From positions 32,001 to 96,000 of the forward strand of contig JABCTZ010000041.1 in NCBI GenBank assembly GCA_018238155.1: a stretch of DNA of 64,000 nucleotides. Direction: 5' to 3'. Positions within the stretch are counted from its first letter, which is position 1. Each line of letters begins with the position of its first letter. Shown here piece by piece: positions 1-64,000 of this stretch. This DNA is from Candidatus Heimdallarchaeota archaeon (GTDB lineage: Archaea; Asgardarchaeota; Heimdallarchaeia; JABLTI01). Position numbers and translations under genes: made by a program. The notes below the pieces were generated by a model. That model did not search any database. It saw only the letters and a list, made by a program, of their open reading frames with translations, and was not told the DNA's origin.

Positions 1-1
1 T

Positions 2-238
2 TCATGTCTAGTATGCAAGAGAACTAAACCTATTGTAGATGAAATAAGTCAACTGTATCCTAAAGTCAAAGTCTTGGAGATACTAATTGATTCATATGAT
101 GAAAAACAGCTGAAAAAATTTGGTATAGTATTTACTCCAACTTTAGCGTTTTATGGTGAAGAAGGAAAAACAGTTCATCGCTCAGTTGGACTTATTGATA
201 AAGTAAAACTGAAAAAATTATTTGAAATGTCTATTTAA
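2..238 (+). CDS. Thioredoxin-family protein, 5'-truncated by window edge
   Basis: Not in ORF track. Frame 2 reads SCLVCKRTKPIVDEI...FGIVFTPTLAFY...EMSI*, with a CxxC motif and the cis-Pro 'TPT' motif; stop TAA at 236-238. Confidence 0.8.
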   Translation, partial: SCLVCKRTKPIVDEISQLYPKVKVLEILIDSYDEKQLKKFGIVFTPTLAFYGEEGKTVHRSVGLIDKVKLKKLFEMSI

Positions 239-273
239 CTTAACATTTATGAGATTAAATTTGGTGAAATAAA

Positions 274-1818
274 ATGGATAAGAAAAAATGCCCCGAATGT
301 GAATTTATTGATGGAAAAATAATTGATGGATTAGAATTTTTTGATAAAGATCTTTTGATTTATCAAAACAAAGGATTTGCAGCGTATTATTCAAATAATC
401 CTGTAACAAATCGTCATATAATTATTCTCCCTAAAAACCATCATTTTCGAATATTAGAATTTACTCCAAAAGAGTGGAAAGAATTCGGTGAATTATTACA
501 GAATATAGGTGTAGCCAGTTCTATGAGATCTTTCAATTTAGCAGTTCATAGTGGAATTGAATTTGGAAAGCACTTGTTAATTCATCTTCTACCATCAGGA
601 AAAGAAGGGTATAAATTAGAATTAGAACCTAAAGGCAAAATAGATGCAAAGAAAAAGAAAGAGCTAGTATTGTATTCAAATGAGTCAAAGTTAAAAATGC
701 CTATAAAAGGCCGCACAATTATGCTAGAAGAATCAGCTCCCAGAAAGAAAGATATTCCATTTGAAGATATTATGCCTGGGATGCCATGTTTAGTTCATGG
801 AAAGAGGCACAATTGTGAGTTTGCTCCTCCAAAAGATGCAATATCACCAATTTACGAACCAAAGTTTGTTGAAATAGCCAAAGTGGATTATGTTAAAGAC
901 GATGATTTAGTAGCTTCTGTCACTATCAATGGAGAAACAAGAGCTTATCCAATACGATTTCTTGACTTTCATGAAATTGTAAATGATTCTATTGGAGACA
1001 CTCATTTTGCAGTTAGTTATTGTCCATTGTGTGCTTCAAGCTTAGTATTTAATAGAAAAATAAATCCTGATAAACCTCCATCGAAGTTTGGTGTTAGTGG
1101 TTTTCTTTATCAGTCAGATTTATTGATGTTTGACCACGAATCAGATAGTTTATGGAGTCAAATTGAAGGTGAAAGTATCTATGGTAAATACCTCGGAAAA
1201 GAGCTTGATTTAATACCATTCCAATTAATGAAATGGAAAAGCTGGAAAACAACCTATGTTAACGGAAAAGTTCTTTCAATAGATACTGGATTCTCTCGAG
1301 ATTATACTCATTATCCTTATGGCGAATATATGACAATGGAAAAAACCGTTTTCCCAATAAAAAGAAAAGATGAAAAGAATCGTCTCCATCCAAAGACAAT
1401 GGTCTACGGATTAGAATCTGAAGGAGTAGCAAAAGTTTATCCGGAGGATTATATTTTGGATCAAAAAATACTCCATGATACAATCGGTAAAACACCAATA
1501 GTAATCACTGTAAATCAAGCTGAAGGTGTTTTAGCTTTTGAAACTACTATTGCAGGTAAGAGTTTGACTTTCAAACGAACAGATGATGGATTATTAGATA
1601 AAGAGACAAATACAAAGTGGAATTTTCTAGGTGAAGCTGTTTCTGGACCAAAGAAAGGTTCGATGCTAAAAATCAGACCAGACTTATTGCGAATGTTCTA
1701 CTTTGCTTGGGTAGCATTTAATCCAAAGGTTGAAGTAGAAATTTATCAAAATATTCACGAACGACCAACATGGAAAGAACGCCTTTTCAGTAGATTCAAG
1801 AAAGAAGAAAAAAAATGA
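274..1818 (+). CDS. Degenerate HIT domain fused to DUF3179 domain
   Basis: N-term CPEC, PVTNRHIIILPKNH and HLLIHLLP are HIT-like. C-term RAYP...HEIVND...YCPLC...FGVSGFLYQSDLLMFD...SLWSQ...FAWVAFNP are typical DUF3179 motifs. Confidence 0.8.
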   Translation: MDKKKCPECEFIDGKIIDGLEFFDKDLLIYQNKGFAAYYSNNPVTNRHIIILPKNHHFRILEFTPKEWKEFGELLQNIGVASSMRSFNLAVHSGIEFGKHLLIHLLPSGKEGYKLELEPKGKIDAKKKKELVLYSNESKLKMPIKGRTIMLEESAPRKKDIPFEDIMPGMPCLVHGKRHNCEFAPPKDAISPIYEPKFVEIAKVDYVKDDDLVASVTINGETRAYPIRFLDFHEIVNDSIGDTHFAVSYCPLCASSLVFNRKINPDKPPSKFGVSGFLYQSDLLMFDHESDSLWSQIEGESIYGKYLGKELDLIPFQLMKWKSWKTTYVNGKVLSIDTGFSRDYTHYPYGEYMTMEKTVFPIKRKDEKNRLHPKTMVYGLESEGVAKVYPEDYILDQKILHDTIGKTPIVITVNQAEGVLAFETTIAGKSLTFKRTDDGLLDKETNTKWNFLGEAVSGPKKGSMLKIRPDLLRMFYFAWVAFNPKVEVEIYQNIHERPTWKERLFSRFKKEEKK

Positions 1819-1880
1819 CAAAATGCAGGATTATTTCTGCATTTTACCATAACAATAACTTTAAAGAAAATAATTGAACA

Positions 1881-2867
1881 TTGTTTGAGGTAGAACAGAA
1901 AATGTTACGAAATAAAGAACAGGATGCTGAAAAATCAATAATGCTTGAAGGTATTGTATTTCCTTGTGATATTTGTAAAGAAGATATTGTAATAGGAAAC
2001 TCATCACAAGGAATAAAAGTCATCTCTAAACAAACAAATTTGGATGACTTCTTTGGTACATTGGAAACCTATCACATTGAATCAGCATGTGAAGCGAATG
2101 AAATCCACGTGAATATTGTTGTAATTGATGGTCAAAAAAGATATCGTGGGCACAAATATTCTACAATAAAAACATCTGAACCTGTCGAAAAAAAGCACAG
2201 AGGTAATATTAGACTGCTATTAGGTATTGGAAAGGATTTAGCAAAAATCATTTCTTCCTCTCTACAAGGATGCTCTTTAATTCTATGTGGTGATTCACCA
2301 ACAACAACTTTGTGGGCTAACACTCTCCAAGAATTATTCACTTTATCCCCTTTTATACGTAGAAAATGGATTATTTCTGAAACTGAATTCAAAAGAAAAT
2401 TTGATTTAAATCCCATAAAAGAAGCAGGTGAATTTATTTTAATTGATGATAGTTTACTCAAAATTGTTCGAAAAAAATACTCTAAGATTACAGTAGTTGA
2501 TTTAAGGAAAAATAAAGTATATAATGCCAAGGAAAAAGAATTTGCTAAAAATTTTGTTGCTGCTGTTATGAGAATCCCAGAAACACAACATGAAGCAGTG
2601 TTGAACTATGTTACTATTCAAGTTGAATGGTTGAAAAGATTACTAGAAGAATTGAAAGGAGAAATGGATAGTTCGATAGTAGAAACAGCTGCATGTCCAA
2701 TAGGTAATTTAGCTGAAACGGTAAAGATAAACGCCGTTTTAGATCAAGTTATTACTGAAAAAGTATTAGGTGACTTGAGAGCAAGAATGAGACCAGAAGA
2801 ATTTGAGATTGTTATTGCACATCTTTTAAGAGAAGTACCGGCATTAAATGAAATTGTTCATCATTGA
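1881..2867 (+). CDS. Putative Zn-binding N-terminal domain plus DENN/folliculin-like core; possible GTPase regulator
   Basis: CDIC...H...H at N-term; LAKIISSSLQGCSLILCGD...TLQELF and ITVVDLRKNKV resemble the cDENN core; lies 15 nt upstream of a small GTPase. Confidence 0.45.
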   Translation: MFEVEQKMLRNKEQDAEKSIMLEGIVFPCDICKEDIVIGNSSQGIKVISKQTNLDDFFGTLETYHIESACEANEIHVNIVVIDGQKRYRGHKYSTIKTSEPVEKKHRGNIRLLLGIGKDLAKIISSSLQGCSLILCGDSPTTTLWANTLQELFTLSPFIRRKWIISETEFKRKFDLNPIKEAGEFILIDDSLLKIVRKKYSKITVVDLRKNKVYNAKEKEFAKNFVAAVMRIPETQHEAVLNYVTIQVEWLKRLLEELKGEMDSSIVETAACPIGNLAETVKINAVLDQVITEKVLGDLRARMRPEEFEIVIAHLLREVPALNEIVHH

Positions 2868-2882
2868 ATTGAAGGTTATACC

Positions 2883-3491
2883 ATGTCAGAAAAAAGAAAT
2901 CATACAGAAGATTACTTACTGTACCTTAAAATAACAAAGGATTTATTCAAATTTTGTGTTATAGGTGACGGTGGGGTTGGAAAATCAACTTTTATTAATT
3001 TCTTAACGACAGGTCAATTAGCTTCAAATTTTAAAGTAACACGAACCCCCTACATAAATATTGATGGCTGTAAACTTGGAGGACACACTATTCAATTATA
3101 TGATCTAGCTGGGCAAAGAAGAACTGATGCTCATCCCTTAGATCACATGCAAAATGTTATTTTAAAAGGAACAGATATAATATTGTTTTTCTTTTCGCTG
3201 GAAAATCTAGAATCGTTTATCAACATTAAAAAATGGTATGAAGAAATAAAAATATTCTATAAAGATTGGGAAAATGATAGACCACTCTTATTCCTTATAG
3301 GAAATAAACTCGATTTACCTAGAAATGTCGAATCTTTTAATGGGGAAGAGTTAGTTGAAAGAATGAATGATTTTGAGGTTTATCACGAAATTTCTTTGTT
3401 TTCTGGTAAAAACGTTGAAGACTTTTTGAAAATCCTTTGCGACAAACTAGATGAACAATTCCAAAATCTTAAAGAAATAGCTGGTTTGTAA
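2883..3491 (+). CDS. Ras-superfamily (Rab-like) small GTPase
   Basis: G1 GDGGVGKS, G3 DLAGQ, G4 NKLD, G5 EISL; no C-terminal prenylation cysteines. Confidence 0.92.
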   Translation: MSEKRNHTEDYLLYLKITKDLFKFCVIGDGGVGKSTFINFLTTGQLASNFKVTRTPYINIDGCKLGGHTIQLYDLAGQRRTDAHPLDHMQNVILKGTDIILFFFSLENLESFINIKKWYEEIKIFYKDWENDRPLLFLIGNKLDLPRNVESFNGEELVERMNDFEVYHEISLFSGKNVEDFLKILCDKLDEQFQNLKEIAGL

Positions 3492-3846
3492 AAAAAATTC
3501 TCTCTGAAAATGAAAGCTATACTTTAATTCTTGATATACTCATTGATGTATCCTGATAAAAACATTCCAATATAATAGTTATACTAATTATTTTTCTAGC
3601 TGTAGTTATAATTGCTTAATTGATCAATAAAAATAGAGATTTTCATTAGTTATTTTTTACAATATTTTTTGAATGGGTTTCAATTTTAAACTCAAGATTC
3701 AGAAGAGTAAACTATTTAATTAAGTATTTTGATAAATAAACACAATTAGGCCAAATATAGAGATCAATAAATAAGGGTGTTTATCACATCCTTTCAGTCT
3801 CTATTTTCAGAATATTTATCTTGGAATAAATTATTCAATTATTGAG

Positions 3847-4749
3847 GTGTTTAATGTTAAAACAAAGAGGATATATGTTTTAATACTAATCGGAGCTATC
3901 TTTTGTATAAGTAATAATATCAATCATGTGAATGGAGAATATCAAGTAAGTATTGGTGAAATATATCAATATGATATCATTAAAGCAGAAGTTAATAGCA
4001 CTTTCAATGGACATTTCGAAACTGGTTCAGGATATACTATAGACTCCAATCATTTAGAAGAAAATACTATGGTCTCTTATGAGATAACTGAGGTAAACAC
4101 ATTAGGGGTTTTTTGGAATCTTTCAAGTGGTGGTTTTTCTCATAATCATGTCTCGGATGATACAATTATAAATTCATATGAAAATCTACTCACACAATGT
4201 TTTGCGTTGCCAAAAATATATGATCCAATTCATTCAGATATAGAGAATGGAACAGGGCTAGTATTCTACAGTCCGTTTATTGATCCAATAAATGAAAATT
4301 GGGAGATAATCAAAAATGTTGAGGATTATGTAGAAAATACAATCGATCTTTTAACAGACACAAAAATAACTTATGAGATGGATTCACTTTTAAAAGAATC
4401 AAATTCAAAACTCTCAATAGAATTTGTTCTTGGAGGAACAATTGATGGCAAATGGGCAAATGTACCCATCAATGCAAAATTTATGAACCATTTACTAATT
4501 GAATTTGATAAAATAAATGGTGTTTTCCTTGGTTTGAGAATGAAATCAAGCATTGATGGTTCTTATAACTCCAATACAGTTAATATTACAATTTCTTTCC
4601 AATCAGAAATGAAAGATTATAATATACCATCTTTTACTAAAAATGATATAACAAAAGTATCAGGTGTTTTTGGAGAAGGAATATTAATTGGTTTAAGCTC
4701 GTTACTAATTCTAACGATTTTAGTTTCAAAGAGAAAAGAAAGTAGATAA
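3847..4749 (+). CDS. Secreted, C-terminally anchored surface protein (choice-of-anchor S-like)
   Basis: Signal peptide, beta-rich body with FDKINGVFLGLRM, C-terminal TM followed by KRKESR; similar to 38261-39199. Confidence 0.6.
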   Translation: MFNVKTKRIYVLILIGAIFCISNNINHVNGEYQVSIGEIYQYDIIKAEVNSTFNGHFETGSGYTIDSNHLEENTMVSYEITEVNTLGVFWNLSSGGFSHNHVSDDTIINSYENLLTQCFALPKIYDPIHSDIENGTGLVFYSPFIDPINENWEIIKNVEDYVENTIDLLTDTKITYEMDSLLKESNSKLSIEFVLGGTIDGKWANVPINAKFMNHLLIEFDKINGVFLGLRMKSSIDGSYNSNTVNITISFQSEMKDYNIPSFTKNDITKVSGVFGEGILIGLSSLLILTILVSKRKESR

Positions 4750-4762
4750 TTACTTTCTTATT

Positions 4763-5638
4763 TCAATTTTTTTGAATGAATTCAATTACAAGTTCAGAGA
4801 CAATATTAGCTCCCTTGGAATTCAAATGAAGATTATCAGTAAATAAACTAAAATTATATTCTTTTGATAGAGTATCAAAACTCTTTCGTAAAAGGAAGTG
4901 TTTAATAGCGATTTCTTCAACTAGACGATGATTTGTCCCATATTTTGGTTCAGATGGGTTTTGATTTAGAAATTCAATCATTTTTTCATTTACAGGTAAG
5001 TATTGAACTTTGTATTCCTTTGCAATGCCTTGGATTAACTTTGAAAAAGTAATTGTTTGTTTAAACGCGAGTGCAGATTGATCTTCTCCTAGAGGAGGAA
5101 TGGAACAAAGAGCAATTTTAGCATCAGTTTTTTGCAGTAATTCTTTTACTATTTCTTCAAGATTATCACTAAACCATTCTTTACTTGCCTTTTTTGGTAA
5201 ACTTAATCTCTTTTCACTTGATTGTACATTAAACAATTCTATTTCACGATGCGCATCATTTGAACCAATCATTATTGTGATAAAATCAGGTTCGCATGCA
5301 ATTATGCTCTCTACTCTTCTAAGAACATTGTAAGCAAGTTCAGAATTCATTCCAGCGTTGATATAATCATAATTCTTTCTTCCAATTTTTTTAGAAATCA
5401 ATTCAATGTAATTTACACTCAAATTTCCATGTGTTAAACTATCTCCAACAAAAACAATTCTTTTTTTAGCTTTTTCCGACCCAGCATTTTTTTTCAAATA
5501 GTTGTAGGGATTGTCTTTAGGGAAATGGTGTATCTTCCATAGAATACTTTGGTAATAAATAAAAAATGAAGACCCTAACAGAATTACTATTCCAAGAACT
5601 GCTAGTAATATAATATAGATCGTTTCCATTTTACTCAC
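4763..5638 (-). CDS. SGNH/GDSL hydrolase with N-terminal membrane anchor
   Basis: VFVGDSLT, NAGMNS, IGSND, DNLHLN blocks. Confidence 0.92.
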   Translation of the reverse strand: MSKMETIYIILLAVLGIVILLGSSFFIYYQSILWKIHHFPKDNPYNYLKKNAGSEKAKKRIVFVGDSLTHGNLSVNYIELISKKIGRKNYDYINAGMNSELAYNVLRRVESIIACEPDFITIMIGSNDAHREIELFNVQSSEKRLSLPKKASKEWFSDNLEEIVKELLQKTDAKIALCSIPPLGEDQSALAFKQTITFSKLIQGIAKEYKVQYLPVNEKMIEFLNQNPSEPKYGTNHRLVEEIAIKHFLLRKSFDTLSKEYNFSLFTDNLHLNSKGANIVSELVIEFIQKN

Positions 5639-5655
5639 TTTAGTGATTTATCTAT

Positions 5656-8259
5656 CTACTGTTTTTTTGAAAGATTATTTTCTATCTTAGATAATCTTTC
5701 TTTGATTTTTCGATTTTCAGTTTGAAGCTCTTCTATAGTTCTCTCCAATGGTTTTAAGTCACTATTATCCTTTGTTTTACTTAGGGCTCGTATAGAACAT
5801 TTTGCTGCTCGTTTAACATGATGCAAATGAAACATTTTTTCAGCTTGATTTAAAGAAGGAATAAGTGATATGTCACCATAACTACTAATCGCAGAAATAG
5901 TGGCTCGAGATACCCGATGAGACTTGTCATTTAGCAAAGTTTTCTCTAAAATTGCCTTGATTTCAGGGTGCTCCTTTTTACATAATTTCCCTAATTTGGC
6001 AAGGTGAACTATTATTTCACGCCTACAATGATCACTTTTACCAACCTCAAAATAGGGGAGTAAGATATCAATTGCTTCTTTTTTCTCAGAGGCAGCAATT
6101 CCGGAAAGATATCCTCTTAGAACTATATCAGTCCAACTACTTTCTATTTTTGGTAAGCGTTCAACCAATATTTTCAAGGAATTTTTATGTTTAATTTTAC
6201 CAATAGAAGTTGCTGCTGCAGCTACAACGAAGTAAGAATCTGTATCATCTAACATTTTTACTAATGAATTAAAAGCTCTTTCTTCTTTGTAGAAATTTCC
6301 CAATGCAGCTGCAACTTTACTTCTAGCTCTACTATCTTGTATTTTCACTGCTTTGATAAGCCCACTTAAAGCTAGCTGTGTTTTCAAATTTCCTAAAATA
6401 GTGGCAATTTCAACCTGTACACCCCAAAATTCCTCTGTCAAAATTGCTTTTGAAAGACTGGCAACTGCTTTGTATGTTGCCTTTTTACCTAAGGCTTTTG
6501 CAGCACGAATTCTCATTATTACATTGGAACCATTTTTCAATTGATGTATCCACATATCGATTGGTTTTTCGATTTTTACATCAATCAAAACAGCATAATC
6601 TGGATCAAGTTCAATTGTAGCCGGTTTTGATTCTACTGGCAAATAAAAGAAATGGATTCTTTCTGTAATTTCATTAAAGTATTGTTTTTTATTTCCGTTT
6701 TTATCTATAATCTGTATAGTAAATGGAAATCGAAATACTTCTGGAGTACCTTCAACATTTTGTGTTTGTTCAATTTTAACTACTACTTGTAAGTTTTCGC
6801 TATTATAAGAGCATTTTATTATTACTTCAGGATAACCCGCTTTGTATAACCATTGATCAAAAAACCAATCATAATCATTTCCGGTAATTACCTCGAAAGC
6901 TCTTTGAAAATCAACTGTTTCAATAGAAGTGTAAGCATGTTGTGTTAAGATGTAGCTTAATACTTGCCACCAAGTTTTTTCTCCAACAAGATGCTTAAGC
7001 ATATAATATCTCCAGGCTGCCCCTGGATATAAATGCGCATCAAAAACATCCATACCAAACATCCATTTTGTTTGAACAATAGGTCTTCTGTATTTATTCT
7101 TATCCTCATTGAAATACGATTCTTGTTTTCCAAATTGCTCATAGAGATATTCATCTACTCCCAAATCGAATTTTTTCCATTCATTTTGTAATTGAGTTGC
7201 TCCACCTTCGTTGATCCAACCATGTGACCATGATTTGCAAGTTATTAAATCACCTATCCATTGATGGACTAATTCATGAACTACAAGCCCCTCGAAAGTA
7301 ATATCTTTGTGAGCTTTTTCATCGTGCATGATAACATCAGTCATTGTGGTAACACTGGTATTCTCCATACCACCAATAATAAAATTAGAAACACATACTT
7401 GACCGTATTTTTTCCATGGATATTTAACAGCTAATTTTTCTTCTAAAAATGCAATCATCTTAGGTGTTTTACCAAAAGTTCGATATACTGTTTCTTTATC
7501 GTGTTTATTCTCAGCATAATAATAAACATCAAGATCACCGGATTTTTCTTTATAGATTTCATATTTACCTACAGCTAAAGTAATCAAATAAGCTGGTAAA
7601 GGTTTTTCTTGTTTCCAGTGGAATGTTTCTGTTTTATTTTTATTCTTCTTTTGAGAAAGTAATTCTCCATTAGAGATAGCATAAAATCCTTCGGGCACTG
7701 TAACAACCATTTCAACAGGGAATTTATAACTTGGATGGTCATAAATTGGAATTAGATATCTTGCATAGTCATCTTGAAAATGTGTCCAAAATTGTTCGCC
7801 AATTTTTGGAAAGTAACGATTTGGTTTAATAAAAAAACCGGCAACTTGAGGTTCAACGACCTTGTAGTTAAATGTAAGAGTTACTTTACATCCCTCACAT
7901 GTTTCTTCATTTAAAGTAATGTAAAGAGTATGATTCTCAGAATCATGTTCAAAGAACAATTTGTTTTTGTTCTGATCCTTTATTTCGAGTATTTTGATTT
8001 CAGCTGCATGTAATTTAATTACCTTAAGATTTGTTATTTTTGATACTAGTGAAAGTTCGTTTTTTGCTGTTATTGTTGAAGTTGCAAAGTCCACTTTCCA
8101 AGTCATTTTTAGGTTCTCGATCAAGAAATGTCTTGGTGGTTGCCATTGGTCTTTTGCTTCTGGAAACGTGAAATCAGTTCTTTCCATAGCAAATGTTTGT
8201 TCAGCCTCTGCATATTGTCCTTTCAATAGAGTCTCGAGATAATCATGAAAATCTGTCAT
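5656..8259 (-). CDS. pepN: M1 family aminopeptidase with C-terminal HEAT repeats and coiled coil
   Basis: GGMEN and HELVH-x18-E zinc motifs; HEAT-like repeats. Start taken at ATG 8259 (ORF is open to 8304). Confidence 0.9.
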   Translation of the reverse strand: MTDFHDYLETLLKGQYAEAEQTFAMERTDFTFPEAKDQWQPPRHFLIENLKMTWKVDFATSTITAKNELSLVSKITNLKVIKLHAAEIKILEIKDQNKNKLFFEHDSENHTLYITLNEETCEGCKVTLTFNYKVVEPQVAGFFIKPNRYFPKIGEQFWTHFQDDYARYLIPIYDHPSYKFPVEMVVTVPEGFYAISNGELLSQKKNKNKTETFHWKQEKPLPAYLITLAVGKYEIYKEKSGDLDVYYYAENKHDKETVYRTFGKTPKMIAFLEEKLAVKYPWKKYGQVCVSNFIIGGMENTSVTTMTDVIMHDEKAHKDITFEGLVVHELVHQWIGDLITCKSWSHGWINEGGATQLQNEWKKFDLGVDEYLYEQFGKQESYFNEDKNKYRRPIVQTKWMFGMDVFDAHLYPGAAWRYYMLKHLVGEKTWWQVLSYILTQHAYTSIETVDFQRAFEVITGNDYDWFFDQWLYKAGYPEVIIKCSYNSENLQVVVKIEQTQNVEGTPEVFRFPFTIQIIDKNGNKKQYFNEITERIHFFYLPVESKPATIELDPDYAVLIDVKIEKPIDMWIHQLKNGSNVIMRIRAAKALGKKATYKAVASLSKAILTEEFWGVQVEIATILGNLKTQLALSGLIKAVKIQDSRARSKVAAALGNFYKEERAFNSLVKMLDDTDSYFVVAAAATSIGKIKHKNSLKILVERLPKIESSWTDIVLRGYLSGIAASEKKEAIDILLPYFEVGKSDHCRREIIVHLAKLGKLCKKEHPEIKAILEKTLLNDKSHRVSRATISAISSYGDISLIPSLNQAEKMFHLHHVKRAAKCSIRALSKTKDNSDLKPLERTIEELQTENRKIKERLSKIENNLSKKQ

Positions 8260-8414
8260 TAGATGTCCCTTCAATTTTTCTTCTTTGAACAAGATAATAT
8301 TCAAGAATAATAATCTTTTAATTAAAATAGTTTAGCTTTTAAAAGAAATATCTGTCACTGACTTTAATGAAGAAAAAAAGAAGAAGATAAAGAAAAGAGA
8401 AAATAGAAATTTCA

Positions 8415-9509
8415 TTATAAAAATTTCAATAGGTTTACTTTTCGTTTAATTGCTTTTTTGATCATCCAAAAATTGAGGTTCTTTGGTGGTTTAGAAATAT
8501 CCTTCTCTTTTTTTGGTACTAAGGACATTGCTTCTTCAGGACAAACCATTGCACAGACACCACATCCAACACAGCGTTTGTTAACTGTGCAAACACCATC
8601 AATTATTTCAAGCGCATCGAATTGACATCGGTCTAAGCAAGTCCCGCACCCTGTACAAGATTCCTCTTCTATTTGCAAAAGGAAATCTGATTTAACAAAA
8701 GCATTTGGTTGATCATATTTGATTAATGCGCCCATGACTCCACAACAACAAGTACAACAATTACAAATGTAACTTTGACCTTCACTAATATTTGCAGTAG
8801 AATGGATTAAACCTGCTTCTTGCGCTGATTTCAAAACATTCAAAGCTTCCTCTTTTGTTATTGCTCGAGTGTCATGACATTCATTGTAATCTTTGTCTTC
8901 ATCACCTGAAAACATAATACAAACACTAAGAGGATACTCACATGCATTATCAAGTAATATTTGTTGCTTTCTGCAGATACAATCTCTTACACCCCAACTT
9001 TTAGCATTCATAAGAAGCTTTTCCGCTTCGTTTCTAGTATGGATTGCTAAATCAGTTTTTATTGTGCTCCTAACAGGAATAATTTTATGAATAGCTGGAG
9101 GGTCAGAAAAAAATACATCGCCTCTAGTTTTTTCAAAATACTCTTCCATCAATGCAGAAAATTCCGCATCTATTCGATGTATTTGTTCTTCGTATATTCC
9201 GACAACAAAAGGCATAAGACCATAAATTCGTCCATTCTCCGTATCGCTATAGCGAATTTGTCCCTTTTCTCTCATAATCTCTATTTTTTCTTTCAATTTC
9301 TCAATTGACATCTTCAATCTTCGAGCTATTTTCTCAACTGGTTCTTTTATTAACTTCATTTTACAAGCAATTTCAGCTTCTTCCGGAGTGAAGATCCATT
9401 CAAGAACTCTTAAATGAATACCATCTTTTGTATGAGGAAAACCGTTAGGAATTTGATTCAGTAATCTTGCAAGTTTCTCGTAGGGGGAACGTTTTCTAAA
9501 TAGAGCCAT
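8415..9509 (-). CDS. HTH plus Cys-rich Fe-S protein with 2x[4Fe-4S] dicluster domain
   Basis: CICR, ICNCCTCCCG, CTGCGTCLDRC and CVGCGVCAMVCP. Confidence 0.85.
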   Translation of the reverse strand: MALFRKRSPYEKLARLLNQIPNGFPHTKDGIHLRVLEWIFTPEEAEIACKMKLIKEPVEKIARRLKMSIEKLKEKIEIMREKGQIRYSDTENGRIYGLMPFVVGIYEEQIHRIDAEFSALMEEYFEKTRGDVFFSDPPAIHKIIPVRSTIKTDLAIHTRNEAEKLLMNAKSWGVRDCICRKQQILLDNACEYPLSVCIMFSGDEDKDYNECHDTRAITKEEALNVLKSAQEAGLIHSTANISEGQSYICNCCTCCCGVMGALIKYDQPNAFVKSDFLLQIEEESCTGCGTCLDRCQFDALEIIDGVCTVNKRCVGCGVCAMVCPEEAMSLVPKKEKDISKPPKNLNFWMIKKAIKRKVNLLKFL

Positions 9510-9710
9510 TTTATAATCACTTGCTTTTTAATATTCTTGAAATATATAAAGTTAGTATTGTTTTACTGTTAAAGAATCGTTTCATTTAGAAAATGTTACC
9601 AGAATGAGTATAAAGAAATGAATTATTGTTAGTTTCTCAATAGTAGAAGTTTGTTCTAAAGTTAATTAAGGAAAAGTAAAAATTAATACAAAACAAATTT
9701 ATGAGTTGAT

Positions 9711-10079
9711 TTGATGACACTAGAAAAAGTATACAAATTAATTGAAGAAAGAAAAGATTTGGCGGAATTTATCGCCATTCCGTCCGTCTCTGCAAAAGAA
9801 GAATTCTTAGTGGAAGCAGCAGAGTTTTCTAAGAAACTTTTAGAAAAATATGGCTTTAAAGCAAAAATTCATGATACTGGTGGAGGACCCGTTGTAACGG
9901 GCATTATTGATGTCGGTGCAAAAAGAACGTTGATGTTTTATGATCATGCAGATGTTCAACCTGCAGAACCTTTTGATTTATGGGACTCTCCACCTTTTGA
10001 ATTAGCAATTAGAGAAGGACGAATGTATGGTTGTGGTGTTGCTGATAATAAAGATTTGAAGAACAAATCAGGCTCTTAA
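9711..10079 (+). pseudogene. M20 (ArgE/DapE-like) peptidase, N-terminal fragment
   Basis: IPSVSA, LMFYDHADVQP, WDSPPFEL...GRMYGCGVADNK, then homology is lost and a stop follows. Confidence 0.8.
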
Positions 10080-10126
10080 GAGAAGAAGGGCATATAGTGT
10101 ATGAAGATGGAAGATTAAGACTGTAA
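10052..10126 (+). pseudogene. 3' remnant of an unrelated gene at the left junction of the insert
   Basis: Reads RFEEQIRLLREEGHIVYEDGRLRL* with no start codon; an agactg/cagtct hairpin and T-run follow. Confidence 0.4.
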
Positions 10127-10225
10127 TCAAAAACAGTCTCTTTTATTGCCTGAAATTGTTGCTTTTACCTCTGATTATCTTTATATAATATCTTGATATG
10201 TAATTTAAGATATAGGAGATTAAAT

Positions 10226-11524
10226 ATGAACTTTAGAATAAGAAAAAGATGGTTAGTTGTAATTGGAGCAATCTCTTCTCAATTGGCTATTGGAGCATTA
10301 TACGCATGGAGTCATTTTAATGAACCAATTTCAATAGCATTTGGATGGTCAATCACTAGTGTTTACACAACATACACGATTGCATTAGCAACATTCGCAT
10401 TAACGATGAACTTTACAGGTTGGTTACAATTAAAATTGGGACCAAGAATAACTTCACTTATCGGAGGTATCCTATATAGTGGTGGGGTTCTGTTATCCTC
10501 TTTGGCAAAGTCACATGCAGCATTATACATCTTTTATGGTGTGATTACAGGTGCAGGGGTTGCGTTCGTCTATGTATGTCAGTTAGCTACTCTGGTAAAG
10601 TGGTTCCCGAATAGAAAAGGTGCCATTACGGGACTAGCAACTGCTGGATTTGCATTGGGTGGATTCATGTTTAGTAATATATTGAAAGCGTTGTTTAACG
10701 TAGAAGATATATATTTAACGCCAGAAAAGATTTCTATTACATTCCTAATTGTAGGTATTATTTTTGCAGTGATGACAATTGGTGGAGCATTATTACTAGA
10801 TGTTCCAGAACAAGAGAAAGCACAAACGAATGATAAGTTTACAGAAGGTAAAAACTTTAACAGACTAGATATGTTAAAAACTAGAAACTTCTACAAGTTA
10901 TTGTTCAGTGACATGTTGGCATTGATGCCTGGATTATTAATTATTGGTTTGGCAAAAGACATCGGTCAAGATCCAGATTACCTCGGGCTAAATTATAGTA
11001 CTGCTGCATTGATAGTTAGTATCATCGCAATCATAAATGCTGGTGGACGATTATTATCAGGTGCTTTAGCAGATAAATTTGGGCCATTGAATGTGTATAG
11101 AACGATGTACGTAGTTACAATTCTATCATTGGCTGTATTGGCATTCGTTCCCATGAGTTTCCCAGTCTTCATAATCGCAATCTTTGGTGTCGCGATTTCG
11201 TATGGTTCGTTCTTATCATTAGTTCCTACGATCACAGGAAGACTGTTTGGTGGGAAGAACTTCAGTGCGAACTATGCACTAGTATTCCAAGCATATGGTA
11301 TCGCAGCATTATCAGGAATCCTTATTAAAAGTTTTACAACAGAAACCAATTATATGTTTATAATCGCAATGAGTACGACCATCTTAGGTTTCATTATCTC
11401 AATGTTAATCAAACCGTCAAATGGACAACAAGAAGATGAAAAAGAAGACGAAAGTGATACTGTTCATCTAACTAGTAACTTAGAGGATAATTCAACAGAG
11501 GAATCTAATGAATCAAATTCCTAA
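10226..11524 (+). CDS. MFS transporter, OFA (oxalate:formate antiporter-like) family
   Basis: GALYAWS, KWFPNRKGAITG, GRLLSGALADKFG, FGGKNFSANY; about 12 TM segments; GGAG upstream of ATG 10226. Confidence 0.9.
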   Translation: MNFRIRKRWLVVIGAISSQLAIGALYAWSHFNEPISIAFGWSITSVYTTYTIALATFALTMNFTGWLQLKLGPRITSLIGGILYSGGVLLSSLAKSHAALYIFYGVITGAGVAFVYVCQLATLVKWFPNRKGAITGLATAGFALGGFMFSNILKALFNVEDIYLTPEKISITFLIVGIIFAVMTIGGALLLDVPEQEKAQTNDKFTEGKNFNRLDMLKTRNFYKLLFSDMLALMPGLLIIGLAKDIGQDPDYLGLNYSTAALIVSIIAIINAGGRLLSGALADKFGPLNVYRTMYVVTILSLAVLAFVPMSFPVFIIAIFGVAISYGSFLSLVPTITGRLFGGKNFSANYALVFQAYGIAALSGILIKSFTTETNYMFIIAMSTTILGFIISMLIKPSNGQQEDEKEDESDTVHLTSNLEDNSTEESNESNS

Positions 11525-11770
11525 TCCTCTTTATTCTTTTGACGATAAAGTAGTGTTAAAATAGTACATCAGCACTACATAGCGTGGAGTTAGAATAGTT
11601 AGTAATACTGCTATAAATTCTGAAGAATCCACGACTAAAACATCGTGTGCATAAATATCTCCCGTTGATAAATAGTTTGAATCAATGTTTAGATTTCCGC
11701 TCTCAGCTTCAAGCGTAATATTACTTCCCGACTTAGTAATTTTTAATGCGTTGCCACCAACAACTAATCT

Positions 11771-11945
11771 ATCAGGTGGTTCAGGACCAATGTATCTTTT
11801 TGGTGATCATATGCCTGTTGTATCATTGGGCTCTGGAAATGCAAATAGTAATGCCCATGCACCAAATGAAAACATCTATGTTGATGATTTTATTGACGGT
11901 ATGAAAATGATTGTAAATGTTTTAGATGAATTCCGAAATTGGTAG
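11771..11945 (+). pseudogene. M20 peptidase, C-terminal fragment
   Basis: SGGSGPMYLF...SNAHAPNENIYVDDFIDG is the conserved M20 C-terminus; the preceding part of ORF 11685 is not homologous. Confidence 0.75.
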
Positions 11946-12028
11946 ATTACCGAGTGAATACATTATTGACTAGAAATTTCAAAAAAATAGATGATAATTT
12001 GAAAGAAACAAATTTTCTTTCAAACTTT

Positions 12029-12394
12029 TTATTTTTCTAACAGTGGAATAACACAGATAAATTTCAAAGTTTCAGAGCCAACGGTTTCATAACCGTGAGG
12101 TTCATCAGGGGGCATATAAATTACATCATTTGCTTTCACATGTGTTTTCGTTCCATCTTCAGCGATTAAATTGCATTCTCCTTGTAAGATAAATATTTCA
12201 TGTTCTTCTGGATGATTATGCATTCCAATATACGCACCTGTTTCCAGAGTAAACAGTCGCATTGCAAAACGAGGGGCACCTTGCTCCTTACTAATTAGCC
12301 ATTGTATGGATGTTTTTGTTGATCCATAGCTTGTTACTGCTTCTTTCTTCACAGAATCACTATTTATTACTAACATCATTTTCCACCTATGCAT
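12029..12394 (-). CDS. Cupin domain protein
   Basis: FAMRLFTL, HNHPEEHEIFIL, PPDEPHGY metal-binding cupin motifs; true start is probably a few codons in. Confidence 0.9.
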   Translation of the reverse strand: MHRWKMMLVINSDSVKKEAVTSYGSTKTSIQWLISKEQGAPRFAMRLFTLETGAYIGMHNHPEEHEIFILQGECNLIAEDGTKTHVKANDVIYMPPDEPHGYETVGSETLKFICVIPLLEK

Positions 12395-12444
12395 GATTGA
12401 TTGTTTGACTTATTTTCATATTCTCTTTTTAATTTAGTGGAAAA

Positions 12445-12597
12445 TTAGAATATATCTATGTAAACCTCGACTGCTTCTTTTATATTCTCTAATACTTCCT
12501 CCCTTGATTCCCCTTGAAATATGCAACCTGGAAGTGTAGGTAAATATATTACGTATCCCCCTTCTTCTGCTTTCTCTAAAACAACATTGAATAACAT
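12445..12597 (-). CDS. HicB-family antitoxin-like protein (50 aa)
   Basis: Not in ORF track. MLFNVVLEKAEEGGYVIYLPTLPGCIFQGESREEVLENIKEAVEVYIDIF* matches the HicB RNase H-like signature. Confidence 0.85.
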   Translation of the reverse strand: MLFNVVLEKAEEGGYVIYLPTLPGCIFQGESREEVLENIKEAVEVYIDIF

Positions 12598-12731
12598 AAT
12601 CTATTATTTCTTTTTATTTTTCATCTTTCTTTTAATACTCGTTTTTATACTAATTTGTAGGTGTTAGTATAACCTCATGAAATTTTTCCTCTTGTGTGAG
12701 TTTGAAGAGTTTTCTTTTATAAAAGATAATT

Positions 12732-13643
12732 TTATGACAAATATTTTTGTAGTAATTTTACTACTTCGTCGTGACCATTCTTGAGGGCAGCTTGAATTGC
12801 TGATTGTGTGTAATCATCATGCATAGTAGATATTTCAACTTCAATAGTAGGGTCAGCATCATACTCAAGAAGCAATTTAACAACATCTACAAACCCATCA
12901 TTTGCAGCAAAATAGAGTGCTGTTCCGTTAACAGTAGTTTTGATGTTTACATCTGCTCCCCTCTCGAGTAATAGTGTTACAATGGAAGTAAAACCATTCA
13001 TACAAACTTCCATAAGTGCCGTCCAACCCAAATTACTAACAGCATTAATATCTACTCCATTTTCAAGAAGGAAAGTCACTATGTCAAGCTGATTTCTTCT
13101 TACAGCCCATCGTAAAACTGACATCCCTCGATCTTCCATGATATTGATATTTGCTCCAGACTTGAGTGCTTTTTTAACAGATTCCAGATCACCATTATAG
13201 ACTGCTTTGAATAATTTAGTATCTTTTCTGTTACATTCTTCAGTTGAAGGTTTAATCTGTTCAACTCGTTTCTTTCGAATTAAGTCAGCAATGATTGGAT
13301 ATCTTCCTGACATAGATACTATGCTATTAATATCGCTCAAAATTCTATCTGGATATGGTCCTCCTTTTTCCAAAAGCAATTTCACTGCTTCTATTTGACC
13401 ATCTCGAGCAGCTAGATGCAAAGGTGTGAAATCAGCTAATTCCAATTTTATTGCATCTGCACCCTTCTCTAAAAGATATGAAATAATCTCTAAATGTCCT
13501 TTGCTTGCAGCAATATGTAAAGCAGTTCCTTCCCATTGGCTAGCTTTGTTAACCTTCGCTCCAAGTTCAAGTGCTTTCTTAATCCCAGCCAAGTCGCCAT
13601 TTGTTGCTGCTTCAAAAAGTAATTCATTAACTTTTTTCGACAT
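12732..13643 (-). CDS. Ankyrin repeat protein
   Basis: Repeats GTALHIAASKGH, TPLHLAARDGQ, GWTALMEVCMNG, GTALYFAANDG. Confidence 0.95.
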   Translation of the reverse strand: MSKKVNELLFEAATNGDLAGIKKALELGAKVNKASQWEGTALHIAASKGHLEIISYLLEKGADAIKLELADFTPLHLAARDGQIEAVKLLLEKGGPYPDRILSDINSIVSMSGRYPIIADLIRKKRVEQIKPSTEECNRKDTKLFKAVYNGDLESVKKALKSGANINIMEDRGMSVLRWAVRRNQLDIVTFLLENGVDINAVSNLGWTALMEVCMNGFTSIVTLLLERGADVNIKTTVNGTALYFAANDGFVDVVKLLLEYDADPTIEVEISTMHDDYTQSAIQAALKNGHDEVVKLLQKYLS

Positions 13644-13758
13644 ATGTATTCAATTAAATTGTTAATTAATAATTTATCTGAAATGTGACATCAATTATTT
13701 TCTAAAAATACAAATAAAGAAATGAAATAATAGAAAAAGAAGAGTTCTAGGATTTAAC

Positions 13759-15921
13759 CTAGAATAAACCTCTTAACCAAGCTTCTAATAATGCTAACAA
13801 ACCATCTCCACCATTAATCAATAACATTAAACCGATGAAAATAGTTGAAGTGAGTGTCATAACAACAAGCAGAGTATTGATGCTTGGACCTGCTGTGTCC
13901 TTAAATGGATCTCCAACAGTATCACCAGTGATTGCGGCTCTGTGTGTTGGGGTATCTTTTCCACCTAAGTTGCCATCCTCTATCCATTTTTTCGCATTGT
14001 CCCAGGCTCCTCCGGCATTGGACATGAATATTGCGAATACAAAACCAGAAAGAATTGCTCCTACAATAAATGCACCTAAAGCGGCTACTCCAAATATTAT
14101 ACCAACTAGTAAGGGCATTGCTACAGAAAGAATACTTGGAAGGACTAATTCTTTTAGTGCTCCTTTTGTTGCAATATTTATGGTTTTATGGAAATCGGGC
14201 GGTTCTGTTCCTTCTAAGATTTTAGGATTAGATTCAAATTGAGCTCGTATTTCTTCGACCATTAATGTAGCATTTTTTTGAACAGATAATATCAAAAGTG
14301 CTGAGAAAAGAACTGGCGCAACAACACCTAGGAATGCTCCAATTAACACATAGATGTTCAGAAGGTCCATTCCTGTTCCACCTTTGATTGCAGCAATAAT
14401 TCCTGCTTCTGTTGCAAAAGAGAACAATAATGCAAATACAGCTAAATTAGCTGCTCCTATTGCAAATCCTTTTGTAATTGCTTTAGCAGTATTTCCAGCA
14501 GAATCTAACTTATCTGCAACGCGTATTACGTCTTCTCCAAGTCCACCTTGTTCAGCAATTGCTCTGGCATTATCAACTATAGGACCATATGCATCATTGG
14601 AAACAACAGTTCCTACTATTGCCAACATTCCAACAGCAGCCATTGCTACACCGTAAACGCCACCTAACCAATAAGATAGAATCATAGCTACTGAAATTCC
14701 AAGTGCGGGTGGTACGACACTTAGTAAACCATAGGAAAATCCTGAGAGAATGACTACTGCATCGCCTTCTTGAGCTGCACGTGAAATATTCTTCACTGGT
14801 GGTTTATCATCTCGAGTAAAGAAGTCACTTGTCCAACCAATAATGATACCGCATAATAAACCAATAATTACGGCAAAATAATTTTTCCACATTATCCACG
14901 TTTCGGCTGGTGTAATACCTGGTGTTGTTGCAGTTAATATCCAAACAAATAATGCACCAAGTGCGGCAAAAATAGCTGTAGCAATATAAGTTCCAAGGTT
15001 CAATAATTTCCCTGGATCTTTTGTTTTCAACCATTTTATTAGTATTATTCCAATTAAAGAAGCGAACAATCCCACACCAGATAATAAGATTGGAAATATC
15101 GCAAATGCACCCTGTACTGCATCTGAAAGTGAAGCAAAAATAACATTTGATAGCAACATTGCTGCCAAAATGGATGCTACAAAAGAGTCGAACAAATCAC
15201 TGCCCATACCAGCAATATCACCTACATTGTCACCAACATTATCAGCAATTGTAGCGGGATTGCGCACATCATCTTCTGGTAAATGATATTCTGCTTTTCC
15301 AACTAAATCAGCACCAACATCAGCTGTTTTTGTAAAAATTCCACCACCGCATTTCATAAACAAAGCAATAGTGCTTGCACCAAAACTAAAACCCAAAATT
15401 ACTACTGGAGTTTGGAAAATCCAATATATTGTTGTTATACCAATAAGAGCAGATCCCACAACAGCTAAGCCCATAACAGACCCACCGAAGAATGCAACAT
15501 CAAATCCTTTGTCTAAGCTTTTTGTGCATCCTTGAGCTGCTCTTGTGTTTGCTTTAACGCCAATAATCATACCTAAGTATCCAGCAAACATTGAAGCTGC
15601 TGAACCTACTATATAAGCAATAGCTTGTTCCCAATTTAGTTCTGGTATGAAAATGGGTATTTTTCCTTCAGAAGTTAATTCAGACGGTAAGAATAATAAA
15701 ATTACTAAGAATAACACACCTACAAAAATGGATAATATTTTGTATTGTGTTTTGATAAATGTCTTAGCTCCATCTTCGATGTATCCTGAAACCTCAACCA
15801 TTTTTTCGTTTCCAGGATCCTCTTTTAAAACAATTATACTAAAGATTATAGCTACGGCAATAGATATTACACCTGCAATCAAAGCCACAATCAGTAAAAT
15901 AGGCACAACCATAATATTCAC
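13759..15921 (-). CDS. hppA: Membrane H+-translocating pyrophosphatase, probably K+-independent
   Basis: GGGIFTKTADVGADLVGK, EDDVRNPATIADNVGDNVGD, GDTVGDPFKDTAGPS; GNTAKA has Lys at the K+-dependence site. Confidence 0.95.
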   Translation of the reverse strand: MNIMVVPILLIVALIAGVISIAVAIIFSIIVLKEDPGNEKMVEVSGYIEDGAKTFIKTQYKILSIFVGVLFLVILLFLPSELTSEGKIPIFIPELNWEQAIAYIVGSAASMFAGYLGMIIGVKANTRAAQGCTKSLDKGFDVAFFGGSVMGLAVVGSALIGITTIYWIFQTPVVILGFSFGASTIALFMKCGGGIFTKTADVGADLVGKAEYHLPEDDVRNPATIADNVGDNVGDIAGMGSDLFDSFVASILAAMLLSNVIFASLSDAVQGAFAIFPILLSGVGLFASLIGIILIKWLKTKDPGKLLNLGTYIATAIFAALGALFVWILTATTPGITPAETWIMWKNYFAVIIGLLCGIIIGWTSDFFTRDDKPPVKNISRAAQEGDAVVILSGFSYGLLSVVPPALGISVAMILSYWLGGVYGVAMAAVGMLAIVGTVVSNDAYGPIVDNARAIAEQGGLGEDVIRVADKLDSAGNTAKAITKGFAIGAANLAVFALLFSFATEAGIIAAIKGGTGMDLLNIYVLIGAFLGVVAPVLFSALLILSVQKNATLMVEEIRAQFESNPKILEGTEPPDFHKTINIATKGALKELVLPSILSVAMPLLVGIIFGVAALGAFIVGAILSGFVFAIFMSNAGGAWDNAKKWIEDGNLGGKDTPTHRAAITGDTVGDPFKDTAGPSINTLLVVMTLTSTIFIGLMLLINGGDGLLALLEAWLRGLF

Positions 15922-16182
15922 TCGTTTTCTTTATTCCTCTCAAATAATTTCACGGATAATATTTAAAATTTGTTCAAGGCTTGTTGTTTTTATTACCAAA
16001 AATAGTGTTTTAACTTGATCTTTTTATATATCAATCGCTTTTTTGCTCAAGCTTCAATTGAAAAAAAATTATTACCAATAACCAAATAGGAGTAAATTTA
16101 ACTTTTTTTCGATAAAAGCAAACTTTTTGAAGAGAAAGAGCAATATTACACGGGAATAAATGGTATAGCAGGAAGAAACACA

Positions 16183-16983
16183 TTGTTAAACAAGGAAAAA
16201 TTGTCTGAAGAATTTCTTGAATTCATCAATGGCATACCACATGCAATATTTGAGATAGTTTATGATATTGAAACTGATTTAGTAAAATTCACTTTTTTAA
16301 ATCTTACTGCCAAAGATTTCTTTAAGAGAATCATTGATGAGGAAGCTTTTGAAAGCGGTTTCAAATTACAAGAGTTATTTGATTCAGAAGAAAATTTGAT
16401 TTACTTCAAATTTAGAAATGATTTATTAGTAAATAATGAATTAGTGATTCGGAATACAGAATATCTATTGAACACAAAAATTGGAAAACAAATACTAATA
16501 CAAGGTTCTTTCACATCGAAAAAGGGAAAAGAGAATATTATCATACGTGGGTTACTATGTGAAAAATCTGAAATTATTAAAAAGGAAATACCAAAATCAA
16601 AGCTAGACCACTATAATACTATTGAAGAAGAAATAGAAAAGTTGAATGATTTTTTCACCTCATTTAATGCTTTAATTATGATTTTAAATGAAGAAGGTAA
16701 AATATTATTTGTTTCGCCAAATATAGATGAGAGTAAGCTTTACCAACCTAAGAATAAGATTATTGGAAAAAAACTAAATGAAATTTTCCCAAAAGGACAA
16801 GCAAAATTTTTCACACAATATATCAATGAAGTTTTCAGAAATGGAGAAGCAATCAGCTTCGAGTACCATTTGCCTATTAATAACAAAGTATTATGGTTCC
16901 AATGTAGAATTATTCCAGTGTATGTCAAAGATGAGAAATTTACTCAAACTGTTGCAATTATCAGGGACATAACGAAATGGTGA
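16183..16983 (+). CDS. Stand-alone tandem PAS domain protein
   Basis: LIMILNEEGKILFVSP...IIGKKLNEIFP...WFQCRIIP...AIIRDIT; no kinase domain. Confidence 0.8.
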   Translation: MLNKEKLSEEFLEFINGIPHAIFEIVYDIETDLVKFTFLNLTAKDFFKRIIDEEAFESGFKLQELFDSEENLIYFKFRNDLLVNNELVIRNTEYLLNTKIGKQILIQGSFTSKKGKENIIIRGLLCEKSEIIKKEIPKSKLDHYNTIEEEIEKLNDFFTSFNALIMILNEEGKILFVSPNIDESKLYQPKNKIIGKKLNEIFPKGQAKFFTQYINEVFRNGEAISFEYHLPINNKVLWFQCRIIPVYVKDEKFTQTVAIIRDITKW

Positions 16984-17102
16984 GTAGAACCTATTGCCAA
17001 AGAAAAGTAAATTTTTCACAGATAATTTTTTCATGTAACATCTAACCAAAAGTATTATTATTTAATAAAATAATAACACAATCCATTCTAGGATGAATCT
17101 CA

Positions 17103-19166
17103 ATGGAACTTCATAAACTTTGGCCGAAAGAATTACAAACTCACTACTGGCGTTTAGATGAAAATTATCACAATTTAATTCTAGCAAAAGTCAAAGAAAA
17201 CACAAAAGGAAAAAACATTCTAATGAATTTTATCTCTGCAATAGACGAGTTAATAGATTCGAAAGGTATGTGCATGAGTAATTCTGAATTCTTATTCTTA
17301 GCTGCAGCTGTAAAGGTTATTCAAGGTAAATCTGAAGCAATTCAAGATATTTGCAGAATGGATGAATTTCATCCGGGATTACATAATGCTAAAGCCTTTA
17401 ATTTAATTTCAAGGAAAAAATTTACTGAAGTGCCTTCATTAATTAAGAAAGCCAAAAAATTTGCTAAAGATGTAGATCCCTATAATTATCTTTATGCTCT
17501 TTCCAATGAGATATTGATGTTATATTACACAGGAGTATTTGGTATTATAAAAGATCGGCTAATTTCTCTTAATAAAGAATATAAAAAGATTATAGGCAAA
17601 TTACCTGAAGGAGATAAAAATAGATTAGCTGCTTTAGAAGCTTGCATATTAGGTAAATCTGTAGTAATTTCCTTGAAACGAAGAGAAGGAAGGATAGAAG
17701 AAGGAGCATCGATAGGCCAAGAACTTATTGCGAAAGCAAGAGTAACAGAAAACCGTTATTTGCTTAATCGTCTTCTAAATAATACCGCTTTGTGTTTAGT
17801 GGAAAGTGGAAACCTAAGAGCCGGTTTAAAATATCTTGAAGAAGCATTTGCTTTTTCAGAAAATTTGGGAAATGAGATCCAATTATCTATTGGAGGAAAT
17901 AATATTGGTTTTATTTATCGAAATATGGGAAATATTGAGCAAGCAATGAAATATTTCTACATTGCTCTTGAGCATTCTAAACAAGCAGGAATTGCCCCAT
18001 ACATTATTGCAACTGAAACTAATATAGCTCATTTACACCTAGATTTCGGAAATCCAAAACTTGCACTTGCAGATTCAGATATAGCAATGGAAAGCTTAGA
18101 GAATAGCAATGTTCCTGTACCACCATCAATAGTAATTGCTTTAGATTTATGTCGTGCAGATATCTTTGAATACTTGGAAGATTTCGATAAAGTTCGTGAA
18201 ACTCTTGAACATGCTCTCGAGTTAGTTAAATCTGCAGATTTGAACAAGGAAACACCTAAAATTAAATTAAGATTTGCCCGAATTTCTGCAAAACAACAAA
18301 ACCTTGGAGAAGCAAATCAAAAACTTACAGAAGCGCTCACATTTGCAATTGCAAACAATTCATATGAAATAATTGTTAATGCTAAACTGCAATTAGCTGA
18401 GATTGATTTATTGAGATACCGTATGACAAATCAAAATATTCTTTTGTTAGCTGCTTACGAAAAAATACTCGATTCAGAACAACTTTGTCTTGAGCAAGAT
18501 TACAAATTAATTTTAATTGATGTTTATATTTTGAAAGGATTATTACTTTCGATAAATAATAAAAAGAAAGAGGGAATAAAAGCATTAGAAAAGGCTATTG
18601 AATTAGCGCAAGATCTAAATATCCTTGAAAAAGAACAAGAAGCAAGAAACCAGCTAAGTGAAATTGAGAAAGAAAAGAAAAGTTTACTTGTTAGAATATT
18701 TACTCGGATAAACAAATCAATTAGATCAACGATTGCTTTTGAAAGTGTTACTGGACCTAAAAAAATTGAATCAGATATTCGTGCTTTATTCCTTATCACA
18801 AGAGAATCCGGTTTACCATTCTATCAGAAGGACTTTAGTGAATCCAAACAAATTGATTCCGGATTATTATCGGGTTTATTATCAGCAATTAGAACCATGA
18901 GTCAAACAATACTTAATGCAAAAGAAGGTGGTTTGAAATTAATTGACCATGGAAATGTAGCAATAATGCTTGAAACACGTGAAAGGTTATTTTTTGCTCT
19001 GGTTGTTTCAAAGGAAACATACTTGATTCGTGAAAAACTACGTGATTTTGCAGATTCTTTATCTGATGAAGCAATTATTAAGATAATTGATCAAGGTGTG
19101 ATAAACATAACAGATAAACAAAAAATATTGATCGAGGATCTTATCACTAATACATTTACCAAATAA
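17103..19166 (+). CDS. TPR repeat protein with C-terminal longin-like domain
   Basis: TPR helices (NNIGFIYRNMGNIEQAMKYFYIAL); C-term LFLITRESGLPFY...LLSGLLSAI...LIDHGNVAIML longin pattern. Confidence 0.8.
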   Translation: MELHKLWPKELQTHYWRLDENYHNLILAKVKENTKGKNILMNFISAIDELIDSKGMCMSNSEFLFLAAAVKVIQGKSEAIQDICRMDEFHPGLHNAKAFNLISRKKFTEVPSLIKKAKKFAKDVDPYNYLYALSNEILMLYYTGVFGIIKDRLISLNKEYKKIIGKLPEGDKNRLAALEACILGKSVVISLKRREGRIEEGASIGQELIAKARVTENRYLLNRLLNNTALCLVESGNLRAGLKYLEEAFAFSENLGNEIQLSIGGNNIGFIYRNMGNIEQAMKYFYIALEHSKQAGIAPYIIATETNIAHLHLDFGNPKLALADSDIAMESLENSNVPVPPSIVIALDLCRADIFEYLEDFDKVRETLEHALELVKSADLNKETPKIKLRFARISAKQQNLGEANQKLTEALTFAIANNSYEIIVNAKLQLAEIDLLRYRMTNQNILLLAAYEKILDSEQLCLEQDYKLILIDVYILKGLLLSINNKKKEGIKALEKAIELAQDLNILEKEQEARNQLSEIEKEKKSLLVRIFTRINKSIRSTIAFESVTGPKKIESDIRALFLITRESGLPFYQKDFSESKQIDSGLLSGLLSAIRTMSQTILNAKEGGLKLIDHGNVAIMLETRERLFFALVVSKETYLIREKLRDFADSLSDEAIIKIIDQGVINITDKQKILIEDLITNTFTK

Positions 19167-20594
19167 TTATTTGCTTTTAGTAAAGAATTCAGCGTTCAAT
19201 GAAATAAGATTACTCATACCATAAGGTATTTTTTTTACTAATCCTTTTACTTGTAATCGACCGACACATCTGGAAATAGTTGACTTTGATAAGGAAGTTC
19301 TTCTACAAATGGCTGCTTGTGTTAATTCTTTTCCATCAAGTATTTGTTCAAAAACAAGAAATTCCTTCTCAGTTAAGATTTCCTTCCATTTATCCTTATC
19401 AATTTGCATAATAGCATTTTTTGTTTCTTTATCATGTGTCTCAAGATTAGTTGTATCTCGTTTCTTTGAAAATAACCATTTATCATTTCTATATAAAATA
19501 AATAGAGTTGAGCCAATTCCTACTAGAAATAAACTTGAGATAGTTGTACTGAATATTACTGCTAAATTACTAATAGTATTTACTTGACCTGTGACTGTAA
19601 TTTCTATTGGAAAAGCATCAATACTAAAAATAATAGAGATGTTTCCAGATATTGAACCAACATGAGTTGTATCAATTTCTGCTTTAAGATACATTGCTCT
19701 TCCAACAGCTAAACTCCACGATGTGAAATTTATTCTAATCCATTTTGGAGCTTGAATTGTCCCTCCTAATGGAATGCTTTCATTATTTATTATTAGAAAT
19801 ATTCGATCAATGTTTTTGGTATTTCTTCTTACTTTTCCAACATTCCATTCATTTGGAGATATGTCGAGTTCTTCAAGAATTAATGGACTCGTGAAATTTA
19901 TATTCGAATAAAACGAGATCTTGTTTACTTCTAACCAGGATAAAACAAGTCTTTTCCCAATAGTCGAAATTGTATGTGGGTTTGGAATAGATTTTATCAA
20001 TGCTAATCCTTTGTCAAAAATAATCTTAGTATTTTGTGTGCCCACACGTCGTAACCAATCTATTCCTAATTTATAATTATATTTTGTTGATAATTCCTCT
20101 GTATCTTGAATGAAAGTAATTTTAATATTTCTTGTGAAACCCACAGGAATACTTGATGACAGCGTAAATTGTATTTTTGTAGAATTCGTTAATTTTGTTG
20201 CCGTGAAAGGTAATATTTTGCTATCTGATTCAATGACTTGAATATTCCGAACGAAACCGGCGACTTCAATAGTTTCGATATTTATGCTTTGAAGTGAGTT
20301 TATTCCTTCAACTCCAACAAATTCAATATCTAATTGTATTTGAGCTGTTTTTGTGTGTAAATAACTAGTTATTTTTCCACTAGAAATATCATAATTTGTT
20401 TCTTGTAAGGGTGAGATAGTATTTGGGATAACTGTTGTTACAAATGGTGAACTCAAATCACCTACTGAAGTTGTTTCACCTTTCAATAAAGAAGAGAACA
20501 TAAATTGACTAATAGGGTTTAATGAAAACAATGATGCTAAAAATATCACAACAACTAGGATTGTTAGTATTTTTCTTGTGTTCTTTTTTAGCAT
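19167..20594 (-). CDS. Membrane-anchored winged-HTH transcriptional regulator with large extracytoplasmic domain
   Basis: N-terminal signal/anchor, beta-rich region, TM, then LTEKE...ELTQAAICRRTSLSKSTISRCVGRLQVKGLV. Confidence 0.8.
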   Translation of the reverse strand: MLKKNTRKILTILVVVIFLASLFSLNPISQFMFSSLLKGETTSVGDLSSPFVTTVIPNTISPLQETNYDISSGKITSYLHTKTAQIQLDIEFVGVEGINSLQSINIETIEVAGFVRNIQVIESDSKILPFTATKLTNSTKIQFTLSSSIPVGFTRNIKITFIQDTEELSTKYNYKLGIDWLRRVGTQNTKIIFDKGLALIKSIPNPHTISTIGKRLVLSWLEVNKISFYSNINFTSPLILEELDISPNEWNVGKVRRNTKNIDRIFLIINNESIPLGGTIQAPKWIRINFTSWSLAVGRAMYLKAEIDTTHVGSISGNISIIFSIDAFPIEITVTGQVNTISNLAVIFSTTISSLFLVGIGSTLFILYRNDKWLFSKKRDTTNLETHDKETKNAIMQIDKDKWKEILTEKEFLVFEQILDGKELTQAAICRRTSLSKSTISRCVGRLQVKGLVKKIPYGMSNLISLNAEFFTKSK

Positions 20595-20648
20595 GATTAA
20601 TTACTCCAATTAGTTATTACTTCAATAGGTTTATTCAAAACTTTAAAA

Positions 20649-30929: not shown

Positions 30930-31088
30930 ACCTTTCTCTAAATTACACTAACAACTTTCAATCATAAAAGTATCCTATTGATTTTTTGCTTGAAGAAGTA
31001 GCTTGTCCATAAAAAAAAACTCTTAAAGCTTAAACAACTTAACTTAGAATAAGAAAAAACCTAACACTAATAACTGGAGAGTTTTTAT

Positions 31089-33347
31089 TTGTCTGAAATA
31101 ATAAATGAATTAGAACTTAGTAATAATGAAGAGAAAATTTATCTTTTACTTCTCTCAATGGGACAACTTTCAACAGCAGAAATTGCGCAAATGATTGAAG
31201 GAAAGGTTTCCGAAGTAGAAAATAATGTAAATATATTGATTGGTAAAGATTTGGTTTTTCCAAATCCGGGTATTGTCAAAAAATATTCAGCAGTTTATCC
31301 TTTGGTTTCTCTCTCAGAAAAAGCAAAAGATTCCCTTGACATAGTACAATCTCTTGGTGAAGAAATTAACACTTATTCTGCAGAAAAATTTGAAACCTTA
31401 GATAAAATTCTGAATAATCAAAAAGAAACTATCATTAAAATAGCCACAGAAGCGAAAGAAGAAAACAGACTTTCAACTGATTCAGCAACAACAGAAATAT
31501 CTTCAGATATTGAAAAATTGATTGATGATATAAGTCAGATCCTAAACACCGAAAGTCTAGTAATTACTGAATTAGCCACCAGCACGACTATCAATATTAA
31601 TAAACACTATCAGGAAACAAATGAAACTGTTGGTAATGCAATAAGCTCTACTGTTAGCAATGTAGTCAATTCTTTAAATGAATCACAAACAAGTATCACA
31701 AAATCCTTTGATGATTCATCATTAAAAGTAGGTACTGCAGCTGGTGTCTTAGAGAATAGCTTACAAGCTTTACTTGATAATAATTTGAGTGAGAATATCT
31801 CTATCAACAAAGAAATACATGCTAAATTAAACAAAGCTATTGAGGAATACAATAAAGCATCTTTAAATAATGTGAACCTCAATGGACAAACTATTTCTGA
31901 TAATTATGCAAGTGTCATAGATGTTGTTAATACAAGATTAACTTCTCAAGGGAAAGAAACAAATCAAATTCTCGGAGAGCGTATACGCAATATTTCAGAT
32001 TCAATGGGTGAAATGAATAATGAGTTTGCAAAACTTATCAAAGATAAACTAAATGGTGTTCGAAGAGAATACCAACAGCTAATAGAATCACTCACTCGAA
32101 ATGTTGAAACGTTATTTGTTGATGCAAATGCACAACTTCAAAGTTCAATTGCTGCAAAGACAAAAACGAATGAGGATAGATTGAATAATCTCTTCAAATT
32201 ACTTGAAGAAAACTTGGAGAAAAATGCAAGTGATACTCGAATAGAAGTTAAAAACAAAGAAAACCGTGTAAGTACAGAATTGAAAGCAGTCGCTGAAATT
32301 ACAAATAGAAAAATGACTGAAATAAATGAAAAACTGTCCATGGAAATTAATAATAACCTCAATAAATCACGCACAGATTCTGAAACAACCAAAAATGACA
32401 TGAGCCAAAAAATAACTTCAGCTGCAACAGATTTCAAGTCAAAATACCATGAAGCAAGAGATGGTACACAATCTAGTGTTGCAAAAGAGTTCCAGAATCA
32501 AGAAACGATATTTACATCCATTGGTTCCAAAATTCTAGAAGATATTCGCACACTAAATAATTCCAGTGAAAATCAAACTAAAGCTTTCATTAAGGAAACA
32601 GAAAAACGCGCAAACGCGGCCATAGCAAAAATAGAAATGCCCTCAAAAACTCTTCTAAATCGAGGAAAACATGCGGCATTAAAAACAGTACAAACACAAT
32701 ATGCTTTGGTCAATAAAACAATTGATGTGGCTCAAACAGGATTGGAAGATACAATTATCTCAGAGATTTCAGAAGTTAAGAACCAATTCAAAGGTTATGG
32801 TGATAAATTTAAAGACACCAATAAAACAATTGAACGTCTTCTAGCAAACCTTGAATTAACTTATCAAGAACTAATAACTCGAACTAAAGATGTTCCAAGA
32901 CCAACAATTACTACTTCGATACTTCTCGGAAGAAATGCTGTTCTAAATCAAATGGAAGAGATTTTGACTCGAGTAAAATCAACAATTACAGTAGTTTATC
33001 CAAAAATTGGTGATATACATGTTAATGCACTTTTAGATAGTAATCCAAGAACAAGAATTATTGTCATATCTGATTTTGATACATTCAAAAATGCTGATTT
33101 GATCAAGCAATTAATGTCAAAAGAAAACATTCAATTGAAATCTTTGGTTACAAGTTCAACCATTAAACCATATTTCGCAATAGGCAGAGATGCTGAAGAA
33201 GGTTTAATAGCTAGTATCGATGATTCTGAACAGGTAATTGGTTTTACAAGCAAATCACAAGCGTTTGTTGAATTAATAAGTGCAGAGATAATCAATACAA
33301 TTATTACTCCAAAAACAAAAAGAGTAGTGTTACCTCAAACAGAATAA
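31089..33347 (+). CDS. TrmB-type wHTH, long helical/coiled-coil region and C-terminal TrmB/PLD-like domain
   Basis: LSNNEEKIYLLLLSMGQLSTAEIA...LIGKDLV...YSAVYP; about 500 aa of amphipathic helices; ILLGRNAVLNQMEEILTRVKSTITVVYP...RDAEEGLIA. Confidence 0.75.
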   Translation: MSEIINELELSNNEEKIYLLLLSMGQLSTAEIAQMIEGKVSEVENNVNILIGKDLVFPNPGIVKKYSAVYPLVSLSEKAKDSLDIVQSLGEEINTYSAEKFETLDKILNNQKETIIKIATEAKEENRLSTDSATTEISSDIEKLIDDISQILNTESLVITELATSTTININKHYQETNETVGNAISSTVSNVVNSLNESQTSITKSFDDSSLKVGTAAGVLENSLQALLDNNLSENISINKEIHAKLNKAIEEYNKASLNNVNLNGQTISDNYASVIDVVNTRLTSQGKETNQILGERIRNISDSMGEMNNEFAKLIKDKLNGVRREYQQLIESLTRNVETLFVDANAQLQSSIAAKTKTNEDRLNNLFKLLEENLEKNASDTRIEVKNKENRVSTELKAVAEITNRKMTEINEKLSMEINNNLNKSRTDSETTKNDMSQKITSAATDFKSKYHEARDGTQSSVAKEFQNQETIFTSIGSKILEDIRTLNNSSENQTKAFIKETEKRANAAIAKIEMPSKTLLNRGKHAALKTVQTQYALVNKTIDVAQTGLEDTIISEISEVKNQFKGYGDKFKDTNKTIERLLANLELTYQELITRTKDVPRPTITTSILLGRNAVLNQMEEILTRVKSTITVVYPKIGDIHVNALLDSNPRTRIIVISDFDTFKNADLIKQLMSKENIQLKSLVTSSTIKPYFAIGRDAEEGLIASIDDSEQVIGFTSKSQAFVELISAEIINTIITPKTKRVVLPQTE

Positions 33348-33368
33348 GTATTTTAAATTTAAAAAATG

Positions 33369-33400
33369 ACTTGATGTATTATCATCAAGTTTCTTTTCTT
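33369..33400 (+). terminator. Hairpin plus U-tract after the TrmB-like gene
   Basis: acttgatg-tattat-catcaagt (33369-33390) followed by ttcttttctt. Confidence 0.45.
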
Positions 33401-33451
33401 ATTTTTTATCAAAATGTCTTCAATAGTAAGCTAAATAAATAATTTTGACCA

Positions 33452-34147
33452 TTGTTATTTATGGTGATAAAAAAAATGACTTATAATAAGCATTTTTCTA
33501 AAGTGTTCTTTGTTCTATTATTTTCATTGATTATATTTAATGTTTTATTTTCAGTTTACAATGTAAATGCTGATTATAATATTGAAGAAGGAGACACTTT
33601 CTATTTCAAAGTAATTACATTACATGATTTATCTGGTTCCAATTTTACTTATTATAATGCTTATTTTGATGTTGCATTTTCTACTGATTCAGAAATAACT
33701 TTAGTTGTTGAAACTGTTCTTAAACTCACAAATTCAACACAAATGAAAATTAGTTTAGTGGTGGATGATAATTCTTCTTGGAGAACGGCTATTTTAAGTC
33801 AATATATTTTTGTAAATCGAAATTGGGAAGACCTTGAAGAGGAATGGGCACCACCAATATACGAAGTTTATGAAACAAAAAAAGTTTGGGGATTAACGAG
33901 CTCCGCTTCAGGTGAATTGAAAGTTGAATATGTAAAAAAAGATGGTGTGCTCAATAGATTCTACGCATATGAATATCCACTAATAACAGCTATCGGTATT
34001 AAAGAAATCTTAATCGTAAGAACTGATGTTAACTTTGAAGAATTAACTTTCTCAACAGGATTAACTTGGTTGGCTATTTTACCCATTTTTATTCTGGGTG
34101 TTTCTCTGATTATACGCTATCAGTTTAAAATGACAAAAAATAGATAA
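33452..34147 (+). CDS. Secreted, C-terminally anchored surface protein
   Basis: Signal peptide ending VNA-DY, YNIEEGDTFYF, YVKKDGVL, C-terminal TM; start is probably a few codons in. Confidence 0.6.
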   Translation: MLFMVIKKMTYNKHFSKVFFVLLFSLIIFNVLFSVYNVNADYNIEEGDTFYFKVITLHDLSGSNFTYYNAYFDVAFSTDSEITLVVETVLKLTNSTQMKISLVVDDNSSWRTAILSQYIFVNRNWEDLEEEWAPPIYEVYETKKVWGLTSSASGELKVEYVKKDGVLNRFYAYEYPLITAIGIKEILIVRTDVNFEELTFSTGLTWLAILPIFILGVSLIIRYQFKMTKNR

Positions 34148-34229
34148 AGCTAAAATTCCCTCTTTTGACATGAGCAAATAGTATTTTATGTTACGAAATA
34201 ACATCGCATCAAAAGAGGCAAACTTACCT

Positions 34230-35261
34230 ATGAAAGTAGGAATAAACGGAACTGGATTAATAACGAGAGCATTGGTAAAGCTAGTAGCTTTAAATGAAGA
34301 ATTCAAAAATATAGAAATTGCTCAAATAAATGGGCGAACAATGACTATTAACCGCTTAAAAGATCTGTTACTCTATTCTAGCTCGCAAGGGCATTCAAAC
34401 TTAGATGTTTCTATCAACTATGATACCAACGAATTACTTGTTAATGGAAATAAAATCAAATATACTGCTAATTCTAAGCCAGAAGATATCCAATGGTTAC
34501 CAGAAATTGAATTACTAATTGAAGCAACTGGAACTTTCAGAGATGATACAAAAAACAGCAAAGATCCAAATAGGCATTTTAAGTCATTAAATAATAATCT
34601 AAAGGGAATTGTAATCACTGCACCCGGAAAAGGTAGCATTGTTGATTACATGTGGATAGCTTCTCCGGATTTAGAACAAGAAATAACTACTGTCACATCT
34701 GCTAAGAAACCATTTGTAATAGGAGCAGCAAGTTGCACAACAACAGCAGCTATACCAATAGTTGACACCCTCGATGAGGTATTCGGTATAGAGTCATGTT
34801 ATTTAACTACAGTTCATGCTGTAACAAGATCACAAGATATATTGGATGGTTCTAAAGGCTGGTGTGCAATGGACACACAACTTCATTCTACAGGGGCAAC
34901 GAAAGCAACAAACAAAGTGCTAAAGAAAAGCATTCCAATGAGTGGTATTGCGTTTAGAACATCAGATAAAGCCGGCAGTTTTATACAAATAGATGCCGTT
35001 CTAAATAAAGAGATAATAAAAGAAAATCTTCTTGATGCGTTCAAAAATAGCAAATACAAAAGTTCTTTTGCCTACTCAACAGTATCGAATCCTCCTTCAA
35101 GTTATGTTCGAGGGAATAAAGCAATGGTTGTTCTCATACCTGACGAATTTGTGATTATTGACAAAAAGAGAGTAATAATTAAGGGCCTCTATGATAATGA
35201 AGAAGGATATACAAATCATCTGTTGCAATTAATTAACTTCGTCATTTCAAAAATGAAGTAA
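34230..35261 (+). CDS. Divergent class I GAPDH-family dehydrogenase
   Basis: MKVGINGTGLITR, EATGTF, ITAPGK, ASCTTT, TTVHA, STGATKA, YDNE. Confidence 0.8.
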   Translation: MKVGINGTGLITRALVKLVALNEEFKNIEIAQINGRTMTINRLKDLLLYSSSQGHSNLDVSINYDTNELLVNGNKIKYTANSKPEDIQWLPEIELLIEATGTFRDDTKNSKDPNRHFKSLNNNLKGIVITAPGKGSIVDYMWIASPDLEQEITTVTSAKKPFVIGAASCTTTAAIPIVDTLDEVFGIESCYLTTVHAVTRSQDILDGSKGWCAMDTQLHSTGATKATNKVLKKSIPMSGIAFRTSDKAGSFIQIDAVLNKEIIKENLLDAFKNSKYKSSFAYSTVSNPPSSYVRGNKAMVVLIPDEFVIIDKKRVIIKGLYDNEEGYTNHLLQLINFVISKMK

Positions 35262-35273
35262 AATAAATCAAAT

Positions 35274-35318
35274 AGATCAATAGCAAATAGCTAGGAATAT
35301 CCTAATGCCTATTGATCT
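35274..35318. terminator. Long hairpin between convergent genes
   Basis: agatcaatag (35274-35283) pairs with ctattgatct (35309-35318), with an inner tagga/tccta stem. Confidence 0.45.
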
Positions 35319-35328
35319 TCAATTTCTT

Positions 35329-35496
35329 TTAAAGGAAGAAAGCTAGTGCAAATAAAGCTCCAGTGAAAAGTAATCCTGAAATCATTGATAAGCTGATAAT
35401 TAGAATTGCTTTTCTAAAGTCTTGTTTTATCATTTCAGGGAAATTGATATCGCCTTCAATGAGCTCTGCTTTTGGGAGTGAAATTTTGCTTGACAT
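35329..35496 (-). CDS. Small single-TM (tail-anchored) protein, 55 aa
   Basis: GGAGG 7 nt before ATG 35496; MSSKISLPKAE...FRKAILIISLSMISGLLFTGALFALAFFL. Confidence 0.65.
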   Translation of the reverse strand: MSSKISLPKAELIEGDINFPEMIKQDFRKAILIISLSMISGLLFTGALFALAFFL

Positions 35497-35510
35497 CTTT
35501 TTACCTCCAT

Positions 35511-36224
35511 CTACTGCATTTGATATTTCTTTGTTAGACCATTCACAGCACAGAATTTGAAGTAGTACTGATAAATGCCCATGAAAGTCATGATCAAAGG
35601 CAACATAAGTGTTAACATCCAAAATGGATTAGCACCTAGTAACATTATTGTTAAAGCACCACCGATTACAAAAGGTAACATTGACATGCCCATTAGCAAC
35701 CGTTTCATGCGTTCTGCAGGACCGATATTGCATTGACCTGGTTTGTAACCTATAGATTTGAAAATAAATTTCTGCATCATTGATCTAGATGCTTTAGGGT
35801 CAAAGGGAGTATCATCTTCAACTAAATCCTCGGTTTTCAAGTATTCTCCGAAATCATCAGCAAGTTCATTCATCTGTTGTTGCGAAGTGCTAAAAAAGTC
35901 AACATTGTATTTTTCTATTAAATAATTTAAGTAATTAGAAGCTTTCTTGAGATTCTTTTGGAGTTTATCTACTACCTCTTGATCCATTTTCTCTTTATCA
36001 CCGAAAATTAACAAAATATCTGAGACCTCATCTAAAGCATAGAGTTTGTTTTCCAAAACAATATACTTGAGTTTATCATCACTCATTTCATTTGCAAATT
36101 GTGAGAGTGCAACAAAAAAACCAGACTGTAATAAATACCAATCTTCTGATAAGGCTATATCTGGATCTCGATTATAATAAAATATTGGTAAACTTTCTTT
36201 TATAACTAAAATTTCATCTAGCAT
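35511..36224 (-). CDS. Longin-like domain fused to a YgaP/DUF2892-like two-TM domain
   Basis: EILVIKESLPIFY...LQSGFFVALSQFANEM...LKYIVLEN longin pattern; PGQCNIGPAER...two TMs...KFCAVNG. Confidence 0.65.
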   Translation of the reverse strand: MLDEILVIKESLPIFYYNRDPDIALSEDWYLLQSGFFVALSQFANEMSDDKLKYIVLENKLYALDEVSDILLIFGDKEKMDQEVVDKLQKNLKKASNYLNYLIEKYNVDFFSTSQQQMNELADDFGEYLKTEDLVEDDTPFDPKASRSMMQKFIFKSIGYKPGQCNIGPAERMKRLLMGMSMLPFVIGGALTIMLLGANPFWMLTLMLPLIMTFMGIYQYYFKFCAVNGLTKKYQMQ

Positions 36225-36420
36225 AAAACTAACCTCCTAATTTGGTGTGACTTTTAATTGTCTTTTACTAGATTTAACAAGGGATATGTAAATTAAATAA
36301 CTACCATGTTAGAATCTAACTAAAGAAGAATGTTTTAACTAAGAATCTTACCTTTTACAGCACTTTTATTAATTAACGGTGTAATCTTTAAGAGCAACTA
36401 GCAAAATGAGTAGGTCATGA

Positions 36421-37002
36421 ATGGTAGATGAAAGTGAATATTTGATAGGTGGAGATGAACTTTTTCATCACACTCGTTTTACTAAACATTTTGAGTTTAT
36501 GTTAGAAAATTATAAACCAAATAATAAACCAGTAGCATTTTTCATGAGTTGTTCAAAACATAAACCATTTTACAAATCACCCTATCGTCGAGTATTCAAT
36601 GCAATGATTGAAAAAAAACTCAACATTAGAAAAATAAGTCAAATTTACACTGTTTCAGAACCAGCAATATTGATTCCTGAGGAACTTGATGATACTAATA
36701 TAACTAGATATGATTTTCCACCAGCTGCAATGCAAACAGAAGGTAGAAGAATATTTATTGAACGTCTAGCAGCTGTTTTACCTAAACATCTTTTGGCTCA
36801 CGAAAAGATATTTTATATCCTTCCAAAACACCACCGAGGTATTTTTGAGGCATCTTTAAAGATAATTGCTGAAGATACTACTACTAATACTATAGACAAA
36901 ACTCTTATTGCTTCACGAATTAAATATGCACCTCCACTTACGTACAATCTCCCTAAAGCAAAGGCTATCATTGTACAAACATTAGATTTGCAAATTGAAT
37001 AG
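36421..37002 (+). CDS. DUF5591-like protein (domain found in archaeosine synthase-related proteins)
   Basis: AFFMSCSKHKPFYKSP, TVSEPAILIPEELD, YDFPP. Confidence 0.7.
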   Translation: MVDESEYLIGGDELFHHTRFTKHFEFMLENYKPNNKPVAFFMSCSKHKPFYKSPYRRVFNAMIEKKLNIRKISQIYTVSEPAILIPEELDDTNITRYDFPPAAMQTEGRRIFIERLAAVLPKHLLAHEKIFYILPKHHRGIFEASLKIIAEDTTTNTIDKTLIASRIKYAPPLTYNLPKAKAIIVQTLDLQIE

Positions 37003-37028
37003 AAGTCTAAGTAAGGTGTTTACAAAAA

Positions 37029-38153
37029 ATGAGCAACATTTCAAACCAATCAAATGGTTTTGCAAAACAGCTAACAACCAAAATTCATGCAAAGAATTTT
37101 GACACTCCTACAATGATGCTTACTTATTCTTTTCGTTTAAATAATCCTCGACCTTGGAAAAAAATACCTAATTGTTCTGTCATGACAAATGCATATGATA
37201 TACTACAAAATGGTCGATTAGAGAATCGAATTCGAACGAAAGGAATTCACTCTGAATTAGAATTAAATGGTGAAATTTGTGCCATGGATTCCGGTGGATT
37301 CCAATTCATCTCTCGAGGTGAAGGAGAAAAAATAGATCCGCTAAAAGTTATTGAATTACAGAACCAATCAAATGTTGATATTGCAGTTTGTTTAGATTAT
37401 CCAATATTGCAAAACTTTTCTCAAAATAAAAACAAAAAATTGACTCAACAATCATTGGAAAACATCAAACTATCTCATCAAAATATCAAAAATGGTATTG
37501 AAGTTTTGCCAGTACTTCATGGAACAACTACAGATGAAATTCGTTCTTTTCAACAACAGATAAAACAGATAGGTGATTTCAAGATCTGGGGGATAGGTGG
37601 TTTGGTCCCACAAATGAAACAATCATCAACATCCCATAAAAGATATTTTAGCATTATAGATCGAGTAATAGAAGCTAGAAAAGGACTGAATAAAATTGAT
37701 GATAACATTTTGTTACACATTTTCGGTGTAGGAAGTCCTTTAGCAGGGTTACTCTTCTTGTTGAGTGGGGCAGACAGTATAGAAAGTATTTCATGGATTA
37801 TGAACGCAAAATATTTCTTAGTTTACCAAGATAAAATTGGAGCAAGAAAAGTATCAAAAAAGACCACTATGTGCACAACTAGTGTTAAATGGGAAGAATA
37901 TAATTGTACCTGCCCAATTTGTCACAACATTGGTTTAGGTGATATAGAAGAAAAAATGAAAGCCAGCGGAAACATTGGATTCCAAAATAGAGCAATGCAT
38001 AATGCGTATGTTTATCAAAAGATACTTGTTGAAGCGAAAGAAGCTATTAATGAAAATCGATTGGTAGAATTGTGTAAAGAAAAGTTAGGTCATCACCGCT
38101 TCTTCAAAGGGATTCTAAATTATACTCTAAAGAAATTGGAAAATTGCCTCTAA
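37029..38153 (+). CDS. tRNA-guanine transglycosylase family protein (no PUA domain)
   Basis: DTPT, MTNAY, MDSGGFQ, LDYP, PVLHG, GIGGLVP, LHIFGVG, Zn site CTCPIC...HN. Confidence 0.88.
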   Translation: MSNISNQSNGFAKQLTTKIHAKNFDTPTMMLTYSFRLNNPRPWKKIPNCSVMTNAYDILQNGRLENRIRTKGIHSELELNGEICAMDSGGFQFISRGEGEKIDPLKVIELQNQSNVDIAVCLDYPILQNFSQNKNKKLTQQSLENIKLSHQNIKNGIEVLPVLHGTTTDEIRSFQQQIKQIGDFKIWGIGGLVPQMKQSSTSHKRYFSIIDRVIEARKGLNKIDDNILLHIFGVGSPLAGLLFLLSGADSIESISWIMNAKYFLVYQDKIGARKVSKKTTMCTTSVKWEEYNCTCPICHNIGLGDIEEKMKASGNIGFQNRAMHNAYVYQKILVEAKEAINENRLVELCKEKLGHHRFFKGILNYTLKKLENCL

Positions 38154-38260
38154 CATAATTGTTTTTTATAGGCAAATTCATAATAATATTTAGAATTAAA
38201 TTGGAATTTTAGAGCCCTCTCTTGTAATTTTGTTTAATTTAAATTAAATTTATATAAAAG

Positions 38261-39199
38261 GTGAATATCATTTTGAAAAAAACATCAATAGCTACAGCTG
38301 TAATCCTATTTATTTTATCGTTAAATTGTACCAATATTGCAAGCACCCTTCCAAGTGAACCAATTTGGGGAGTATCTCCAGGGGATACTTATGATTTCAA
38401 TTTAAATTACATTGAAATTGATTGTTCTCTTCCACTCATTAATTATAATGGAACAGGATTAACGTTTGCAAATGATAGCTTTGTTGAACAAAATTCGACA
38501 ATATCTTTCAATATTACAAACATTGACGAAATACAAATTGATTATAACTTAACAAATAATGGAATAAACGAAAATAACTATCGAATTTCAAGCAATTTCT
38601 CTAATGAGTTATCTTTCTTACTTAACCTACCTTTCAAATTTATTTCAGAAGAAGTAAATATTTCTGATATCAAAAGAGGTTTTACCGGAATAGATTACTT
38701 AATTGTACCAACACTAAATGAAACTTGGGACGAATTTGACTCATATGATAATCCAATATATCTAACAATTATAGAAGAAGCATATGCTTCTGAAGCAGAA
38801 ATTAATTTGGAAGGATTAACAACTATAAGTCAAGTTACTGACGAATCTATTTTTGATTGGTATGTAAATGGAACATACGTAGATGAAGCAAACGGTACAA
38901 ACTTCCAATTTGTTTATAGCTTGAAGATGGCTTATGAGCTATCTACTGGAATTCTTCTTGGAATGAGAGTTTCTTTGGAAATAGAAGGTGAAAATTGTTG
39001 TGAACCAACTTCCATAATTATTCATTCTGAAGTAGAGCGAAATGGTTATAGTCTTGGTGATTTTCTTCTACCATCAGGAGAAAACAGTGATATTGCTCGA
39101 TTTCTTTCAGACTTTTTGCCAGGCTTTGGTTGGATAATTGTTCCAATAGTTTTTGCTCCTCTAATATTGGTTAAAAATAAAAAAAGAGAAAGAAAATAA
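38261..39199 (+). CDS. Secreted, C-terminally anchored surface protein (choice-of-anchor S-like)
   Basis: Signal peptide; AYELSTGILLGMR; PGF followed by TM and a basic tail. Confidence 0.65.
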   Translation: MNIILKKTSIATAVILFILSLNCTNIASTLPSEPIWGVSPGDTYDFNLNYIEIDCSLPLINYNGTGLTFANDSFVEQNSTISFNITNIDEIQIDYNLTNNGINENNYRISSNFSNELSFLLNLPFKFISEEVNISDIKRGFTGIDYLIVPTLNETWDEFDSYDNPIYLTIIEEAYASEAEINLEGLTTISQVTDESIFDWYVNGTYVDEANGTNFQFVYSLKMAYELSTGILLGMRVSLEIEGENCCEPTSIIIHSEVERNGYSLGDFLLPSGENSDIARFLSDFLPGFGWIIVPIVFAPLILVKNKKRERK

Positions 39200-39253
39200 A
39201 ACAAATGAAAGAAAAGTACAAGACTTGTGCTTTTCATTTCTATCAATTTTCAA

Positions 39254-40372
39254 TTACATTTGAATTCTACTTACTTCTTTTTTGAATTCATTTGGATCCA
39301 AATCTAAGGATAAATCTATAATTCCACGTGAACCAACAGCAAAAATGCGATTTTTTAATCCATTAACAATAATTTTAGTGTTAGTAAAATTTGCAATAAC
39401 TGAATTTTCACAATTAGTAAATGATATAAGATTTTCTTTGGAAAAAATCAAATTATTATTCTTGTCTTTTGGATAAATATCTGAATGATAAACCTTTAAC
39501 CAATCTCCCAAATCATTCCATTCTTTCTGATATTCAACAGTAGCAAAAGTCATTTCAGGAATGAGCAATCTATGAATAATTTTTGAAAAATCACAGAACG
39601 GACATTTTGCAAGGAATTCTTCTGCAGTTGAACATGATTCCATCAAATTAACAATTTCTTTCAAAATTCCTTGAATTGAAACAAGCTCATCATCAGGATA
39701 AGGATATAATTCTTTCAATTCTGCAAGCGTTACATGTTTCATAGTTAATATTTGATTTTTAAGATAAGCAACTTTAACACAAACCATCATTGTTTCGGCA
39801 ATCATATCATCTTTTGGTATTGTTCCTTTGAGCATAAATTCAATTGCCTTATCCCCTTTTACTTTTATATACGAAAATGCCGGGTTCTTGGTTCCGGTTG
39901 TTAAAACGGTTCCTGACGAAAAATTACTTTGCTCAATTTTATCTAGAATTGTTGCTATTGCTTTTGTCACAGCAGGACTATGATATTGATCACAAGCAGC
40001 TAGAATGAGAATATCATCATCCTCAGATTCAATGGCAGCAGCAATAATGGGTGAACCAGTTCCCTTTCCTGGGTCAGTAATAATTCTTGTTGGTTGCAAA
40101 TCTTGATCACTCATTTTTTCATTTATAGAAGGTGTACCAAAAAGCAAGGATTCATTGTGAGGGATGAAAATTAATGGCATTAATAATAAAGGGGTCCCCG
40201 CATAAGGATCAATAGGTATTTTAGGTTTGTATATTTTGGCATTTTTTATTGGAATATTCAAATCAATGGTCTTAAAAATCGGAGATAGACGAGTGCTACT
40301 ACGTTCTTTACCAATACCTAATTCAATTTCTTTTTGTGTTATTTCACGAGCTAGCATAACAAGTTTTTTCAA
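39254..40372 (-). CDS. Divergent mannose-1-phosphate guanylyltransferase-like nucleotidyltransferase
   Basis: STRLSP...KPK, DPGKGTG, ACDQ, FSYIK, DFS, WNDLGDW, KDKNNN, NCENSVI...IIVNGLKN. Confidence 0.6.
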   Translation of the reverse strand: MKKLVMLAREITQKEIELGIGKERSSTRLSPIFKTIDLNIPIKNAKIYKPKIPIDPYAGTPLLLMPLIFIPHNESLLFGTPSINEKMSDQDLQPTRIITDPGKGTGSPIIAAAIESEDDDILILAACDQYHSPAVTKAIATILDKIEQSNFSSGTVLTTGTKNPAFSYIKVKGDKAIEFMLKGTIPKDDMIAETMMVCVKVAYLKNQILTMKHVTLAELKELYPYPDDELVSIQGILKEIVNLMESCSTAEEFLAKCPFCDFSKIIHRLLIPEMTFATVEYQKEWNDLGDWLKVYHSDIYPKDKNNNLIFSKENLISFTNCENSVIANFTNTKIIVNGLKNRIFAVGSRGIIDLSLDLDPNEFKKEVSRIQM

Positions 40373-40464
40373 AGAACATCACCAGGATAAGAATAACCGT
40401 TTGAATAATTGAGGAGCTCATAATAGATATTAATATTTTTGCAAGAAAACAGAAAAAGAAAGAA

Positions 40465-41775
40465 TTAAACCACATTATAGCGATTGCTAAACATACATGA
40501 TTCACAAATGTGGTCTATAAAAAGAAAACCAGTAATATTATTTTCTCTTCCAAAAACTCCACAACTTGCACAAGTAGTGTACTGATCGTTGCATGCTACA
40601 GGTGTTTTACATAATTTACAACGAACGATTTCTTCCAAGCAATATGGACAATGGTTCTCTAAAGAACTGTATCCTGTTTTACAATAAAAACAAGAATATT
40701 CTGTTACTTTCGAATCGAAATTTGCATGAATAATACAGTCATTTATCGAGAATTCAGAGGTAGAAGATTTATCCGGGTCAGCAAAAAGATTTTGCAATAA
40801 TTCATGAATCGTTTCAATAGAACATTCGGCTTTATTTGCTACTTCTTCAATATTCAATTCTTGATTTGATGGAAATGAACACAATAAATCAAAAAGATAT
40901 TTCTTGTCTTCTTCTGACTTTATTCTTTTCTCGTATTCAGTTTTAAAGGATAATTTTTGAAATCTTTGAGTGCGAACAGAAGCAAATATTCCAATGAATA
41001 GAATAACAACACCAATTGTTGGAACGATAATAGATAAACTGTTAAATTTATTCAGATTATCAGGAACCAAAGGATCTTGACCATTACTTATTTCCCAAAT
41101 ATCAGAAAATCCATCACCATCTGTGTCTGATGAACATGGATTTGTCAAAAAAACGAGAATCTCATCTCCATCCATCAACCCATCATTGTCAGTATCTTTT
41201 AGGAGCATATTTGTATGATAAATATAACCTTCATCATAATCAGATAACCCATCTCCGTCAGAATCAGGGCTGTTTGGATTACTTCCATGAATGTAAACCT
41301 CAAAACCATCCACTATTCCATCTAAATCTGAATCAGAAGAAATTGGATTGGTATTGGTCTTATATATTTCCAGATAATCACAGATATAATCATAATCAGA
41401 ATCAACAACTCTTGGGTTTGTTTTAAAAACATGAACTTCTTCTCCATCCAGTAGATAGTCTCCGTCTGAATCTGCTACTTTTGGATTTGTTTTATAAAAA
41501 AACTCTTCTTCATTTGTTAATCCGTCATTATCCATGTCATTTTGATTATCTGTTTTTACTGAAACAAATTGGTTTAAATTTTTTTCTGGATAACGAGAGT
41601 CTATATCTGATTCAGAGGTAAATGTTTGAACTATTATCTGTGAATGTTGATGCTCCTCAGATAAAGCAATAGACATCATAAAGAATAATATAAATACAAA
41701 TAGTAATGAAGATTTTACTTTCTTACCAGCTAGACGTTCTTTGAATCTGGTTGGGGATTTTATTTTCAACTTCAT
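40465..41775 (-). CDS. Single-pass membrane protein: extracellular TSP3-like Ca-binding repeats, TM, helical domain, zinc ribbon and degenerate RING-like domain
   Basis: DxDxDGLxDxxE repeats, TM IIVPTIGVVILFIGIFASV, CFYC...CPYC, CKLC...CASC...CESC. Confidence 0.7.
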   Translation of the reverse strand: MKLKIKSPTRFKERLAGKKVKSSLLFVFILFFMMSIALSEEHQHSQIIVQTFTSESDIDSRYPEKNLNQFVSVKTDNQNDMDNDGLTNEEEFFYKTNPKVADSDGDYLLDGEEVHVFKTNPRVVDSDYDYICDYLEIYKTNTNPISSDSDLDGIVDGFEVYIHGSNPNSPDSDGDGLSDYDEGYIYHTNMLLKDTDNDGLMDGDEILVFLTNPCSSDTDGDGFSDIWEISNGQDPLVPDNLNKFNSLSIIVPTIGVVILFIGIFASVRTQRFQKLSFKTEYEKRIKSEEDKKYLFDLLCSFPSNQELNIEEVANKAECSIETIHELLQNLFADPDKSSTSEFSINDCIIHANFDSKVTEYSCFYCKTGYSSLENHCPYCLEEIVRCKLCKTPVACNDQYTTCASCGVFGRENNITGFLFIDHICESCMFSNRYNVV

Positions 41776-42159
41776 GCTCTTCAACTCTAGTGACTATCTC
41801 TTGCTGAAGATGCGCAATATACGCACATTTTTACTTGTTATTTCTTAGCTAAATGGTTCTCAACATACTGAGAGTGAGCTCTGAGAAATTCAGTTGTTAA
41901 TGTAAACTGTTTGGATTTAATATATTAAAGGTTTCTTCAAGTCTATTTTAAACCTAAATTATGGTAAAATAATTATTTGATAATTTTGTTGTAGTTTTAA
42001 GTGATTCATTACTTGTGTCACTTTAATTATAGGATATCCAAAGATTTTAAAATCAAAAGACAGCGTTGCTTTCATATACAAGGATAAATCGACCTTTTTA
42101 CTTAGTATGTAATGTTTACAAAACTAAAGTGAATCTAGATTTACCGATTAGATAAAAGC

Positions 42160-44571
42160 ATGGTGAAAGAAAATTTGGATAAATACTCTCGAGAAGTAAT
42201 GCTAGCATTAACATCAAAAGAATGCTCAAAAGCAGTATCAAAATATCTGCTTTCCTTTGATTTAGAAAATTGGAAAATATTCTCAGACAATTTCTATAAA
42301 ATGACTCCTTTCGAATCCGAAAGAATCCTAACTGAGATAGCAGCAAAAATGGATATACATATGATTTTAGATTTGTTATCCTTAGCTCACATAATTGGTC
42401 AATCTATTTCTTTATCAAACTCTCTCATCAAATCTTTCATTAGTACAAATACTAAATCTATAGATGAACAAATTCGTGCAAAAGTCAAATCACTATTAAA
42501 CTCTCCATTTGCAGAAGAACGAAGAACCGGTCTTTTAATGGCAGGTTATTTTGACATGGATGAATTTTTCCCTATCATTGAAAAAATGTCTAATTACGAT
42601 GTTTTATTTGAAGATGCTTATTTTGCCTTAGGATTATTTACCGATAGTAAAATAGTTGAACTTCTTAGTACTAAATTCATTTATTTGGGCAAAAATACGA
42701 TTCAAAGAAATGCTATAGCAAAAATTTTAGCTCGAAAAGGGAATCCATTAGCAGCTCTTTGGTTATTTAAAAATAAAGGACTTGACGAATCCACCATAAC
42801 TACTAAAACAATCTATCTTTCTCGAGATCTTGCTTGGAGTGGAATACTCCCTCATCTATTTTTGGACTCAGATGATGATTTTCTTCAACCTGTGGCTTTG
42901 AAAATGATTAATGGATTAGCATTTATTTTGCCATATGATATAGAAATAATCAAAGAAATAGAACTTCACTGTATGATCAAAAAATTAATTTCGATTCAGA
43001 AAGAAAAGCCAACAATAGAATTATTCAAAGCTTCTCTAGCAATTAAAATGGCTGTTGATGAAATTTATTTCAACATTGATCCTTTTGCAATCGATAAAGA
43101 AACTCGAAATGAAATTATTAAATCTTGGAATCTTTTAGAGAAATATCCTAATGAGAAATTAAAGATTTTTGCAGAGGAATTTATTCAAGATAATCTAAAT
43201 TTATCTTCACCTCATTTAAAAATAGCAATAAAATTGATTCGAACTTTCAATCTAAAAAATTATGAGGAAAAGCTCTTACAATTTTCTAAACAAAAAGCAA
43301 TCGAAACTGAAATTCTTTTTGAAATAATAACAACATTAGGTTATATTGGTACAGAAGTATCAGCTGAATATATCATTGAAAAAATAACTGAAATGATTGA
43401 TTTTGAAAAACGGACTCTGTTAACGGATCAAATGATACAATTTCATTCTGATATTGATTATTTTGATGATTTTGACAATGAACAATTGGTAATGAATGGT
43501 AAAACACTCGAAGAAGATATTATTGTATGGAATCAAAGAGATAATGAAGATATGTTCTACTGGAATGCTCTTTTCTCACTTGGTAAAATAAAATCTGAAA
43601 AAGCTCTTCCTATATTGCTAAATTCACTCAATGATTATGACCCAAAAATAAGACTGGAAGCAATTTCTGGTTTGAAAGCCATAAATTGTTTTAATCAAAT
43701 TATCGAAGAAAAATTAATCGTTAGTATGCTAAACGAACAATTTATGAGTGTTCAACGTAAAGCAATTCTCACCTTGGGTTCTCTTAATTCACAACAAGCG
43801 ATACCAATATTCCTAGGAATCATTTACAAAGCAATTGAAGAGGGAATACTAGAATTAGCAGATGCTATGGTTGAAAATTATGATACTAGATGGGATGAAA
43901 ATGAAACGAATACACATTCAGAGCATTCAAATATCGAAGAGCTGGGTGCTACTCAAAGAGTCCCACGAAAAATGGATACCTCTCAAGAAAAACTAGTTGA
44001 TGAAGATATTAATCGTTGGATCAAAAGATTTGGTGAAACATCACAAAATTCTCTTGAACTTCGAGAAGATTTCAATGATCAAGAGCTGGATTTAACTTTA
44101 GAGTCCGAAGTAATCGAAGAAAGCACTGTTTCTGAGTATGGTACTAATGATATTTCATTAAGTGAGGAAATGGGTGATAATGAAATGAAGGATGATGAAT
44201 GGCTTTCAGAACTCGGTGAACGCTTCAAAAAGTTAACAATTGTAGAGAGTGTATTAGAAGCGTTGAAAATTTCTAATGCAAAAGTCTCTACTGATGAAAT
44301 CAAAGAATTAATCGAACATCCAATAGATGAAGAATTGTATAAAGATGCACTAGTAATTCTTGCAAGAACAGGAGAATCCTTTGCTGTAAACGAATTATTA
44401 GGTCTGTTTGATATAACAGATTATAGTCGCTCAAGAGAAATTATCAATGCTTTATCGAATTGTGATACAACAAATTTAAAACGGTTTCAAAGAAAGGTAA
44501 ATGAATCTCCAGATTGGATATTAAAAAATACATTAAAGCAGATTATTAAATCAAAAAATAATGATAGTTAA
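42160..44571 (+). CDS. HEAT (PBS-lyase-like) repeat protein with acidic insertions
   Basis: NALFSLGKIKSEKALPILLNSLNDYDPKIRLEAISGL; RKAILTLGSLNSQQAIP. Confidence 0.75.
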   Translation: MVKENLDKYSREVMLALTSKECSKAVSKYLLSFDLENWKIFSDNFYKMTPFESERILTEIAAKMDIHMILDLLSLAHIIGQSISLSNSLIKSFISTNTKSIDEQIRAKVKSLLNSPFAEERRTGLLMAGYFDMDEFFPIIEKMSNYDVLFEDAYFALGLFTDSKIVELLSTKFIYLGKNTIQRNAIAKILARKGNPLAALWLFKNKGLDESTITTKTIYLSRDLAWSGILPHLFLDSDDDFLQPVALKMINGLAFILPYDIEIIKEIELHCMIKKLISIQKEKPTIELFKASLAIKMAVDEIYFNIDPFAIDKETRNEIIKSWNLLEKYPNEKLKIFAEEFIQDNLNLSSPHLKIAIKLIRTFNLKNYEEKLLQFSKQKAIETEILFEIITTLGYIGTEVSAEYIIEKITEMIDFEKRTLLTDQMIQFHSDIDYFDDFDNEQLVMNGKTLEEDIIVWNQRDNEDMFYWNALFSLGKIKSEKALPILLNSLNDYDPKIRLEAISGLKAINCFNQIIEEKLIVSMLNEQFMSVQRKAILTLGSLNSQQAIPIFLGIIYKAIEEGILELADAMVENYDTRWDENETNTHSEHSNIEELGATQRVPRKMDTSQEKLVDEDINRWIKRFGETSQNSLELREDFNDQELDLTLESEVIEESTVSEYGTNDISLSEEMGDNEMKDDEWLSELGERFKKLTIVESVLEALKISNAKVSTDEIKELIEHPIDEELYKDALVILARTGESFAVNELLGLFDITDYSRSREIINALSNCDTTNLKRFQRKVNESPDWILKNTLKQIIKSKNNDS

Positions 44572-44650
44572 TCAATTGCTATTTATAACTAATATATGAA
44601 TGAACTTTTATTTACAAATAATTTTATAGTAGATAGTATCATCTGATGTT

Positions 44651-45349
44651 GTGGTTAAATTGTCGGAAATAAGTGAACTAAATGATTTAAATTTACCAAT
44701 CTTTCGAAAAGTATGCATTCCAAAGAGAGTAACATGGGCTTATTTCACATATGCTCCATTAGTAGCTTTTATTTTAAATACGATATTGCTAGCAGGACAT
44801 GTGATTTTACTACCTTATTATCTACTCTCAATTTTATCTAAAGGAAAACCACCGAAATTTCTGTATGTATGGGTGTACATCAACTCTGCTTACCTGTATG
44901 GAGCAATTCATGAGAAGGATGAAGTATGGTTTGATTTCTGGTGTTTGTACTATATCTATATCGGCTATATTGTTGCCTTTATCGTTTGGATTCTAAACGT
45001 CGTTTCATTATTGTTGATTTTTCCAATTTTCTATTATATTGAAGAATGGAGATTGATGACCAATGTACAATATCGAATCACTTTCGGCAACTGGAAAAAA
45101 CTAGTGAATGAATGCCCTGAAATGAGATATAAGCGAGGAGTTCAAGATCAAGAACGAAAGGAAAAAAGAACTATCAAAGAAGAAATGAAAAAAGCTAAAA
45201 AACAGGGCAAATATCATGATGTCACTGTAGAAATTGTCAATGATGACATGAAAACAGATTCAAATAAAACTATGTGTCCAACTTGTGGAGAAGCAATTGA
45301 GACAAACACAGTATATTGTCAAAAATGCGGAAGTTATGTTAAAAACTAA
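44651..45349 (+). CDS. Membrane protein with C-terminal zinc ribbon
   Basis: Hydrophobic segments, charged linker, CPTCG...YCQKCG. Confidence 0.7.
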   Translation: MVKLSEISELNDLNLPIFRKVCIPKRVTWAYFTYAPLVAFILNTILLAGHVILLPYYLLSILSKGKPPKFLYVWVYINSAYLYGAIHEKDEVWFDFWCLYYIYIGYIVAFIVWILNVVSLLLIFPIFYYIEEWRLMTNVQYRITFGNWKKLVNECPEMRYKRGVQDQERKEKRTIKEEMKKAKKQGKYHDVTVEIVNDDMKTDSNKTMCPTCGEAIETNTVYCQKCGSYVKN

Positions 45350-45394
45350 GAAAATAAGATCAAGCAATTAATTAAGCGATCTTATTTATCTTTT

Positions 45395-45799
45395 TTATTT
45401 TTCTTTAAGCATTCTCTCAAGTAATTCTTGAACGTGTATTTTAATTGACTCTCTGGTTTTTCGATAAAATTCAATATCTGTATCCTTGGTGTCTTCTAAA
45501 GCCCAATTTTCAGATTTACTGACAACCCAAGCAGGACACATTTTTTCTGCACCACAACCCATTATAACAACCAAATCAGATTGTTTTGCATATTCAAAAT
45601 CAATTTCTTTTGGATAATGATTTGAAATATCAATTCCGACTTCCTCCATTGCTAATATGGCTTTCGAGCTAATCTTTAATGCAGGTTTCGTTCCACCACT
45701 TTTTACTTCAATTAAATCCTTACCCAATTGCTTTGCATAACCTTCAGCAATTTGGCTGCGACTCGAGTTACCAATACATAAAAAATAGATGCGTTTCAT
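45395..45799 (-). CDS. arsC: Thioredoxin-type arsenate reductase / LMW-PTPase family
   Basis: FLCIGNSSRSQIAEG, SGGTKPA, MGC...CP, WALED. Confidence 0.85.
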   Translation of the reverse strand: MKRIYFLCIGNSSRSQIAEGYAKQLGKDLIEVKSGGTKPALKISSKAILAMEEVGIDISNHYPKEIDFEYAKQSDLVVIMGCGAEKMCPAWVVSKSENWALEDTKDTDIEFYRKTRESIKIHVQELLERMLKEK

Positions 45800-45846
45800 T
45801 TTTATCTTACCTTTCTGTTATACTTATGTAAGTTAAATCTCTAGAT

Positions 45847-46455
45847 TCAGCTACGAACACCTCTTTGGGCTCCTTCAAGAAATTTCATTTTTTGAGCTTC
45901 TTTTGAATATTCATTTTCATCAAAACGCGAAAGCAACATTTTTCCCATTGCTTCAAAAGCTTCATTTATTCCTTCTCCAATATATGCTGAAGTTTCAAAA
46001 TAGGCATCAAAAGCCAGTTTTTCTTGAAAAGAAGTAATATCTTCACTCCAGATTTCTGCTGATTTGCGAAGATCTTTTTTTGTAGCAATTAAAAACATTG
46101 GTGCTCGGAAATCAAGATTGTCCTTTACAGATTCGTACCATTGCTCCAAATTATAAAAACTGTCTCGACGAGTAATATCAAAAGTAAGAAAAATGCCTTT
46201 AGCACCTCCAGCAAATGCTTTACGTAATTTTTCAAACTGATCTTGTCCACCGATATCAAAAAGTTGCAAAGTAACACTTATGTTGTTCACATAGAATCTT
46301 TTGATAAAAAAATCACATCCAACAGTTAAGTTGTAATCGGAAAAGAATTCTTGTGTTGTTATTTGTGTACACATACTGGTTTTCCCAACAGCACCATCCC
46401 CTACTACTAGAACTTTAAAGAATGCTTCTTTGATTGCGGCAGACATTTTTTTCAC
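45847..46455 (-). CDS. Rab-like small GTPase
   Basis: FKVLVVGDGAVGKTS, YNLTVGCDF, LQLFDIGGQDQF, TKKDL, FETSA. Confidence 0.95.
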   Translation of the reverse strand: MKKMSAAIKEAFFKVLVVGDGAVGKTSMCTQITTQEFFSDYNLTVGCDFFIKRFYVNNISVTLQLFDIGGQDQFEKLRKAFAGGAKGIFLTFDITRRDSFYNLEQWYESVKDNLDFRAPMFLIATKKDLRKSAEIWSEDITSFQEKLAFDAYFETSAYIGEGINEAFEAMGKMLLSRFDENEYSKEAQKMKFLEGAQRGVRS

Positions 46456-46563
46456 CTTGTATCATAAAATAGATGTTTCACAAATATTGAACTATAGATA
46501 ATAATTTTTGAAATGAATTGAGACATTTAAATTTTTGTTAATTTGTTAAAAACAGAGAATAAT

Positions 46564-47226
46564 TCATTTTTTGCCGAAAATTTTTCTGGGAATTATTTCG
46601 CTCGGGTTAGATAATTGAAAAACCGTTATTCTGTTCACAAAAGAATCTTTTTCAGCTTTTTCAAGAGCTTTTTGAAAATAACCATTTGCTTTTTGATTAT
46701 TACCCAATAACCTGTTTATTTCTCCTGCCAAATAGAAATATAATTCTTCCGGATTCTTCAAGAAATCTCTGTCCCTTAGAATTTCCTCAATAGATTCTAG
46801 AACGATTCGTCTAGTTTTTTTGAGATTTTTATCTTCAAGAAATCTATATGCATGACATGCTTGCATTTGAGTAAAGGATTTTTGTTCTTTGGTTAGATTT
46901 TTGGAATATTCGGAGATCAATAGATATCCATCCCCAGCATTAAATTCAGTAAAGGTCTTTTGAGTAAAATCCACCACATTTTTTAGCGCCACATTAAAAT
47001 TGACTAAATCTTCTTCTATAAAAGATTTATAATCGGCTGTAAAAGCAGAAAAACCACATTTTGGACAGATATTTATCAGTAGTAAAATGTGTTGTGGGGA
47101 ATCTGTACTAGCAATATACAAGTCACTATAACAGTGCCCAAATGTATTATAACTTCCAAGAATCTCGGATTGAAAGACCACAGAACAGTTTGGACAAGTG
47201 AATAATTCATCTAGTATTAATGGCAT
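46564..47226 (-). CDS. DUF2225-like Zn-binding protein with TPR
   Basis: CPNC...SDL...CPKCGFSA; YLAGEINRLLGNNQKANGYF. Confidence 0.8.
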   Translation of the reverse strand: MPLILDELFTCPNCSVVFQSEILGSYNTFGHCYSDLYIASTDSPQHILLLINICPKCGFSAFTADYKSFIEEDLVNFNVALKNVVDFTQKTFTEFNAGDGYLLISEYSKNLTKEQKSFTQMQACHAYRFLEDKNLKKTRRIVLESIEEILRDRDFLKNPEELYFYLAGEINRLLGNNQKANGYFQKALEKAEKDSFVNRITVFQLSNPSEIIPRKIFGKK

Positions 47227-47246
47227 TTAGTATCTCAACTCGCGTA

Positions 47247-48104
47247 TTAATTTGAGCTTGGCTTTTCTGTTAGTAAACGTTTGTCTTGAACGTCACCCTC
47301 ATAACTATGAGGTTGTCTTCGAACTTTATTATTTGATTTTTCAATTTCGCGAGCCTCATCTGCTAGCTTTGCGGCATTTCTCATCATTTCATGACCAGTA
47401 GCTACTTGAGCAATATAGTCTAATCGATCTTTAATTTTAAAACAACCTTCTGTGTTAATTGCTGCTACACGTTGAGCAATTATTAAGGCAGCTCTGGCTT
47501 TTGTTTCAGCATATGGGTTTGCAAAACCGGCTTTTTTTGATGCAATAGTTGGAGTAATTATGAATTGAGGGAGAATGATTTTCTTGTTCTTTTTTATCTG
47601 AGAAATAACCTTATCAATTTCTTGATATAAAATATTGAACACTCCACTAATTGCTAGAACTTTTAATAGATCAGCATTAAAAATTGCCATTTCAATAGGA
47701 TCAAGAAATTCTCTACGAGCACCAATCATAGCATCCGATTTAACAACAAAATATCCAATCCCTTTTTCTTTGAAAACCTCTATTGATTCTTTTTTCAGGA
47801 TGTCTGTTAAAACTATAACAGGTTTAGTACCACTTGCTGCTTGTAGAATTACTTCCATCGGATTTGCTAATGAAGCATTTGGAGTAGCAATTATCAATAA
47901 ATCCTTGTCAAGAGTAGTAGAGATACTAAATGCATCATTTATTGATTCTTTCTCCAGTTTTGCACCTGAGGAGATTGTACGAATGTCAATATCTAGTCTA
48001 TCTGCACGTTCATCTAACAGCATCTCCAATAAAACAGATGATGCGATATTGCCTAATTTCAATATGCCAATTTTTATTCTGTAAATTTTATCTTTTTTTG
48101 ACAA
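47247..48104 (-). CDS. mtd: F420-dependent methylene-tetrahydromethanopterin dehydrogenase
   Basis: KIGILKLGNI, LLDERADR, SSGAKL, DAMIGARREFLDPIEMAIFNAD, FANPYA, EGCF, HEMMR...AREIEK. Confidence 0.93.
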   Translation of the reverse strand: MSKKDKIYRIKIGILKLGNIASSVLLEMLLDERADRLDIDIRTISSGAKLEKESINDAFSISTTLDKDLLIIATPNASLANPMEVILQAASGTKPVIVLTDILKKESIEVFKEKGIGYFVVKSDAMIGARREFLDPIEMAIFNADLLKVLAISGVFNILYQEIDKVISQIKKNKKIILPQFIITPTIASKKAGFANPYAETKARAALIIAQRVAAINTEGCFKIKDRLDYIAQVATGHEMMRNAAKLADEAREIEKSNNKVRRQPHSYEGDVQDKRLLTEKPSSN

Positions 48105-48350
48105 GTTTTAATCCTTCTTCAATTTTTTAACTAGCCAGTGAAGATCATCATCTTTCAATCTAATCTTCGTTTACAATAAATACTAGTTACTCTTATATCT
48201 TAATTATAATTTGAAAAAGATAAATTTTGTTATAATAAAATTTTTGCTAAAGTTATGACTAGAAGAAAATAAAACAAAATCAAAAGACTTGTACAAAAAT
48301 CAGTTTATGATTTTTCATAACAAAAGAATTAGTTCAAACAAGTAGATTTA

Positions 48351-48364
48351 TTAGGTATACCTAA
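48351..48364. promoter_or_regulatory. Palindromic DtxR/MntR-type operator
   Basis: Perfect palindrome TTAGGTATACCTAA directly upstream of a DtxR-family gene; resembles TTAGGT..CCTAA boxes. Confidence 0.7.
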
Positions 48365-48366
48365 CA

Positions 48367-48834
48367 ATGATAGGTTTGATATTAGGTGGATTAATAATTT
48401 TGGATATGGCAACAGTAGACAATCTAACAATGACAGCAACAATAGAAGATTATCTAGAAAGCATTCTTGTTATTAGCGAAAAAAAAGGATTTGCTCCAGT
48501 AACTGAAATAGCTAATTTTTTAAAAGTGAGTAAAGCTAGCGTAACAGAAATGTTGTCAAAATTAAAAAAACATAAATTGGTTTTATATGAAAAATATGGA
48601 ACAATAACTCTCACAGAACAAGGAAAAAAAATAGCTGAAAAAGTTAAAGACAGGCACGAAATTTGGAAAACATTCCTAACATTAATTGGTGTCAAGTCTG
48701 AAATAGCTAATATTGACTGTTGTTTATTGGAACATAACCTTTCGAAAGAAACTATTTCAAATCTAAAAAAGTTCACCTTATTTCTCAAGGATAAAAAACA
48801 AAGTGATATTTTAAAACGATATGAAGAATTCTAA
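48367..48834 (+). CDS. DtxR/MntR family metal-dependent transcriptional regulator
   Basis: EDYLESI, EIANFLKVSKASVTEML, LTEQG...RHE, LEHNLS; true start is likely 48400-48430. Confidence 0.93.
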   Translation: MIGLILGGLIILDMATVDNLTMTATIEDYLESILVISEKKGFAPVTEIANFLKVSKASVTEMLSKLKKHKLVLYEKYGTITLTEQGKKIAEKVKDRHEIWKTFLTLIGVKSEIANIDCCLLEHNLSKETISNLKKFTLFLKDKKQSDILKRYEEF

Positions 48835-48857
48835 CAAAAATGATCAGCCCAAAAAAT

Positions 48858-49682
48858 CTAATTGAGATATTTTGATAGTAATTCAAAAGAATTGGCTATT
48901 TTTTCCCAATTGTCAAGCTCGAAAACCATAGTGATATCTGAATCTAAAGTTGAAATTTGATCACAAAACGATTCCCAATTAATCGTACCTTTACCAACTT
49001 CAAGATGAGTATCACACCATCCATCTATTGGCCCATGATTATCGTGAAGATGAATATGAACAACATGCTCTCTGAAACTGTTGAAGAATTCAGCAAAAGA
49101 ATATTTTGTAGTATGTGAATGACCTATATCCCAAGTAATCTTCAAATTGGAAGAATCAATGGCACTAATAATTTGTAACATTTTTTGAGGAGAAATTGCA
49201 TCCTCAGGTTGATTCATTGGCATAATAGGCATATTTTCTAAACCAAGAATTATTTTTCGTTCAGAAGCATATTTCGTTAGCTCTTCTATAGACTTGACAT
49301 TTCTTTCTTGAGTGATTTTCGGATAAGAAGCTCCAATTGCACCAAAAACACCAGGATGAAATGTGACAATTTTTGAACCAATATCTACAGCGAAATCAAT
49401 GCTCTTTTTAATTTGTACCAAAGACAAATTTCGCACACTTTCATTTATAGCTGCAATATTAATATCAGAAAAAACTGAATGAATTGTCAGTTTAATAGCA
49501 AGCTCTTCTGCTAATTCCTTTATCTCTACTCGAGTTATTTCATCAATATTATCTATGAAACAATATGGTGGTTCAGTTACTAATTCAACAACTTGTAAAC
49601 CCATTGCATGAGATTTTTTGATGAATTCAAGAATAGTAATGTTTTCAGTAAAGTTCAAGACAAATGATGCACCAATTTTCAC
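48858..49682 (-). CDS. Sugar phosphate isomerase/epimerase (xylose isomerase-like TIM barrel)
   Basis: IHSVFSDINIA, TFHPG, GLENMP, WDIGH, HIHLHDN, HLEVGKGTINW. Confidence 0.88.
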   Translation of the reverse strand: MKIGASFVLNFTENITILEFIKKSHAMGLQVVELVTEPPYCFIDNIDEITRVEIKELAEELAIKLTIHSVFSDINIAAINESVRNLSLVQIKKSIDFAVDIGSKIVTFHPGVFGAIGASYPKITQERNVKSIEELTKYASERKIILGLENMPIMPMNQPEDAISPQKMLQIISAIDSSNLKITWDIGHSHTTKYSFAEFFNSFREHVVHIHLHDNHGPIDGWCDTHLEVGKGTINWESFCDQISTLDSDITMVFELDNWEKIANSFELLSKYLN

Positions 49683-49785
49683 GAAAATACCTCACATATC
49701 ACGTCTATTTTCATAAATCATTTAATGATTACTATTAAAAAGTTACATTATCACTCCATATTAAATTCATTTGGTGATTTAAGGA

Positions 49786-50784
49786 TTGAATCAACTAAAC
49801 ATAAACAAAATTGAAACTTTTTTGTTAGAAAAATTCCAAACTGATAAAATAGAAAACATCAAAATTATGCCTAACCCAACAGTAAATCATCTTGTAACTT
49901 TTGAAGCTGATGAGAAAAAGTACATAATGAAAATCTTAACAAGAAAACCGGCAGCCGAACATGAATATTATAGATTGGAAAAAGAAGCAAATATATTGAA
50001 GCAGTTTAAGCTGCTTGAAGAATCTCAGAAATTTACTGCAAAAGAGCATCACAAAGTTCCTGTACCTGTGGTTATACATATCGAAAAGGATGAAAAGATA
50101 ATTGGAAATAAATTTTTCATTACTGAATTTGTTGATGGAGAACTCTTAGAAGATGTTTGGTCAGATCTTAATAGAGAAGGTAAAGAAAAAATTACCATTC
50201 AGTTAGCAGAAATCATACAATTAATACATTCAGTCAAATATGAAATGTTCGGTGACATTGAAGAATTTGACTGTCCAAGGAAATTTTACTCTTACAAAGG
50301 ATTGATTAAATCTAATATTAGAAAATATGCAAAAATAATTGGTCCGAAAAAACTTTTGAATATAAAATTATTAAATCAAGTAGTAAAATTTGTTGAAGAT
50401 AATAATGAAAAAATACTTCTAGATTTCAAACCAACATTGATTCATAACGATTTACATTTTGGAAACATTATAGTAAAACAAGAGGCAGAGGGATGGATAG
50501 TTAAAGCTATTTTAGATTTTGAATGGGCTACAGCAGGAAATCCAATTGAAGATCTTGTAAGTATAAAGGAACAATTTCCTTTTGATAAAGAATTAGAGAA
50601 TCTCTTTTTTAGTAAATACTCAAAAAACAAATTTGATAACATCAATGAATATAAACTTGAAGAAAGAATATTCACCATTCTAAAAGAAATATCAAGCATA
50701 GCTGTTGGTTGGATAAAATTTCATCCAACGAAAGAAAATTTGAGATATGCCAAGAAAAGAATAGAAAAAATGATTACTGATTAA
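49786..50784 (+). CDS. Aminoglycoside phosphotransferase/choline kinase family protein
   Basis: VPVP, LIHNDLHFGNI, ILDFE. Confidence 0.85.
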   Translation: MNQLNINKIETFLLEKFQTDKIENIKIMPNPTVNHLVTFEADEKKYIMKILTRKPAAEHEYYRLEKEANILKQFKLLEESQKFTAKEHHKVPVPVVIHIEKDEKIIGNKFFITEFVDGELLEDVWSDLNREGKEKITIQLAEIIQLIHSVKYEMFGDIEEFDCPRKFYSYKGLIKSNIRKYAKIIGPKKLLNIKLLNQVVKFVEDNNEKILLDFKPTLIHNDLHFGNIIVKQEAEGWIVKAILDFEWATAGNPIEDLVSIKEQFPFDKELENLFFSKYSKNKFDNINEYKLEERIFTILKEISSIAVGWIKFHPTKENLRYAKKRIEKMITD

Positions 50785-50792
50785 AATTGCTA

Positions 50793-53700
50793 TCAGCCAT
50801 TTTTTCTTACGTCATCTAACATAATCTCTGCTTTTTCAAGTTCTTCTTGTTCCAATTCTTGTTGTTTTTTAAATTGAAGACGATATCGAATTTCAACAAA
50901 AATAACCATGCTTATGAAAGAAATAACAGGAACAATGGAGGATAACAAAACTAGTCGCAGTTGTATTGAACGTAAATTATCCTTGGAGTTATTTGGATCA
51001 GTTCCAGCAAGGATTTCATCTCTATCTGAGAAACCATCCGAATCGGTGTCTTTTAAAAATGGGCTTGTGTGGTATTTTTTAATTTCTTCCCAATCTGTTA
51101 AAGTATCTGCATCAGTATCTGCATCAAGAGGGTTTGTTCCATAGACATGGACTTCATCTCCATCGGATAATAAATCTGAATCGGTATCAAGAACATAAAT
51201 ATCTGTCCCATGAAGATATTCATCAATATTTGATAAATTATCTTTATCTGGATCTTCAAGTGAATCATCAATTAATATTAGTAATGAATTTCGATATTCG
51301 AAGAAATCATCCATTCCATCTCCATCGGTATCGTTACTCAAGGGATTTGACAACAGAGTAAAAATTTCAAAATCATCATTTAACAAATCTTTATCAGAAT
51401 CTCGAGAAGTGGGATCAGTACCATAGATTAGAACTTCATCACCATCTCGCAAATTATCTCTATCTGTATCACTCTTCAGAGGGTTGCTTTTATAGATTAA
51501 AATTTCTTCACCATCATTTAAATTATCCCAATCTGTATCAAACAGGGCAGGATTTGTATAATTTCCTTTTGTTTCAAATCCATCTTGTAATCCATCTCCA
51601 TCCGTATCAGGGTTTAATGGATCAGTTAAAAAGTATTTTTCGTCTAATGTACCCAAACCATCTAGATCGGTATCATTCTGCAAAACAATCCAATTAATAT
51701 AATCTACCATTTCAAAAAAAATCGATATCTCTTCTGTTACATTATTATATGCAAACACAGGCAGAGATTTATCCATAGCGTGATAAAAAATGGTCCTATC
51801 ATCAATCCATAATCCAGCAGAATTTCTCTTAATAATTTTCAAATAATCAAGAGTAGTTGCATGCCAATAGCTTATCATTGCATCTAATTCATAATAGACC
51901 AAGTAAAATTCATCTTCAATAGACATAACATCAAAATATGATTCACTTCCAGTTCCATATAGAAAAATACCATTATTAACCCAAAAACCGCCTTTAGCTT
52001 TGTATAAGCTATAAAAATCTGTATCATAAATATTTTGCCAGTGAGAAATAACAATACTATCAGTTAAAATCAAATCAAGATTTCCTTCTGAATCAGAGAT
52101 AAGTTTTGGACGACTCATTCTATTATATGATGCAACAACAATTGATGGGGAAGTCCAATCTTCGCCAATATTTTTTGAACGATAGATTATACTAGAAAAA
52201 TGGAATGAAACAGAATATTCTACATTTACCAAGTGCAATGTTCCATCCGGTTCAGCAATTGCATGTAATTGAAAGTCATGTGATTCGACTTCGTATGTTG
52301 GTAGACTTATTGGATCAGTAAAATTTTCTTCATTAAATGGTTTCATTGAATAACCAATTTCGTAGATTTCGCTATTTTGGTTGTATTGAACCCAAAATGC
52401 ATGAATATTTAACTGTTCATCGAAGAAAATTGACCTCTCTTCAAGAAGGTCGATCGATAATAAGGGAGTAAATAGCAGCTTTGGTAAAGACCAATTGTTC
52501 TGATTTTTATTCTTAGTTGTCATAAAAAGACCGGTTCTACTAGTTTCTGAGTCAAGAGAAATATAGAAAGCATAGAGAGTATCATTTTCATCTATCAGTA
52601 AATTGGTATTGGTTACATCGTACAATTCATCAACAATACTTGTATAACCAGACCAAGATGTTTCATTCAACAATTTCTTCTGATAGAAAATTTCATCTTC
52701 ATTTCTATTCTTATGATGACAAATCAGATGCAATATTCCGTCTGAATCTGTAACAACTGATTGGAAATAAAAATTATTACCACCAAAATAGATTTCTGAT
52801 TCTGCAGAGAAATTTCCGCTTCTGGAATAATTTTTTGAAACAATCGAACCATCTGATAAATAAAATATATTAGCGATTAAAGTTGAGCTATTTAATGGAC
52901 TAAAAAAATCAGGATGTTTAGAATAATCATCTGTAGAAATGAGTACTCCTGCACTCCACGAAGAATTTGATGCGAATAATTTTCTTTGATATAGATGATG
53001 CTTTAAACTTACAATTTGTTCGTAAACTAAATAGACATCATCTGTTAAACTGTCCTCAACAATTGTTGCATAATAAGAACTCGTCGAAGCAGCATTAAAT
53101 TGTTTGTAAACATTTACTAGTATTTCAGTTTCCAACAATTCTCCATAACACATAGCATAATATTTTGGTCTTTCAATCCAAAGAAGAAAATTGCCACCAG
53201 ACAATTTCGGAAAAATAAACACTCCATCAATTTTATCCTCACTAGTAGCTATTTCTGTATGTGCATTCCATGATTTGGTAGTTTCATTGTATTGTGAATA
53301 AACTAAAAAATTATCACCATCAAAGCTTGTGGCTCTAGACCAAGCAATTCTTAATGAATCATAAGTAGAACAAACTCCAATGTGCACAGGATTTGATTCA
53401 TTGAAAAGTATCCATGGTTCAGATAACCAAAGAGCTGTAGTTAAATTTAATCTCTTTATACATACATGGCTATCCCAATTTACTGATGTACTTGAATCTT
53501 CTTCACATTTCCAAACAACATTTATAGTATCATTATGAGTTAGAACTAAAGCCAATTCAGATATTTCATAAAATAAGGAATCAAAAATCAATTCATTAGA
53601 GAAATTCAAATTATACGAAGGTGATTGGAAATAATATAATCTATATTGTCCAATTCTGTAAGCGTAAAATACGATATGAATGCCACCTTCGGTATCTATC

Positions 53701-54155
53701 AATAGTTGTGGTAATTTCACTTGCGTAATCAATCTAAAAACAATTTCAGGTTCAATCCAATTTACAGAATCATTTGAATACGAATACATAAGAGATAACC
53801 CATGATATGTTAACTGTTGAAACCAAACACAATGTGTTGAACCATTTTGTCCCATAGCAATTGCATATTCATTTATAAGCAATTTTTCATTTGTAATCCG
53901 AAATGCCTCCCCAAAAATAGCTGTTGATTCATCAAATGAATCTGTTATGAAATCAACATCTACAACATTCTCGCCAACATCTACAGATACTTCTTTATCA
54001 TCTTGTTGTATAGCAAACTCTTCATCTATTGTAATAACTGCTGATAACTGAAATTTACTTTGAGATATTTGAGGTAAGAAAGCACTCAAAATAATTAGTA
54101 GTGCAAATATTGAAATAATTTTTGAATGATGGGAGACTTTTTTCATATATTTCAC
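50793..54155 (-). CDS. Large surface protein: BNR-like propeller repeats, TSP3-like Ca-binding repeats and C-terminal TM
   Basis: Signal peptide; D..G.IH.V / W..P repeats; about ten DTDxDGLxDGxE repeats; TM and acidic tail. Confidence 0.8.
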   Translation of the reverse strand: MKYMKKVSHHSKIISIFALLIILSAFLPQISQSKFQLSAVITIDEEFAIQQDDKEVSVDVGENVVDVDFITDSFDESTAIFGEAFRITNEKLLINEYAIAMGQNGSTHCVWFQQLTYHGLSLMYSYSNDSVNWIEPEIVFRLITQVKLPQLLIDTEGGIHIVFYAYRIGQYRLYYFQSPSYNLNFSNELIFDSLFYEISELALVLTHNDTINVVWKCEEDSSTSVNWDSHVCIKRLNLTTALWLSEPWILFNESNPVHIGVCSTYDSLRIAWSRATSFDGDNFLVYSQYNETTKSWNAHTEIATSEDKIDGVFIFPKLSGGNFLLWIERPKYYAMCYGELLETEILVNVYKQFNAASTSSYYATIVEDSLTDDVYLVYEQIVSLKHHLYQRKLFASNSSWSAGVLISTDDYSKHPDFFSPLNSSTLIANIFYLSDGSIVSKNYSRSGNFSAESEIYFGGNNFYFQSVVTDSDGILHLICHHKNRNEDEIFYQKKLLNETSWSGYTSIVDELYDVTNTNLLIDENDTLYAFYISLDSETSRTGLFMTTKNKNQNNWSLPKLLFTPLLSIDLLEERSIFFDEQLNIHAFWVQYNQNSEIYEIGYSMKPFNEENFTDPISLPTYEVESHDFQLHAIAEPDGTLHLVNVEYSVSFHFSSIIYRSKNIGEDWTSPSIVVASYNRMSRPKLISDSEGNLDLILTDSIVISHWQNIYDTDFYSLYKAKGGFWVNNGIFLYGTGSESYFDVMSIEDEFYLVYYELDAMISYWHATTLDYLKIIKRNSAGLWIDDRTIFYHAMDKSLPVFAYNNVTEEISIFFEMVDYINWIVLQNDTDLDGLGTLDEKYFLTDPLNPDTDGDGLQDGFETKGNYTNPALFDTDWDNLNDGEEILIYKSNPLKSDTDRDNLRDGDEVLIYGTDPTSRDSDKDLLNDDFEIFTLLSNPLSNDTDGDGMDDFFEYRNSLLILIDDSLEDPDKDNLSNIDEYLHGTDIYVLDTDSDLLSDGDEVHVYGTNPLDADTDADTLTDWEEIKKYHTSPFLKDTDSDGFSDRDEILAGTDPNNSKDNLRSIQLRLVLLSSIVPVISFISMVIFVEIRYRLQFKKQQELEQEELEKAEIMLDDVRKNG

Positions 54156-54327
54156 ATCGTATAGTAAAATTAATGATAGCTATTAGATCTATTCTCATTC
54201 GTATGAGAATGATTTATTTTTTAATATACTTTTCTGAGAATCTGTTTGATAATTATATAGTCTAGAAAGCAATTTTAATTAAAGATAATATTTAAAACAG
54301 CAAATCAAAAGAATTGAGTAGATAAAA

Positions 54328-55104
54328 ATGAACAAAATAACTCGCAGCTCAAATAACTTAGAAAAAATAGCTAAGGATTTTACAGATGGATATTGTAAAA
54401 AGATGCTTGTAATATTTGGTTCTTGTTATGCAATTTTTGATGGAAGAATAAAATCGTTTTTACCTATAGGTGATCGTCACTTCTTTGTCAAAAAAGATGA
54501 AACTCTGATTCTCCATGGATCAAAGGGATTAAAACCCTTGAATTGGCAGCTTGGAGGAGCAGGTAAAATCAAGTTTCTAGTAGAGGAAGGAAAACTAATA
54601 GTGAAAACTTTTAGACCAAAAACAAAAGAGTCATTAGAAATAATCTTTGAAAAAGTATATGAATCAATTATTTACGATGCACATGATTCCGGTTCTCTAA
54701 GTATCTATGGATCAGAAAGTGATCTTTCAAATTACTTGTACGACCATCCTGAAATAATTGACAAAGATTTTCAACCTACAGCAAGGGAATTTGAAACGCC
54801 CTTTGGTTTTTTAGACTTACGTGGAGTAGACAAAGAAGGAAATATTATTGTTATTGAAGTAAAAAAAAGAAGTGCCTCACCTGCAGATGCACAACAATTA
54901 AAACGATATGTAGAATATTTTGCTAAAGTAGAGAAGGTAAAAGTTCGAGGAATACTGGTTGCAAAAAGCTTTCCAAAAAAAGTGATGAATGTTCTGAATG
55001 TCAATGGTCTTGAGGCAGTAGAAGTTCCTTGGCTAGAGATATTTCCAGCATTATCAAACGAGAAACCTTCTATTACTATTGATGCGTTTTTCAAAAAAGA
55101 CTAA
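54328..55104 (+). CDS. nucS: Endonuclease NucS (EndoMS)
   Basis: DGRIKS.L..GDR...KKD...H...KPLNWQ, G.ESDL, RE...GFLDL...EVKK, QLKRY, VRGILVA. Confidence 0.93.
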   Translation: MNKITRSSNNLEKIAKDFTDGYCKKMLVIFGSCYAIFDGRIKSFLPIGDRHFFVKKDETLILHGSKGLKPLNWQLGGAGKIKFLVEEGKLIVKTFRPKTKESLEIIFEKVYESIIYDAHDSGSLSIYGSESDLSNYLYDHPEIIDKDFQPTAREFETPFGFLDLRGVDKEGNIIVIEVKKRSASPADAQQLKRYVEYFAKVEKVKVRGILVAKSFPKKVMNVLNVNGLEAVEVPWLEIFPALSNEKPSITIDAFFKKD

Positions 55105-55160
55105 AACTGACTTTGGTTATCTACACTAGAAATTTATAGTTAATCTGATATCAATATCAT

Positions 55161-56444
55161 ATGTCAAAGGAAAAGGAAACTAATATGGATTTTGTAGGCG
55201 AATTTGCTGAATATTCATATTCATTAATTGAAAAAATCTGTAATGATATTGGTCCTAGATATTCTTCTTCTCAGGAAGAAAAAAAAGCTAATTTATTATT
55301 AAAGGATGAATTGAGCAAATTTTGTGATGAAACAAACATTGAAGAATTTGAAACAAGACCAAATTTATATCCTCAAGGAATTATTCGAATAACTTTTCTA
55401 ATTGGTGGATTAGCTTTTTTCTCTATTCTGTTAGCTTATCCATTTTCCATTATAGCTTCTATTTTGGTTTTTATTTCAGTGCTCGTACTCTTTTTTGAAT
55501 TAATGCTAATTAAAGGATGGGCAAAATTCCTCTTTCGAAAAGGAACATCAAGTAATGTTTATGGAATTATCAAACCGTCAGAAGAAGTAAAATGTAGAAT
55601 TTTGTTAGAAGGTCACACAGATTCTGCGATTCAAATGAGGATTTCAACAATAAAAGGCGATTCTATTGCAACGTTTTTGCTTATTATGAGTTTAACGTAT
55701 AACTTGTTTTCTTTTATCTATCCAATCGTTAAAATTATTCTTCAATCACAAACAAGTGATCATTATGTTCTTTATGACCTCACTGTTTTTCAATGGACAA
55801 AATTAGACTTGTTTTGTTATCCGGTTGTGTTTGTTTTATTTTTACTTAATATTACAACTTTTTCCCTTTTCCTTGGTAATAAAGTAGTCATGGGAGCAAA
55901 TGATAATCTTTCAGGAACAGCGGTAGCTTTTGCAGTTGGTAAATATTTCAGTGAAAACAAACTGAAAAATGTTGAATTGATTATTGCATCAATGGGATCT
56001 GAAGAAGTAGGGGAAAGGGGAGCGCACCATTTTGTAAAAAAACATCCAGAATTATTTGAAAATTCTCTTTCTTTGGTTTTTGAGTGTGTTGGTGCAGGAG
56101 TAGAATTACTTTTAGTAGAATTTGATTTTATGCACCTTGCAAAATATAGTTCAGAAGTTATATCAAAATTTGAAAAAGGTTACAATCGCTACAAAGAAAT
56201 TGATTCAAATATTATTCCGATGAGAATTGGTCGATTAATAATCGGTTCATCAGATGCTAATGTCTACACAAAAGAAGGGTATGAAGCGGCTTTTATTATA
56301 ATTTTAGATGAAAATACTAAACATAGACCAGTACAATGGCATACTATTAATGATACTTTGGAATTTATAGATAAGAAAATTTTACAAGATATTATTGGTA
56401 TTTCGATTTGCTTTGTTGAACAGATTGAAAACAATTGTTCATGA
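55161..56444 (+). CDS. M28 family peptidase with inserted TM segments
   Basis: GPR, SSNVYG, GHTDS, GANDNLSG, GSEEVG, SSDA, WHTINDT. Confidence 0.88.
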   Translation: MSKEKETNMDFVGEFAEYSYSLIEKICNDIGPRYSSSQEEKKANLLLKDELSKFCDETNIEEFETRPNLYPQGIIRITFLIGGLAFFSILLAYPFSIIASILVFISVLVLFFELMLIKGWAKFLFRKGTSSNVYGIIKPSEEVKCRILLEGHTDSAIQMRISTIKGDSIATFLLIMSLTYNLFSFIYPIVKIILQSQTSDHYVLYDLTVFQWTKLDLFCYPVVFVLFLLNITTFSLFLGNKVVMGANDNLSGTAVAFAVGKYFSENKLKNVELIIASMGSEEVGERGAHHFVKKHPELFENSLSLVFECVGAGVELLLVEFDFMHLAKYSSEVISKFEKGYNRYKEIDSNIIPMRIGRLIIGSSDANVYTKEGYEAAFIIILDENTKHRPVQWHTINDTLEFIDKKILQDIIGISICFVEQIENNCS

Positions 56445-56532
56445 AATGTATTAGCTATTTATGAAAAGATGAATAGCTGGAAATCTATACCTATAAATAC
56501 TAAATTTCTCGATATTTAATTGGGAGTAATTA

Positions 56533-57111
56533 TTGACAGAATCAAATTCAGATTATCTTGTAGGGTTAATTGTTTTTATTTTATTCATAGTGGGTGGTTT
56601 TTTTATTTATTTAAGCAGCTCATTTACTGTAAGTAACTATGTGGATGATGATAAATATTACCTTTTTAAAACATACTTTTTTGGTCATTGGGGTTTAGAA
56701 GAAGATGACGAATTACTCCATGACGGTGGAGTAGGATAATTAGAGAATTTTCCAGTATACTCAAGTGTATTAATTATTGTTGGATTAATTTTGAGTTATG
56801 TCAGTCTATTTATGTTACAATTCTACCAAAGTAGAAAACATCAGTATTTTAATATTCATCGAAGAATAGCCGGTTTTTCAGTAATCTTAGTTAATATTAT
56901 AGGATTAACTGGTACATTATTACATATCCCATATGCTAAATATTTGAATTCTGTTTACGGAACAACACAAGTTTATAATGGTTTTATTCTAGCGATAATA
57001 TTTTTCAGCCTATTTATGATTGTTGGAATACCAGCATCAATTAAACCTGATCGTTTTACAAAAATAAGAACTAAAACAAGAGAAATGAATGAAGCAGAAG
57101 AAAGCAATTAA
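56533..57111 (+). pseudogene. Multi-TM membrane protein with a single in-frame TAA at 56737-56739
   Basis: ORFs 56533-56739 and 56791-57111 share a frame; the 17 codons between them are open and begin a TM helix (LENFPVYSSVLIIVGLI). Confidence 0.6.
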
Positions 57112-57440
57112 TCATTATTTATATTTTCTTCTTTTTCTCTTTTCAATAACGCTTGTTCTGCAAGTAACTGTAATTCTTCTTCGAATTCATTATTTTTTGC
57201 ATTCGTTAATGCAGTGATTATTTTCATTTCTAGAGAATCTACTATAGCCATATCTGAAAAAGTATTGATAATGACTTTACGAACTTTTTTGCTCTCATCA
57301 ATTTGTAGTAATAGAATAAGATAATCAATTATTTCTTCATCAAAAGAATTAAGAGATTTTTTTATACCAGCTATTCTCTTTCTGAATGATTCATGATAGA
57401 GTAGTTTCAAAATTTTAGACTGGTTAATTTTTTTGTTCAT
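57108..57440 (-). CDS. Small HEAT-like repeat protein
   Basis: RKRIAGIKKS, LLQIDESKKVRK, LAEQAL. Confidence 0.55.
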   Translation of the reverse strand: MNKKINQSKILKLLYHESFRKRIAGIKKSLNSFDEEIIDYLILLLQIDESKKVRKVIINTFSDMAIVDSLEMKIITALTNAKNNEFEEELQLLAEQALLKREKEENINND

Positions 57441-57473
57441 TTCAGTTTTTCAATCTTAATCTCATTTATTAAT

Positions 57474-58544
57474 TTAATTGAAAGCAAGCTTAAACGCAAA
57501 AAGCATTACTACACCACCAACAGTAAGTAGCACACCAATAAGACCCATTAGAGTTACTTTTTCACGGTTGAATAACCAGCTTATTGGAATAGCAAACAAA
57601 GGACTTGCTGAACCAATTATTGAAACAAAAGCAGCATTTACTAGGAAAATCGCTTCAGTATACAAATAAGCACCTATTGATGTTCCGATAATTGCTCCAA
57701 GGAATAACAGGAGCCAAGTCGTCTTCCCCCAAGTTTTAACTTTTGTTTTTTTATCACCAATACTCATAACCGATAATATACTTGCAGCAATGGGAAATCG
57801 AACTACATTCCCCAATAAACTACTGAATTGACCATCACCCATAAAAATCGCTACATCATTAATCGCTTTATTAGTCAACACTATTCCTATGGACCAAGAA
57901 ATCGCAGCAAATAATGCTATACCAATTGCAAAAAGTAAATTTTTTTTTGATTTTTGTTTTGGTTCTGATATATCAATATTAGTTTCAAGGGTTTCTTTTG
58001 AAAGATCAATTTCTTCATTCCCAGCAGAAATAGAAGAATTTTCAGAAATTATTCCTTCATTTTCTGCAGATTGCACAAGAGTTTTTGAAGCTTTTTGAAA
58101 ATTACCTTTGTTAAGACAACGATTTTTTCCCAATCCAATAACAATCACTCCAACAACAATCATACACACTGCACCATAGAAATACACTGGAATAACATCA
58201 CCCAAAATGTAAGAAATAATAATAGTAAAAATTGGAAAAGTCATTGCAATAGCAAGTGCTAAAGTAGTTCCTAGCATTTCTTGAGCTTTGAAATATGCTG
58301 TATCACCCAAAACTTGACCAAATAAGAAGCTTAAAGCAAGCCAGAGCCACAAAATTGGTGGAAATTGAAAAATTGTTGTAAACTGTCCAATTATAAGAGA
58401 GATAAACAAATATGTCAAGAACCCAACAATAGTCCGAAAAGCGTTTATTTGGGAAGGAGAAACTTTAGTATCAACGCGCTTAAAAATTGCATTTGATAAA
58501 ACAAAACAAAGGGTCGCTCCAATAGCAAAAAGTTCTCCTAACAT
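57474..58544 (-). CDS. DMT (EamA) family transporter
   Basis: Two 5-TM halves: GDTAYF...TFPIFT and SASPLFAIP...REKV. Confidence 0.9.
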   Translation of the reverse strand: MLGELFAIGATLCFVLSNAIFKRVDTKVSPSQINAFRTIVGFLTYLFISLIIGQFTTIFQFPPILWLWLALSFLFGQVLGDTAYFKAQEMLGTTLALAIAMTFPIFTIIISYILGDVIPVYFYGAVCMIVVGVIVIGLGKNRCLNKGNFQKASKTLVQSAENEGIISENSSISAGNEEIDLSKETLETNIDISEPKQKSKKNLLFAIGIALFAAISWSIGIVLTNKAINDVAIFMGDGQFSSLLGNVVRFPIAASILSVMSIGDKKTKVKTWGKTTWLLLFLGAIIGTSIGAYLYTEAIFLVNAAFVSIIGSASPLFAIPISWLFNREKVTLMGLIGVLLTVGGVVMLFAFKLAFN

Positions 58545-58705
58545 AACATGAACTGCTTAACAATTCTTTTAAGTTTATTTCTGAAGAACTGAATAAACCA
58601 TTTTTTACATGTATATTCAAGAAATGAAATCAATGCAAATATTCCAATAAGATAAAAAAAGAATTATTTGAGACGTTTTGATGAACGCCTCAGTTTTGCT
58701 TAAAA

Positions 58706-61171
58706 CTATGACCTTGTTTTTTTCTTCTTGATTACAACAATGAAGACTACTATGAGGATTAAAGCTACTAATCCAACACCAGCAATGACATAAGCCCACC
58801 ATGGAAGATCAATTAGTGGTGCAAGAGAATTATCAAAATTAATTGATACTTCGTATAAATGAACACTACGATCTTCTGGACCGATGATATTCGCTTTCCA
58901 TAGTAATTCATTGCCGCTGAAAACAAAATCGTGACTTATTCCAGGAGTAACTAGTTCCCAGTTTGTTCCACCATCAGCAGACATAAAAAATTCAATAGAG
59001 GTACCAACAGGAGTATAAGCATCAAAATCAAGAGTTGCTTTTTGAATCCGACCTGAATCAAAAGAATCAATCTCTAATGATTGAACGGTAGAAACATCAG
59101 TCATATATGTATCTGCAGCACTTTTGAAGTGGCGCAAGATGATCAAATTTGTTGTATTGGCAATAAAAGTGAAATCACCATGAGAAGTTACTTGACGAGC
59201 AGCTGTAGCTTTTGGATAGATACTTTGAGTAACAATATTATCCATATTTGCTGCATCAATTAGTGCTATACCGGCTGCTTTATCTGCAGAAAATAGATAT
59301 GGTCCAAAACTACTAACACCATGGGAATCTCTGTCAACATTGTCACCTAAAGTTAATAAAAATGGATTTGATGTGTTATATGTCCAAACACCATTTCCAT
59401 CAGAAGTTCCAGCAAGATACATTACATCACCATCAACTTCTATATCATAATTGTAATCATATCTCAATCTAGAGGCGAGTAATTTTGGATTATCTATATC
59501 TCGGATATCATAAACATGAACACATGATGAAGATCCTGAATTTCTATTCTCTGCTAAATAAAGAAGTGTTCCTTGAACAGAAATAGCAGTTACATTTTCA
59601 AAACTATCATCAAAACTATCTAAAATGAATATAACATTAGGATTAGAAACATTGTAAATATAAACGCCATATTCACCATCTGCTATCCAAGCGATTTCTC
59701 CTGCTACAGCAATATCAGTAGGATATGTAAGATAACTATAATCTGTTTCAACAATATTGGAAGGATTACTAATATTGAATACCCGAAAAGCAGAATTATA
59801 ATCGATTACATAAGCAAAGTGTTCATTTACTTCCAAACTTCCTGCGAAATTGGTTACATTTATCTGATCTAACAGAATTGGATTGGAAGGGTCTCGAATG
59901 TTGAGAGTATAAAAGCCATCTGCTCCTCCGGCAATGTATGCAATATCGCCCCGTATTTTTATATCTGAAGCACCATATTGATTAAAAGTATTTGAATAAA
60001 CTTCTTCAGAAATATTTGTAATACCTACTCCAGCACAGAGACGTAATGTATGGATTCCAGAATCTGTTCCAACAACTAAATCACCGCCATAAAGATCAAT
60101 ATCCCAAGTATAAGATAAAGCAATATTAGTTACTGGTGATGGATGGCTTTTATCTGCAACATCAATTACTTGCACTCCACCTGTTCCATCAGCAACAAAA
60201 AGTGTTCTTCCTTGCAATTTCATTCTACGAGCATTACCAGGTGTATCACAAGTGCCCAGTAATATGGGGTTTGTTGGATTACGAACATCAACAATATGCA
60301 CTCCTCCGGGTCCATCGGCAATATATGCAAATCCTCCTTCTACAAGAACATCAGTTGCATTCCCAGGTGTATCAATATGTCCTACAACTACTGGTGATTG
60401 TTTATTAGAAATATCTAGTATATAGAAGCCATCTGTACTAGCTGCAATGTAGGCAAAATTATCTGAAACATCTAAACCAAGTGTGTTATTATTATTCCAA
60501 TCGGTTTCTATCAAGTGTATATCATCAGGATCTGCCACATCCATAATTTGAAATGAATACATTGTAGAGCTTCTGTAATTTGAAAAGTAAACATATTGAC
60601 CTTGTGGTTCAATATCTGTAACATTGCCCAGTGTTATATACCAATCAAGATATTTACCTATACCATTTAAATCAAATGGATTACTTACATTATAAGTATT
60701 GAAACTTTGTGATCGACCAGTATAAACTACATCACCATCAACTGCAACAGAAATCGTTCTGCTGAGAGAATCTCTTTCACTCAAAAAATTAATACTACTT
60801 GGATCTTCAATACTAAAACAAGAAATAGTGTGATCAGATGTCAAATAACCATATTGAACTACATAGGCTTTTCTTCCTTGAACAGCTAATCCTCTTACAG
60901 GTAAAGTTGTTGAATAAAAGTCCAATTCTGATAGAGTAAAATTTCTATCCTTAGTTACTGTTCCACTACCCCAACCAAAGGCAGTTGTAGATCCATTCAT
61001 AACTGTTGTTGTAGTAAAATCTTCTAAATAGGAATCAACAGCATTTATTGTAAATGGTTGTTCATCTAAAGACATACTTGTACCATATTGTGATGGAACA
61101 ATCATCATCGTAAAGAAGATTGAACTTAATATAAACACCGAAAAAATATAACGTTTTCTATTTTCTATCAT
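58706..61171 (-). CDS. LVIVD-repeat beta-propeller surface protein with C-terminal TM
   Basis: Repeats such as GGFAYIADGPGGVHIVDVRNPTNP; signal peptide; TM followed by KKKKTRS. Confidence 0.9.
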   Translation of the reverse strand: MIENRKRYIFSVFILSSIFFTMMIVPSQYGTSMSLDEQPFTINAVDSYLEDFTTTTVMNGSTTAFGWGSGTVTKDRNFTLSELDFYSTTLPVRGLAVQGRKAYVVQYGYLTSDHTISCFSIEDPSSINFLSERDSLSRTISVAVDGDVVYTGRSQSFNTYNVSNPFDLNGIGKYLDWYITLGNVTDIEPQGQYVYFSNYRSSTMYSFQIMDVADPDDIHLIETDWNNNNTLGLDVSDNFAYIAASTDGFYILDISNKQSPVVVGHIDTPGNATDVLVEGGFAYIADGPGGVHIVDVRNPTNPILLGTCDTPGNARRMKLQGRTLFVADGTGGVQVIDVADKSHPSPVTNIALSYTWDIDLYGGDLVVGTDSGIHTLRLCAGVGITNISEEVYSNTFNQYGASDIKIRGDIAYIAGGADGFYTLNIRDPSNPILLDQINVTNFAGSLEVNEHFAYVIDYNSAFRVFNISNPSNIVETDYSYLTYPTDIAVAGEIAWIADGEYGVYIYNVSNPNVIFILDSFDDSFENVTAISVQGTLLYLAENRNSGSSSCVHVYDIRDIDNPKLLASRLRYDYNYDIEVDGDVMYLAGTSDGNGVWTYNTSNPFLLTLGDNVDRDSHGVSSFGPYLFSADKAAGIALIDAANMDNIVTQSIYPKATAARQVTSHGDFTFIANTTNLIILRHFKSAADTYMTDVSTVQSLEIDSFDSGRIQKATLDFDAYTPVGTSIEFFMSADGGTNWELVTPGISHDFVFSGNELLWKANIIGPEDRSVHLYEVSINFDNSLAPLIDLPWWAYVIAGVGLVALILIVVFIVVIKKKKTRS
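59109..59182. repeat. 74-bp exact repeat shared with 61959-62032
   Basis: gtatctgcagcacttttgaagtgg...gtgaaatcaccatg is identical in both LVIVD paralogs. Confidence 0.9.
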
Positions 61172-61276
61172 TTCATTTTACCTCAAACTCTAATCGCTAT
61201 GCTTATATTCTTCTTGGAAAATATAAAATTACCCTAAAAAATTGGATATGTTTAGATAAACACCTCTATTTGGTTA

Positions 61277-64000
61277 TTATGATACTTTTACTCTCTTTCC
61301 TTTAACAAATATCAAGATAACAACAATCAGCACGATGATAAGCATGATCGAACCACTGATGATACCGATCCATAAAGGACTTAGTAAGGCAAAGGTTACT
61401 TCAATATCTGTAGTACTCCAACCACTAGCTAATCCTTGATTGTCAACAGCACGAACTCTGAAATAATAGATCCCTTTGCTTAATGGATAAAATTTCTGTT
61501 GCAATGTTGTCAAAGTGTGATTTTCAAGTATGATACTAAAAGAAGAGGAATCACTCATTTCAATTTGATAATTAGAAACTTCCTCATCATCTGAGCTTGT
61601 ATTCCACTTTACAGTAACTAATCCAAGAGCATTAGTTTCAGCTAACGGTTCCAAAGTTGGTATTGTAGGTGCAGAATTATATTCATAATCTATGCTAATC
61701 GAGTAGATATGTACACTACGGTCTTCTGGTCCGTAAATATCTGCTTTCCATAGTAATTCATCACCAAAAAAGACAAAATTGTGCTCTACTCCAGGAGTAA
61801 CTATTTCCCAGTGTGCTCCACCATCTGCAGACATAAAGTACTCAACATGAGTACCAGATGGAACGTAATCCGTAGCATCAAGTATTGCAGATGAAATTTC
61901 TCCAGCTAATATAGAATCAATTTCTAATGATTGAACCGTAGAAACACCAGTCATATAGGTATCTGCAGCACTTTTGAAGTGGCGCAAGATGATCAAATTT
62001 GTTGTATTGGCAATAAAAGTGAAATCACCATGGGTAGTAATTTGAAGTGCTGCTGAAGCTTTCGGATAGATACTACAAGTACCAATATCATCAATATTTG
62101 ATACATTGACTAATGCAACACCATCTCTAAAGTCAGCAGTTAATAGATACGATCCAAAACTCCAAACACCATATGTATCTCTGTTTACATTATCACCTTG
62201 AATTGGTGAGAAAGGATTTGTAATGTTAAAGACCCAAACACCATCTCCGTCTGAAGTACTTGCAAGATATAATATATCACCATCTACATGAATATCGTAA
62301 TTATCATCAGGTCTCATTTGGGAAAAAATCAAATTGATATCACTTAAATCACGAATATCATAAATATGAAGACAATTAGATGAAATATAAGGTTTAAATT
62401 CCGTGACATAAAGAAATGATCCTTGTATCCAGATAGAAGTAACATTATATAACTCACTTCCAAAAGACCCTATAATTCCTGCCGAATAAGGATTTGAAAT
62501 ATTAATTAAATAGATACCAAACGGACCATCTGCTACCCATGCAATATCACCTGCTACAGCAATATCAATGGTAAAAGCTAGGTTAATTGAGCTAACTTCA
62601 ATTATATTAGTTGGATTACTGATATTAAATATTAAGAAGCCATGGCCAAAATCGGCTACAAAAGCAAATTGTCCTTGCACATCAAATTTTTTAGCTTTAC
62701 CAGATAAATAGACATGATCCAGAAGTAATGGATTAGATGGATCAGAAATATTCAATGTATAAAAGCCATGAATCCCAACTACATAAGCAATGTCTCCTTG
62801 CACTCTTACATCATAAGCTTTGAATTGGTCAAAAGCATTTGAATAAACTTCTTTAGATATGTCACTAATTCCTGTTCCTGCGCAAAGACGTATAGTATAA
62901 ATTCCAAGATCTGTTCCAACAACCAAATCACCACCAAAGAGATCAATATCCCAAGTATTAGGTAAGGTGATGCTAGTTATAAATGTTGGATGACTTGCAT
63001 CTGTAATATCAAGCACTTGAACACCGCCTGTTCCATCAGCAACAAAAAGTGTTCTTCCTTGCAATTTCAATCTACGAGCATTACCAGGTGTATCATATGT
63101 TCCAAGTATTGATGGGTTAGCAGGATCGCGAATATCAATAACATGAATACCCGATGAACCATCTGCAACAAAAGCAAAACCTCCATCTACAAGAACATCA
63201 GTAGCATTACCTGGAGTGTCAATATGGCCAACAACTATTGGTGAGTACTTGTTAAATACATTTAGAATATAAAATCCATCAGTACTTGCGGCAATGTAAA
63301 TATTATGACCTACAACATCTAAACCAAGTGCATTTTTATTATTCCAATTGGTATTTATTATCTGTAAATCTTCAGGGTCTCGTGCATCCACAATTTGGAA
63401 TGAAGATATCATAGAACTATTGTAATCAGTATAGTAAACTAAATGACCATTTAGTTCAATATCTGATATCATATTACTTGTTCCAACCCAATCAAGATGA
63501 TTACCACTACCACTCAGATCAAAGGGATCTCCAACATTATAAGAGTTCAAACTTCCTTGAGAACCAAAGAAGACCACATCACCATTAACAGCAATTGACA
63601 TTGTTTTATTGAGAGAATTATGCTCACTAAGAAGGACAATATTATTTGGATCATTAATATTGAAACAAGAAAGAGTATGAGAATTTGAGGAATAGTCATT
63701 TTGAACTACATAGGCTTTTCTTCCTTGAACAGCTAATCCTCTTACAGGTAAAGCTGTTGAATAAAAGTCTAATTCTGATAGAGAGAAATTTCTATCCTTA
63801 GTTACTGTTCCACTACCCCAACCGAAGGCTGTGGAAGCACCATCATAATAAATTGTAGAACTAAAATCTTCAACATAATTTCCAGTACCATTTGCAATAA
63901 ATGTTTGATTAAACGAACCACTTGTAATTCCATTTATAGAAGAAATGAAAAACAAGGAGAAAGTAATGATAACTAACATACCAACAGTAATTATTTTCCG
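61277..64000 (-). CDS. LVIVD-repeat surface protein with FN3-like domain and C-terminal TM; 5' end beyond window
   Basis: Paralog of 58706-61171 with extra W..S.D...YQI...YYFRVRAVD; the frame stays open from 63979 to 64000. Confidence 0.9.
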   Translation of the reverse strand, partial: RKIITVGMLVIITFSLFFISSINGITSGSFNQTFIANGTGNYVEDFSSTIYYDGASTAFGWGSGTVTKDRNFSLSELDFYSTALPVRGLAVQGRKAYVVQNDYSSNSHTLSCFNINDPNNIVLLSEHNSLNKTMSIAVNGDVVFFGSQGSLNSYNVGDPFDLSGSGNHLDWVGTSNMISDIELNGHLVYYTDYNSSMISSFQIVDARDPEDLQIINTNWNNKNALGLDVVGHNIYIAASTDGFYILNVFNKYSPIVVGHIDTPGNATDVLVDGGFAFVADGSSGIHVIDIRDPANPSILGTYDTPGNARRLKLQGRTLFVADGTGGVQVLDITDASHPTFITSITLPNTWDIDLFGGDLVVGTDLGIYTIRLCAGTGISDISKEVYSNAFDQFKAYDVRVQGDIAYVVGIHGFYTLNISDPSNPLLLDHVYLSGKAKKFDVQGQFAFVADFGHGFLIFNISNPTNIIEVSSINLAFTIDIAVAGDIAWVADGPFGIYLINISNPYSAGIIGSFGSELYNVTSIWIQGSFLYVTEFKPYISSNCLHIYDIRDLSDINLIFSQMRPDDNYDIHVDGDILYLASTSDGDGVWVFNITNPFSPIQGDNVNRDTYGVWSFGSYLLTADFRDGVALVNVSNIDDIGTCSIYPKASAALQITTHGDFTFIANTTNLIILRHFKSAADTYMTGVSTVQSLEIDSILAGEISSAILDATDYVPSGTHVEYFMSADGGAHWEIVTPGVEHNFVFFGDELLWKADIYGPEDRSVHIYSISIDYEYNSAPTIPTLEPLAETNALGLVTVKWNTSSDDEEVSNYQIEMSDSSSFSIILENHTLTTLQQKFYPLSKGIYYFRVRAVDNQGLASGWSTTDIEVTFALLSPLWIGIISGSIMLIIVLIVVILIFVKGKRVKVS

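Follow-up and report, generated by a model that had tools for sequence, protein, structure and literature searches.

DENND1A and DENND1B, the GEFs of Rab35 (PDB 6EKK and 3TW8), have two lobes, the C-lobe combining cDENN and dDENN regions, and act on a Rab-type client. Rab35 contacts chiefly the DENN C-lobe of DENND1B, the longin accounting for 6 of the 21 contacts, and a C-terminal DENN fragment of folliculin alone has weak Rab35 exchange activity in vitro (PMC3747258). DENN lobes are also found in folliculin (PDB 3V42; FLCN–FNIP2 complexes 6NZD and 6ULG) and in the SMCR8–C9orf72 pair. Within the Asgard archaea, Liu et al. (bioRxiv 10.1101/2020.10.19.343400; Nature 2021) describe an operon in which a DENN protein is encoded together with a Rab-like GTPase and a Roadblock protein resembling LAMTOR1, report expanded DENN paralogues, and note Asgard DENN architectures that are unlike the eukaryotic ones. 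Finally, a small Ras-like GTPase and the regulator next to it share a single mobile operon in the MglA/MglB systems (PMC3521125).

The locus that we analysed lies in a 64,000-nucleotide window, the whole stretch of Candidatus Heimdallarchaeota archaeon DNA introduced above, and all of its features are on the + strand. It comprises gene X (1902–2867), an open reading frame for a protein of 321 amino acids predicted to consist of a zinc-type beta domain and a DENN lobe that lacks a longin, followed by an ATG-started gene for a Rab-like small GTPase of 202 amino acids (2883–3491) that matches Pfam Ras. The TGA stop codon of gene X occupies nucleotides 2865–2867, and a 15-nt spacer (2868–2882) containing a GAAGGT ribosome-binding-like motif separates it from the GTPase start codon. 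A terminator scan of the + strand from 1700 to 3900 returned zero sites, hence none between the two genes. The 15-nt spacer, the SD-like motif and the lack of a terminator are best explained by cotranscription of the two genes as a putative two-gene operon. A sequence-only reading of this DNA had begun the first reading frame at an in-frame TTG (1881–2867, 328 amino acids). Its placement of the GTPase 15 nt downstream on the same strand stood, as did every peptide string that it cited, all of which occur in the X translation; its TTG start did not, as ATG 1902 appears to be the likelier start codon. A GAGGT sequence is located at 1887–1891, upstream of this ATG, and the orthologue in a genome of the same genus (G001) is an ATG-started open reading frame of 321 amino acids.

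A scan for sigma-70-type promoters, a type that is uninformative for an archaeon, found fewer matches than in shuffled sequences. We also noted a TTTAAAG sequence at 1860–1866 that may be a TATA box. Among the sequencing runs listed, none contained this DNA, RNA runs included. The gene upstream of the pair (274–1818) encodes a weak HIT-like region fused to DUF3179 (Pfam E values of 1.6e-3 and 3.5e-87, respectively). This gene precedes the pair in the close relatives L006 and L007 and is absent beside the pair in L029–L033; it is probably outside the X–GTPase unit. The other flanking gene encodes an orphan protein of 300 amino acids, and neither neighbor is a LAMTOR1-like Roadblock gene. Thus, as in the operon that Liu et al. 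describe, an archaeal DENN protein is encoded beside a Rab-like GTPase, whereas the unit studied here consists of two co-directional genes without a Roadblock gene and its GTPase belongs to a different clade. A probable example of the Liu-type operon is present 28 kb upstream on the same contig, and its GTPase (C4:1618) is not a member of the beta-domain-linked clade. The X–GTPase unit likewise resembles MglA/MglB operons; however, MglB is a dimer of the Roadblock/longin type and X has neither fold.

The sequence-only reading had recognized a cDENN/dDENN pattern in the center of X, and structure prediction and fold searches bore this out. An AlphaFold2 model of X (pLDDT 80.2, pTM 0.72) assigned residues ~97–321 (nucleotides 2190–2864) to a three-layer alpha/beta sandwich of the cDENN type and the dDENN helices that come after it. 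The top VIA match was the folliculin C-terminal domain (3v42_B; Z 13.4, 173 of 199 residues aligned, rmsd 3.3), followed by SMCR8 (Z 12.3), DENND10 (11.9), DENND1A (11.7) and C9orf72 (11.0). These matches, with Z scores of 11 to 13.4, spanned model residues ~94–321, and the best unrelated fold reached a Z of 7.8. Foldseek identified DENND1A with an E value of 3.3e-5 and a probability of 1.00, and Atlas rows carried PF02141 (DENN). Conversely, no Pfam family matched X even at E values up to 10, the DENN, dDENN, uDENN and Folliculin models included, which sets it apart from DENND1A and DENND1B; none of 10 X-family members matched a Pfam family either, and NCBIfam and PDB sequence searches with X gave nothing meaningful. 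The X family did align by hhalign with a family of same-genus paralogues that carry the Pfam Folliculin longin (probability 94.4%, E 9e-8); one such paralogue from this genome, L004, scores 24.3 bits with PF11704, for which the cut-off is 23.3. Because there is no curated Pfam match and the connection runs through this paralogue family, the sequence link between X and DENN proteins is indirect. To judge from the predicted structure, X ends in a genuine DENN lobe that is homologous to the corresponding lobes of folliculin, SMCR8 and the DENND proteins, and its closest structural matches are folliculin and then SMCR8. X differs from folliculin and SMCR8 in having no longin and in showing no sign of an FNIP-like heterodimer partner, and its putative client is Rab-like rather than a Rag or Arf GTPase.

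In place of the N-terminal longin (uDENN) lobe, residues ~17–92 of X (nucleotides 1950–2177) form an all-beta CxxC/His domain according to an alignment of 16 sequences and the predicted structure, a further difference from DENND1A and DENND1B. C22, C25, H69, N71 and D76 are invariant in the alignment, and E67 and R82 are nearly so, R82 being part of a YRG motif and replaced by Lys in one of the 16 N-domains. The residues probably include a zinc site. When modeled alone the domain contained six strands and zero helices (pLDDT 81). Its best VIA match had a Z of 5.8, to beta-propeller blades of generic beta-meander type, with no longin among the matches listed, Foldseek found nothing below 1e-3, and an ESM Atlas feature search yielded nothing beyond unnamed Asgard clusters (0.85), to be taken as leads. 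We considered a longin identity for this domain and rejected it. The fold searches revealed no longin, which by itself is weak evidence; the main argument is that a helix-free structure is incompatible with the alpha-beta-alpha sandwich of longins. The earlier proposal that a CxxC/His domain replaces the longin was therefore upheld by the predicted structure and the fold search. Without a longin, X also lacks both the GP motif and the arginine finger found in the catalytic longins of folliculin, SMCR8 and NPRL2, even though folliculin-type longins are present in paralogues of the same genome. GAP action of the folliculin kind depends on that finger. The beta domain is shared with non-DENN proteins, the alignment being confined to N-domain columns (hhalign 97.2%, E 3.8e-11). 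Homology to the zinc-type N-terminal regions of two DENN families, of 565 and 286 amino acids, is not claimed, the match being borderline at 50.8% (E 1.6e-4) and 4.8% with a single sequence; the 50.8% match is the one that relates the beta domain to the N-terminus encoded at the Liu-type locus 28 kb upstream.

The neighboring GTPase is a Ras superfamily member (Pfam Ras, E 7.5e-21) whose best PDB relatives are Rab9A (4e-15) and a Thorarchaeota Rab (2e-12), with Rab27 and Ypt7 also among the top matches. It contains GDGGVGKS (G1), RTP (switch I Thr), DLAGQ (switch II with the catalytic Gln) and NKLD (G4), and GxGxxGK[ST], RT(P), DxAGQ and NKxD are invariant in an alignment of the linked GTPases. 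A conserved N-terminal extension of ~20 residues precedes these motifs. The tail ends in KEIAGL with no C-terminal Cys, and so has no prenylation motif, as is also the case for the crystallized Thor-Rab (PMC10933270). In a tree of archaeal sequences, all 15 GTPases linked to the beta domain formed one clade (UFBoot 96, aLRT 93) that excluded 20 other small GTPases of this genome. The protein is best explained as a Rab-like member of a dedicated Asgard clade, to judge from these sequence comparisons.

Conserved adjacency of the two genes had been another expectation, and synteny agreed with it. X precedes the GTPase on the same strand, 9–77 nt apart, in 8 distinct contexts with differing flanking genes and identities down to 28%, one of them in a relative labeled Thorarchaeota. 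In 7 further loci the beta domain is fused to other C-termini (TPR, a wHTH-like region or an unrelated alpha/beta region; TPR was confirmed in one fusion protein) and still adjoins a GTPase gene. Altogether, 15 of the 16 beta-domain loci examined had an adjacent GTPase gene, in two gene orders and with several architectures, always from the one clade. In this genome, 2 of the 9 DENN-core proteins adjoin a small-GTPase gene, where random placement of a gene would lead one to expect about 2%, and 6 of the 9 have no GTPase gene within 5 kb. Adjacency tracks the beta domain and not the DENN lobe, and the presence of the former predicts a GTPase neighbor better than does that of the latter. It follows that the DENN lobe need not touch the neighboring GTPase. 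The possibility of a cryptic DENN lobe in the C-terminal half of the L003-type partners was rejected, as hhalign gave 0.1% against DENN profiles with only the N-domain aligning; an Atlas search with this half retrieved unnamed clusters. Nor was X found fused to a GTPase or other domain among proteins of 581–2000 amino acids at E values up to 1e-3, which is weak evidence.

Trees of the N-domain and of the GTPase recovered the same shallow groups. However, they disagreed on the placement of the L034 pair and the TPR-type pairs, so strict co-divergence at depth is unsupported. In one genome of the same genus the GTPase gene is intact beside a truncated X remnant, suggesting either that X is dispensable there or that the assembly is faulty. 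Although the DENN fold, the non-longin N-domain and the conserved adjacency all agreed with the view of the sequence-only reading that the two genes form a regulator–GTPase pair, its description of the pair as an ancestral switch found no support: the X family is small, with 11 matches among 1.84 billion representative proteins, and patchy even inside the genus.

Prediction of the X–GTPase complex, a check that had been proposed for the pair, supports the pairing weakly. The median ipSAE of 0.35 (best control, 0.00) cleared a mark that 58 of 80 solved complexes and 2 of 110 mismatched pairs also clear, although a pass no higher than 0.60 is wrong more often than it is right if the pairing was not likely beforehand. 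Contact agreement between runs was at least 57% and partner pLDDT at least 72, whereas one of the three runs scored 0.01 and no interface was returned. The pass may also mirror the likeness of the pair to solved DENND1–Rab35 complexes.

Our preferred model is an operon pair in which a GEF-like, two-lobed X cradles its GTPase, and we would put its chances slightly below even. X would be the cognate partner of the GTPase encoded in its operon. The beta domain, in the position of the longin, would be the GTPase-recognizing module because it travels with the GTPase clade whatever C-terminal module is attached. The two lobes would hold the GTPase as DENND1B holds Rab35, with the DENN lobe engaging the switch regions and promoting GDP release, which would make X GEF-like. 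Direct binding of X to the GTPase is quite likely; exchange activity is a tentative proposal with somewhat poorer prospects than not. X differs from DENND1A and DENND1B in that it shares an operon with its putative client and in that its activity is presumed. That X resembles folliculin (Z of 13.4) more closely in structure than it does a DENND GEF (11.7) counts against the GEF model. It would be more readily accommodated if X were an effector or adaptor, an unlikely but serious alternative in which the GTPase is bound by the beta domain, possibly in the GTP-loaded state alone, and the DENN lobe is the output, either as a dimerization or scaffold surface as in folliculin–FNIP and SMCR8–C9orf72 or as a regulator of a second GTPase in the manner of a Rab cascade. 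In the folliculin–FNIP2–Rag complex of Lawrence et al. 2019, the DENN domains reportedly dimerize distally without contacting the GTPase domains, and the folliculin DENN domain, the nearest fold to that of X, is thus said to serve dimerization there. Moreover, retention of the GTPase neighbor while the C-terminus varies would suit a binding module with exchangeable outputs. On the other hand, Rab contacts in DENND1B fall mostly on the C-lobe (PMC3747258), prokaryotes normally pair a GTPase with its regulator in tight two-gene operons, MglA/MglB for example, and the conserved part of the locus has neither a second candidate GTPase gene nor a gene for a DENN partner.

The beta domain might instead supply a new catalytic arginine. 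X would then be a GAP of a new type, with Arg82 as an arginine finger complementing the catalytic Gln of the GTPase. Longin-DENN relatives set a precedent in that folliculin and SMCR8 act as GAPs through an Arg of the N-terminal lobe; however, that known finger belongs to a longin fold with a GP motif (PMC12290439), neither of which X has. R82 is present in 15 of the 16 N-domains, together with the invariant N71 and D76 and the near-invariant E67, and the GTPase clade retains DxxGQ, such that stimulation by a finger in trans is possible. Yet a conserved Arg beside a probable zinc site could be merely structural and the complex prediction yielded no interface model, and we regard a GAP as improbable. 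It is also conceivable that X and the GTPase are cotranscribed and their products do not bind, the function of X being unrelated to GTPases. The weak complex prediction, the many DENN-core paralogues of this genome without a GTPase neighbor and the congener that kept the GTPase and lost most of X are consistent with this explanation. Nevertheless, adjacency in 15 of 16 beta-domain loci, in two gene orders, with several architectures and with a single GTPase clade, is hard to explain without functional coupling, leaving independence of the two products a slim chance. A bolder reading is that the beta domain is a previously undescribed small-GTPase recognition module, co-evolving with one Rab-like clade of the Asgard archaea and serving exchangeable outputs (DENN, TPR and wHTH-like), such that X and its GTPase form a minimal longin-independent DENN switch. 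We advance this with considerable doubt.

Small GTPases number in the dozens in Asgard archaea, which also encode many proteins of the longin, Roadblock and DENN types. Matching regulators to their clients is difficult because, as found for MK-D1, GTPase genes are generally not in operons with such regulators (Tran et al., PMC10933270). DENN–GTPase operons of Asgard archaea are already on record (Liu et al.), and the X unit is a variant in which a beta domain replaces the longin; coupling that follows a beta domain through its fusions to DENN, TPR and other modules is not described in the text consulted. At this locus one DENN-fold protein and one GTPase are paired in a conserved manner, and there are signs of a second partner domain, as yet undescribed. 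With 321 and 202 amino acids, the two proteins are small and well suited to reconstitution. Whether X proves to be a GEF, a GAP or an effector, the outcome would tell what a DENN lobe does without a longin and would bear on how the longin-DENN regulators of eukaryotes were assembled. If X and its GTPase are indeed a longin-independent switch of the kind envisaged, the link between DENN lobe and GTPases would predate the joining of that lobe to longins or would have arisen apart from it.

We found that the gene for a 321-aa protein (X; 1902..2867, + strand) and the GTPase gene that follows it form a two-gene unit. The sequence-only reading had described the upstream gene as a 328-aa ORF (1881..2867, +) lying 15 nt ahead of a GTPase on the same strand; both ORFs are in the ORF listing, the GTPase as a 202-aa product (2883..3491, +), and every peptide string quoted in that reading was found in the translation. 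Although the longer ORF with its TTG start at 1881 is present, its 5′ end was probably misplaced, because GAGGT (1887-1891) precedes the ATG at 1902 and the orthologue in the same genus likewise begins at an ATG and spans 321 aa. Residue numbers therefore refer to the 321-aa form. The 15-nt spacer contains GAAGGT, and a scan found no terminator-like site between the two genes. The window belongs to a 4.08-Mb assembly of 46 contigs with ~31% G+C (G000:C4:32001-96000).

A thioredoxin gene and a HIT-like/DUF3179 fusion (2-1818) lie immediately 5′ of the pair. DUF3179 is also 5′ of the pair in two close relatives, and in a distant relative DUF3179 and thioredoxin occur ~1.2 kb 3′ of it (L034:2927-4623). 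This link, absent at the pair in loci L029-L033, may be loose but recurring. The gene 3′ of the GTPase (3847-4749, +) specifies a product of 300 aa that carries hydrophobic segments at both termini and matched no family. Because the genes called at this position in the relatives' loci vary in length and Pfam content, it is probably outside the two-gene unit.

X had no match in Pfam, NCBIfam or PDB sequences and belongs to a small family (4 clusters at 90% identity; 11 matches among 1.84 billion representative proteins). Its closest homologues are labelled ‘Asgard group archaeon’ and ‘Candidatus Hodarchaeota archaeon’, and a more distant cluster ‘Candidatus Thorarchaeota archaeon’. From a 13-row alignment, AlphaFold2 gave a model with a pLDDT of 80.2 and a pTM of 0.72, in which residues 101-250 have pLDDT 81-95. 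When this model was compared with the PDB by Foldseek, DENND1A ranked first (6ekk_A, E 3.3e-5, probability 1.00), followed by C9orf72, DENND1B, SMCR8, DENND10 and folliculin; DENND1B, folliculin and C9orf72 were the three comparisons suggested beforehand. An independent fold search of 48,161 chains returned the folliculin C-terminal domain (Z 13.4, 173 aligned, rmsd 3.3), SMCR8 (12.3), DENND10 (11.9), DENND1A (11.7) and C9orf72 (11.0), the first non-DENN fold being the GspE ATPase (Z 7.8). At the sequence level, residues 75-269 matched a 387-aa paralogue in the same genome (BLASTP 8e-6), which carries a Pfam Folliculin longin domain (24.3 bits against a gathering score of 23.3) and a weak C9orf72-like match. 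Profiles of the two families aligned with 94.4% probability (E 9e-8) over X 99-286 and the C-terminal 189-361 of the paralogue, and an ESM Atlas search reached a Heimdall-dominated cluster, 23% of whose members carry PF11704, as well as several eukaryotic PF02141 DENN clusters. Together, the modelled fold and the sequence and profile matches indicate that residues ~97-321 are a genuine cDENN+dDENN lobe, in agreement with the pattern initially recognized from the sequence alone.

The sequence-only reading had also placed a CxxC/His domain where eukaryotes have a longin. Residues ~17-92 were modelled as six β strands without a helix, both in the full model and alone (pLDDT 81 alone), and a longin identity was rejected since this predicted topology is not an α-β-α sandwich. 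Searched alone, the domain gave generic fold matches only (best Z 5.8, propeller blades) and nothing below 1e-3 by Foldseek. Among 16 sequences C22, C25, H69, N71 and D76 are invariant and E67 and R82 nearly so; a putative zinc site formed by the CxxC and His/Cys residues is plausible.

By its Pfam matches (Ras, E 7.5e-21; Roc, 6e-11) the downstream product is assigned to the Ras superfamily, its closest solved relatives being Rab9A (4e-15) and a Thorarchaeota Rab (2e-12), then Rab27 and Ypt7. Every one of eight aligned sequences, orthologues and paralogues together, has GxGxxGK[ST] (G1), RT (with the switch I Thr), DxAGQ and NKxD, so the protein seems to be a functional switch that retains a catalytic Gln. 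Since its N terminus is lengthened by a conserved stretch of ~20 residues and a C-terminal Cys is absent, ‘Rab-like’ is meant as loosely here as it is for Asgard GTPases elsewhere (PMC10933270). The extension (2883-2950, residues 1-22), which precedes strand 1, has the pattern L..LK..K..FK, is conserved in the clade and looks amphipathic; it might act as a membrane or regulatory helix of the Arf type.

The pair was syntenic in eight distinct contexts: the window, G001 (another genome of the genus), an Asgard-group MAG, a Hodarchaeota MAG and four more distant relatives (28-35% identity), one of which has a cluster mate labelled Thorarchaeota. In each, X is followed on the same strand by a Ras-family GTPase gene after 9-77 nt. 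The flanks vary (DUF3179 5′ in close relatives, Metallophos and SNF genes elsewhere), and only the pair itself is conserved across all eight.

This adjacency follows the β domain, and the DENN core alone is a weaker predictor of a GTPase neighbour. Two of the nine DENN-core proteins of this genome adjoin a GTPase gene (X and a 565-aa protein 28 kb upstream), against a chance expectation of ~2% for a gap of at most 300 nt; another is 1.9 kb from one, and the other six have none within 5 kb. The N-domain profile also finds proteins with non-DENN C-terminal parts: a ~315-aa type (one copy in this genome, contig C24), two proteins of 762 and 764 aa with TPR repeats (TPR_12 2.6e-14 in the 764-aa one, which was the one scanned against Pfam) and a 186-aa protein with a wHTH-like tail. 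By hhalign the ~315-aa type matched X over the N-domain only (97.2%, E 3.8e-11) and did not match DENN profiles. Seven non-DENN β-domain loci have a GTPase gene directly upstream on the same strand, and the sole β-domain locus without one is interrupted by a contig end. The 15 GTPases adjoining β-domain genes group as one clade in a maximum-likelihood tree (UFBoot 96/SH-aLRT 93), with 20 other small GTPases of this genome falling outside it. The N-domain tree repeats the shallow groups of the GTPase tree; two deeper placements disagree.

Several individual loci illustrate these arrangements. A second pair in this genome (G000:C24:31098-32666; L003:781-2343, minus strand) has the reverse order, a 200-aa same-clade GTPase and then a 319-aa protein that has only the CxxC/His β domain in common with X; its C-terminal half had no DENN-profile match and no Pfam family. 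At L035:2121-7350 (G030:C14) a same-clade GTPase precedes tandem 764- and 762-aa paralogues, both beginning with the β domain. A different 762-aa protein (G000:C39:182739-185039; L002:376-2664) contains tandem DENN cores (residues ~393-535 and ~577-721) behind weak wHTH-type Pfam matches, and its contig has no GTPase gene within 100 kb of it.

DENN domains have been reported in Asgard archaea, where the paralogue families are expanded with non-eukaryotic architectures and a conserved operon encodes a LAMTOR1-like Roadblock, a Rab-like GTPase and a DENN protein (Liu et al., bioRxiv 10.1101/2020.10.19.343400). DENN-fold relatives of DENND10 were noted in Archaea and Bacteria by a later paper but not followed further there (PMC13392464). 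Because of these reports, the general idea of DENN-GTPase pairing in Asgard archaea is not new. Unlike that operon, the X pair has no Roadblock gene, its genes are co-directional, its GTPase is from a different clade and its coupling tracks a separate N-domain. The Liu et al. unit is probably represented at G000:C4:1140-4031 (L039), where a 153-aa ORF without a Pfam match, the candidate Roadblock, and a 228-aa Ras-family GTPase (Pfam Ras 6.8e-33) converge on the 565-aa protein, which combines a DENN core with a CxxC-bearing N-terminus. Its N-terminus gave a borderline profile match to the β domain (50.8%, E 1.6e-4).

At this locus, then, X joins a DENN lobe to a new N-lobe and is encoded in an operon with a GTPase of a dedicated clade. 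These results confirmed the original observation and, with caveats, supported its interpretation as a regulator-GTPase pair. X probably binds its neighbour directly. Complex prediction lent this weak support, passing its mark at a median ipSAE of 0.35 (runs 0.01, 0.37 and 0.35; best control 0.00). Of 80 solved complexes 58 reach this mark, as do 2 of 110 mismatched pairs, but a pass at or below 0.60 is wrong more often than it is right unless the pairing was already likely. Contacts agreed between runs to at least 57%, and the partner's pLDDT was 72 or more. The prediction gave no interface, and its score may partly reflect resemblance to the solved DENND1-Rab35 complexes.

As to what X would do once bound, we tentatively favour a GEF-like action, because the DENN C-lobe supplies most Rab35 contacts in DENND1B and a longin-less C-terminal fragment of folliculin has weak Rab35 exchange activity in vitro (PMC3747258). 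An effector or adaptor role fits the modular β-domain pattern equally well, but we consider it rather unlikely. The arginine finger of folliculin-type GAPs is located in the longin domain (PMC12290439), which excludes that mechanism as such for X; a GAP using a new finger, R82 of the β domain, would be more improbable still.

The pair had been proposed as an ancestral switch, which the distribution of X does not support. A full-length orthologue is present in this genome and in 1 of 10 other genomes of the genus, and none was found in the remaining eight (69-92% complete). A third genome (G009) retains only a C-terminal remnant of X, ~105 residues at high identity, beside an intact GTPase gene, reflecting either natural loss or an assembly fault; there (L011:1600-2654, G009:C24) an unrelated membrane-protein gene on the opposite strand stands in place of the DUF3179 gene and the 5′ part of X. 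Thus the pair is patchy within the genus. Its value is as a clean, testable regulator-GTPase pair, with an undescribed β domain that marks the partners of one GTPase clade.
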